Source: Camelus dromedarius (taxonomy: Eukaryota). From it: a stretch of 64,000 bases of DNA. The DNA is taken from positions 5,952,001 through 6,016,000 of the forward strand of contig NC_087436.1 in NCBI RefSeq assembly GCF_036321535.1, given 5' to 3'. Position 1 is the stretch's first letter; each line of letters opens with the position of its first letter. Position numbers and translations under genes: made by a program. Positions 1 through 64,000 of the stretch are shown in pieces. Below the pieces are notes generated by a model. It had not been told where the DNA came from. It saw only the letters and a program-made list of their open reading frames with translations, and did no database searches.

Positions 1-590
1 ACAATGTTGTGTCAGTTTCTGGTGTACAGCACAATGCTTCAGTCACACTTAATACACATGTATTTGTTTTCATTTTTTTTTCACCATAAGCTGCTACAAG
101 ATATCAAATATAGTGCCCTGTGCTGTACAGTATACATTTGTTTATCTATCTTATATATACCAGTCAGTATCTGCAGATCTCAAACTCTCAATTTATCCCT
201 TCCCACCCACATCCTCCCTGGTAACCATAAATTTATTTTCTATGTCTGTGAGTCTGTTTCTGATTTGTTAATAAGTTTTTTTGTCTTTTCCTATTTTAGA
301 TTCCACATCTGAGTGATCTCATGTGGTATTTTCCTTTCTCTTTCTGGCTTACTTCACTTAGGATGACATTCCCCAGGGCCATCCATGTTGCTGCAAATGG
401 CATTGTTTTGTTATTTTTTATGGCTGAGCAGTTTTCCATTGTATAAATACGCCACAACTTCTTTATCCAGTCATCTGTAGATGGAAATTTAGGTTGTCTC
501 CATGTCTTGACTATTATAAATAGTGCTGCTATGAACATTGGGGTGCAGGTATCTTTTTGAATTAAGGTTCCCTCTGGATACATGCCCAGG
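1..590 (-). mobile_element. LINE-1 3' portion (ORF2 C-terminus plus 3' UTR); runs off the left edge
   Basis: Minus ORF 296..583 (CTPMFIAALF..KTWRQPKFPSTDDWIKKLW..MPFAATWM) is the L1 ORF2p C-terminus; a cetartiodactyl-type L1 3' UTR follows toward position 1. Confidence 0.95.
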
Positions 591-1860
591 GAAAGTACTT
601 AGGAATAAATCTGATCAAGGAAGTGAAAGACTTATTTGCAGAGAACTACAAAATGCTGACTAAAGGAATGAAAGAGGACCTAAGGAATTGGAAAGATATC
701 TCATGTTCTTTCATTGGAAGAATCAATATTGTTAAAATCACCATACTACCCAAGGCAATCTACAGATTTAATGCAATCCCAATCAAATTACCCAGGACAT
801 TTTTCACAGAACTAGAACAAATCATACTAAAATTTATATGGAATCACAAAAGACCCAGAATTGCCTAAGCATTACTGAAGAAAAAGAATGAAGCTGGAGG
901 AATAACCCTCCCAGACTTCAAACAACACTACAGAGCTGCAGTCATCAAAAGAGCATGGTACTGGTACAAAAACAGACATATGGATCAGTGGAACAGAATA
1001 GAGAGCCCAGAAATGAACTCACAAACTTTTGGTCATTGAATCTTTGACAAAGGAGGCAAGAACATACAATGGAATAAAGACAGTCTCTTCAGCAAATGCT
1101 GTTGGGAAAACTGGACAGCAGCATGTAGAACAATGAAGCTAGAACACTCCCTCACACCATACACAAAAATAAACTGAAAATGGCTTAAAGGCTTAAACAT
1201 GAGACAAGACACAATAAATCTCCTAGAAGAAAACATAGGTAAAATATTATCTCACATAAATATCAGCAATGTTCTCCTAGGGCAGTCTATCCAAGCAACA
1301 GAAATAAAAGCAAGAATAAACAAATGGGACCTAATTAAATTTACAAGCTTTTGCACAGCAAAGGAAACCATAAGCAAAACAAAATGACAATCTACGGAAT
1401 GGGAGAAAATACTTGCAAAAAATGAGACTGATGAAGGCTTAACTTCCAGAATATATAAACAGCTCATGCAACTTAATAAGAAAAAGACAAGTAACCCAAT
1501 CCAAAAATGATCAGAAGATCTAAACAAAAATTCTCCAATGAAGACATATGAATGTCCAACAGGCATGTGAAAAAAATGCTCAATATCGGTAATTATCAGA
1601 GAAATGCAAATCAAAACTACAATGAAGTATCACCTCACACCAGCCAGAAAGGCCACCATTCAAAAGTCCACAAATGACAAATGCTGGAGAGGCTGTGGAG
1701 AAAAGGGAACCCTCCTACACTGCTGGTGGGAATGCAGTTTGGCGCAGCCACTGTGGAAAACAGTATGGAGATTCCTCAAAAGACTAGGAATAGACTTACC
1801 ATATGACCCAGGAATCCCGCTCCTAGGCATATATCCAGAGGGAATCTTAATCCAAAAATA
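591..1860 (+). mobile_element. LINE-1 ORF2 segment, disrupted; probably the 5'-inverted part of the same insertion
   Basis: ORFs 623..868 ([26 protein letters not shown]), 1199..1387 (KWDLIK..SFCTAKET) and 1604..1876 ([19 protein letters not shown]) are ORF2p motifs; stops and frameshifts lie between them. Confidence 0.95.
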
Positions 1861-2089
1861 CCAACATCATTTTTAAACAGCCGAGTGATGTGACATAGAT
1901 AAAGTATAAAATAAATTTTTAGTGCCATTGAGAACTGTCATTTCCAAAACAAGTTAGGCTAAGTCCTGTGTTGGGTGTTGGTATCTAACATCCTGTTTCG
2001 AAAGCAGCCCTGGTGATCATCCAAGGGCCTGGACAGATCTTCTTTTGCCTGTGGGTGAGCAACAAGTTTCTCTCTGAGATTTGCTTTTC

Positions 2090-2362
2090 TTGTTTTTTTT
2101 TTTTTAATTGAAGTATCATTAGTTTACAATGTTGTGTTAATTTCAGGTGTATAGCGTAATGTTTCAGTTATACATATATATGTATATATTCCTTTTTATA
2201 TTTTTTCATTGCTGGCTATTACGAGATATTGAATACAGTTCCTTGTGCTATACAATAGGACATTATTGTTTATCTACTTTATATACAGTAGTGTATATCT
2301 ACAAATCCCAAACTCCCAGTTTATCCCTCCCCATGCCCTATGACACCTGAGAACCACAAGTT
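2090..2362 (-). mobile_element. 5'-truncated L1 3' end with TSD
   Basis: Poly(T) then L1 3' UTR; 15-bp direct repeat TGAGATTTGCTTTTC at 2075-2089 and 2363-2377. Confidence 0.9.
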
Positions 2363-3249
2363 TGAGATTTGCTTTTCAATGTGTCATCTCAAAGGTTGTA
2401 AGCTGTCCTCTTGACTGGAAGCCACAAGAGGGGTTTCATACTGAGTTCCTTTGTGAGTTCCAGAACTTTCTTTGGAATTCCTCAGTCATTTTTGGTGGTG
2501 ACCACCAGAGTGACCACCAGAGTAACCACCACTCAGCGACCTCATATTCTAATGTTTATGTGCGTGTGTAGCAAAACCCAAAAACGGAGAGGTAGTTGGA
2601 GAATCTCTTCCCTAATTAACTCAATCAAAAGAAGGACTGAATTCATAATTCCTTACTTTGACCTGCTATACAGGCTTCAAAAGCCGTACGGAACTTTCTG
2701 AAGAGGAAATGTGGCTTGATTACTGGTAAGTTATAGATGACTTTATCCATTGTGCCAGATGGGCTGTCTCCTTTAACTAATGGCCGTAGAATGAATGAGT
2801 GAGTTTACAGATAACCCTGGTAATTCTATCCAGTTAAGACAATTTATTTAAAATGATGAATATTTTGGTTTGCTTTTTGTATTTTGACATTTGCTGAGAG
2901 CCAGTGTTCCTTTTGTATGACCCCCAGACTCTATGGATTGACAATAAATTCACAATAAGATTATCTTATTTTCCAAACTGTCTTATCATTTGTTCCGGGA
3001 TCTTGTTAATGCTATTTTTGGAATACCCTGCAGAGTTTCTGATTGATATCTTACTCCATTCCTACCTTTGTAGGGCAAGGAAGGGCAGAGAGTGGTAGCA
3101 ATGGCTGTTTATTTTGTAATAAAAGCAAACATCATCCATCTCTTTCACTGTGTAAGAATCTCAAAGTTATATGAAAAAGAAACCATATGACCTACTTTGT
3201 GTTGCTTCCTTGGTCAAAATATTTTAGGGGAAAAAAGGTGGTTTTTGTT

Positions 3250-3740
3250 TAAAGTGAGTGAGGAATGGCAAAGATAATTGAAGAAAAAGGAGATCATCAG
3301 AAATTATTCAAGAAAATTTCATGTGACGGAGAGATAAACTTCCAGACTGACGTGGCCAACAGAGTACCCAGCATAGTGGATACAGACAGACCTTACAGAT
3401 GCACATCATGTGAAACCTTAGCACAGAGAAGGCCCAGAGAAGTTTCACTAAATTCCAGAAATTAAGTGAAAAAAAAAAAAAAAAAAAAAGCCTCACGCTC
3501 ACTTGCAAAGAATCAACATTCAAACGGCAAATTGGCTGCAGGCGTCCATGAAGCTGTAAGATACTAGAGCAAAGCCTTCAAAATAGCAAAGGAAAATTAT
3601 TTTCAATCTTGAATTTCATTGTCAACCAAACTATTCTTAAAGTATAAAGTGAGAATCAAGACATTTTTGGACAAGCAAAATCTCCGAAAATTAACTTTCC
3701 TATGTACTCACCTGAAAGAAGGCACTGGAGGATTTTTTCA
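3250..3740 (+). mobile_element. Ancient L1 ORF1/HAL1-like fragment
   Basis: Degenerate match to remembered ORF1 C-terminal DNA (gccttcaaaat..ggaaaattattttcaatcttgaatt..caaccaaactatt..aagacattt). Confidence 0.5.
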
Positions 3741-4059
3741 ATAGTCAGGACCGAGAGGCCATGGGGCCAACTAGGTGGGGTCTCCAGCCTCTGAGACACA
3801 TGATGGAAATATCAGGGTGGCAGTAAAGGGAGGTTTTAGGATGACGACTATGAGCCAGGAAGTGGGGGATCATCTTGTCCCATTTCAGTCCATCCACAGC
3901 GGGTGACGCTAGCTGCTAGGAATGCCTGAGGGCTGTCACCTGTCCCCACCAGGAGCCCCCAGAGACTTTTCTCTTTGGAACCAGTCTTGTGCTGGACAGC
4001 CTTCATGCTTCTCATCATGACTGCAAGACTCACCACAGCAACAACCATCAGGGAACTTT

Positions 4060-4900
4060 GGGGGGAAAAAAAAAGATTTATTACTTACAAAGCCTGGAGG
4101 GCACACAGCATGCCTGGTGTCACACAGATTGCAGGGAGAGAGAGAGAAAAAGAGTGTTAGGCACCGGGCAAGAGGAGAGCAAAGGAGAGAGAAGATAACA
4201 GTGCACCTGCACTCAGGATAAGGGGTTTCAAAGAGCTGTAATTCTCTAAATGAGTGCCAGCAAAGAAGCCGGTCAGAATCTGATGCTGCAACTGCACAGT
4301 AGAGAGAAAGACCCAACTTCACTCAACTTCTCATTACAATGTAATGAGCACTGCGGTTTGGGCCCCTCCTGTGGGCTGTTCCATGTGCATCATGGGTGAC
4401 AACATGTACAAAGGAGATGAGCGTGCCTGAGCACTCAAAGGACGTGAGCTGTCAACCAACCACGAGAGCGCCCCTAAGCCAGGATGTAAGACAGGGCAAC
4501 AAAGGAGCGGCGCCATCTTCCTCTCTTGGGTTGGCCTTCCTTTAGTTCTTGAAGTTGTACTATACTTTACTGACTTTTGCTCTACTAATAACACTTTCAG
4601 TCTCCCGTTTGAATTCTTTCTCTCAGGTAAGACAAGAACTGAGGGCTTTCTCCCCTCCTTTTGTTAACAAGAGAAAGAGAGGGCTGGGGTTCTGCTTTCA
4701 TTGGGATGGAGAGTAGAGGGTAGGGTTTCACGAGTTCATTCTTTATTGGTGAATTTAAAACATAAGAGGGGAAGTTAAAGTGTGGAAAGGGGAAAACAAG
4801 TACTCAAATGGTCAGTTATCTGAGTCAAACAGAGATCCCCAAAATATGGGAGCTGCAGGGTGGGTGTTCATCCCCTGGTGCAGCTGGTGATGTGTTTTGG
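4060..4900 (-). mobile_element. Older LTR-like element split by the 4155-4669 LTR
   Basis: tttattacttac.. and AG-rich sequence resume on both sides of the nested LTR; boundaries approximate. Confidence 0.35.
4155..4669 (+). mobile_element. ERV1-type solo LTR
   Basis: TGTTA...TAACA termini; 4-bp TSD AGAG at 4151-4154 and 4670-4673. Confidence 0.8.
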
Positions 4901-5829
4901 GGTCCTTGAAGTAGTAATCAAAAGCTTAATATTGGGCATCTGCATTACAATAAAAAAGGCCAACTGTCCGGCTGCTACACTACAGAGGATGGAAGGAAGA
5001 TGGGGAAGTATTGGGCGCATGGGAGAGACTGAGGTGCAGAATGATGAAAATATCTTAGTGTATAAAAGAAACTGAAAATGAAAATGACATCAGCCATCTA
5101 AGCAAATATTTAACTAAACAATGAGAATGATTTTTATAAATTGTGTTTCAGTGTGTGTGTAGTTGTAAAAGATCTGTGTTTATTGTTCAAGCTAGAGTTT
5201 CCAGGTCTTTGATTTTGGGTTTTGAGATGATCAGCAAGGTATCAGATCATCATGTCTTCATTCCTGGTCCTTGATTCCTCACACAAAAGCAATCAACTGA
5301 TACAAACAGAAGTTTGATTTCTCTGCTCTGTTTCAGTCAAGCAGACATTTTCCTTTGTCTACACAGGCATCTTCACCTTTCACTAATTGTTCACTCCCCT
5401 CCAGTTAAACTTCCTTATGTACTGCTTGACTAAAACTGCTCTAAAAATGTAAGTAAACTCACTGTTGTCAAATATAATAAATACTTTTAAATCTCCATCT
5501 GACAAAGTTTCAAAAACAAGATGGTTGGCAATTTACCACGAACTGTCTTAGTGTCAGCATCCTCTCTGCCTTTCTTAGTCTAAGTGGAGTTGAACTAGGG
5601 GGTCACTCAGTTCTAGGAGAAGACACATAGCCAAGACCTGACTCATCAGTGTGTATCATTACAACATCCTTAGCAACATTAATTGGTTCATGGGTTGACA
5701 CTGGACCTGACTGAGGACATCAGCACTGAGTTTAAGACTTGATTTCCTGACTAGGCAGGAGGGACTCCCCTCCCTGTGGACTCAGCGGAAGGAGAATGTA
5801 AACCTGGAGAGGGGATTAAATAATAAAGG

Positions 5830-6228
5830 GCAATGCTTCTACGAGACCTCAGTGAAAGGATTTCAATCTGAAATGAAACAAGAGGAGGTGAAACAATCTC
5901 AGGCATGCGCTCTCAGAATGAAACTTAACAAAGAGACTGATTTCCTGTAAATAATTGATTTACCCAAGACTGAGATTTATCTCCTGACCAACGAACATCT
6001 TCTGAAAATGTCTCCCTATCCTCAAGGCAATGGGTTTCTTGCTTGGATTATGGCTGGAATTTCCCCTTTTTACGTTCTTCGCCCATCAATACAGCCCACC
6101 CCAAACCCTCCATGGACTTGCTTGCTGCAGCGTGCTTTTCCTGTTCCAATTTCTCTGCTATTCCTGAACAAACTCAAATTCAGGTAATTCGGACTTTCCT
6201 CCAGTTGACCTCTTTATTTCGGTTGACA
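5830..6228 (+). mobile_element. Probable ERV1-class solo LTR
   Basis: LTR-like 3' end (ctgctattcctgaacaaactc...ggttgaca); left boundary uncertain. Confidence 0.4.
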
Positions 6229-6519
6229 CCTTTATTAACTTGCTTTCTGCCTTTGTCTCCCTCTGCAAACTTACTTATTGCTTTGTGTACCCTGCTTCCA
6301 TGGGGGATGGAGCTGAAATTAAGAAAGGGACTAAATTCTGGGTTTTGCTTTCTAGTGTTTTGAATTTTTTAAGCTCCTAGAGACCACCATAATTGAAACC
6401 ATAATACACATATTTTCAAATAAGTCTATTTTCTCAGATTTTTGTTTTTGTCAGTAACAAATGAAAAGTTCCTTCATAAGGTAATCATTCTCACCTGTGC
6501 AAGGTAACAGAGCTAAGGA

Positions 6520-6720
6520 CGTGAATCTGAGACTTGCAAAGCCAGGCTTCCTGTCTGACTTTGGGTAAGATGATTAATTTCTTGAAACTCAGCCACACCA
6601 TATGTAAAGCGGTGACAATAGTGACACTAATCTCACACGATTTGGGGAGGATTAAATAAGATAATACGTGTAAGTTCATAAAAGCAGGCTTGGAATATAG
6701 TAAATGAAATATTTTCGCTG
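6520..6720 (+). mobile_element. MIR SINE fragment
   Basis: tgactttgggtaag..ttaatttc..gaggattaaataagataatacgtgtaa.. matches the MIR core. Confidence 0.6.
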
Positions 6721-6749
6721 ACATTGTTGTGATCATTATTACCACCCTT

Positions 6750-7730
6750 ATTTTTCCCTCTTGCTTGGAACACTCTCTTCATTTTGCCTTTTTCGCTCTA
6801 CATTCAGGTGGATTTCCTATGACCTGATTGTTTCTTCTCAGCTCCTACATGGCTCATCCTACTTAATCTGAAATTACATGTCTACACTTCTCAGAGTTCC
6901 GATCATTTCCCCCTTCTGGGCAAACTCTCCACTTCCTTCCTAGGTAACCTCGTTTATCCCCGTAATGTAGACTACGACTCGCCCATCTCATTGTGCGCAA
7001 AGCCAACCACTCTACTGAGGACCAGAGTCATGTATGTACACCCACTCCAAGGAGCCTACACGTGGATCTCACCGCCACTGGGAACCTTCTCTTGCACCAT
7101 TTTCATGATCTCTCTCATTCTTACCTGTTCCTCCTGTAGGGTCTACATCTCAGGAAATGGTAACTCCTTAGAATTCTTTGAGCAATTCCTGAGATTCAAA
7201 GCCCAAGAATCCTCCCTGACACCTTTCTTTCCCTTACCCTAATCCAGTCAGTTGATAAGTGTCATCAGTTTTCCCCCTATTTGTATATGCATTTCATTCT
7301 CTCTATCTCTGTGGCTGTCTAGATTTTTTTTTTATAACTGTATTTCCTTCCTCTGATTCTGATTATATCTCCATCTTATCTATTTTCCACATAGAATGAT
7401 CTTTCAAAAATGAAAATGGAATCTGTTACTCTTCTGCTGAAAAGCTCATCTCATTTTCCTCAAAATGTAGACTCAAATCTTTACTTTGCTCTATACTGTG
7501 ATTTTGTGCATTGGTTTTCTCTCTGTTTCTTGAAAGATTAAATTCTTTGCCTGCCTGAGAGATGCTGACAGGCCACTTCCTCTGCCTGCAAGTGTCTTCC
7601 TGGCCTGGTCACATGTAATCACATCCCATGAGTACTTCTTTAATGTCACAATGCATTTTGTAAATTTCCAGTGTCTGTCACAAAGCTCAGGACTTACTGG
7701 GGCTAAAAATACATTTCCAAATGAATGAAT
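6750..7730 (+). mobile_element. Degenerate LINE-2
   Basis: Pyrimidine-rich L2-like body ending in the aatgaatgaat tail. Confidence 0.45.
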
Positions 7731-7815
7731 GGCTCTTATGTAATGATTCTTTTCTGCTCATTACAACAAATTAACATGAACAGGAAACAAATTATTGTAA
7801 CTGGTGGTTAAGCTG

Positions 7816-8687
7816 TGTTACCAAACGTTGGCAGACTGCTTCCCACTCTTTAAATCAACAAGCTAAAGAGGCGGTGCTGACAGAAAGGAAAACTGCTTTT
7901 AATCAGAATGTGGGCAGTCCGGGGAGATGGTGGGCTTATGTTCCCAAGGACCATCTTCGAAGATGCTGCTCAGCTAAGGAAGTTTTTAGAGAGAATAGGG
8001 GATAAATTTGGGAGTTTGAGATTTGCAAACATTAACCACTATATATGAAAATAGGTAAACAACAAATTCATACTGTAGAGCACAGGGAACTATATTCAAT
8101 ATCTTATAATAACCTTTAATAAAGAATAATATGAAAATGAATATATGTATGTATATGCGTGACTGGGACATTGTGCTGCACACCAGAAATTGACACATTG
8201 TAACTGACTGTACTTCATTTGAAAAAAAGTCACATGAATTTCTAAAACTAAAAAATAGAATAAATAATAACTTGGATGAACTAATTTAAAAAAAGAGAGA
8301 GAGACTAGGAAAGAAGTCTTGGCTGATTAACGAGATAAGAGGCTCGGAATCGTCCCTGCTGCCTCCCCTCCCCAGACTGTGGACTGCGGGCAGGACTGTC
8401 AATTCTCTGAATTTTCTTAACATGCTTTTTTGTTCACACAGTTGTTTGTGAGACTCCCAGAGGGGAAACTAGGGAAGAGATCTGGTCATGTGTTAATTAC
8501 TTCATCTCCATTTCCATTTCTTTGATGTCCAGAAAGACCAACAAGTTAGGCAAGGTACTGTGTGATTTGAAAGGTGTGTTGAGACCAGAGACGAGTGGGG
8601 CACAGGGGTGCCTGGTTTGAGGTTAATTATAACATAGTTTTTGCTAAAGTGACAAGAAACGGGGTTTCCTGCAAAGGGTGGCTTACA
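7816..8687 (-). mobile_element. ERV1-type solo LTR interrupted by an L1 3' fragment
   Basis: TGTTACC...TTACA ends; similar to the LTRs at 32.5 and 34.2 kb (gaagatgg..tgtcc..accatctt); no clean TSD. Confidence 0.6.
7996..8295 (+). mobile_element. L1 3' UTR fragment
   Basis: gcacagggaactatattcaatatctt...caccagaaattgacacattgtaactgactgtacttc then A-rich tail. Confidence 0.9.
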
Positions 8688-8711
8688 AGTCCACTTCCAC
8701 CTGGAGGTTAA

Positions 8712-9784
8712 GATGACTACTTTTGTGTCATCTTTTAACTTGCCTGGATCACAGGGTGCCCAGATAGTTGGTTAAATGGTATTCTGGGTGTTTCTGTCAA
8801 GGTAGTTTTCAGTGTGATTAACATTTAAGTTGATAGACTTAGTCAGGCAGATTTCCCTCCCTAATGTGGGTGGGACTTATCCAGTAGAATGAAAAGACTG
8901 ACCTGCACCCTGAATAAGAGAATTCTTTCCTGCCTGACTGTCTGTAAACTGAGACATTTGCTTTTCTGCTACTGATACAGGAAAATGGGGCGAGAGAGGT
9001 TGGCCATGTCCCAGGTCCCAGGTGAGTCCCTGGGATGCGCCCCATCAAGTGAGGTGCTTGGCTTTGTGCCAAGAGAAGAATTCAAGAGTAAGCCGCAGTA
9101 AAGGTGGATTTATTCAAAGAGGTACACACCCCATAGACAGAGTGCAGTTCATCTCAAAAATCAAGAGAAAAGCCTAGAGGTGCGGGGCTGTTAGTTTTTA
9201 TGGGCTCAGTAACTTCATATGCTGACAAGTGGGAGGGTTATTCTGACTACTTTGGGGAAGGGGCTGGGATTCCCAGGAACTGGTCCATCGCCTGCTTTTT
9301 GACCTTTGATGGTCAGCCTTGCAGCTGCCTTGGCACCTGTGGGAGGACCATTTAGCAGCTCTTGTCTTTCACTGAGGGGATACTGAAGCTCAAGATCCAC
9401 TGGGAGTTGAACTTCCCACCATCATGGTGCTAATGGTTGTGTCACTTATTCCGTGGTTGTGCCCTGGCCCCATCCCTCCTGTCTCACTACCTCCAGAATC
9501 AAACTAAGACTTCAGCTCTTCTTAGATCTTGAGCTGCCAGCCTTCACATGAAAACTACACCATCTGCTCGCCTGGGTCTTAGGGCTTTGAACTTGAACCG
9601 GAACTAAACCTTTGGCTCTCCTAGGTCTCCAGCTTGCTAATTTGCATTGTAGACCCTGGGACTTGCCCATCTCCATAACTACATGAAACAATTCCTTGCT
9701 AAATCTCTCTCACTTTTGAGATAGAAACAATAGCGATATAGAGATATATCTATTCTGTTTCTCTGGAGAATTCTGACTAATACA
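8712..9784 (+). mobile_element. MLT2-family (ERVL) LTR split by a nested LTR
   Basis: gggtgcccagata..ctccctaatgtgggtggg.. and canonical end ttctgtttctctggagaattctgactaataca. Confidence 0.85.
8973..9486 (-). mobile_element. ERV1-type solo LTR nested in MLT2
   Basis: TGATAC...GTCTCA termini; 4-bp TSD CTAC at 8969-8972 and 9487-9490; AATAAA on the minus strand. Confidence 0.85.
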
Positions 9785-10059
9785 GAGGCACTGTGTGACT
9801 ATAGCCGAAGTGACTTTTTGATTAATTAAGAGTGTCTTTGAAGAGGTGAACCTCAGTCGTATACATTGCTTTAGAATTTGAGCATTCTGACTTAACACAA
9901 TTCATTCCCAAAATGCAATTGTATTCTCTGTTGTAGTCTGCACAGTGGCTGGCATTATAAGCATCTCATCAAATGTAATCTAAATGAATATTTTAAAAGA
10001 TTACCCCTCTTAAATATATACTTCCTATGCATGTTTAAGCAGAATTGTATAAATAGTTC

Positions 10060-10500
10060 TGTGCATTTTTAATAAATAGTTTGCTCAAAAACCTGTTTGT
10101 CTATGTGAGAAAAAATGTATATATCCAAATCAAAAATATACAAAAATCAATTCCAAGTCAATCATAGATGTAAAATTCAAAATCAAGATTTTTAAAAGCC
10201 TACAAGAAAAAATAGTAAAATGTATTTGTGACTGCATAATTAGATTAACTGTTCTAAAAAAAAAAAAAACAAAAAAATCTGAAAGGAAAAGATAAATAAA
10301 TTTACTCACAGTACATTTTAAAATACCTACATAGAAAGGACTTTCTATAATTTAGGCATATAGAATAGATGGTACCAGGATAGCTTTTTTGTCAAAAACA
10401 ATTATTAAAATGGGACAAAACAAGAAAGAACTGCCTGAAGGAATTGGAAAAATAAAGAAAATGTCTAAGAGTATGATTCTTGAGAAAAGAAAAATGCAGA
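10060..10500 (+). mobile_element. Highly degenerate old L1 ORF2 fragment
   Basis: A-rich sequence resembling the ORF2 3' region (aatatacaaaaatcaattccaag..tagatgtaaa..acaagaaaaaatag). Confidence 0.45.
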
Positions 10501-10677
10501 AGGCAAAGTCCACATAAGCCCTGTCTTTTCCTTGAAGCAGTTTCCAAATTCTTCCTGCCGACATTTAGCATCCATGAAGGTTGTGGTCCCTCTGAGCATG
10601 AAGACAGAGGTCAGAGACTCAGAAGGTACAGTGGCTGCAGAGAGAGGGGCAAAGTACTGAACAGAAGGGAGTTGCAT

Positions 10678-10800
10678 GGGGGGAGTGGGTGTAGCTCAGT
10701 GGTAAGCATGTTCTTGGCATGCATGAGGTCCTGGGTTCAATCCCCAGTGCCTGCATTAAAAATTTTTAAATTTAATTTAATTTAAAGAATAAAATTAAAT
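10678..10800 (+). mobile_element. Vic-1-type tRNA-Ala-derived SINE
   Basis: gggtgtagctcagtggt..gcatgcatgaggtcctgggttcaatccccag with A and B boxes; AT-rich tail. Confidence 0.9.
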
Positions 10801-10808
10801 AAAATATT

Positions 10809-10990
10809 GGGGGGTGAGGGTATGGCTCAGTGGTGGAGTGCATGCTTAGCATGCACGAGGTCCTGGGTTCAACCCCTAGTACCTCCATTAAATAAATAAA
10901 AATAAAATAAATAAAATAATGACTTGGCTGTGCAGCTGTATCCCTTTGCTTAACACATTTCTCCCCTCCACTAAACAAAAAAATATTTAA
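10809..10990 (+). mobile_element. Vic-1-type SINE
   Basis: gggtatggctcagtggtggagtgcatgcttagcatgcacgaggtcctgggttcaacccctagtacctcca plus A-rich tail. Confidence 0.9.
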
Positions 10991-11180
10991 ATAAGATTTT
11001 ATTCCTGTTAAGAAAAACTTGCAAATAATTCTGAAAAAACATACCATACTCCTAAACCTATTCTTGAATGGCCAGTCCCCTCCACCTAGGCCAGAGTTAC
11101 TGCCTGCAGACAGTCTTAATGCTCCTCTGAAAACCGGCTGTTTCATCACTGACACCATCGAAGTTAAAAAGAAAAGTAAG

Positions 11181-11312
11181 GAGAAGGAGGGTGTGACTTA
11201 GTGGTAGAGAGGGTGCTTGGTGTGCACGAGGTCCTGGGTTCAATCCCCAGTGCCTCCATTAAATAATAAGTAGATAAATCTAATTACTTCCTGCCCCCAA
11301 AACAAACAAACT
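11181..11312 (+). mobile_element. Vic-1-type SINE
   Basis: tRNA-Ala-like head plus the characteristic ctaattacttcc tail. Confidence 0.85.
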
Positions 11313-11630
11313 AAAGTAGAAGACTTTCTCAAGATCTCTGTCCCCTGTGCACACCCATAAAACTTTCTATGGCTCCCAGCTGCTCCTGCATTAAAGACTG
11401 ACATTTTCAGTGCAGCCTCAATAACCTGCATGGCACCTTCCCCCCATGTGTCCAGATCTCACTGTGCATCATGTTCCCTTAACTCTCAGCAAACTTTGGC
11501 TCAGTTGCCCTTTTCCCCCCTCATTTCCTGAAACTGAAGGTCTGTCAATTGCACATGTTGCTCCAGCTTTCAAAATTTCACACCCCCCCCCCCTGCCGCA
11601 GTTGTCTTGCATTTTCTCCTGGTTGACTTT

Positions 11631-12288
11631 TTTTTTTTTTGACTGACAGATCCTGCCTCAGGTTTATTTGTACAAACAGCGCAGGTGGACATGAGCCCCA
11701 TGCAGACAGCAGCCCAGGGGTCATACCAGTCCTTCTGTCCTCACATCAGTAGATGAAGGCCTCTACTCTGGAGCTTCTGTGGGGCCTGGGCACCTTTGGG
11801 AGCCTGAGCCTGCGCCGGAGCTGCAGCTGAAGCTGAGCTGTGGCCTTGGTCTGAGCCTTGGCCTCGGCCTTTGGCCGACAGAGCCTGAGCCCCTTGGTGA
11901 CATGCGCACAAGCACTTTTCCCGAACTTGGGGTGAGCAGGGCGGGCGAGTTGACTGAGCTCGCGGCTGCTGCCCTTGGGACCTTGGACTTGACCTCCTTG
12001 GGCTTCACGAGAGCCTTGACGGCCTCGGCATGTGCACCCGTGGCCTTGGTGTTGTTGGCCTGCATCCTCTTCAGGCCCTCCTTGTTGTGCTTCTTGGCAA
12101 AGCGCGCGTTCCTCGGGAACTCGGGGTCCACCCCCTCAAGAGATTTGTGTTGTTGTGATCGGGGGTTTTGGATGCCGTTTCTGTGCCATTTTTGGGACTG
12201 GTTGTGCGTGGTGTGGTTCTTTAACTTGGCCATGTCTGCACCGGAACTGGGAGATCCCGAATCGCCTGGGACCGGAAGGGAAAGAGCA
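11631..12288 (-). pseudogene. RPL29: Processed pseudogene of 60S ribosomal protein L29 (eL29)
   Basis: ATG at 12233 gives [42 protein letters not shown]; no introns; pyrimidine TOP-like 5' end; AATAAA (tttatt 11663-11668); poly(A); 16-bp TSD TCTCCTGGT[T/G]GACTTT at 11615-11630 and 12289-12304; frameshifts after codon 86. Confidence 0.97.
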
Positions 12289-14845
12289 TCTCCTGGTGGA
12301 CTTTGCACATCACCTGCAGCATCCTTCCTCCGGGAAGGGCTCCATGACTCTGCAGGTCAGGTGCTGTCTGCCTATCTTCTCACAGCACCTGTGTTTTTCT
12401 CATTTTGAATTTACCACTCAGTTGTAATTTTACACTTTTTTGTTGATGTCAATGTAGCCTTAGTGCTCAACTTTTCCACTAGAGTGGGAGTCACAAGGCT
12501 AGGAAATAGACCCTATTCACCATGGGTTCCCAGCGTCCAGCACATGGCCCAACACACAGTAAACAATCGATAAACTTTGGAGAGAAAATCATGAGTGAAT
12601 TGATTTTAAATAAATTTTTTTCACTGAGTTAAAATGTGTTTGGTTTATGAAGTCCCTGCTTCATTCAGTGTAATGATGCAGGCACAAACATCTTCATTGG
12701 TATTTAAGCCCAAATCACTCAATTTTCTGTATTTGGATTTATTATTATTCCTAAGTGGTAATTTCTCAGAAATATTAAATAATCTATCAAGACTAACAAA
12801 CTAAGCCAAAGTGCAAAGGGATTTCTGTTCTAACTAAAAACCTATCAAAGCATAATAAATAAAATACATTAAAATATAGCAGTAGACATACCGAGAGGTC
12901 TTAAATTTTACAAAATGTTATTTTTGCTAAGAGCTTAATTTAACATAGACTAATACTTAAATCATATAAAATCAGCTAATAATATTTAATACTAAAAATA
13001 TCTTGCTTTTCATAATTGAATTATATAGTCAATGCTTGACTAGCAGTCACTTATTCAAATTACCATACTAAAACATGCAAACTAATGTATCTTGATGACA
13101 AAATTTAGTGATGCTAGTCAGGATGTACCAACAAAAATTCCCTCCAAAGTATGGGGAGGTAATGAGACGGCTCACCTGAGTCATGGACAGCATGGAGTTG
13201 GGGGGGGTCGTCTCCGCTGATCAGAAGCAGCCCCTCACACAGTGTGGGGTTGGAGTTTAGACTGCTCTCACATTCTGGAAATTGAAAGCAGAAAAATAAC
13301 AAAATAAACTTCCTTACCATTAAAACCACTGCAGTGCTTGAATGAAAGGAAATAAAAACCACAATGCAAAAGAATATAATGTCACTCCAAGCCAAACACA
13401 ATTTGCACTAAAAAAAAAAAAAATCCATGGAGAAAAACTCACAGCTGAGAATTACAAAATTCACAAATTCTTGCCACCAAGGAGTGTCAATAGATGCAAT
13501 AAAGAGCAGATTAAGACCCTCAAGAAATTTCAGGAAATGGTGGACCATCTGGAAGAAGCCATACCATGGGACATCTAAAATCATTTCGAATCCTAAAAGG
13601 AGAAACACAGAATAAGAAAAAAAAATGTAAGAAAAGACAACTTAGAGAAAGAGCAAGAAGAGAATCACTGAAACTAAACAGTAAATTACAATAAAAAATG
13701 AATAAAATATAAAATCACAGATTGTCTAATTGCGCATGGCAGATACAGAATCCATGAACTCCAAGACAGAACTGAGTAAGTCCACCAGCTTCTATAACAC
13801 GAAATAAAAGGATGGGTATGAAAATGAGACTGAGAGACTTGGAAGACAAAATGAGAGGGGAGTTGTATTAATTAGGGCCGAAGAAGCAGAACCAATGTGA
13901 GGACTAGGCAACAAGAAGTTTATTACAACAGCTGCACCTTGCAAAACTGTAGGGGGAGCCAGGAAAGTAAAACAGAGTCAGATGACCAAAGAAAAGTCAT
14001 TACAAAGGGGCTTGGAGAGGAGCAGGTGAGGAAGTGGGTGGAAGGTGGTTGCCTGTGAGTCAACAGTGGGGCCTGAAATTGCTGTGTCCATAGGGCAGTA
14101 GTTGACCAGATAGCTGGACAGGAAGCAAGGGAAAGCAAGAACCAACAGTGACTGGACAGTAATAGGTTCAAGGGTAACCTAGAACCCATAGAGACAAACT
14201 GGGATCGGGATGAAAAACTGCAACCTGTGAAGACAAACTAAAACTTAGCTTTCTCTGACAGCATCTAACCTCAGTGACATGGGTGACATGCACAAGAAGC
14301 TAGTGGCTTCCACCAAGTGCTTGGCCCAGATGAGGAAGGAGATCTGGCAAAAGCGGGAGAATAAAGGGCCAGGATGCTGCCCACAGCCACAAGGTAAGCC
14401 TCCAGCTGCAGTCTTCCAGGAGTTGTGGGAGCCTGGCTCCAGGTTCCAGCCTGCTGCCTCACTTCTGCCTCCCAAATCTCACCTGAATTTACTTGCGATG
14501 GATGTGAGCCTGGACCCATAGAGAGAAGAGAAGTCTAGCAAAGACGGTCCCAGCTTAGCTACACTGACAAAGTATGAACTCATCCCAGTCATTTTCTTTA
14601 CAAATTTGGCATCCACACATCACACATTAGAACACACTTAATTTGCAAGCAGATCTACAGCTTTGCTTCCATCTGTGCAGCAATCCCTTCTGCAATAGAA
14701 AACAGCTAGATTTCACCCTAAAATAATACGAAGTCCCATGTCACTTTGTCCACCTTTAAATGATATTTATTCCTCTGCTAGCTGAGCCTCAGTCCCTCTT
14801 TGATACCCTCTAATGTAATGTTGATAAAGTTTATATGTATGTACA

Positions 14846-14997
14846 CAGATGACTCTTGGACAATGTGAATTAGGGGCACCAACTCCGTGCAGTTGAAAAT
14901 CCTATATAACTTTGTAGTCAGCCCTCCATATCCCGGGTTCATATCCTCAAATTCAACCTACTGCCAGATCAGGTGGTACCACAGAAGTTACTTATTT
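14846..14997. mobile_element. MER8-like Tigger MITE fragment
   Basis: cagatgactcttggacaa..ttaggggcacc..gcagttgaaaatcc..tataact..gccctccatatcc matches the remembered MER8 consensus. Confidence 0.65.
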
Positions 14998-15334
14998 AAC
15001 TATCTATCTATATCTAATCTCCATTAATACAACAAATATATAATGCACACATTTATACAAAGATATTCTTTTCAACATAAGCAAGAAGCACTCATAAAAA
15101 ATGCTTCCCTTATTTCTGTAACTAATCATGTGGGAGTTGCAGATATTTAGAACGTCTTCTTCCCCTACTAATTGCAGATTCCTTTTGTCCTCAGCAAGCC
15201 CCTGAGCTGGTATGTTCCTTTCCTGCAAGGGTGACCAAAAACTTTATTCAGGAAATGACTAGGTCACAAATAGGTTGTTGGTATCGAGTGGTTGTAGTTC
15301 ATCATCAACTTTTATCACAAAAAGATGAGGATGT

Positions 15335-15620
15335 TGGAAGGAAACTTAACTCTCCATTCGGTCTAGACTTCGCGAGTCACTTCCAGAGAACAGAGTGTGG
15401 AAAGGGGAAGATGGTATCTTTAGAGACCCTGGGCAGACACCTCCTTAAGTAAATGATCAAAATTAACATCACTAGAGAGAAATTGAGAGGAAATCATGTC
15501 CCCCCACCTCCCTGTGTGATGAGATGAGAAAAGCATTTTATTTCTGTGGTATGCTTCCCGAAATCCATAACCTGCATAATCCATCATGTGAAATGTCAAA
15601 GTCCTACAACTCACAGAATG
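15335..15620 (+). mobile_element. L1MC/L1MD-type 3' fragment
   Basis: gtcacttccagagaacagagtgtggaaagggg..gatcaaaattaacatcac..atccataacc. Confidence 0.6.
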
Positions 15621-15626
15621 ATTTAT

Positions 15627-15657
<31 letters not shown>

Positions 15658-15665
15658 CACACACA
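15627..15665. repeat. (CA)n microsatellite
   Basis: Seen directly. Confidence 0.95.
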
Positions 15666-15879
15666 GTATGGCAATAATAATTGAGTATAAATTTACCTGT
15701 GGGGAGAATGGCAGAGAAATGGGCACAGAGATGATACTGAAGCCATATCTTGAATGTAACAGGTATGTGGATATATGGATTTAAAGAAATGATAAAATAT
15801 TAAGACTTTTAAGATATATTTTAAAAATACCTTTTCAATAGTTTTTTGAATACTTGGAATGTTTCCTAATAAGGATATA

Positions 15880-15990
15880 ATCACTATGCTGTACACCAGA
15901 AATGAACACATTGTAAATCAAATGTACTTCAATTAAAAAACATATACACCAGAAATTGACACATTGTAACTGAGTATGCTCCAATATATA
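15880..15990 (+). mobile_element. Two tandem L1 3'-terminal tips
   Basis: tacaccagaaat..acacattgtaa..tcaat occurs twice head-to-tail. Confidence 0.7.
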
Positions 15991-18014
15991 TATATTTACA
16001 CCCCAAGAGTCAAGCTGGATCAGTAGCCACTCAATTAGAAGAAAGTTTAGTTGTCTTACTTGATTTACATTAATATGATTTAAAGTTACATGCTGAATAT
16101 ACTTGGGAGAGAATTGAGACATTTTGGCCTAAGAAACAAAATATTTGTTATTGAATACCTACCAGAATTTGTTTGTTATCTTGACTCCAGCAATTCTCCT
16201 GCAGAGGAAAGACCGGGACCGTTCAGATCCAAGGATGTGAATGGTCCCTCATTTAAACAGATGCTGTGAAGTGCCACATGGCAGCGATGTAAAGCCAGTT
16301 CCAGGAAATGAGTGAAGACTGTAGGAAAGGATTTCTGGAGCATATAGTATGGGAATTTCTGAAAAGAACTGTAGCAGCTGTTGAAATAGAGAGCAAATCA
16401 TCAGTATTTTATGTGGAAATAATTCCGGGATGATTTTATTTCTAAAAACATTTCATTAAATTATGCTGTTTCCATGGTAAAGCCACGTAACTGGCTGAAA
16501 ATACACTTGAAAATCATGCCCCGTATTTTTCTAGTGCCAGTAGGAAATTATCAAGGGCTGATTCTTGGCTGTGCCTAAATGTCCTCGGCTTACTTAGGAA
16601 TCTCAGTGATGATGTTTGCTCCCGAGCAAGAGGACTGCACTGCAGACCCTGTACCAGACGGGGCAGGGCAGGCGGCACACAACAGGCACATTAAAAATGT
16701 TTCTTTATTTCCTCATTCTCTCTCACTCTTGATGCATGTATTATTCTATTTTCCCCTTAATAAACTCAACCTAACACTTCTCCAGATCATATATTTTAAT
16801 TATTATCTTCATAAGCACTGAGTGAGTTTTACTCAATTCAACCCACCATTTTCCTATCAACTATGATAAGCAAGACATTTTACTAATATCTGGGGCTGTA
16901 TAAGGACTAAAATGTGTATGTTCTCTTGGGCTCAAGGAATTTATAATTCACTGGGAGAGAATAATCTAACAGTTGAAAGAAACCCTCTATTTTAAAATCC
17001 AATAATATTTTGTTAGACACCAAATGGGAGAGGAAAGAAATATCCAATACTTACAATATAGTGATTTTACGATCTTAACCATCTTTCAGAGACCACATTT
17101 GTCTGTTATATTACAGCATAACGTGAGACAGACCAGACGGCTAGACGGTGGCAAGTGCTAGGACCACTTTTAAAACACACGCATGCTGGGGAGAAGAGAA
17201 AACTACACAGAGTCAGGAGCCTGTCGCGTATATAACGCTTCTGGTAACACCCTGATCTGTGGCGAGCCGGGTATCCCATCTCAGGAAAGAGACAAGCAGT
17301 TACACCTTGCTCCATACCGCCAGGTCTCCAGGTGTTACAACACTTGGTAGCGCCTTTGGGTTTCGGAGGCACATATACTAAGATGGAGAAAAATTTCGCC
17401 TATCTGTTTTCATGGGATTTGTAGGGCTGTCGATTTCAAGTGAGGCCAGGAAAAAGAGAGGGGTCTGCCGCTGGTCCCAGGCTGTAAAGAAAGCTTCCCA
17501 GCCACCCAAATCCGAGGACCCAGCAGACCTAATGACGTTAGATGCATCAATGGTGGAAAGGATGCTGTGTGGAGTCTCCGGAAATTACCAACAAGTGTTA
17601 TTACAGAACTGTAGGGTTCTGGATCAAGGCCAGACCTGTGACAGAAGACTGACTTGAAAATGTGCCTTGTCATGGAAGAATATATGGCTCTTTGATTGGA
17701 ACCATCCATCTTGGATCACCTATTGTCAGAGTCACTGAGTAATAGAGTTGAGCTGTGCTACACAATCCATGATACAATGGAAACAGTATGTTTGGGATCA
17801 CATCTGAGGTCCATAGAATACAAGTAAGGTTATAGGGTACAAGTGAGTTAGAGGACTGTGTGGCCAGATTCTCTCTTGCACTGAAGCATGTCCCTTATCT
17901 CACACTTACGATCTCATGGGAGAGTGGTCTCTACCACCATCTTACAGAAGAGGGAAAACCTCATTTGAAGGTATATTGCTTCAAGATGTGAATGTCAATT
18001 GAAAATGGATTGCT

Positions 18015-18464
18015 AAAGAATCAAACAGTGCCATTTACAACACCATGGTTGGACCTGGAGATTGTCGTACCAAGTAAAGTAAGTCAGACAGAGAAAGACA
18101 AATACCATATGATGTCACTTATATGCAGAATCTAAAAAAAGATACAAATTAACTTATTTACAAAGCAGAAATAGACTCACAGACATAGAAAACAAATTTA
18201 TGGTTACCAGCAGGGAAAGGGAGTGGGAAGGGATTAAACTGGGAGATTTTTAGGTACTAACTACTGTATATATAATAGATATTCAATAAGTTTCTTTTGT
18301 GTAGCACAGGGAACTATATTTGATACCTTGTAATAGCCTATAATGAAAAAGACTATAAAAGGGAATATACGTCTGTATATGTACAACTGAGACATGATGC
18401 TGTACACCAGAAATTGACACATTGTAAACTGACTAGAATTGAATTAAAAAAAAAAAAAAAGAAA
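18015..18464 (+). mobile_element. 5'-truncated L1 inserted into the ERVL
   Basis: L1 3' UTR plus poly(A); 14-bp TSD GAAAATGGATTGCT at 18001-18014 and 18465-18478. Confidence 0.95.
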
Positions 18465-19646
18465 GAAAATGGATTGCTGCTGCAAGAGAGCATTACTCAT
18501 GTGGGGTCGAAAAGGAAAGAAGTGAGGAGAGATCCTACCACCGGCAAAGTTGCAGGGAGCACATTTGATTGGTTAATTTGTTTGGAGAGAGGAGTCACTA
18601 GGATTTGCACAGGCATGGAATTCTAGACAATGATGGATGGCTTGGCTGCTTAATCAGAGATGAAAGAAATATAATTAAGAGATCAGAGACAACAAATTCT
18701 GGCAAAGGGTATGTGGAGGAATTTATGGAAGTAGCAATAAGTATGAAGACTGACGAGTCTTCTGTTAACAAACCAGAGAGCCTCCAACACAGGGGAAAGT
18801 CTACAACCAGGGAGGTGGGGTGACTTATCCTATGGTCATCAGTGCATCTCTGTCCTTAACAATCCCACTACATGGGAGAAAGGGCCACAAATAGAATGAC
18901 CAAGGTGTTGTGAGGTCAACCTCATGGCTCCCTCTCACCACAGTCAACTTAAGTACCACTGTTGGATGCCCGGCTTGCTAGCATCAGAGGCGAATGCAAG
19001 TGGACTGCACTGAGCCTCTTCTGCCCTGGAAGAGACAGTGATTCATCTCCGCAGGAGCTGACACTGACTGATGTAGATTTCTCTTTCCTGGCTGCAGGGT
19101 CAAGGCTGGTTCCAGCATCACAGAATCTTTGATCTCTGGACACGTTACTCATACACACTGTCTAGACCAAGGGGATCGCTTTATGGAAAAGCAGGAACTA
19201 CATGGGTCCCACATTGTACCATAAACTACATTACCTAGAAGGAGTCAGGCAGCTGTAACTGGATGAACTGCTTTCGTTTTCATTTGTTTGTCTGTTTTTT
19301 GGCCAGGGGAGCAGAAAGAATAAAAAAGGAATGATTATACTAGGAGGTAGGTAATCTGCTGACAGAGAAGAGGGCAGAGAAGGGTGCGTCTGGAATCCCG
19401 GGTCCACAAAGATGTTTTTGACACTCCCTCACCCATTATAATAGTAATTGGTCAATTGTATTCAATCTCAGCCCAGTAAGGGCAGGATGATTACTGCTTC
19501 AAAGCCTTTGTCTCGAGGCACAGTTCCATCAGTCAGGCAAACATCAGCACCGATGACCTGATGCCCAAATGTGAGGAAAATATAGAATGAGTGGTAAAAG
19601 AAGAGGGAAATTAGAAGAGGGAATTTAATTTAAAATAATGGTAATA

Positions 19647-20460
19647 GTGGGGAGGGTAGAGCTCAGTGGCAGAGTGCATGCATAGCATACATGAGGTCCT
19701 GGGTTCAATCCCCAGTACCTCTGTTTAAAAAAAAAAGACAATTAAAATAAACAAATGCTGCATCCAGTGCAGCTCAGGACCGTGTCTGAGGACAGGTGAC
19801 ACAAGACTTAAGAAACAAAGAGACAAAGTAAGGAGCAAAGATGGGACCAGGGGGCTCAAGATCTCGTGGATCCGGAGTCCCGAAAGCCTAGTCGACATCA
19901 CATTTATTAGGAGTACACGGCTCAGAAAAAAATGCAATCGAAGTGGTGGGGCTTTAGACATTCCATGTGATAAGCACTAAGTTCTGCTTGCTGGTTAACT
20001 GATTAATTTGAAGCCTATCCCTTGCAGGAACAATCACCCTCCTCAGGGGATGCAAAATTTCCAAGTCTATCCTGTTACTGCCTTCGGGACATCTCGAGAT
20101 AGCAAATGTTTCCCCTGGGCTTAACCGAGTGCTTTCCTGCGAGAACCAAGTTCTGTTAATGGATGATCTGGCTTTCCAGGACCATCCACTGTTTCACCCT
20201 AAGGAAATATCTGCCCTGCTTTGTGCTCTTATGGTCAATCTCAGGATTGCCCCTCACAAATTTTCTTTAGCATAATACATGCTATAGGTCATCTACTGCA
20301 TAAAACATCAAAACAAAGCAAGCATGTGCATTTCAAGCAAGCACGAATATCATATTTTAAGCTCATGGAAATTTAGATGCGGCTTGTTTTCCAGCAGCTT
20401 GTTTCCCAGCAAATAAATAAATTTGATTACCTCCTACCACTAAAAAAAAGAAAAAAATTA
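19647..20460 (+). mobile_element. Vic-1-type SINE with its tail split by an LTR
   Basis: tRNA-like head about 19649-19722; tail resumes at 20412; TSD AAAATAATG[G/A]TAATA at 19632-19646 and 20461-20475. Confidence 0.9.
19756..20411 (-). mobile_element. Young solo LTR, ERV2/betaretrovirus-like (6-bp TSD)
   Basis: TGCTG...CAGCA inverted termini; flanks AACAAA/AATAAA; highly similar to 45846-46527; AATAAA on the minus strand. Confidence 0.85.
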
Positions 20461-20880
20461 AAAATAATGATAATAAATTAATTAACACTATCAATATTAT
20501 AAATTAAGATATTATAATTCACATATAAATTATAAATACTATACATTATACATAGTATGTAAAATATGAATACTACATATTTAATATATAATGCATTATA
20601 CAATAATTTATTATACTTGTATATTAATGTAATTATGATATAATAACATTAATATTATTTTATTTATGAAATAAATAATTTAAATAATCATATAATATAA
20701 TTGCAATATTATAGTTATATGAGTTGTGTATAATAACGCATTTTATAATTAATATTTATTATAAAATAATTTCATATACTATACATTATGCATAATACAT
20801 AGTATATAACTACTATGTATTGTATGTAGAGTACGTTATATCATAATATTTTAATATTACAGTATAATAGATGACAATAA
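20461..20880. repeat. Extremely AT-rich low-complexity tract
   Basis: About 420 bp of degenerate TAA/TA/ATT repeats with very few G/C. Confidence 0.9.
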
Positions 20881-20884
20881 ACAG

Positions 20885-21660
20885 GAGCGGGAATACTAGG
20901 TGTGACCCTGGACAAGCAGGAGTCGCGGGGACAAGCGCTCCACCCGCTGGCCTCCCGCATCAGCATCCCTGCGAGCGCGTCACTCGCGCACGTGAGGAGT
21001 GGGCCCCAGAGAAGCGGGGCTGACCCCGAACGTCCCTTCCACGCTGACCCCGAGCTCTGACCCCCCCCGCGGGAGTGGGCGGCTCTGACCTCACTCTCCT
21101 GGTGACCACAGTGAAGTGCGCACCGTGTGTGAGCATCGGGCTCTCCAATGGGGAGGACGGGACCCTGGGAAAGGCAGCTGGATCCACGTGCAAGCGCCAC
21201 GCGCGTGTGCAGCGCTGATGTCCTAAGGGCCAGACCTCAAGGAACGGCGAACAGAGCGAGCGGATCAATTAATCCTCCCCTGGACCCTCCGGCGGCCAGC
21301 TCGGCGCAGGGTCCTGGCGCATCCGTGCGGGAAGCCCGCGGGGGTCCGCGGCTCAGCGCCGCACCCTCGCTCCGGAGCCCCTCTTTGTCTCCCTCGCCTC
21401 AGCCCTGCTCTTGCTTCCTAAGTTCGCTTCCTTCACAAACGACGTGCGCACGAGCCCGTGTCCCAGGCTCTGCTTTCTGGAGGTTCCCGCGCCACCGCGC
21501 AAGGGGCTTCACTTTTCTGGGCTTGGTTGTGCAGGTCGGATTTAGACAGCAGCGGTAACACCCGTGGCCTCTGACCGTCACAGCGAGCAAACGCGCTGCC
21601 AGTCGCAAACGCCTTAGTGTAGTGCCTGCCTGGCACATGACCGCATAATCAGCATTCTGC
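20885..21660. promoter_or_regulatory. CpG island
   Basis: About 780 bp of GC-rich, CpG-dense sequence in an AT-rich window; E-boxes CACGTG at 20989 and 21185; CTCF-like motif at 20934-20952 (minus); no linked coding exon recognised. Confidence 0.8.
21005..21500 (+). mobile_element. LTR16/LTR33-type ERVL 3' LTR, strongly GC-shifted
   Basis: Follows a PPT-like gaggagtgggc; ends tgcttcc..cacaaacgacgtgcgcacgagcccgtgtcccaggctctgctttctggaggttccc, colinear with the remembered aataaactacttgcacacaagtccttgtctcaggctctgctttctggggaaccc. Confidence 0.65.
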
Positions 21661-22788
21661 ATGTGGTTAATGACAAGAGCGGTGAGGATAAAGGTTTAAA
21701 AGGTTACGCAGGATGGCCTCATATATGTGCATATTATAATATATAAAATAAATAAGAAATAAAAGTTTCCAGATCAATAACACACTTCTGGATAGCCTTC
21801 TAAACAGCTTGTAGCCTTACACAAGGAAAATACTCTCAAGAACTAACGAATTAACCTTTCTCAATATGCCATTTCTTCAAATATTCCATAAAAGTGCTCT
21901 TCTAAGGCCTCGTTTTCCTCAAAGATGCATCTAAAATGAAATACATTATTTTTATTATGAAGGAAAATATTTTCACGCTTAATTGTATAAATAGGCAAAT
22001 TATATTTTGTCTTACTTTTAGACAAAAGGAAAGTTTAAAAAGCGTTCGATGTCTGCATGTAAGAAATTGGTTGACAACGGGAGTGAAATCAAGGTAACAG
22101 CAACAACAAAATCTCCTAGAACCTTCTTCCTCAGTATTTTGAATGCTTGAAAGTATTGTTAAAATAAATTTCTTCCATTTTTAATCTTCTTGCTGCCATA
22201 AATATTATTATCTGCCACGGAGGCAGCCTTCCCGGTCAGCTGTCACCCGGAGATGTGAGTTGCCCCTCTATGTATGCATTATAGCATATGGAAAAAATCT
22301 AAGGTTGAACTATAGCACAAAGCGGAATGATGCTTCAGAGATTTTATCAATACGTGGATTTGGTAAGCAGTGTTAAAGGGTTCATTGAAGTAGAAAAAAA
22401 TAATCACTTGAGAATCATTCTTGCTGCTTAATTGCCCTCTGGGTAAAACACTGCCCCTCCCCAATCGTATTTTTGGACAGTGAAGTGTTATTCTCCACCA
22501 CATAGCCATTTTTCAGAGAATGACTTTGAACACATCTGCTGTGGCTCCATTATTCAACCATCATGCCAGTCTACTGTTCTGCAGAGAAGGAAAAAGAATG
22601 TATAATAAATGAGAAGTTTATTATTTTACAGCATTTGACAACTTCACACTTTTTTTTAAAAAAACAGCTGCAAAGAAGTTTTGTTTTGAAGAAATGACAG
22701 TTTTCTCCTATGGAGTTAACATTTCTTAGTGAGTCAAAAGTGATCATGTCTGAAGGTAACTATAAGCCCTACAGCTAGAAACCATTCC

Positions 22789-23326
22789 AAAAGTCCAGGA
22801 CCAGATGGCTTCACTAGGGGTTCTATCGAACATACAAAGGAGAGCTCACACTGGTCCTTCTCAAACTCTACCTAAAGATTGACAAGTAGGGAACATTCCC
22901 AAACTCAGTCCATGAAGCCAACATCACCCTGATACCAAAGCCAGACAAAGATGCTACAAAAAAAGAAGTCTATAGGCCAATATCATTGATGAACATACAT
23001 GCAAAACTCCTTAACAAAATATTAGTAAACAGAATCCAACAACACATAAAAAAGGTCACACACGTGACCAAGTTGGGTCCATCCCAGAGACAAGGATGGT
23101 TCAACACACGCAAATCAACCAATGTGATACACCACATTAACAAGAGAAAGGTCAAAAACCATGTGATCATCTCAATAGGTTCAAGAAAAACATTTGATAA
23201 AATTCAACACCCATTTATGATAAAACTCTAACCAAAGTGAATATAGAGGGAACATATCTCAACATAATAAAAGCTATTTATGACAAACCCACAGCCAGCA
23301 TTATAGTGGTGAAAAGTTGAAAGCCT
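22789..23326 (+). mobile_element. Internal L1 ORF2 (RT region) fragment without a 3' end
   Basis: aaaagtccaggaccagatggcttcact (KSPGPDGFT); ORF 22986..23231 [45 protein letters not shown]. Confidence 0.95.
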
Positions 23327-23339
23327 ACCATTTCCTTTA

Positions 23340-23496
23340 TTTTTAAATTTTTTTTTTATTGAGTTACAGTCAGTTTACAATATTGTATCAATTTCCAGTG
23401 TAGAGCACAATTTTTCAGTTATACATGAACATACATATATTCATTGTCGCATTCTTTTTCGCTGTGAGCCACCACAAGACCGTGTATCTATTTCCC
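23340..23496 (-). mobile_element. Short L1 3' end with TSD
   Basis: Poly(T) plus L1 3' UTR; TSD ACCATTT[C/A]CTTTA at 23327-23339 and 23497-23509. Confidence 0.85.
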
Positions 23497-25442
23497 ACCA
23501 TTTACTTTAAATGTTAGTTTGGTTCACTTGACCTTAAGTCATACTACAAATAAAGCGTGGCATGGAAACCGATTCCAGATGCCCAAAGATCACTCTAGAT
23601 GGCCTTTTTTTTTTTTTTTTTTACCTATTTATCTACATGGTGTTGGTTCTGCACTAGTCATATTAATAAATGAAAGAAAGAAAATGCTTGATATACTGAA
23701 AGGACTTAGTTTGTCTTTCTGTCTCAGCTGAGGTCTTAATAATTCATATCTCCCAATTATAAAGGAGAAGATAGTCTCATTTCCTCATCTTTGTATTCAG
23801 TTTTCACCTAGTTTATATTTCAGGATGCTGGAGGATATTCCTTACTGAATCCCTGCCAATCTCAGAGCTTCTGCCTTTGTGGAATATATTACCATGGTGC
23901 TAAGAAGGAGGGTATGAAATGATTGAATAATCAACAACAAAAACCCCCATGGGTATAATGCTAACTTTCCCATTTCTATAGCTAGAGAGCGCTATGTGGG
24001 GTAGGGGGAAGCCACAGTATTCTACTAGGGAAGTCATAAAAGGAATATAGATTTCATTCCTGTCATCATTGAGTTCATATACAAAAGTCTGAGAAACATA
24101 CTGGAGAGTAAGAAAGACAGTGGAGAGAAGTCAGATCAGAATTATTGCTCCCAATGCCTCATAAAATGAATATAAAGCAACAAATCATAAAAGAGGGGAA
24201 ATCATAGTGATAAGCAAGAAGGAAAGGATACAACTTCATTTCAAAAAAATAAAAAAATAAAGATTTTGATACCCTAAGCCAGCCTCCATACCATGCCCCT
24301 AATACACACTCGTATACACACATACATACAAATGCACAAAAGTACCTCTCTCAGAATTAATACCAAGAAATAAGATGTGTGACTGAGGGACACAGCTTTG
24401 AGAATTTCCATGATCATACTCGAATTTGGAAAGAAGTAGACTAAGAGAAAAAATAGGCACTTTGGGCAAAAATGAAAAAAATAGACAGATGGATAGACAG
24501 ATACTTAGACAGACAGATGGGAAGATAGTGTAGGTGGTTTCACATAAGAGGCAGGATTTCAGCAGAAGCACAACATGTCACATTATGACATTTTCCAGCA
24601 TCCTTACAGAAATGTACTAATGATTAGAAGCCCAAAATTTATTCTCTTCATAAAAAGACATGTCTTAAATCCCGGGAGAGGATATTTGCCAGAATCTTAG
24701 AAGAAAGAATACAAGACCCAGTGGAAATTCTCCCACGCTACACTCAGACTGCAAACACGGGACAAAAGCCCCCTCCACCTGGAGCTCAGAGGGAGGACAA
24801 ATGGTTCCAGTTACATAAGTGGGGAGTTACTTGTTGCAAAGGAAAATGGCTTTCGATACAGAGTAAGTAAGTGGGCTGGGTCCCATGAATAGGAGCAAAG
24901 GGTGAGTGGTTCAGACAGCATCATGGTACCTGTGATAAGGTACCATGTGAAGCTCATAAGAAAGGAAGGAGAGAAGAACTGATAGTAGAGAAGGAGAAAT
25001 GACAGAAGAGAGAAAGCCATGCAGCACCCAAAAAGAAGGAAACGGAATACTTTGTTATCTGCAAAACAGAGTTTATTTTGGAAGAAAACATAATGGGAGG
25101 ATCAGAAGCAAATAACAAAAGACAATACAATTAGAACACAAGTTCAATGATGTAAGAACACCAGGATGAGATTATGAAGTTTTATTATCTCAAAAGGGGG
25201 AACTGAGGACATTTTTAAAAGAGAATCAAAACAGCTGTTTGAAAGAACGACATGGCAGTCCAAGCACAGAAGTAACGGGAATGAAATCTCCCTGATCACC
25301 AGCCCCAAGAAGGACGTTTGCTGATCAGAGTGAACACGGAAGAGGGAGACAAAGACAAGGCAAATCCAAATCCACAGCTTTGATCTTATGGAGAAAGAGA
25401 TTCTATGTCCTCAGCAAAAGGGACGGAAATACTTACATTGGC

Positions 25443-25763
25443 TGAAACAAATCGACTGCCAGATGTGTCTCCAGCCAAGGTGGGTTTATTTGAGATCAGC
25501 AGAGAACTGCAATTCAGGGTCTGCGACGATGGTGACCCATGTGCAAGTCCCCTCATGGCAGGAGGAGAACACTTTTGTAGTCAGGACGGCTGTGGTCAAC
25601 TCAGACAAAGAGCCCATGACTTTTCATTGGCCGAGTCCTTGCCAGGAAAGAAGAGGGCTCTTTCTTCTTCCTGTTGGGTGCCATTGTCCTTCCAGAGTGT
25701 GAGAGCTCCCCTCGGATCTCCTGACTCTACTTAATTGAGGTTCCTGTCTATTAATTTTTTACA
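25443..25763 (-). mobile_element. Probable ERV1-type solo LTR
   Basis: tttatt near the left end, cattggc CCAAT-box motif, ends ttttaca; left edge uncertain. Confidence 0.5.
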
Positions 25764-26539
25764 CTGAACATCTTAGAAGACCCCAAGTATGCTTGGATTT
25801 CAGAATACGTTTGTATCTCCATTTTTAAAATACAAAGCTTTCCTGACCTCTCTTATTGCATTGCACCCTCAAAATGGTCACATAGGGTAGAAGGTCTAAC
25901 TTTTCCTCTGTTTAATAGGGAACTACACTCAGGCACAGAGAAGCCGACTTGCCCATGATCCAGGGTCAAGGAAGTTGAAGAGAAAAGCAATGACTTAGAT
26001 GTCCTTGACTTGGAGCTCACACCCCGACTTTGTTCTGGATCACTGACTGCAGCGGGCCAGTTGAGGGGAAGAACACAGCGTGGGCAACGGTAAGTGTGAA
26101 ATCTTGAAGGCAGGGAGCGGTATGGTTATTGAACCCCCCATCTTTCAATACCTTCTCCCTCTCTCCCAAATCATAACTGATCATAAGCAGCTTCACATAC
26201 TTTATTTCAAAGGACATCTTCAGAAGTAACTGAAAATAACTGAAATTGGATGAAATGCAGCAGTGGGTCCCTGTAGGGATCAGTTACACATAAGCAGCCT
26301 TATTAGAGCTGTAAATGCTTATAGAGGACCTCAGAGCAGAAGAGCTGACAGGGCAGTGCAGGTGTACACAGTTACTACCAATCTTTAGGGCGATTTAAAT
26401 TTGGAACATAATTTAAAGTAATTGATGGGAAAATTCAGGCTTCTGAGGATCTCCCAACCAAGTGATGATGGAAGAAGCTGAGTGCAGTGAGAGATTGAAA
26501 CGCCTACTTGGTGCTGTGCTCTGTTGGTCCAGTTTGCTT

Positions 26540-26778
26540 TTTCTCTTCTGTCTCCTGTTTCTCTCTGTCTCTCTGTCCATCTCTGTGCCTCTCTGTCTCT
26601 CTGTCTCTGCCTCCCTCTGTATCTCTGTCTCCTTCTGTCTCTGTCTCTATTTCACTGGCTCTGTCTCTCTCTGTATCTCTGTCTCTGCCTCCATCTCTCT
26701 GTCTCTGTGTCTCTGTCTCTCTCTGTATCTCTGTCTCTGTCTCCATTTCTCTCTCTGTTTGTCTCTGTCTGTCTCTCC
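26540..26778. repeat. (TCTCTG)n degenerate microsatellite
   Basis: Seen directly; explains four overlapping low-complexity ORFs. Confidence 0.95.
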
Positions 26779-27811
26779 CCCTTTCCTTCTTCCCATCAGA
26801 AACTATCCAGTGCTGTCTGTGACTCCCTGGCGTGCCCCCCACTGGCCTTCCTCCTTTGAAAGGATTCCATATCTGTTCACACAATTTCCTGATTTATATC
26901 ACTCCACATTTGTTCTTCCTCCTGGTGTTTTATAACCCAGTTTCATTAATGTGACTAAGAGAATATTCGCCAATACATTTCTCAAAGCAAAAATGCTCTC
27001 AATAAAATTAATTCTGTAAAGAGAGAAAAATAAGAGGCATGGCTTATTTGAGGTTGACGGGGCAAAAGTTATGATTATAAAAATGCCTAGAATGATAATT
27101 CCCATTTTCGCTTTCTAAGTCCAGAAACCTTATTTTAGCATGATACAGGTTAACTCCTACCACCCCCAGGATAGAAAATAAAGTTTTCATCAGTGAGTCA
27201 ATGCATTTTGTATTGACATTAAAATGCCACATAACTACCAGCATCGATTCTAACGGCTTCAAAGGCAGAAGTAAGTAGCTCCATAAACAAGAATAATGTC
27301 TAGGAAAAGCTAATTTATTCTCAAATTGAATTCACATACTGAGTGAACCGACTGTGACTTTTATGTCTGCATTAGAGACAAAATTACCTTAGACTAAATT
27401 ATTTGAAAATCACTCTGCCCAGAACCTAGTTAAATTTGGCTTTTAAATTGTAGAAGACTGAAAATATGTGAGGTCTGTGTGATCGCAGTCAAAATATTAA
27501 CGCTCTAGGATACAGTTTTCTCATCGATAAGATGAATGCAAGATAGACTAAAACAAGCATCTGTAGTGCGAACAATGAATCTTTTGTTAAGAAACTCTAT
27601 GTGGGCTCCAGCCTTGAAGAGAGCTCTGCATGGCTCAGCATTGCACAGGAAATTGTCTGGAGGTTCCTGTGTTCATTGTTCTGGAGAGGATCGATGCATT
27701 TTATCAGACTGTGTAAAGCATATTATATGTTTCTTTGCCTCTCTAATATTCTATTAATACTGTGATGATCTGTCAGATGTTTACTAACTTGAGTGCATAA
27801 GAATAATCTAC

Positions 27812-28439
27812 TGAGCCAGCAATTCCACTCTGAGGTATATATCCAGGGAAAACTCTAACTTGAGAAAATCCATGCACCCCAATGTTCACAGCAGCACCAT
27901 TTACAATTGCCAAGTCATGGAAGCAACCTAAATGTTGACAGATGAACAGATAAAGAAGATGTGGTATGTGTGTGTATATATATATTTATATATATACCTA
28001 CCTCCATATATATATATATATATAAAATATATATATATATATAATATATATATATATATATAAAATCCATATATATATATAAAATCGAATACTACTCAGC
28101 CATGAAAAATAAAATAATACCATTTGCAGCAACCTAAATGGACCTACAGAATATCATACTAAGTGAAGCAGATCAGAGAGAAAGACAAATATCTTGTACA
28201 TGGAATCTAAAAAGTGACACAAATAAACTTATTTACAGAACAGAAAGAGACTCACAGACATAGAAAACAAACTTCTGGTTACCATGGGGGAAAGGGAAGT
28301 AGGGAAGGGATAAATTAGGAGTTTGGGATTAACAGATACACACTAGTAAATATAAAATAGACCAGCAACAAGGTTCTACTGTACAGCACAGGGAACTATA
28401 TTCAATATCTTGCAATAGCCTATTATGGAAAATAATCTG

Positions 28440-28481
<42 letters not shown>

Positions 28482-28560
28482 TAAATTTGTACACCTAAAA
28501 CTAACACAACATTGTAAATCAACTCTACTTCAATAAAAAAATAATAAAATAACTCTAAAA
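27812..28560 (+). mobile_element. L1 3' end with internal (TA)n and (TA)n(CA)n expansions
   Basis: gcaattccactc..tgcaccccaatgttcacagcagc..aagcaacctaaatg through the 3' UTR and A tail. Confidence 0.92.
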
Positions 28561-28959
28561 ACAATCAAGTCTCCATGGAATCAAAGCCATTACTTTTAAA
28601 ACTTCTTTATTCCACTGTGATCTCTTCTATGAAGTCCCCCCCCCCTTTGAAGGCAATGAAGTACCCTGGGGAATTTTCAGGGGGCCAGAGACAACATTGG
28701 TTGTATTTCTAATGATTGCAGATGAGAAATGGAAATATTCACTTTGTCCAGATGATGGTGTTACCACAAGATAAGGAAAATGACTGTGACACAACCGAAA
28801 ATTTATCTAATTCACTTCTTAAGCCTCCTGCAGGGAGGGAAAACGAGGAATTTATCAAACCATAAATGTTCGCAGAAAGCCCTTTATATTAAGATGTAGT
28901 GAATCAGGACGTTCCCTTTGAAATACATAAATCAATAAATGGCTGGCCTCCAACCACAG

Positions 28960-29415
28960 GCCTGGAAACTAATCATATATCAAATAAAGACCAAATCTGG
29001 ACTGAGTCAAGGGAGGCTTAATTTGAAAGGATAGTTGTAAGGCGGGGGAAAAAAGGGTTCTGGCAACAGGGAGGATAACTATTTCAGGAGAGAGAAAGCT
29101 TGAGCGGCCGCTGGGCTAGCACCACAGCAGGACGCGGGCCGTGGGCAGAGAGCCTGGGGCCTTAGGGTAGTTGAGTTAATACGCATTCTGTTCTAAAGGA
29201 TCAGCGGGGACAGCAGTTCATCTAATTATATATGAGGCAGAAAACAGGAATCGGGAGGGTCTAAGGTAGACAACAGCCACCCTTGAGTTTTATCTGAATT
29301 ATGCAGAGAAGAACTGTTGTTTGTAGGACGCTGTTCCTTACGATACGAAAGGCTGGTGGGATTTCTTACCCCTCCCCTGTCCCCACGTTCAGGGGGCTAT
29401 GGTACAAGTTAACAC
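28960..29415 (-). mobile_element. Possible old LTR
   Basis: LTR-like composition ending gttaaca; no TSD found. Confidence 0.3.
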
Positions 29416-30804
29416 TGTTATGCATTTATCAAATGTCACCGTAACATACCACCTGCATCTGGTGTTTCTACCTTTCTCTGCATCCTTCATAGAGAGGAAC
29501 CGATTCCTCTTTGATCTCTTGGGGTTTGAGTGGGGTAGTGGAATGACAGATCTAGATGAGATAACTAAGTGTGGCATTGAAAGAGCCTTGCTCACCTGTG
29601 AGGATTCAGAAGGAAACACACAGAGGCACATGTCACCCCTTCACTGAAACACGCTTGGTCACAGCCACCCAGAACAGAAATGGTTTCAGCTAGAGGACGC
29701 GGTGGACAAAGATGACCCTGAACGATTAGTTGAATTCAGAGAAAGGTGCTTTCTTTTCCCTGTGAAATGAATTGATACAGCTTATCATGTTCTAAGCATC
29801 TCGATACAGCATCACTGTGCTGTTTGCCGGGTTGCCCAGGCATCATTCAGACCTAATTTTAAATCTCCAGGAGTAACCACTCTTCTGCGATTTTCAAAGT
29901 TTACATCTGACTTAATGCTTCTAAATCAAATTCAGCAATTCAGGGAAATAGATTATTAAATGTTTCCATGTAATAAACACTCTAAATCCAATCATCGTCT
30001 CAAATACGTCTCTGTACTTTCTCCTACTCCCTTTGCTGAACGTCTTCATCATTTGAAACATAAATTACACACGCAGGGGTGTACTTGGACCGTTTCCACA
30101 AACTGCATACCATGTGTCCGTGCTCCAGGCTGGCTGCTTCTGCTGCTCCAGGGAAGATCTGATCAACTGCAGACTAGAGACCGACCTTCATCTGCTGGTG
30201 GAGATGGGGTTCCTCCCTTAGACCTTCAGAGAGAGCCATGGACGTTTATAAGGGAGGCAAGGAAAGAGGGACTGAAGTCAGCTTCACCAGCCCAGACCAG
30301 GGGGAATGCAGCTCTTCCTAAGTCAGGACTAAGCACATATTTGCCTCAAGCCTGGTGCTTCTAGAATGTTCCGTAATCGTCATGGCTGGGAAAAACACAC
30401 AGGTATTCCAACAGCTGGTGCTAAATAGTAAGAGACATAAAACAATGAAAGCTGTTTTCACGGGTGTCATATGGAAAGGTTATCATCTTAATCATCACTA
30501 TTTATATAGTCACACATTTAAAAAAAATATTCTCTATGACTAGCTTTAAATTTTAAGCTCCTCTTTTGTAATGAATTTTCCTAATCCATTGTGTTCCAGC
30601 TATTACCTTTCAACCTGATTTTAGCTTAAGAAAATATTGAGAAAAGTGGGAATATACATAGATTACAATGTGACATACCGCAGAAGCACAGCCTTAGAGT
30701 TTGACCAGGTTTTATGATATAATGAGGTGATATAATAATCTTACACATATTGTCACATAGTTAAAGTATCTTTTTTTTTCTCTTTAGTTTATGATCATTC
30801 TCTA

Positions 30805-31335
30805 TTTTTTATTTATTTATTTTTCATTGAAGAAGTGTTGGTTTACAATGTTGTGTTAGTTTCTGGTGTACAGCATAGTGATTCAGTTTTACTTACATAT
30901 ATATTATTTTTCATATTCTTTTTCATTATAGGTTATTACAATAAACTGAGTGTAGTTCCCTGTGCTGTACAGTAGGTCCTTGTTGTTTATCTATTTTATA
31001 TATAGCAGTTTGTATCTGCTAATCCTGAACTGCTAATTTATCTCTCCACCCTGCCTTTTCTCTTCGATAATCATAAATTTGTTTTCTATGTCTGTATATT
31101 TCTGTTTTGTAAAAAAGTTCATTGTTTTAGATTCTACATACAAGTGATATTGTTTGATATTTGTCTTTCTCTGTCTTACTTTCTCTGACTTACTGCATTC
31201 AGTCAGATAATCTCCAGGTCCATCCATGTTGATGCAAATGGTATTATTTTATTACTTTTTTATGGCTGAGTAATATTCCATTGTACAAATATACTGTAAC
31301 TTCTTTATACAGTCATCTGTCTACTGACATTGGAC
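30805..31335 (-). mobile_element. L1 3' end
   Basis: T-rich tail then antisense L1 3' UTR (gttccctgtgctgtacagtagg..tccatccatgttgatgcaaatgg). Confidence 0.92.
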
Positions 31336-31609
31336 ATTTGTTAAACTTCTCTCAATATGAGATTTTATGGGAAAAATATGTCATTTACATTAACTTTAAT
31401 ATTTGTGTGTTAAAACATGGGAAAAAAATCTCCAGTCAGTTTCAAATTCTCCAAAAGGAGAGTATTATTAAATTTTGAGACATTTACTTCAAATATAAAC
31501 TATCACTACATGTATGTGTCAAGCAGAGAAGTACATCATCAAGCATTAATTTCATCAAACATTAATAGTTTAAATTACATTAGGAATGCAAGATCTGTTT
31601 GAACTGTGG

Positions 31610-32165
31610 TCTGATCCACCATCATCTCGTATCAGGATTATTGTGACGACCTCTGGTTCTCTGTCTGCTGCTACCTGTGCCCACCCTTCAGCCTGTCCTC
31701 CTCAGAGCAAACTGAAATGACCCTGTCAATAGCTGTCAGATTATGTTGACCTGTGTTCAGAACCTCTCCTGGCTTTCTATCCTTCCCAAAGTAAAGCCAA
31801 GTCTGTAACCATGGCCACCAAGGCTCTTCCCAGTCTGGCTACTCCTGAGCTGTCCGACCTCTTCTCCTGCTGCTCTCAGTTATCACCATCTCTGGTCCAG
31901 GCACCTGGCCTTGCTGTTCCCGGTCGGTCTGGCTAGTTCTTCCCTGTGCCTAGAACGCAATCCCCCCTCTACACCATATGCATTTCTTCTCCACTCTCCT
32001 TGTTTTGTTTTTCTCCATAGCACTTGGCACCATCGGGTGTGCTAGAAATCCGAGTAGTTCCCTGATTTATTGTCTCTGTTCCTCCACTGAAATATTGGAT
32101 CTCTGAGGACAGAAATTATTCTATTTATGAACTGAAAACTATTTTTACATCTAAGGAATGAATTA
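31610..32165 (+). mobile_element. LINE-2 3' fragment
   Basis: ccaccatcatctcg..ggattattg..tttttctccatagcactt..ttgtctctgttcctccact..gaatgaat. Confidence 0.7.
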
Positions 32166-32527
32166 CAAGCCCAGACCAGCCAAGGAAGGACATAGTAAAC
32201 TTTGCATATACTATTCAAAAAGCCATATAAATACCACAGAAATGAATGTGTCATCCCTCTTACGTGTCCTCACGATCTTTTTCATGCCTCTCTTATCATG
32301 GTCAGTGAATTCATTATAGCAGCTGCGTTCCTAGTTATCTTTCTTGTGGAAATAAGAGGTCTCTTAGCAGTCATGCTTTGTTCACATTTGTGTGGTCATA
32401 TCCTGGCATAGAACTTGGTATTCAACAAGTAAAACACATGGATGTTGATCCCTCTTTTATGATTTTATTTACTTTTACTCTTGGGGAAGAAGAAGGCATT
32501 AAAAAGTAAATGTTAGAAATTCCCCAC

Positions 32528-32990
32528 TATCACTGAGCCCAAACTCATTCTGCTTGCAATAAATTGGGATATGAGGTGCTGGGGCAAAGAATAATGACTT
32601 TATTCTGAAAACTAGCAGACTGAGAAGATGGGGGACCCATGTCCTAGAGAATCATCTTCCTCAAGTCAGAATTCAAGTTCCTTTTATAATAAAAGGGGAG
32701 GGGTTATGGTTGGTTGTTGCAAACTTCTTGGTGTCGGAATCCTTTGTTCTTGCAGCCGTCCATGTGGGTCAGGTAGTGGTGTCCTTATAAACCTCTAACA
32801 GGACAAATGTTATTCTCTGTTCTGCAACTTTTTATCTCTATATGAATGGAAAAGTGTTGCACCCTTAAAGGTCAGAGCCTTGAGGATGGGGTCTCCTGTG
32901 TATTTCAGGCTCTAGGCAACATTCTTTTACAAAAGGTGCAGAACCAGCATGACTGAGCCCAGGAAACAAGCCCAGGGTTAAAGGAGGAAA
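32528..32990 (-). mobile_element. ERV1-type LTR, same family as 34163-34676
   Basis: Long colinear similarity to 34163-34620 (ttaaaggtcagagccttgag..gcagaaccagcatgactgagcccaggaaaca); right end diverges. Confidence 0.8.
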
Positions 32991-34162
32991 ATCTAGTCTG
33001 TGGGACATTTGCGTAGAGGTTTGCATCAGCTGAGTTTGCTGACACAAGAAAATCAGGTCCAGGACTGAACACTGGGAGGTGACCACATGCAAACTGAGGT
33101 GCTGGAAAGAACTGAGGGGAGCTGTGCATTGGGAAGGGGTACTGCAGAGTAGAAAAGATGAATTCACAACACCCGAAACGCTAAGAGGTGTAAGTTTTGG
33201 TGAATGTTTCTCAAAGCTTGAGTGACTGAATGGTCTGGGTTTGAATAAGACTGTCACTTTGATTTTTGTTTGTTTGGGTTTGTTTTTGCATACTAATTAG
33301 CTCTGTTTTGAAATTTCTGCTTTCCTAAGAGGTAAGCTAACACTCTTTTTTTTTGTTTGACTGCTACTTTGTTTGGGAAGAGGCTCAAGGGACATCAAAA
33401 GCTTGCTTTAAGAAATCATTTTATTCATTAGGATCGTATACACCTTATTTTGATCTATAACATTTTTTCACATTAAACATTTAGCCAGTGACCTTGAAAC
33501 GAGGCCAAATTCCAACTCAAATGTCAGCAGAAAGAAATGCCAGTTTTTAATGAAAACTTTGCTTATGAATTTTAAATGTGAGAATGACATTCTTTGGATT
33601 TTAAAAATATTCCATTCACTCTCACCTTTATTATTACCATAACCTTTAATATTTCAGACAAAGACTTTTCAGGTGTTCAAATTACTTAATCCAGACAGAG
33701 ACCTTATGAATATTGATCGTTAAGATTTTACCATTTGCCAAAACTAAAGTGATTTCTAGAACTAATTCTATGACAGGGAACAAAACATCCAGGTGCACTC
33801 TGTGTTCTTTTATCACATGCTCTCTTTTGGAATTAATTTTTTTTCAATGTTGTTTTATTAAAAGTCAGAACTATTAATGTGGTGCTATAGGGACTGAATT
33901 TGGTTTGGGGACAAGAAATCTAGTTTAAAAATTTTATTTTAAGTTGATAGGAGTAAAAGAATAGAAAGAAGAACCTTAATCACAAAGTTCTCATAGAGGT
34001 GTGAAATAAAGTGATGTGGCCACAACTGCCTTAGAATTAGAATTTATTATAATTAATTAATTAGACTTTTCTCTTGATTATGTTATAAAAGAGTCATTGC
34101 ATGGTATCCCTTTCCAAATCCCTTTCTCTGTCCCTGCTAAAATATGAAGAGTCGAGTATTAC

Positions 34163-34676
34163 TGTTACCGAGTCCAAACTCGTTCTGCTTGCTGCACAAC
34201 AGGCCAATGAATCAGCAGATGAGGTGTTGGGGCAAGGAATAGTGACTTTACTCAGAAAGCCAGTAGACTGAAAAGATGGGGGACTCATGTCCTGGAGAAC
34301 CATCTTCCCCAAGTCAGAATTTGGGCTCCTTTTATACTAACAGGGTGAGGTGTGGTCAGTTGTTGAAACTTCTTGGTGTCAGAATCCTCTGTTCTTGCCG
34401 TTGTCCACCAAGGGCAGGTCGTGGTGTCCTTGTAAACCTCCAATGAGGCAAGTGTTATTTTTTATTCTGTAAATTTTTATCTTTACATGAATGGGAAAGT
34501 GTCAGCACCTTAAAGGTCAGAGCCTTGAGAATGGGCTCTCCTGTCTATTTCAGGCTCCAGGCAACATCCTTTTACCAAAGATGCAGAACCAGCATGACTG
34601 AGCCCAGGAAACAGCACAGAGTTAGAGCTAAAGGAACAGATCTCATATGGAGTCTGATTTGTTCTTCCCTGTTACA
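34163..34676 (-). mobile_element. ERV1-type solo LTR
   Basis: TGTTAC...GTTACA termini; 4-bp TSD TTAC at 34159-34162 and 34677-34680. Confidence 0.88.
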
Positions 34677-37600
34677 TTACATGAATTGTTATTGAGTGTT
34701 GGAAAATAATATTTTCTATTAGTTTCCACTAGCCACTTGGGAATAATTAAAACAATTGTTTGTCTTTCAAATATATTAAAGAATTCTATCATAATGTTAA
34801 AAAAATAAGAAGTTATCAAAAACCCTTTAAACAGAACTTGACACTTAACGTAACGCCAAGTGTTTGTAAGTGTCAGATACCATGGTAAGTATTTTCCATA
34901 TTGTCTCGTTTACATATTATAATAATTCTATGACATAAGTACCATAGAATAGAATGAAAACGGAGACGCAGAGAGCTCCATGTACCTGTCCCACAGCGAG
35001 CTGCTGATCTGGGATCTTAATTCCAGTTTGTCAGCATCCAGCAGCTCGGCTCTGACCATTGTGGGGGCTGGTGTTACCTGTTCAAGTATCTGCTTTTCCT
35101 CTGACAGGGTCCCTTCCAACCTCACCGACTCCAGGCTTGGTCATACGACTGAGTTCAGCAAAGGGGTGTTGGGGATTGACATGTGTAGTTTCCAAAAGGG
35201 AGATTTACAAGCCATCACATAGTTCCCCAACTTCCTGTTTCCCCCTTTCCCTGAGCCTCACAGGGTCCCCAGGGGGGCTGCTCCTACAGTGTGGGGTCTC
35301 AGGGGATGCTGACACGGGGCAGGTCTCCAGACAGCGATGCCCAGACAGCTGTGCTCACTGTCACGTGTCATTGAGCTCTCTGGGTTATTTTGTGCAGTAG
35401 CGCAATTCAGCCTAGCTTGACAGACACCCACACGACTCCACCTGTGCCTCTGTTTGCTTCTTCCTCCTGCTAAGTAGAGACATTTATTTGTAATGTAAAT
35501 TTTTTCTTTGCTGCCAATAAGCTAGAACAAATCAAAATTTCCATCCTTGCACAGTATTCTGAATACCTCATAAAGCCCTTTGGTAAGCTCTGTAACTGTA
35601 CAGCATAATTAAACAATGAGGGCAGGAGAATTATAAGATGCCCACCCTGCTAGGAGACAGTACACAGAGCATCTCACATACAAATAGAGATACTTTTTAG
35701 AGATTTATTTTCCATCATCCACCGTTAATCGCGCCTCCCTTGCTGGCTGGACCAACTAAACGTTGTCCGCGAGCCCATTTTAGGACAGATTCTGTTGACA
35801 GGCGCAGCTCCGCTCTGAAGACTGCTTCACCCTCAGTGCTATGATGTTGCCCCGCCTCTCACCCTCCTTCCTTTAAAACGGTACTTACACCCACTGCCGC
35901 CCGCCGGGATGCTTTGGCCGAAGAGCAAAGACTAAAGCGTGATTCATCTAGTTTTTAGTCTCCTGGACTTTTTTCAGTGGGCCAGTAGGATCACAGGAAT
36001 TAGGGATGAAAATGATCAGTTGCTTTTGCATTCAGTATATTTTTGTAACCACAGTCAGCAGCTCCTTAACAATGTGGATGAATAAAAAAGGAGAGGTGAG
36101 TCCAAACCCTCTGTTATGGGTAATCAACAACCCACAGACCTAAGTGGGGGGCGTGAGCTGTATTTGGAAGGAGTGCCTGATAGACGTCACTATCACCTGA
36201 TTTTAAGTTCTGTCTCTTTTGGCTCAGCTTGTGTTTGTTGATTTTGTTTTAGTTAAAATTAAAAACAAAACCAAGGTAAACAACTATGAATTTCTCATTT
36301 GCAGCCATCTATGTGCATGGGAAGTGACTTACTGATGCTCTAATTGAACAGTCATTGCTCGGTCTTCATCAGACGTGCCCTGGTATCTTCCACGGTCAGC
36401 CCCTGACATGGCGCCAGGCTGTGAGCAGCTTTGTAGACAAGGGTACTGCTTCTTTGCTGAGAGCATCCATGTACCACACGCCTGTACACAGACTGAATGG
36501 ACACTTCAGGCATCCATGTAAATGGATTTTCAGTGTTTACTATAGCCTCTTCTTTGAGGTTTATTTAGTAAATTATGGTACAAGGCAAAGTTCAGATATA
36601 TTTCAGAATCAAGATTTGGTTTGATCTTATAAGCTTATAATATGCCAAAAAAAAAAAACCAAAGACTGTAACTGGACTAATGAAAACACATTATACCTAG
36701 TAAAAATAGGAAGATAAAGCTCTAGTAATTTTTAAAACAATGAGGCAAAAGACCACACAGGACAACATCAGTGAATTCTACTCTCATCAGGGCCTCACTC
36801 ATCCGCAGATCTCCCTGAGAGCCTGGGGAGCTCCACGTGGCAGAATCACAATGATGGCATAGGATGTGGGTCCCGAGAGAGGACTCACCCTGGAGAAGGA
36901 AACAGAAGGAGTTTGGTCCAAAGAACTGGGTTTCACAACAGGGCTTTGGCAGAAGGGAGGAAAGGCATGCATATAAGAGGGGCTGATATCCGAATAATGA
37001 CCGTGCTCGCCAATAGCTGCTCCCACGTGGAAGATGCCTACTTCCAGTCACACCCCATTTCAAGTTCTGAGAAGCAATTTTCTTCCTTATTTCATATAAA
37101 ATGGCTCTTCTAGTGTCAGGACCGAGCTCCCACACAGCCATGAGGGTGGGCAGCACACAACGAACAGGCCAACTTTGCAGAAGGTGGTACATTTCAGAGC
37201 AGTATGTTTATTCAAGTGGGGTCATTTCCCTCCGTTATCTGCTTATCAAAATCCTTTCTATCCACGGAAGATAATATTGGAAATTAAAAAAAAAACAAAT
37301 AGATGAATAAAACTTTAAGTAATACTTTAATTTGAAAACATGGATCTCAATTTCCAAAGGTAGTTAATGAGAATATTTGAGTGGAAAAAAAAAATTGTCA
37401 ATAGTGACCGCAAAGCATGAATGTAGCCATTATCCTGTATTTGTAAAGAGAGGTTAAAAATATCTCCTTACCCACTTATAGTAAAATTTCAGCAAAAACT
37501 ATATTTAATACTGTATCTATTCATTGCAAAGTTGTTTCTGATTTGGTCTGCTTTCCAAAAGGAAAAGAGATTTACTGTAATTTACAGAGATATCTTTGAG

Positions 37601-38469
37601 GCATCTATCTCCCACCCTAGACAGTCTACTTGTTATTTGAGAATATTTTTTTATAGAAAAGTATATTTCGGTAGAAAATTGTATTTGTTCACTTAAAGTC
37701 AAACTAAGTATATCCCCAAAGCCTAGCTTAAAACTTGGGACATGTATGTGCATAGAATATGTATTTGCTAATTGACTGAGTTAGATGGAAAGTAAGAATG
37801 ACATTATGTGGCAGTTAACATTTGGGGTAGCTTGCAGCTCCAGGTTATAATTCCATATGAGACAAATTGGAAATTGGGAACCTGTGTGTGTGTGTGTGTG
37901 TGCACGCGCACACATGCATTTTCACGGATTTTGGATTCAAAAATAGTTCTTAGCTTTGGAAGTAAGAAATTGTATAGACGGTATTTTTTTTTTTTCCGGG
38001 TCCATTTTGAACGAAGTAAACAGATACAGAACAAAACCTCATGGGCTATGACTCTGATCTCTATCAAAACATTTCACAAAGGCTACAGTCAACAGGAAAA
38101 TTAAAGAAAATTGACCAGATATTGATGTAAGTCTTCTAAAAGTAAAGAATAAGGGTTAAAATTGTTACTTAGAATCATTCATCTTTTTATCATTTATAAA
38201 AAGGGAAATTTCTTCTTAAAATGTGGCCAGTCAGCTTTCTTTCTGACAGACTGTGCAGTCTTTGGCACCAGTTCAAATACTGCACAACAAATGGAATTTC
38301 CATTCCTTTCTGGAGATGAGAGAGTTTGATGAACAATTGTGAGAATTGTAGGGTGAATTACTCCATTCCCAGGCTCAGGAAACAAACCTGATGATGTATA
38401 TTTAAGTAAATATATGTAATTCTAATGCTCTAAATTTATTATCGATGCACTATAAGATTTGTATCTTTT

Positions 38470-38590
38470 CAAATAGAAATAAATGAAAAACGAATATATG
38501 TTTATGTACATGCATGACTGGGACATTGTGCTGCACACCAGAAATCAACACATTGTAACTGTCTGTACTTCAATAGAAAAAAAAAGAAAT
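38470..38590 (+). mobile_element. L1 3' tip
   Basis: gactgggacattgtgctgcacaccagaaatcaacacattgtaactgtctgtacttcaat plus A tail. Confidence 0.85.
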
Positions 38591-39849
38591 GAAAATATTT
38601 AAAAAGGAAACAACAGTTCAATTCTCTAGATATGTAAGAAGAGATAGATTAGAAATCACAGGGGTGTATTTAAAGCTCTGAATAGTGTTTTCATTTTCAG
38701 AGAATCAAAATAATGTAACTGAAATCTCTTTCACGTTTGCTGAACACTATTATTGCTCTATTAGCATTTTGGATTACAGATGGAAAAGGAAACTTTGTAC
38801 ATGTCTAAGAATTTCCAAACAGTAAATGAAGAGCCAAGAATAAAATGTCGTTGATTCACAGTTCCAAATATCTTACTTCCTCTGCTTGAAAAGATGACAG
38901 CAGCCTTCTACAGAAAATCGTAGTCTGATTATGTAACTATCGTCAGTTCAAATAAGCAATGGTCTAAGCGCACTTACACACCCAAGATTAAAAGTAGTGT
39001 TATTTCAGGAGCTATGTTCTTCATTTTGGGGAAAATAACTTATTGGGAAAAAGTTCTAGAAAATCATACACCAAATTAGACTTTTCTGAATAACCAGATG
39101 ATTCCATGCAATAACCACAGCCTTGATTAAGGAGCACACACTCCAAACTTCAAACTTTCATGGCTGTTAAATAACCTTCCCGGCAACAAACTTTATGCAA
39201 ATACAGGCAGTGAGAGAAAACTGCTTCTGAAGACTGCAGTGTGCATTTAAGTAAACAGCTATGGAAGGCAAAAATGTGGTTTTCAGATTCTCCTAAATGA
39301 TTTCTTTCTAGAAACTCCGAACTCAGGATGCTGATACACTTAAGAACACTAATTGCAATTCAAGGTGAGCAAAGGTAGCAACTGGAATTTTGCGCAGATT
39401 TCTACAGGTTATAACCTAATAATTCACTGCCACTTTAAGAATATATTTTTTGCACTTGCCTTATTTTTTGAAAAAAAGTTTGTAATTCCTTAAAATGAGT
39501 TCATTCTTCTTGTTTTCTTGTGCAGTAAGTTCTTGGACAGGCCATTCCTTGTTCGCCAAAGATGAAAAGATAGACTTCCCCAGCTAAGCGCCAGGGAAGA
39601 ATTTAGAAATCCACCAAAAAAATCACCTCCTTTTGTGTATGTGTGTGCATTGCATCGTGGTTCAAAGAGCTGTGTTTGGCTTTTGAGGAAGTGCTGCATT
39701 AAGGACAATCTTTGCATTTGAAAAATTTCCCTTCCCCCCTTGGCTATAAAATCAGACTCCCTTGTAATGCAATGGCAGAATCACTGACTGTGTCCTCACA
39801 GTGAAGGATAAGTGCTTGTGGGAGCCTAGGCTGGTAAAAAGAATGCAGG

Positions 39850-40060
39850 TATTAACTACTAGATATAAAATAGATAAATATCAAGGTCCTACTGGACAGC
39901 ACAGGGAACTATATTCAGTATCTTGTAATGTCCTATAATGAAAAAGAATCTGAAAAGGAATATATACATATAACTGAATCACCGTGCTGTACACCAGAAA
40001 CTGACACTGAACATTGTAAATCAACTATATTTTATTTTTTCAATTAAAAAAAAAAAGAAA
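39850..40060 (+). mobile_element. L1 3' UTR fragment
   Basis: cagcacagggaactatattcagtatcttg...poly(A). Confidence 0.88.
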
Positions 40061-40255
40061 ACAGGAAGGTATAATCCTTCTGGAAGTGGTGGTTACCATT
40101 GTGACCCACATAAAACCAATCGCATTTGGGGAAAAACAAAAATTCATGGTCGACATATTATTAAAAAGCTTAATTGAAAATGTTAGATTAAAAGATGTAA
40201 GTAGACGTTTCCATACTTATACTCAAATCTCCACGGATCACCTCCAGCTCCGCAT

Positions 40256-40258
<3 letters not shown>

Positions 40259-40301
<43 letters not shown>

Positions 40302-40314
40302 CGCGCGCGCGCGC
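40259..40314. repeat. Compound (GT)17(GC)11 microsatellite
   Basis: Counted directly. Confidence 0.95.
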
Positions 40315-40706
40315 AAGCCACTCCGAGAACTCGGATCCACATTTCCCCATAAGGCTAAATAAATATGCTGCGTGTGACTTCTTCTTCCTCGGAGCAAGCC
40401 GTTCTATCTTTGGAGACAACTCCAGCCATTTTCAATATGGGCCCCAGGTAACACCATGCAATTTGAAAATCAGTATTTTACTTCAGGCCACAGACTCAGG
40501 CAATGAGCTCTTGTCTTATCTTCCCCAATTCAGCGATATTTGAGTCATACATTATCTTTGGTAGATATTTTAAACATACAACATGACTTTATTTCTTTTA
40601 TTTCTTTTTTGCACTCATTTTATCTCTCTTCTTTTCCTTTTTTTTTCCCCCTTGCTTCTTTGTTGGGCAGAAGAGAAAGTCATGTTTATTAAAGTTTCAG
40701 TTTTCT

Positions 40707-40904
40707 GGGGGGTGGGCATAGCTCAGTGGTAGAGTGCGTGCTTAGCATGCAGGAGGTCCTAGGTTCAATCCCCAGTACCTCCATTAAAAATAAATTAGAT
40801 AAACAAACAAATAAACCAACAAACCTCCCCCGCAAAAAATAATAATAATAATAATAATAAAAATTAAAAATGAGATAGACACTTTAAAAAAAAGAAAGAA
40901 TGAA
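40707..40904 (+). mobile_element. Vic-1-type SINE with TSD
   Basis: tRNA-Ala(AGC)-like head, A-rich tail; imperfect TSD aaagtttcagttttct (40691-40706) / aaaatttcaattttct (40905-40920). Confidence 0.92.
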
Positions 40905-41129
40905 AAAATTTCAATTTTCTGTATGGCGTTTGATTATGGCAAAGTCAAGGATACTGATCCTTGAATCTAAACAGAGCATAAACTCAGAGATTTAGATTTG
41001 GTGATTTTGTTTCTAAAATGTAGATTTCATATTCTTAATTATTAAAGCTTATAACTTATTTTTTGTTATAGTGAAACATTTGAATACTGAGTAAAATCTT
41101 CCAAGAATGTGTTTTGTTTTGTTTTTTCT

Positions 41130-41850
41130 TTTTAAAATTTGTTTACTCCATTCCATTAAGGAAATCTTTATGCACAATTAGATGTATGCATTTTAAGCGT
41201 AGAGATGGACGGGTTTTGACCCTGGAAACACTACAATCCGGATACTGCCCACCTTCCATGTGCCCTTCAGCGGTCAAGCCCCCACCCCGCCAGTCTGGCC
41301 CCAGGTAAGCGTGACCTTCCCGTTACTGTTGGTTAGTTTTACGTGTTGAAGAATTTCGCGTAAACGAAATCACACACTATATCCTGCTGTGTGTCAGCCT
41401 CCTGCGTCGCAGCACATTTTTGGGATTCGTGCACATTGTTGTGTGCATCAGCAGTTTACCTCGTTTCACTAAAGAGCTGCGTTCCATTACACGAAGTACC
41501 GTTTGTTTATCCATTCGTGATGGATGGATATTTGGCTTGTTTCCATTTGGGGGCTAATAGGAATAAAAGTTACTCTATTCACCTGTTGGTGTCCAACTCT
41601 GGGCTGGAACATAACGTGCAAACGTGTGCTGTCATTTAACGTGTGTAAATACCTAGGAGTGGAATGGCTGGACTTTCCCACAGGGGTTGTATGTAACCTG
41701 CACCTGCCATCACCAGCACGTGGGAGCTGTGCCTGCGCCCTGGCCTCCCCAGCACGTGGTGTGCAGTCTTCTCAACACCCACATGTATCTCATAGGGCTG
41801 TGCTTTATGTTATCTAATAAATAACGCTGTTAAGCGCCAGCTGTGTACAC
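41130..41850 (-). mobile_element. Ancient L1M (MB/ME-type) 3' fragment, unusually CpG-rich
   Basis: tttgtttatccattc..gatggatatttggcttgtttccatttgggg..gtaaatacctaggagtggaatggctgg. Confidence 0.8.
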
Positions 41851-43689
41851 AATAGCATCCCTATCATAGTTCTTCCTAGAGAGTTAGTAAATACGGTCCT
41901 AAAATATTAACTCAGAGGTATGGTAATTAACCATAGGTATCAATGCCAAAAAAGATCTTAACTTTTCACTGTTTCCTCATTATGCAATATAATACAGAAT
42001 ATATTAATTGCCTGGTATTTAGAGATTAAGCATTTCTGGTAATTTGTGTCTTCCTAATGATTTTTAAATTTTATGTAATTGTCAAATTTATTGTCACAAA
42101 ATTCTTTAAAATATCACCTTATTGTCTTAATATCTGTAAACTTGGGAGCTCTCTCTTTCACTTCTGACTTCGGTCATTTGTGTCTTCATTCTTTTGTTTT
42201 CTATCAGTCTAGCTAGAAGTTTATTCATTTCTGACCTTTGGAAAAATCCTTTGATTTTTTTGATTTTCCTTATTATTTACTTGTGTTCTAGTAACCTTGC
42301 ATTTAAGGTTTCTTTTTTCCCCTCATTTCACTAAGTGTTAATATAAAGCATTTTAGATGTTTCTTTTTTTCTAATATAGTTATTTAAAGCCTTAAATTTC
42401 CTTCTAAACATTGTATTATCTGTATCTCACAAATTTTGAAATACTTGTTTTTATTTTTATTCCAATCAGAATATTTTAATACCTTGGTAAATTGCCCTTG
42501 ACTCATGTTTATACAGAAGTGTTTTGATTAATGGACAAATATTTGGTAATTTTCTGCTGTCAATTTAAAATGTAATTCTGTTATATGCAAAATATAATCT
42601 TTGTAGTTTCAGTCCTTTTAATTTATTAAGACATGCCTTATACTCCAGAATCTATTTTGATGAGTTGTTCATACACTTTTGGGAAGAATGTTTATTCTGC
42701 TGTTGCTGAATAAAAATTTCACAAATGTCAACTAACTTGCATTGCTTAATACTCTTTCAAGTCTTCTTTGTCAAATCACTGAGAGGGAAGTGTTATAATG
42801 TCTACATATAATTGTGGATTTTTCTATTTTGCTTTTCAGTTCGGTTGGCTGTTGTGTCCTGCATTTTGAAGTTTTGTTAGTACGGGCCCACACATTCCGG
42901 GTTGTAATATCTTCTTAATTACTTTCCCACTTTATCATTTTGTAATTTTTTTTCAAGTATAATTCCTTGTCCTAAAGGTTACTTTCTCTGATGTTAATAT
43001 AGTTATGCCTGTGTCTTCATTATCAGTGGTATATTATACATGAATGCATATTTCTATTTTAGTTTTATTATAAAACCGCATCTTTGTCTTGACATTTGAA
43101 ATGCAGTTTTGTAGGTCGTACAATTGGGTCTATCTATTTTATTCAGTGGGATAATCACTCCCTTTTAATTAGAGTCTTTATAGCACTTCTTTTAATTTAA
43201 TTAAGAATATGGTTGAGTTAAAATCTACTGCTTCATCATTTGCTTTGTACTTAAACCTCTGCTACCTTCCCTCTTCTAGACTTACTGTTTATTATTCTAT
43301 TTTATTTTTTTATTATCTTACAGAAATAAATTTTATTTAATTTTTAATGGCCATTCTTAACTTACCATACTCTGCCTTCAATTAATGTTACCCCACTTCA
43401 GGTAAAATGTAAAAAAAAACAATCTCAACAACCATATAATTACATCCCATCCTTTTTGCTTTTGTTTTCATAAACAGGATTTATTTTGTATGTTATACAT
43501 ATGGTGCAAACTCCACAGTATGCTTTCTATTATTTTTGTTTCAAAGAGTCATTTATCTTTCTTAGAAATTAAGAAAAAAAGTTGACACATTATATTCAAT
43601 CATGTATTTACCATTCCCAATGCTATTAATTTCAGAAAATCCAAGTTTCCATCTGGTACCACTGTCCTTCCACCTGACGGACTCTATTT

Positions 43690-44176
43690 TCTTTATTTAT
43701 TTAATTTAGTTTTTAATTGAAGTATAGTTGATTTACAATATTTTGTTAATTTCAGGTGTACAGCACTGTGATTGGGTTACACATATATGTACGCATACAT
43801 CTGTATTATTTTCTTTTTCATTATAGTTTATTACAAGATGTTGAATGCATTTCCCTGTGCTACACAGTCAGTCCTTGTTGTTTATCTCTTTTATATACAG
43901 TATGTGTATCTGTTAATCCCAGACTCCCAATTTACCCTCTGCCTCTTGCCCTTTGATAACCATGAGTTTGTTCTCTATGTCTGTGAGTCTCTTTCTGTTT
44001 TGTAACTATTGTTTAGGTTCCACATATAAGTGATATCATATGATATTTGTCTTTCTCTGTCTGACTTACTTTGCCCATCACCAAAAAGTCTACAAATAAT
44101 AAATGCTGGAAAGGGTGTGGAGAAAAGGGAACCCTCCTACACTGCTTGTAGGAATGTAGTTTGGTGCAGACACTAT
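43690..44176 (-). mobile_element. Young L1 3' end with a short inverted ORF2 piece
   Basis: Antisense 3' UTR to about 44071, then sense aaaaagtctacaaataataaatgctggaaagggtgtggagaaaagggaaccctcctacactg. Confidence 0.85.
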
Positions 44177-44308
44177 ACAGGGCTCCCTTAAATACTTTCT
44201 GTAGTGCAAGTCGGCTGGGGACAAATTCTCTCTACTTTTGTTTGTTTGAAAAATCTATATTTTGCCCCTTTTTTCACACGCATTTTTGCTGAGTGTGGAA
44301 TTTAGGCT

Positions 44309-44396
44309 GGAGGCTGAGAGTACAGCTCAGTGGTAGAGTGCCTGCTTAGAATGCATGAAGTCCTGGTTTCAATCCCCAGTATCTCCATTAAAAAAA
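44309..44396 (+). mobile_element. Vic-1-type SINE (short form)
   Basis: agctcagtggtagagtgcctgcttagaatgcatgaagtcctggtttcaatccccagtatctcca plus A tail. Confidence 0.88.
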
Positions 44397-45045
44397 CTTT
44401 TTTTGGTTGAAAGATTTTCCTTTTAGCACTCTGACAATGATATTTCATTGTTTTCAGCTTGTGTTATCTTTGTCCCTCTCTAAATAATTGACCTTTTGCT
44501 CTAAATTGTGTAAGAGATTTTTCATTCACTGCTGGTATATGAGTACCTTAAAAATGATTTCTCTAGAACTCCTCCTTATAGCAGAGTATCTTTAAAATAT
44601 AATTTCAAAAAAATGTTCAGGAGTATGCATTTTATCTATTTTAAAAAATAACTGGATGTATGTCAATTTCACTGTAATATCATTCATTAGAAATTCTCAA
44701 TCACGAAAAATTTAATATGGCTTCAAATTGTTACTTAATAATGGCCATCTTTATACATTTTAAAATCCTAAAAATGTTTTCTACAGGAACTTTTCCCCAT
44801 GTTTTATAGTCATCGTACTTTCAAAGGTCACAAGTGAAAAGTTCATCAGATTCATAGTGGCTGATGCTGTACTGCATCCAAGTTCCCACCGTGTTCCTTC
44901 ACTGTCTTTACTTTTATCACATAGCTACTTATAAGGTCTTCAGATTTTTAAAACTAATTAAGCAAAAAGAGCATCAGTTCCTTTAGAATTTACTTGTTCT
45001 TTGTCTTTGTGTCTAGGAGAGTGTTTATAGCCTGTTTTCCCCTAG

Positions 45046-45162
45046 CTTCCCACTGAGGATACTCCCCCCACTGAGGATGCTCCTACTTGAGGATTCTCCC
45101 CCACTGGGGATGCTGCCACCTGAGGATGCTTCTCCCTGAGGATGCTCCCTCCCTGAGGATGC
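45046..45162. repeat. Minisatellite, about 7 units of 16-18 bp with core CTGAGGAT
   Basis: Seen directly. Confidence 0.85.
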
Positions 45163-45845
45163 AGGAGGAGGACAGGCTTGGTCCCTCTGTGTCTGTGAAT
45201 GATCAGCCACTGCAGAGACCACTGAGTGACTCTGATTTCCACCCTGTTCACTGCACAGAGCCAAGCCCCTCTAGACACAGGTTTGGTGTCTACACAAATT
45301 CAGCCTGTTGTATACACAGGAAAAGGGATAGTTACTACCCAGAAACTGGCAGAATAAAAATTGCATATTTACATCGTCTTCCCCTAACTATAACTCCGGC
45401 TAATCCTGGGCAAAAAGTTCTAAAAATACAGAGATTTTTCAGACCCACTCAGCTCCACTCGTTAAGGCTTCTCAGAGTCTATTTCACATATCTCTAATGG
45501 AAAGATTCAATAGTAGGTATTTTACAGTACTTTAAAAAACTGTTTTGTGTCCCTTTCAAAATGAGTCAATCAAAGAGTGAAAAGTGTCGGGGAAAGTAAG
45601 TCTGCTCTCCATGCTGTGACACCTGTATATGGTACCTGTGTTAGTCTATTGTCAGCAGCCCAGGGCAACCTCCCTTTTTTGTGTATATGGCTCATATGTT
45701 CTGTCTTCTGTGTCCTCTGCACTGTTTCTGTTTTCTGACCCACTTTCTGCTAGTGGGAAAAGTTCCTCAAATTTAACTTTTGGGACAGGAAGGCTAATTT
45801 TTAGATTGGATTGGAGATGAAGGTACTTCCTAAATTGCCCTGAAG

Positions 45846-46527
45846 TGCTGCTTCGAGTGCAGCTCGGGACTGTGCCTGAGGACGGGCGACGGAAGACTTA
45901 AGAAACAAAGAGACAAAGTAAAGAACAAAGATGGGACCAGGGGGCTCAAGATCTTATGGATCTAGAGCTCTGAAAGCCTGGTCGACACCACATTTATTAG
46001 GAGTACACGGCTCAGAAAAAAATGTGATCAAAGAGATGGGGCTTTAGATATTCCGTGCGATAAGCACTAAGTTCTGCTTGCTGGTTAACTGATGAATTTC
46101 AGGCCTATCCCTTGCAGGAACAATCACCCTCCTCGGGGGATGCAAAATTTCTAAGTCTATCCTGTTACTGCCTCCGGGACATCTCGAGATAGCAAATGTT
46201 TCCCCTGGGTTTAACCTCTTGCTTTCATGCCAGAACCAAGTTCTGTTAATGGATGATCTGGCTTTCCAGGTCCGTCCACTGTTTCACCCTAAGGAAATAT
46301 CTGCCCTGCTTTGTGCTCTTATGGTCAATCTCAGGATTTCTCCTAACAAATTTTCTTTAGCATAGTATGTACATAATGCTATAGGTCATCTATTATGTAG
46401 AACATTAAAACAAAGCAAGCATGTGCATTTTAAGCAAGTAAGTGTGAATATAATATTTTAAGCTCCTGGAAATTTAGGTGCAGCTTGTTTTCTAGTTGCT
46501 TGTTTTCCGGCGGCTTGTTTCCCAGCA
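45846..46527 (-). mobile_element. Young solo LTR, ERV2/betaretrovirus-like
   Basis: TGCTG...CAGCA termini; perfect 6-bp TSD CTGAAG at 45840-45845 and 46528-46533. Confidence 0.92.
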
Positions 46528-48689
46528 CTGAAGTTGTGACCATCAGGATATTTTAAAAGTACTATTTTTAAGCATGCTCCTGGGCTGGCATTGTTAGTTT
46601 TAACTGCATAATTGGTTTTCACTTGCTGTCTAAAAGACTACTGTGGTCTGTTGGCATAATCTAAGAGAGTACTCGATTGGTCAAGGGGAAAAGGCTAACA
46701 AAATGCTCTCGCTGTGTAGATCTAAGTACTGTGTTTGGAAACTTGTTTTGGATAATTCATTCTGATTCCGTTATTAATAAAGATCATGTCTGTAGCAAGG
46801 GAGTTGAGTTCAACTGGTAATACTACAGTGCTAAATAGAACCTGTTTATCTTTTGTTTGCATTGTGCCTTCCAAATGGACATGTTTGCCTATTTTACATA
46901 TTTCAGCATTTTAGTACTCCAAAGTAGAACATTACCAAAAAAAAAAAAAAAAAAAAATCTAGAGCACAGAATTGGGCAACTGTGTTTGACAGTGAAGATC
47001 TAATCCTGCTGCTCTGGGAGATACTGATTTCTCTGCTAAATGTGGAGAGAGCAGACAGACGGCCTCTTCTGTTGTTTCTCCTTCCACAGCACAGCCACGG
47101 AGCCAAACATGGTGGTGGCAGCTGAATACTAAAGCGTGTTCATTCTTCTGATGAAAACTGAAGCACTAGCAAATATATAATGTTGTCTGACTTAGTCAAT
47201 TTCAAGTTAATTAACATATTATTATTCCAGCTGAAACCTATTTGTTTTCAAAGATAAGAGTTAAAGCATCCTTTATAAATATTTTTACTAAAATTGGAAA
47301 TAAAGTGGTTTCTATTTCTACACACAAACCTGAGATTGTAAGGCTTAAATTTGATTTTTGGTTTACAGAATTTAAGGAACAGACACCAAGAAAATATTTT
47401 AGTCTAATGGATACTGCCGAATTTCCAAATTTACCCAGATTGTCTAAAAATATATCAATTTTTCAGATGAAGAATAAAATTACCTTTGGAGATCTCATTA
47501 TGGGAATCTAGAGAGACTTACTTCACCATGAAGAGTTTATTATTCAGTTGTTATTTTAGACTGACTCTTAGCAAGAAGAAAGAGAAATAGAATAATACAG
47601 TATACAAAAATCCATTTTTAGCATCATTTGGTAAATAAAATATTGGAAAGTTACTTTCTTCTTAAAACAAATATCTACAGGTGGCATTAAAATACATCTC
47701 ATAAGATTTTATATAACAGAATACGAACGTCTTTTCATTATCCTGGTGTGGTGAAACCCATGGAATAATTTAATCTGCTATTCTATATTTATAAGGATAT
47801 TTGCCATTGGTTCCAAATTATTAAGATCAGAAATTCACACAGCGCCCAAAAGCCAGGCAAACATCTGGGCAGTGCAGTGTTTGTTTGACACAATTCTTCT
47901 TATAAAACACAGTGAATGGTTTCAATGATTTTTTTGTTTACTTGAGTTAACCAGTGTTTTCTCTTTGGGTTTCCGATAGAAGAGCCACTGTAGTCAAAAA
48001 ACCGGAAGTCATCCAGTAGCGATGTCTAGCGAATTTATGCCTTTGTGAGTCAGTAAGTGTCCCGCTAGAGTGAAGCACTGGGCACCACCCGGAACCGCCT
48101 TGTTCCCCCTGCCATGAGCCCTGATTCTCCTTCCCATCTCGTAGAGCCTGGTGTTTGGATAGGATGGGGCTTTTTCCATGTCTGCTTCTGGACAGCCCAC
48201 GGTTCACCCTGGATTCATGAATTACCAACCTGCATTATTCTAGCTTTTCAGGGAGGTGATTTGAAGTCATGTCATTTATTTATTTGTTTCCTATTTCTTT
48301 GTGTCTTGCTTTGTTCAAAAAAAAAAGGTTATAAAGAGATTTGTAATGATGTATACAATACATACATATATAAAGATGTGTATAAAGATACCTACAACAC
48401 AAGATAAAATCTATTAAGACAAGGGAATGGTGGGAAAAAAGAGACCACGGGAGGTCAAAGCAGGAAAGCAATATGCAGCCCGGAGTTTAGCAGGGAAAAG
48501 TCATTCCTGAAAATCACTCAATTCAGTAGAGGTGAGTCACAGTGATGGAGCTAAGTTTATTTAATAAGCACTGTAGAAAAGGCACAGGGTAAATTACAGA
48601 ATTCCCAGTTTTCTAGGCTCAAACAAACGAGCGGAGCAGCTGTGGCCAACTTCGACCTCCCAGGAGAAAGTCACCCCGTCCGTGTGCTC

Positions 48690-48920
48690 GGGAAGCCGGC
48701 GGTCTGCGTTCAGATTCTGCCGCATCACTCACCCACAGTGGGACTCTGGACACATTGCTTTGCCTGTCTGAGCCTCTGATTCTTTATCTATCAAGCAGAA
48801 GTAATAAGAGCAATGATGCCATCATCGGGCTGCTCTTAGGCGTAAAGGAGCTGAGCGAAGACAAGTGCTTTGTGCAGGTCTTATATGTAGCGCGTCTTCC
48901 GTGCACAATGAATGGGGTGA
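48690..48920 (+). mobile_element. MIR SINE
   Basis: gttcagattctgcc..cactcac..tctgagcctctgattctttatctat..gtaataagagc. Confidence 0.65.
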
Positions 48921-51054
48921 CTTGTTCTGTGTAACAACTTCCAAACCCACAAACATGGGACTATCCTTCCCAAAAGCCTTCACTAATATCTCTAATTTAC
49001 ATTTAAATTGATCTTAAGATCGTAAAGCAACAGCAATGGACCAAGAGTTAAGAAACCTAGAGTTAAGAACCCTGTTTCTTCTAGCATCTGATTGACAATG
49101 GCTTATTCACTGAATAATCAGAGCTGTCGATACGGTTTCCTCCCGTCCAAAGACTGACCGGACAATCTCAGGATTTGTGCCAGCTCTAGTGTTTTCCTGT
49201 TGAGGCAGAGGGTTTTTTGTTGTTGTTGTTATTGTTGTTTATTTGCTTTTGTTTTTTGCTGCTGCTGCTCTTTTTGTTGTTAAAAATAGATACTTTTAAC
49301 AGGGAGAATATTGATCAGAATCAATCAAAATTTATCAAGATAGGAAGCATGAAGTTTATTCAAGATATAATCACGTTAATAGGGAACTTGTTTAATGTTT
49401 ATCTCAGGAGCAAATGACTGGAAATGGAGAAAAGAAAGACAATCAGAACAGAAGCACAACTGAAGACATTGGCCTCATGTCAACCAACCAGGCATCATCT
49501 CAACAATAACAGTTATCTTCCTATTTAGGAGAAACTCAGAAATAAAGAATTCTTTTAAGATTCGAGACATTTTTAATTTATGATTTTCAGGGCAAAGTCA
49601 ATCCAGCAAAATAATGTAACTCAAAAACGAAAAACTTCCTCTCATGAAGTTGTAAAGGCAGAGATTATTCTAGCCCTTAGAATGGCTTAGATAGAGCTTT
49701 TTAAAAAATATAAGCTTAGGGCTTTTTAAACACAGTTGACAAGGGGGTACCAAAGCATATGTTTCTGATGTTATTTAAGTTTCGAGGTTTGTTGTGACAG
49801 TTGGTAAAAGAAGAAAATATTCATTAACATCTAATCAAACATGCATCCACAAGGGAGGCCTTGAATTTTTATGTAGTCACTAAATACTTCTTTGCATCAG
49901 CATTTACATGATGTGTTCCAGTATTATGAAACCTGTGTGTGGCTGGCATCAAACTGTGCTTTCAATAGACTTGGCCACACCATCTCAAATGATCTCTTTT
50001 TTTTCTCAGGACCTCTTTGCAAGGATGTGGTCAGTATCCTGTCCCATCATGCAGCCTGAAGGCAGCCTTTCCCTGTGCCCTCCAGGGGGTCTTCTGTGGA
50101 ACTGGGAGCCATAGGTCTGCCATGGGACTGTCGTGTGCGGGAGGTGCATGGACCACGATGCACATGACAAAGACTCAGGGAAAAAGGAAGGGGGACCGAG
50201 TCAGCAAGGACCCACCGACTGACCCTGACTGTACCCAGAGCAGATGCAGCAGACCACCTTCCATAGACTTAGCGACAAAGGAATACAGGGAGCTCGGTGA
50301 TGAGGCAGAACAAGGGCTTCCACCTCCTCAGAAGCGGGTGGAAGGACCCCTCCCTCCACGGCAATGAGGATGCAGCGTGCCACCCAGCTTCAGACGGCAT
50401 CCCAGGAAGCACCGGAGGAGGGAAACAACTGGGGAGGAAGCTGGACTTTAATTGACTGAACATCTGTCTCAAGAGAGATCACGTAACTTGGAAAAAATCC
50501 AAAACATGTTTTTAGGGAAAAGTTAGCTTTTCCTCTACAACTTGATACTAAAAGACAGTCGCCCCTCAGCTAAATTGTCCTCCACATCCAACATAGTAAA
50601 GTGTTCCCTTCCAATCCACCACATGGCATTTTCTTGCCATATCTAGGAAACGTACACCATGAAATAGGAGTTAAGTGCTTAACAAATGCTTCAGTCCAAC
50701 TCATGCCCAATTTCGAAGCATAGAAAGGCATTAATTATCTGGAGTCCTAGGCAAAAAAAATAAATAAATAAAAATAAAAATACTGTTTTTTAAAAATTTT
50801 CTGTGAATTTATTCCTTGCATCAGTTAGACTTTTAGACAAACATCCTAATAGCCTTCTCCATAAGCTGCCTTCCGGTATTCTCCTTTCTTGCCATTGGCC
50901 AGTGGTTCTCAACTGGGGATGACTTTTGGCTTCTTCATTTTGAGAGGCTGGAGGAGGTCTTTTTAAATCTAGAAAATCTAGTGGTCTTCCACTTAGCACG
51001 TGAGTTGGTGCCTCCCGTGAGATGGCGGTTAAATGCTGTAACTACCAAGACTTC

Positions 51055-51415
51055 GTGAGCTTGAGCTGCTGTGATCAGACCCCACAGGCTGGGTGGCTTA
51101 AACAATAGAAATTTATTTCCTCACAGTTCTGGAGGCTGGGGAGTCTAAGATCAGGGTACCAGTTTGGTCCGAGTCCGGGGAGGACCTTCTTCCTGGCTCA
51201 CAGAGGGCCACCTTCTCGCCGTACCCTCACACAGCGCAGACAGAAAAGACAGCAAGCTCTCCGGTGTCTCCCCTTCTCAGGGCGTTGGGCGCATCATGAA
51301 GGTCCTACCCACATCACCCCATTCTAACCTGATTACCTTCCAAATGCCCGTCTCCAAATGCCATCACATCAGAGGTCAGGGGGACGTGGAGAGGACAATT
51401 TCGTCAAACAATAAC
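51055..51415 (-). mobile_element. MLT1A-type MaLR LTR
   Basis: ctgggtggcttaaacaatagaaatttatttcctcacagttctggaggctgg..ctaacctgattaccttccaaa..tctccaaatgccatcaca. Confidence 0.9.
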
Positions 51416-52687
51416 CTATTCAAAAATGATACAGAAATTGCTGCATTTCTGTACTGTCAGTTAAAAACAAACAAGGAAGAAGGCTAAAGATTTACAAAGG
51501 AAGAGCTGACTCTTAGGGACCCTGAAGGACAGGCACGTAGTTGCCTGAGACTCTGAGTGCTGTGTGGAAGCTAGCAGGGGACCACTGAAGTCAGCCAGCG
51601 TACAGGAAGCCCCTCTGCTCAGCGCCGTCAAAGCCCACAGCATCTCTAAGCCATCTCAGGCGCATGCTGTGACCCAGTTTATAAGCTACAGCCTCAGTCC
51701 CAGCAGTATCCAAATGAATGCCTGGCCAGTCTCCAAATTCTCAAAGAAGATATGTAGGAATGTTAACAGTGTCATTTTAGGAACTTTGTCGTCTATCTTG
51801 AATAGCCTCGGAAAAACATTCAAGGATGCAATCAGGCAATCTTGTGAGTCATACTGTAATATCATTTTATATAATTTTTCTCTTATTTGTTGCCATGGCA
51901 TTTGTGGAATGCTGGGCATGGTGTTTATATAACATCGATTAGAAAAGAGAAATATCCTAGGGGTAGCCTTAGTGAAGGGATGAAAGTTAAGCTGCAGAGT
52001 CATTGTCGTAACTGGAAAATTCACTTCACTCAGAATCTAGAGTCTAGTCTCCTATCTATCACTGAACAGCGGGTGACAGTGACCAGTCACTTAGCCTCTA
52101 GGGCCGTGAGCTTTGCCATCTGTTAAACTGAGCCATGGGACAGCTCTCCTTCCTTCTCTACTTGTTTTACGTGACTACGCAATAAGATAACATCAGTTTA
52201 AAAACTATCAAAACCAGGAGGTCGTGTATAGTTTCCAGGTGGTGATTCCTTTCTCTCTCTCTCTCTGCTTGTTATGCTGCCTTTAAATGCTCTGATTGCT
52301 CTGAAACTAGGACAGGAACAGGGGGAAATACAAGCAAAAGTTAGAAACAGAATATAGCCATGTCCAAAAAGTGGCTGCACATGTGCAGAAGGGTCTGGGG
52401 TCGCTCCAGGTGTAGCCAGTGTCACAATGACCTTGTCACTGCCCAGGACGCCACCTTGAACTTGTGCCTCCAAAGTGCCAAACTTTATCACAAAGGGTGT
52501 ACCATCTTGGGTAGCAGTGTTTCTGTCTGAATTATGTTCTGGCGATCTTCCTTTACATGCACAGGGAAACCTGATTCTACAGGGGATGTCTTGATGTCAG
52601 AAGACCAGCACCTACTTAAAACTGAACGCTTGCTTATCCCTGGCTTTATTCCTCCACTGAGTACAACTTTGGTCAGTGGCACATGAA

Positions 52688-53043
52688 CACGCCCTCCATC
52701 CCTCCTCCCAAAACCTTTTGGCCAGATGTGCTTTAGAATTCAGATTTTTTAGACTTATAGACAGATCAACATTGCACACTTGTACACGGTGTTAATGTCC
52801 TAGCCCCTTCATCTCAAGGAGGGGATACAGGACCTCATGGCCACCTACACTCAGATTTTGGCAGCAAAGCAAACGAATATTCACAAATGTGATAAATAAA
52901 CACTGGGAACCGTCTCACGTCAGGTCAGTTTGGTATCTGCAGGCAAATAAGTTCAAGTCAGGCCAGGATTCACAGCCAAATGAGTTTAAGCAGGTTTGGT
53001 TTTCAGAGCTGTTTGGACATTGGAACTACAGACGTGAGCATGT
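52688..53043. mobile_element. MER46C-like Tigger MITE
   Basis: ggccagatgtgctttagaattcagatttttt at one end and ttttcagagctgtttggacattggaact at the other. Confidence 0.65.
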
Positions 53044-53319
53044 ATAATATAAATCTACAGCAGGAAGGACGTGCGGTTCACTTGTTACAGTCAGCCCTAA
53101 ATCCAGCAAAACTGCCAAGTTTTAAAGGTGAAAACCCGCAGACCAACTGTCAGTACCTGTATCCACATCGCAAGTCTGTGTTTGATGTTAATTCTTCAAA
53201 GGTTGGACATTGATTTCTTAAACATATTTGCATTTAATTTGGAAAGGACCTTAAGAGTCACATGGTAGGTACTTTTACTTTCCTAATAACAAGCTGAGGG
53301 TCAGAGAACGGAGGATGCT

Positions 53320-53645
53320 GTGGCTGGAGGGTCAGAACATGAGCTTTGGAGTCAACCTGATAGACTCGTCTTCCAATCCTGCCTCTGATTCCTGGTGGGA
53401 GAGGATAAAACCAGGCAAGATCCTCCATCTTTTTACTCCCGGCATCCTCATCTGTAGAGTGGGGTAACCGTATCCTTTCCCCAGCATGTGTGTTCATTGC
53501 TGAATGTTGATGGATGCCTGCCTCATGACAGGTGCTGTTCTGGGCACTGGAAACACATCAGGGTGGTTCTGAAGGTTGAATGTGACTGTGTATTAAAGGA
53601 CTTAGCACCTAAAGATCCTTATTAAATACTCTTATCAGCTATTAT
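53320..53645 (+). mobile_element. MIR SINE, interrupted
   Basis: gagctttggagtcaacc..aatcctgcctct..cctcatctgtagagtgggg..taaaggacttagcac. Confidence 0.6.
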
Positions 53646-56600
53646 TATGAATGAGTAGTAGAGTTACAAAAAAGTCTCAGCCTTCTGGGTTCACAATTCA
53701 ATTACTGTTTCAGAAAAAATGGGAAGAGGGGATATAGAAGCACACTGTATGATTCGTCCAAGCCAGCATGCCCCAGGAGTAATACTGGATTAGCAATATT
53801 ACGGCGTTAGTGTTTCATTGTTAGTGATTCCCTGGTTCATATTAGGGAGCTGCCTAGCTTTATACAGGCCCTAAAATGTCCCAATTTTGGGACAGGTAGT
53901 CCCTGAAGTGATGGATCTTAGAGACTGCCTAAGTCACAGGCAGCCCTGTTCACCGTCTTGTCAGAATCATGTTTGATCCACTTAGTTTGCGTACCTCTTA
54001 GCTACTTGAACTAAAATCTTACAGCTAAATGGGAACGTGGCTATTTCTAATGGCAACCAACCTTCCACTCTTTTCATCACTGCCATGATGCAATGGCATT
54101 TTCTTGGAAGAGAAACGTGATGCAAATCTTGTGAGGTGATGGAAAAAAGGTTTCATTGTTAGGCTACCACAGCCAGCATCAGTCAACAGTCAGCGACTTG
54201 CATGTTCTGTCGGGTTAGGTGCTGTCGGAAATGAAACAGCGAGACAGTATTTCTGTTCCACACGAGGTTGAATGACTCTCCCTTACTTGTTTGCCTGTGA
54301 GTCAAGTTTTCAAACTTGTATTCATTTTCCGTGCAAGACAGTGTTATTTGAAGTTTGAGAAAGGAAGTACCAGGGACCGAGAGTATTTCCTACCCATTAG
54401 AGTGGACGTAATTTTCTTTTCACCGGAACTTCCCTGTAATTGAATGCAAGCTGTGGAATTTTAGAAGCATGTGGGAGCAAACTAGCAGTCCTCTTAGCAG
54501 AAATGTTCCCTGCTTTGACTCAATCATAGAAACCAAATGGATCACCAAGAAGCTTTTCATTCCAACACAGAAATAAGGATATATTTAACATTCTGGATAG
54601 AGAGATTGAGCACCTGTGAGTCATAGGATTCTGCCTCCTTAAAGTGAAACAACACTCCATGAATTGATGAGAACATTTTTTTTTTCCAGTGGAAAATTAC
54701 AAACTATTTAATTAAGTTTTTTTTTAAAATTATTCAAACCCCTACTGAGAAAATACGTTTTCAACTGACTAGTAGACAATCTCCACTCAGTGTACAAGAT
54801 CTTATTTTTAAAGAGATTCCGATCTTCACCTATTCTGAGGCATTCTGTGAGTTGGAAGAGGTGCAGGTTAGTTAGGGGGAGTGGATCACTTTTCTTTTCC
54901 AATTCTTCTAGCAAAGTACTGGTTCTGGATTGAGTTTCATTTCAGGGTTGAGCAAGTGACAGATTTCTCAGGGAATTTTTCAGAGATTTCAGAAGATTGT
55001 GGAAATTATCATCTCAGGTTTTGAAAAATTTGACAGCACAGGAATCAGCTGTTTTGAAAGATGGAAGGTTATGAAAATAGTTTGCAAAGGGGATCTCAAA
55101 AAACTCAAAAGAGTGAGCAAGAAAAAGGAAAGTGTAAGTAAAAATGGTTTTCCACGGCATCATCTTTAAAAAACAACATTCTGTATTGACCATGACAAAA
55201 CACTGGGGTATAGAATGTCTCCAGGCAACAGAGAGAGCAGTGGACCCCTTCAGCACCCATTTCTCTAGGCGCTGCGTGAGGTTACATACAGAATACACTT
55301 TAATTATAGCGACCAACTCCATATCGCTTAATACAAAGAGTCTACCCAGGCAACTGGAATCTAAGTCCATCATACCAATGACCTCAGAAATCCAATGAGG
55401 TCATTATTTATCAAGAAACATATCATTTCTAAAAAATAAGTGTTGATAAATATTAGTATCAAAGTAAGTCTACAAGTCTCTTTCTTTGAAATTTCCCAAT
55501 CTTAAAATGTGTCCTACCTTTTCTGATGTAAAAAAATTGTCATAGAATATGTTGTGTGTAATAATATCCTTTATTCCACTTTGATTATGCTGGTGGTGAG
55601 GGAACAGATAAAGCCTGTGTAAACCTAGCTTTTTCATACCAAACGGTGTAAGTTCCTGGTTTAAATACATGACCTAAGTGAAGTTTTTAAATTTACCTTT
55701 CAAATTATAGTTTTTTTCTTTAGGACTTAGAGTACTTTGAGTATGAAAATTGAACTTAGTATTACTCACTACCTTAGATATTGTTATGTTTAATATTGTT
55801 GCATGAAGCTTTATAAAGAGCTTTTCAGTTACTCTTGGAAATCCAGTAAGTGGCTTGAACTGGAAACAGAATGAACAGCATCACATTCACATGTTACATG
55901 AGCCTCTGAGGACACAAGTCATGGGTTTATGAGACTCTCTGCCTTAGCGTCCAATTTCATCTGGTCAAACAGACCCACCAACGATCACATTCATATATGT
56001 TTATTTTTCTTTTTCAATATTGTAAACTCAACCCAGCTACTCTTAGAAGAACCATGCAGCAGGGGAAATTGCTTTCCTCTTTTCAAAAGAATAATTTGCA
56101 ACGTTAACAATGAGAAATCAGGGTGCACCACACCCATTAATAACGCAAGCGTCCCATGGGGTGTAACTAGCCACAGTGCCAGGTTATAAATGACAAAACC
56201 AAAAATACTACTTTGTAAAGAAGTGAAAGGAAAGTAGGTCTGAGAGAAGGAGGGCAGAGTGATCCTTCATGCCTTCTTGGTGCTGGCTAACAGGCCAGAG
56301 AAGATAAAACACTCTGTCTCCAAGGAGAAGAACCTGGCACGAAGACCTAATTAGAATTTAGGTGAAGGTGCTGAAGGCAGGTAACAGATTAAGAAACAGA
56401 ACCAGAAGAGCCATTTCTACGGCAGTAGTTTCTTTTCCCTTGAGAAGTCACGCCAGTGGGTTGGAGAGTCCTGTGATCCACTTTTCACGTAGTCTAATAG
56501 GCTGGTCCTGAGGTTGGGATGTTAGGCTGGGCAGTTGCTTGCCAATTAATTATTCATGCCCCCGAAGATGCAGGTGTAATCAAAATCCTGAAATTTTTTA

Positions 56601-57124
56601 AAATCTCATTTTTACTTGGATATGAAATGTGCTAACGCACTACACTTTAAAAAAAAGATTAAAATGACTTTCTAGGTGCTCACAGCAAATAAAAAGAAGG
56701 CAAATATTAAGCACTGATTCAGAGAAGCTTAGAAATCCACAGTAACTCCTTCCTCTGAGCTCTTAACAGTCAACACTAACAGCCGGGGGTCAACAGAGTT
56801 TAGGGCCCCGTCATTCCTTGATGGTTTAAGGAGAGCTCCACTCTCTGAAACTGCCCAAGGCTGAGATGTCGTCATGTGTTCGTGTTTCTAAAGATGCTTC
56901 TTCCCCATGAAAAGTAGAAATAAGCAGAGTCTGAAATGTCAACAAAAGATGAAATTGAACGTGGTAATTTTTATTATGAAAGTGACAGACATGACATTCA
57001 CTAAGGAAAATTGTGGAATCAAGACCAAGAGGATTGTTCCACATGATGCTGATAAATAATGACCAACGTTTGTATTAGTTGACCTCAGATATAGTTGGTA
57101 TATTTGTATATACAGATATATAGT

Positions 57125-57155
<31 letters not shown>

Positions 57156-57170
57156 GTCTGTCTATCTATC
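57125..57170. repeat. (TCTA)n/(TCTG)n microsatellite
   Basis: Seen directly. Confidence 0.95.
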
Positions 57171-57989
57171 AATACAGTATACAATTCTCAACCTTCATGG
57201 GACACTTAAATACCTGAGAGGTTTTTAATACAAATGACTAGGTCATACAGTAGATTTTCGGAATATGGGAACCTATACTGGTTTTTATTGAAAGTCCTCT
57301 AGGTGGTTGTAAAATGATCCTGATTTCATTATGACGGGTATATACTGAAAACCCCTCTTTTACTTAATCCTAGTATGTTTTGTTCCTAACTGAATCAAAA
57401 GTGTAAAAACTATAGTTTAATATGGTTAGTCTTATACCTGAGAAGTTATCTAGCTAATATTTCTTCCAATCCTAATTTTTTATTATATTTATGTTTAGGC
57501 CTGACTTGTTTAGAACTTTTCCCAGAAATGGCTGACAAACATCATGCATAAAAATCTCCACTTCATGAGAAACCAAAGAATTGTGAATTGAAACAAGGCA
57601 GTTTTTCACCTGTAAAACTTGCAAATATATTATACAGAAGTGACCATCTTCAGGGTTTTTGGGGGGTTCAGGAAAATATCACTAAGTTACAAAAGCACTT
57701 TTTAAAACAGAGTAGACTTCATGTCATGTGATATCTGTTCATGAAAACCCGTCCACTCATTGAGCAGAAACCCATCTCATTATGAGATGGCAAGGGCATG
57801 ACTTCTCAGGTTTTTCTACTATTCTGATTTCTTGTTCTTGCTGAGTCCTTGGTTCCATTTGGGTGTCATCTTCTCTCTCCATGTGAATCAGAACCACAGC
57901 ACAGCCTCTTCGGTTCTCCCCACACATTCTTCATGTGAGCAGATGGAGTTAAAATGTCTGGGAAGGAGACGGTATTACAAAACTACACC

Positions 57990-59100
57990 ACAAACTGGAA
58001 ATATGTGACCTGCTTCAAGACTTACTGTAATGCTATAATAATCAAGGTGTGTAAGTTTGACCAAGAAACATATAGATCAGTAGACCTGAGAGTTCATTAA
58101 TAAACATACAAATATGAGCAGTTGAATTTTGACAAGTGGGTCAAAGTAATTCAATGGGAAAGTGAAATCATTTCAAGAAGTGAGGCTTCAACAACAGGAT
58201 ATCAATACTGAAAATATAAATCCAATGTTCATCTGTATCATACATGAATTTTTTCTTGAAATGAGTCATAGAACTAACTGTAAAAGTTAAATTTTTAAAA
58301 TGTGTAGAAAAAATGAGAAAATATTTTCAGCAATAGATAACCAAAGATTTCTTAGATAGGATACTAGAAGCCTGAACCAAAAGAGAAAAATAATAATAAT
58401 ACACTGAAGTTTATAAAAAGAAACCTTCTAGAGACATGATTAACAAAATGAAAATGCAAACCACAAAATAGCACAGAATTTACATATGACAAAGCACCAG
58501 TATTTAGAATATTAAAATATAATCAAATACAGAAAGAACTTTTACAACTCAATGATAGTAATGAAATTTTAAAAATTAGTAAAAATTTAAGGATACTTCT
58601 TAAGATATGGGAAATGTAAATAATCATAGAAACGATATTTAACATCGTTAGTCGGAAAAGTAAGGCAAAACTTCAATGAAATACAACTGTACACACACAC
58701 TAATGGCTATGATTAAAATCTGTGAGAATGAACGTTGTCAATTCCATGAAACACCTACATTGCTGGTGGGGAAATTAAATGATACAATGACTTTCCAAAA
58801 CAGTTGGGCAGTTTCTCATCGAGAGAAACATTTATGTATGATCCAGCAGTTTCACACTTAGGCTTTATCCAAGAGAAATGAAAAATGATGGCCAAACTAA
58901 AACTTACATCAAAACGTTTATTGCAACTTCATTTATAATTGCTAAAAACTGAAAGCAAGTCATATATTGGTCAGCAGGGAAGTAAGCGTGCTATAACATG
59001 TGGTGCGATGGACTACTACTGAGCTATAAACAGACTAATGAAACATCTGCAACATTATGCTGAATGAAAAAGGGCAGAAATGTTATGCTGAGGGGAAGGC
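57990..59100 (+). mobile_element. Ancient L1M ORF2 3' region
   Basis: ttcaagacttactgtaatgctataataatcaag..ttttgacaag..cattgctggtggg..atgatccagcagtttcacacttagg..ccaagagaaatgaaa. Confidence 0.8.
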
Positions 59101-60459
59101 AAATAGGTATCGATTATTCCAAAGCTGACAAAAAAGACTGAAAACCTGCAGCTTCCTTTGTTATTACCTCTTTCACATCTTGTATTAACATTTGGTGATA
59201 ATTAACATGCTCGTGTGCCAGGCATGGGAATAAACACTTCCCAAGTACAAAGATTTAATGAAGCTGGTGTGGAATTTTATTACTTGGGAGGATACCAGAT
59301 GCTTTCCCCAAAAAATGCTTTTAGATTGTAGAAATCCTCAGAACATCACTGAAATGTAGGCAAACGGGGTGTTTTCATCCATATTTTAGAAGTGAAGGGA
59401 CTGATGTGCAGTGAGTTTCAATAATTAAGCAAAGTCACCCAGCTACTAAGGATTTGATTTGGAAATGGAATACTATCATTCTATCTGCTAATTATTCTAA
59501 ATCACACACCTTCGACTTTTTTTTTTTTTTTTGAATTGGATAAAGGTAGATTTTTGAGTGATTTTCAAATTTGGGAATTGATGTTCTATCTGTCCTTGTA
59601 ATTTAGAGAAAGCAGCTTCCATAGTCAACTCATCACTGCTTAACTTTGCATGAAATGTGGTTCTTGTAAACAACTAGTCCATTTGCTACCCACACTTGGA
59701 GGAAACACGACTTCCCATGGGCCGTGTTTGTCATGGGTGGATAATGATCCTAGATCCACCATCTACCAAGTTATAGCTCAAGGAAGCTCTCCAAAGCGCA
59801 CGTTAACGAGGGATGTTTTACCCCCTCCCAGGAGCAAGTTCCATGTGAATTCCTGCTTTCTGACTCATCTGCCAAGTCCAGCACAGTGCATTATGCCCCA
59901 AAGGCATCAGAGGACTCAACCAACCCATCAAATTCCTGCCATAAATTTAGCTTAAACCATGAGGATGTCTCTCCTGGGAAGGATGTGTCACACCCCTCAG
60001 GCAATGCCCTGGACATGTTCAATATTTTTCTCCTTGTATGAGTGCTTTCTATTTAAGACCAAGTGAAATACACTTCTGAACTAGATCTTTTCTTTATCAT
60101 TGTGAATTTGCTGCTAATAATATGCAGAGGGGATTTAGTTGTGCATGCATGTATGTGAGAAATGGGGTTGGAGATCAGAGAAAGAGAGAGCCGGGAGGGA
60201 GAGAGAGGGGAGAGAGACTAAGGGACTATTAAAAATATATATACATATATCTGTTATCCAGATTGTGGAGTGATTTCTCTGCCAATTAAGAATGTTTTCA
60301 GACTGTTCTTTCCTTCTGAAACATTTTGGGGGCTCTAAAAGTAGTTGACTTTGGAAAAGAATATCTATGTTGGCTATTAAACGTATAATTTTATGGATAG
60401 CTACATTTCCAGTCCAGGGAGTTTTTATGGACTCTATAATTGCAGGAAAATTTTCCTAT

Positions 60460-60926
60460 AATGCAGTCAGGAAGTGTCTACCCCTCCAAGATGCCTGTGT
60501 CCTAATTTCTAGACTCTAGGCGTTTGTTATCTTACATGGCAAGAAGGGCTTTGCAGCTGTGATCTAATTAAGGCTCTGAAGATGGAGCGGATATCCTGGA
60601 TTATCCAGGTGGGCCCAGTGAAGTCACAAGGGTGTTCACCTGTGGAAAGGGAAGCAGAGGGCAGAGTCGGAGGAAGTTGGAAGATGCCCTGTACCACTGG
60701 CTATCAGATGGAGAAGGGGTGGTGAGCCAAGGGTGCAGGCAGCCTCGAGAAGCTGGAGAAGTTGAGTGAGGAGATTCTCCCCGTTGCCTCCAGAGAGAGC
60801 TCACTTCTGCCCGCAGCTTGGCTTTAACCTGGGGAAACCCGTTTCAGACTTTGGCACTCCAGAACTGTACAAGAATACATTTTTTTTTTCATTTAAGCCA
60901 GTAAATTTATGGTAGTTTATTTTAGC
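60460..60926 (+). mobile_element. MLT1D-type MaLR LTR
   Basis: ttacatggcaag..ctttgcag..atcctggattatccaggtgggccca..ctccagaactgtacaagaatac..ttaagcca. Confidence 0.9.
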
Positions 60927-61528
60927 TGTTTATTGTCTTTTTGGTCCTTCCCTCTTTGCAGAAAGAATTCAGAGACGAGAGAGAGAGATCAAGAAAGCAA
61001 AGTAAGGATTGATTAAGTGATAATGCACTCTCAAGGGGAGAGCGGGCAGACTCAGGCGAACAGCTGCCCTATTTCTTTGACAAGCTGGTTATATGGGACG
61101 TAATAATGAATGGATGGAATATTCATTGGGGAGGGAAGGATTTGGGGTCATATTCCTTGATTTTCATCCCAGCTCCACCTTCCCGAGGGGAGGAGGGATT
61201 TTTGTCCTTATTTAGTCTGGGTTGGAAGTGTCATGGTGTCAGTCCATGATGGGGGCTTCTAATCTGCAAGGCTAATTTGCTTGAAATGAGGGCACGATGA
61301 GCAAAAGGTTGCATTCAGACACTGGGGATTCCTGCCTTTTCCTACCATCCTTTGTCAGCCTCCAGGACACTTGTCACCCCAAGATGTATGGTTTCTTATC
61401 AACCCAGAGGTTCCTGCTTTTTTCTGTCTGCCCAGGGACCCCTATTGTTCACAAGATGTGTGGTTTTGTGCATTTGGCCCATGCCCCTCCTTTCTCTGCT
61501 CACATCTTGCTGTCTGCCTGCTCTAACA
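60927..61528 (-). mobile_element. ERV-type solo LTR inserted near the MLT1D 3' end
   Basis: TGTT...AACA ends; gcagaaagaattcagagacgag U5-like sequence; TSD unclear. Confidence 0.65.
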
Positions 61529-62669
61529 AAAGGAATGCACATAAGAATAGATGCAGAAGGTGCTTTGGCCTTTTTCTTTCACATCCCATTCTAAGCCATG
61601 GGTGACTCTTCTGTGATCTTCATGGCTTGGGATTCTAACTGGAGGGAGACAGGACTGGCTGCCCCCGTGTATAAGATGACAAGGCTGAGGCATTTGCACT
61701 GGAGACTACTTCCCCTCTGACATTTCTGAAGTTTGAGACTGTTTTCCAGGAGGTCCTTCTGTAGAATCTGAACTCTCAGGGTCAACCTGGGTTTCTAGTA
61801 CAGAGTAGGTGCTTAGTAAGACAATAGCATAACAGGGAAAGGACATATGGAAAAGGCACAGGGTGTGGTGATGGAAGGTGCAGGCTCTAAATGTTGCATC
61901 TTTTCTTTATAGGCTGTGCAGTTTCAGAGGAGTTACTTAGCATCTGGATCTCACTTCCCCCTTATGTTAAGTGAAGAATTATTTAGTGAAAGCAACATGT
62001 GTGGAAATACAACAAACGTGTACTGGACACTAAGGGACACTCAGGCACACCAGGGGGGGGTCAGTCCCCTGAGGGGAAACGTGGTGTTTAAGCAGTGAAA
62101 GTGATGTGATTTTTATGGGAAAAATAAGAAGCATTCTTGGGATGCTGAAGATATACTTCTTTATTAAAACTTTTGCCTAGAGCTGGTCCTGGGCATTAAA
62201 ATCACCCGGCATTAACACGTTGCTGGTTTAGGGATAATTTCTCCTTTAACGTCTCTTCACACATGTATTGGCTTCTGATGAATTTTCACCTTTTTAAAGC
62301 CATAGATTCACATTACTGACTTTGTTAACCAGGGTGAGAAAAAGCAGTGTGCTCAGCTGATAATGAAAATCACTGCTGGCCTCGAATGAGTAATTGATTG
62401 AAATGACATCTGCAAAGGGTATGAAACAAAATACACACACAAAAAAATGTTGGCAGTTTTTAAGCGGTTACTTGTATGTGAGCTCACGTTGAGATAAGGT
62501 CACTCTGATTGTTCGTGTGTGGGTTGCCATGGGCACTGAACACAGTTTGCAGACAATACAACTCTGAGAGGCACAGTCACATTTTTTTACAAAATAGCTA
62601 TTAATGTTAAATTTGCCGTTGATAGAATTTCATGATTCCTTTTAATGTCCTTCTAATTCTATTTTTTAA

Positions 62670-63200
62670 AAAATGATTGATGTACAGGTATGTAAAGTGA
62701 AATGTACAGATTTCACGTGTCATTTTGATAGGTTTTCACAATGATGCACAGCATGTAACCTCCATCCGAAACAAGATGTAGAACATTTCCATCATCCCAG
62801 AAAGTTTCTCCTGCTCATTACTAGTCAGTAAAATCCTGACTTATCATCACCTCAGGATCAGAGTGAAACACTTTCTAATTTCTATAACCCTCACATAATG
62901 CTGTTTATTCTTGGATTTCATATACATGGAATCATAGAAATGCATTTTTTGTGTCTGGCTTCTTTTCCACAAGGGAACATTTATGTGATTTATCCCAGTT
63001 GTGAGAATAACGGTATTTTATCCCTTTTTATTGCTCAGTAGTATTCCACTGTGTGGATATAATGATTTATTTATGCATTTCTTCTTCATACTAATTTGGT
63101 TTCCTTTGTAGAGTTAGTTTGAATAAGTTTGTTATGCATATTCTTGTTAAAATGTAATGTTGATATAAGTTTTCTTAACTCTTCAGTAAATACCTGTTTC
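62670..63200 (-). mobile_element. Ancient L1M 3' fragment
   Basis: agaacatttccatcatcccagaaagtt..tttcatatacatggaatcata..tgtgtctggcttctttt..tttattgctcagtagtattcca. Confidence 0.85.
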
Positions 63201-63239
63201 AGGATGGATGGTAGGCTTGAATGCAGAAGTTCAAACTAA

Positions 63240-63690
63240 AAAACATCTAAAAGATGTCATAGGAGAGTTATCTTCAGGCTATTAAGGGAAGCAAAGATTT
63301 CTTAGGTAGACACAAAAAGCACTAACCAGAAAAAAGCAAAATTGATAAATTGGGCTTTCTCAAAAGAAAATATTCTCCTTCTCTGCAGATGTCATTAAAA
63401 ATAAAATGAATAGGCAAGCCAAAGGTAAGAGTAAAATATTTGCAATCTGTATAACTAACAGAAGATTTTTGTCCAGAATACATGAACAAATCAACAGTAA
63501 AAAGACCAAAGACCAGTGAAAACATTTCATCAGACAACTGACAATATAAATGCCTCTCAGAGGGCTACAGTATGGAATTTCAGTACATAGTTTACCCAAT
63601 AGCTTTCTGACAGTGTGGTATTGGCAAAATGATACAAAAGTAAAAGGATGAAACAGAATAGATGGTCCAGGAATGAACTCAGATGTATGT
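63240..63690 (+). mobile_element. Ancient L1M ORF2 fragments
   Basis: gcaaagatttcttaggtagacacaaaaagcactaacc..attgataaattgg..atatttgcaatc..acagtgtggtattggc. Confidence 0.75.
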
Positions 63691-64000
63691 CTAACTGATT
63701 CTCCTTTTAACCCATTCTGCTTCCTGTTGCCTTGTTGCCTCTTCAAGTCCCCAGTGTTATCTTTCTTCTTCTGTTTCTATGCTCTTCTTCACAATATAGT
63801 ATCTTGGCTTCAAAATCTCTATTTGTTTCTAACACTCCTCTTTTTCAATAGAGCATATGTTATCAACCATGAATTGAGAAATAATGTTTTCTCAACAAAA
63901 TAACTCATAACATGCCGTCCTCTACTGGTAACTTATTTAATCCTCTGTGGTAATCAACAACTTATTTTTAATATGAATACATTTTTTTTCCTGGTTGGTT

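Follow-up and report, generated by a model that had tools for sequence, protein, structure and literature searches.

Can recombination make a promoter island from dead repeats? The locus described here bears on that question. The birth of CpG islands through GC-biased gene conversion (gBGC) is on record as a genome-wide statistic and single loci have seldom been traced; this locus may offer a starting sequence, drawn from repeat families already described, as well as a functional read-out in the form of a spliced RNA. We analyzed a 64-kb stretch of dromedary DNA (hereafter, the window), which contains six tRNA-derived SINE heads, pieces of L1 and an RPL29 copy in addition to the island. The RPL29 copy (Pfam PF01779), a processed one at 11763–12356 on the minus strand, still reads open over 197 codons. 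Feature coordinates are collected in Table 1.

An isolated CpG island

The island at 20885–21660 is 776 nt long, with GC 0.653, 70 CpG and a CpG o/e of 0.85, and by the usual sequence-level criteria (at least 500 nt, GC of at least 55% and CpG o/e of at least 0.65) it is a CpG island. The whole window has GC 0.396 and a CpG o/e of 0.30, and its richest other 776-nt stretch holds 29 CpG, so that the dense island reported by the first-pass annotation is not only real but isolated. Its left edge is abrupt, against an AT-rich tract, and its right edge fades across 21500–21720. A repeat check ruled out a tandem repeat, and R-loop-type GC skew was rejected as a feature of the island, the skew being only 0.04. 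The AT-rich tract carries a weak internal palindrome at 20762–20853.

A CpG scan of the window found four further raised stretches, one of them a CG microsatellite. Another, the patch that lies on an old piece of L1, shows strong:weak counts of 16:5 against its L1 paralogue at 426–522, or 28:18 in a longer alignment; these, like the strong:weak counts given below, are unpolarised comparisons between paralogues within the window. From the three smaller CpG-rich patches and the skew of the one at 41.2 kb, the window may contain a number of small tracts with a GC bias, the island being the strongest among them. CpG is also mildly high at 17001–17500, the start of the ERVL-like region discussed below (16 CpG, o/e 0.61), at a level under the patch threshold.

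Table 1. Features of the island locus and of other CpG-raised stretches in the window
Feature	Position	Strand	Details
Decayed ERVL-like pol region	17180–19620	+	Interrupted by an L1 end, with many frameshifts and stops; lies within the intron; CpG o/e 0.27
Younger interspersed repeat	19753–20410	.	88.5% paralogue at 45843–46511
AT-rich low-complexity tract	20441–20884	.	444 nt, 13.5% GC; abuts the island
CpG island, wider limits	20885–21720	.	836 nt, GC 0.64, 72 CpG, o/e 0.85
MIR-like stub	20890–20917	+	Left of the insert, on the island's left edge
Candidate left target-site duplication	20918–20922	+	4/5 letters match 21502–21506
LTR-like insert	20923–21501	+	579 nt, GC 0.68, 59 CpG; ends CA, left end not TG
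Candidate right target-site duplication	21502–21506	+	Partner of 20918–20922
MIR-like remnant	21507–21693	+	GC 0.54, CpG o/e 0.81; contains the 5' part of the exon
Exon of spliced RNA, probably first	21090–21693	-	At least 604 nt; covered by the X15 contig and in part by X19 and X17
Intron	16378–21089	-	4,712 nt, GT..AG, pyrimidine tract, branch-like motif
Start of next exon	16350–16377	-	First 28 nt; about 215 nt in all if it ends at the nearest donor-like site
CpG-raised patch	35651–36000		o/e about 0.7
CG microsatellite	40051–40600		CpG scan
CpG-raised patch over old L1 piece	41151–41650		o/e 0.84, GC 0.46
CpG-raised patch	48601–48900		o/e about 0.7; on a MIR-like remnant

An LTR-like insert flanked by MIR-like sequence

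The central part of the island, 20923–21501, resembles an LTR of the LTR16/LTR33 type, and the sequence on both sides of it is MIR-like. The two flanks together align collinearly with 48737–48922 at a score of 114, reached in 1 of 300 shuffles; the right flank alone scores 81 (38 of 300). Measured against a whole-window null, this alignment does not stand out as a sign of MIR continuity across the insert. The right remnant also aligns over 73 columns with 59150–59450 on the minus strand (0/300 shuffles), a target picked post hoc. An LTR-like insert with MIR-like sequence on both sides argues, if weakly, for a solo LTR lying within a MIR, and not for the 3' LTR of the element upstream. We read the arrangement as probably an old ERVL-class solo LTR inserted into a MIR, a layout that is putative, like its labels.

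The insert ends in CA at 21500–21501 and its best-fitting left end reads TC; the match between the candidate target-site duplications is weak, as five places within 80 nt match equally well. The 34 letters that the first-pass annotation had quoted were located at 21434–21467, where a by-eye count against the reference string it proposed, a putative one, gives 9 differences in 34, all weak-to-strong; five of these create CpG and four are transversions.

No second copy of the island or of the LTR was found in the 64-kb window by blastn, nhmmer or bias-tolerant alignment. Searches of Pfam, PDB and Rfam, together with protein and representative searches, found no relative in support of the LTR16/LTR33, MIR and ERVL labels, and Rfam, plasmids and phages gave no match to the island. 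Motif scans of collections gave 4 viral and 94 metagenome loci, none of the 98 homologous beyond the motif itself, and a scan of the genome collection gave nine loci, all bacterial and none homologous. Blank results are to be expected from collections of microbial and viral sequence such as those scanned.

The translations of 17.2–19.6 kb resemble a decayed ERVL pol. No reverse transcriptase, RNase H or integrase match was found for this region in Pfam, PDB or protein searches, and its two protein hits are spurious, to bacterial cadherin repeats. It had been proposed that the island begins exactly where this ERVL should end, which is doubtful, since about 1.2 kb, made up of a tRNA-derived SINE, the repeat at 19753–20410 and the 444-nt AT tract, lies between the two. 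We likewise rejected the island LTR as the 3' LTR of the 17.2-kb element: the 64 kb hold no matching 5' LTR, the absence of which truncation could also explain, and there is no direct continuity. The intervening repeat and its paralogue at 45843–46511, about 670 nt long, look LTR-like by eye.

A spliced RNA antisense to the supposed LTR

From 24 sequencing runs listed, four (X13, X15, X17 and X19) were compared with the window, as assembled contigs, which reveal neither transcript start nor expression level. In X15, an RNA run on reproductive-tract material, a 632-nt contig lies on 21090–21693 at a depth of 12.9; the other four X15 contigs in the window have depths of 2.4–3. The 28-letter loose end of this contig is a unique exact match to 16350–16377, so that the contig joins 21090 to 16377 and leaves out 4,712 nt that, read on the minus strand, have the ends GT..AG. 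On the acceptor side there is a branch-like motif as well as a pyrimidine tract. The junction was found in one contig, from one of the four runs compared. The contig begins 28 + 2 shared letters from the branch, which matches a fork in the assembly graph at the presumed assembly word length.

Other runs also cover the island. RNA run X19, from a different study, has its sole contig inside the exon, at 21220–21575, and run X17, whose RNA status is guessed, covers 21549–21718 and 22042–22537; X13, the only non-RNA run among the four, has no contig over the island. All contigs covering the island are at least 99% alike. The second X17 contig is 496 nt long at a depth of 11.6 and lacks splice-like ends; it could represent a divergent transcript or DNA. 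A perfect TATA-like motif lies on the plus strand at 21740.

The GT..AG junction, the pyrimidine tract and the branch-like motif together indicate that the island contributes an exon to a spliced RNA, probably its first exon; given the acceptor-like site near 21658, this exon could instead be internal. That the island is unique sequence, or that the join reflects a deletion allele, a retrocopy or a chimera made in assembly, we regard as very improbable. The blank database and in-window searches, the single junction contig and the lack of cover in the non-RNA run would all fit such a reading, but the collections are of a kind in which a blank says little, random collinear joins have canonical ends in only 0.95% of cases (200,000 trials), and the acceptor carries both of the motifs expected of an intron.

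The longest ATG-initiated ORF in the exon has 87 codons. The island ORFs belong to no Pfam family, and protein searches with them, including the plus-strand one, gave no relatives, so the RNA is most likely non-coding. Pfam searches of 76 minus-strand ORFs from 1–16.5 kb, where a host gene left of 16.5 kb would lie, gave only the RPL29 copy, a search that short exons may escape, and those of 85 longer ORFs gave only a piece of L1 reverse transcriptase.

Exapted solo LTRs can serve as lncRNA promoters, and the first-pass annotation had suggested either this or a recombination hotspot for the island, with an unannotated transcript in the former case. The transcript is supported by the minus-strand junction contig, and the LTR promoter is not: the RNA runs antisense to the supposed LTR (in its presumed orientation), and its cover reaches 21693–21718, past the LTR end at about 21501. 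With the 5' cover lying some 200 nt or more outside the LTR, and in the opposite sense, the promoter is not LTR-driven; the LTR contributes exon body and splice donor. The locus thus shares with LTR-derived lncRNA promoters a solo-LTR-like element within a spliced reproductive-tract RNA, and differs from them in its antisense orientation, in 5' cover outside the LTR and in the use of the LTR as exon body and donor. The loss of the sense-strand poly(A) signal is irrelevant to the spliced RNA, because that RNA is transcribed from the minus strand.

The direction of base change

The shift in composition was said to run on beyond the LTR into a MIR-like remnant, and it does: past the supposed LTR end, 21507–21693 still has GC 0.54 and a CpG o/e of 0.81, against a GC of 0.38 in the MIR-like copy at 59150–59450. 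The gain in GC thus covers two elements, the LTR-like insert and the MIR-like remnant. No such gain is seen in the 13.5%-GC tract next to the island, and a gBGC reading requires this tract to be younger or driven by slippage.

A background equilibrium GC of 0.40 was obtained from ten L1 ends (0.39 without CpG columns). Holding the insert at GC 0.68 needs a local equilibrium of at least 0.70 for starting values of 0.50–0.65, with starts and branch lengths assumed. Given a background near 0.4, lack of methylation alone would let the sequence drift towards that value and would not hold it at 0.68.

Over its whole length, the repeat at 19753–20410 differs from its 45843 paralogue at strong:weak 36:28, which is not significant. 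The 310 nt nearest the island give 17:6 outside CpG (p 0.035, with a cut chosen post hoc) and the far part 7:9, a near versus far difference with p 0.094. The right MIR-like remnant compared with 59150–59450 gives 10:3, again against a target chosen post hoc, and the right part together with the left stub gives 25:17 against a second MIR-like copy that is itself CpG-raised. No clear directional bias stands out in the SINE and L1 copies at distances of 1.1–2.9 kb. As a whole, these sequence comparisons lean towards GC-biased fixation at the island, and a gBGC origin is likely, or at least plausible, if weakly supported.

The same evidence bears on the reading in which the island is old and conserved, a GC- and CpG-rich LTR that left germ-line methylation early and has long been transcribed, with little lineage-specific drive. 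Consensus sequences of old LTR16-type elements are fairly CpG-rich, a spliced RNA is compatible with an unmethylated promoter, the left edge of the island tracks an element border with no smooth gradient, and the whole-repeat paralogue test was not significant. We nevertheless consider this reading unlikely, as escape from methylation cannot keep GC at 0.68 where the non-CpG equilibrium is 0.39, nor does it account for the GC of the MIR-like part relative to its copy, or for the four transversions among the nine differences from the proposed reference string.

Another reading, to which we give a similarly low standing, sees in the locus a methylated ‘gBGC island’ that a strong hotspot, perhaps directed by PRDM9, produced in the past; the RNA would then be incidental, transcribed in the germ line or by read-through and spliced at cryptic sites. 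Methylated ‘biased gene conversion islands’ are a described class (class iii in PMC8286816), the window holds three smaller CpG-rich patches, one of them with the 16:5 (28:18) skew against its L1 paralogue, and a CpG transition segregates at position 21553 of the island (a C/T difference, with T in three of the runs compared). Moreover, TpG and CpA o/e in the island are 1.1–1.2; this excess, however, is about what the CpG deficit alone predicts. An o/e of 0.85 across 800 nt would be hard to retain under full methylation after the death of a hotspot, and the spliced contig is unbroken at the donor, with RNA signal on the island in two studies.

Discussion

We favor, by a little over an even chance, a promoter-type CpG island that formed on dead repeat DNA, is unmethylated in the germ line and has been enriched in GC by gBGC. 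Following insertion of an old ERVL-class solo LTR into a MIR, transcription would begin at 21.7 kb or immediately to its right and proceed leftward, first across the MIR remnant and then, in antisense, across the LTR; splicing, seen in one contig, joins a donor within the LTR to an exon at a distance of 4.7 kb. In the germ line the locus would probably be unmethylated, which would have stopped CpG decay; it may then have served as a recombination site, at which gBGC would fix A/T-to-G/C changes across the element borders and bring the sequence to 64–68% GC.

In PMC4350167, gBGC is held to be the likely source of numerous new non-genic CpG islands in dogs, with unmethylated DNA attracting recombination, and 39 of 52 mammals are reported to show recombination enrichment at promoter-like default hotspots, judged from GC-biased substitution (10.1101/2023.11.17.567540). 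In dogs and most placentals, unmethylated promoter-like DNA draws recombination (PMC4350167; 10.1101/2023.11.17.567540), and a hotspot and an unmethylated promoter, which had been posed as a choice, are not alternatives. Orphan CpG islands overlap phastBias gBGC tracts (PMC11170920), and the mechanism is described in PMC4350167, PMC11170920 and 10.1101/2023.11.17.567540.

Read in this way, the island belongs to a known class, represented by dog GC peaks and by orphan islands on gBGC tracts. Like the dog GC peaks (PMC4350167), the island is short, isolated, CpG-rich and away from coding genes, and an interplay of low methylation and gBGC has been proposed for them; dogs, on the other hand, are without PRDM9, and dog-specific islands have a mean length of a few hundred nt, against about 800 nt here. 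Orphan islands are regarded as enhancers in PMC11170920, whereas the one described here contributes an exon to a spliced RNA. PRDM9-independent hotspots lie in unmethylated promoter-like DNA (10.1101/2023.11.17.567540; PMC11161765). With the biased gene conversion islands of PMC8286816, the locus would share CpG richness through GC drive, but those islands are methylated and fast-decaying and this one is transcribed.

Camelid terms are absent from the main text of 10.1101/2023.11.17.567540 and from four supplement files of PMC11161765, and a term search of PMC12994199 finds camels solely in the reference list. Our literature search, which covered sources other than subscription journals, returned nothing on camelid GC peaks or on this locus. 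What is new here is a spliced RNA antisense to a supposed LTR, with the island as one of its exons.

Should the island turn out to be present in outgroups as well, it would be an lncRNA promoter of the ordinary kind. A more far-reaching version of the favored account, which we hold to be less probable still than the conserved or the methylated island, is that germ-line transcription over a dead LTR and MIR preserved the unmethylated state of the locus and turned it into a stable, PRDM9-independent hotspot, where gBGC wrote a lineage-specific promoter island that reinforces the transcription. Under such an account, the window's three lesser CpG patches would represent earlier stages of the same process, and dog-like GC peaks would occur in a second lineage of mammals, the camelids.
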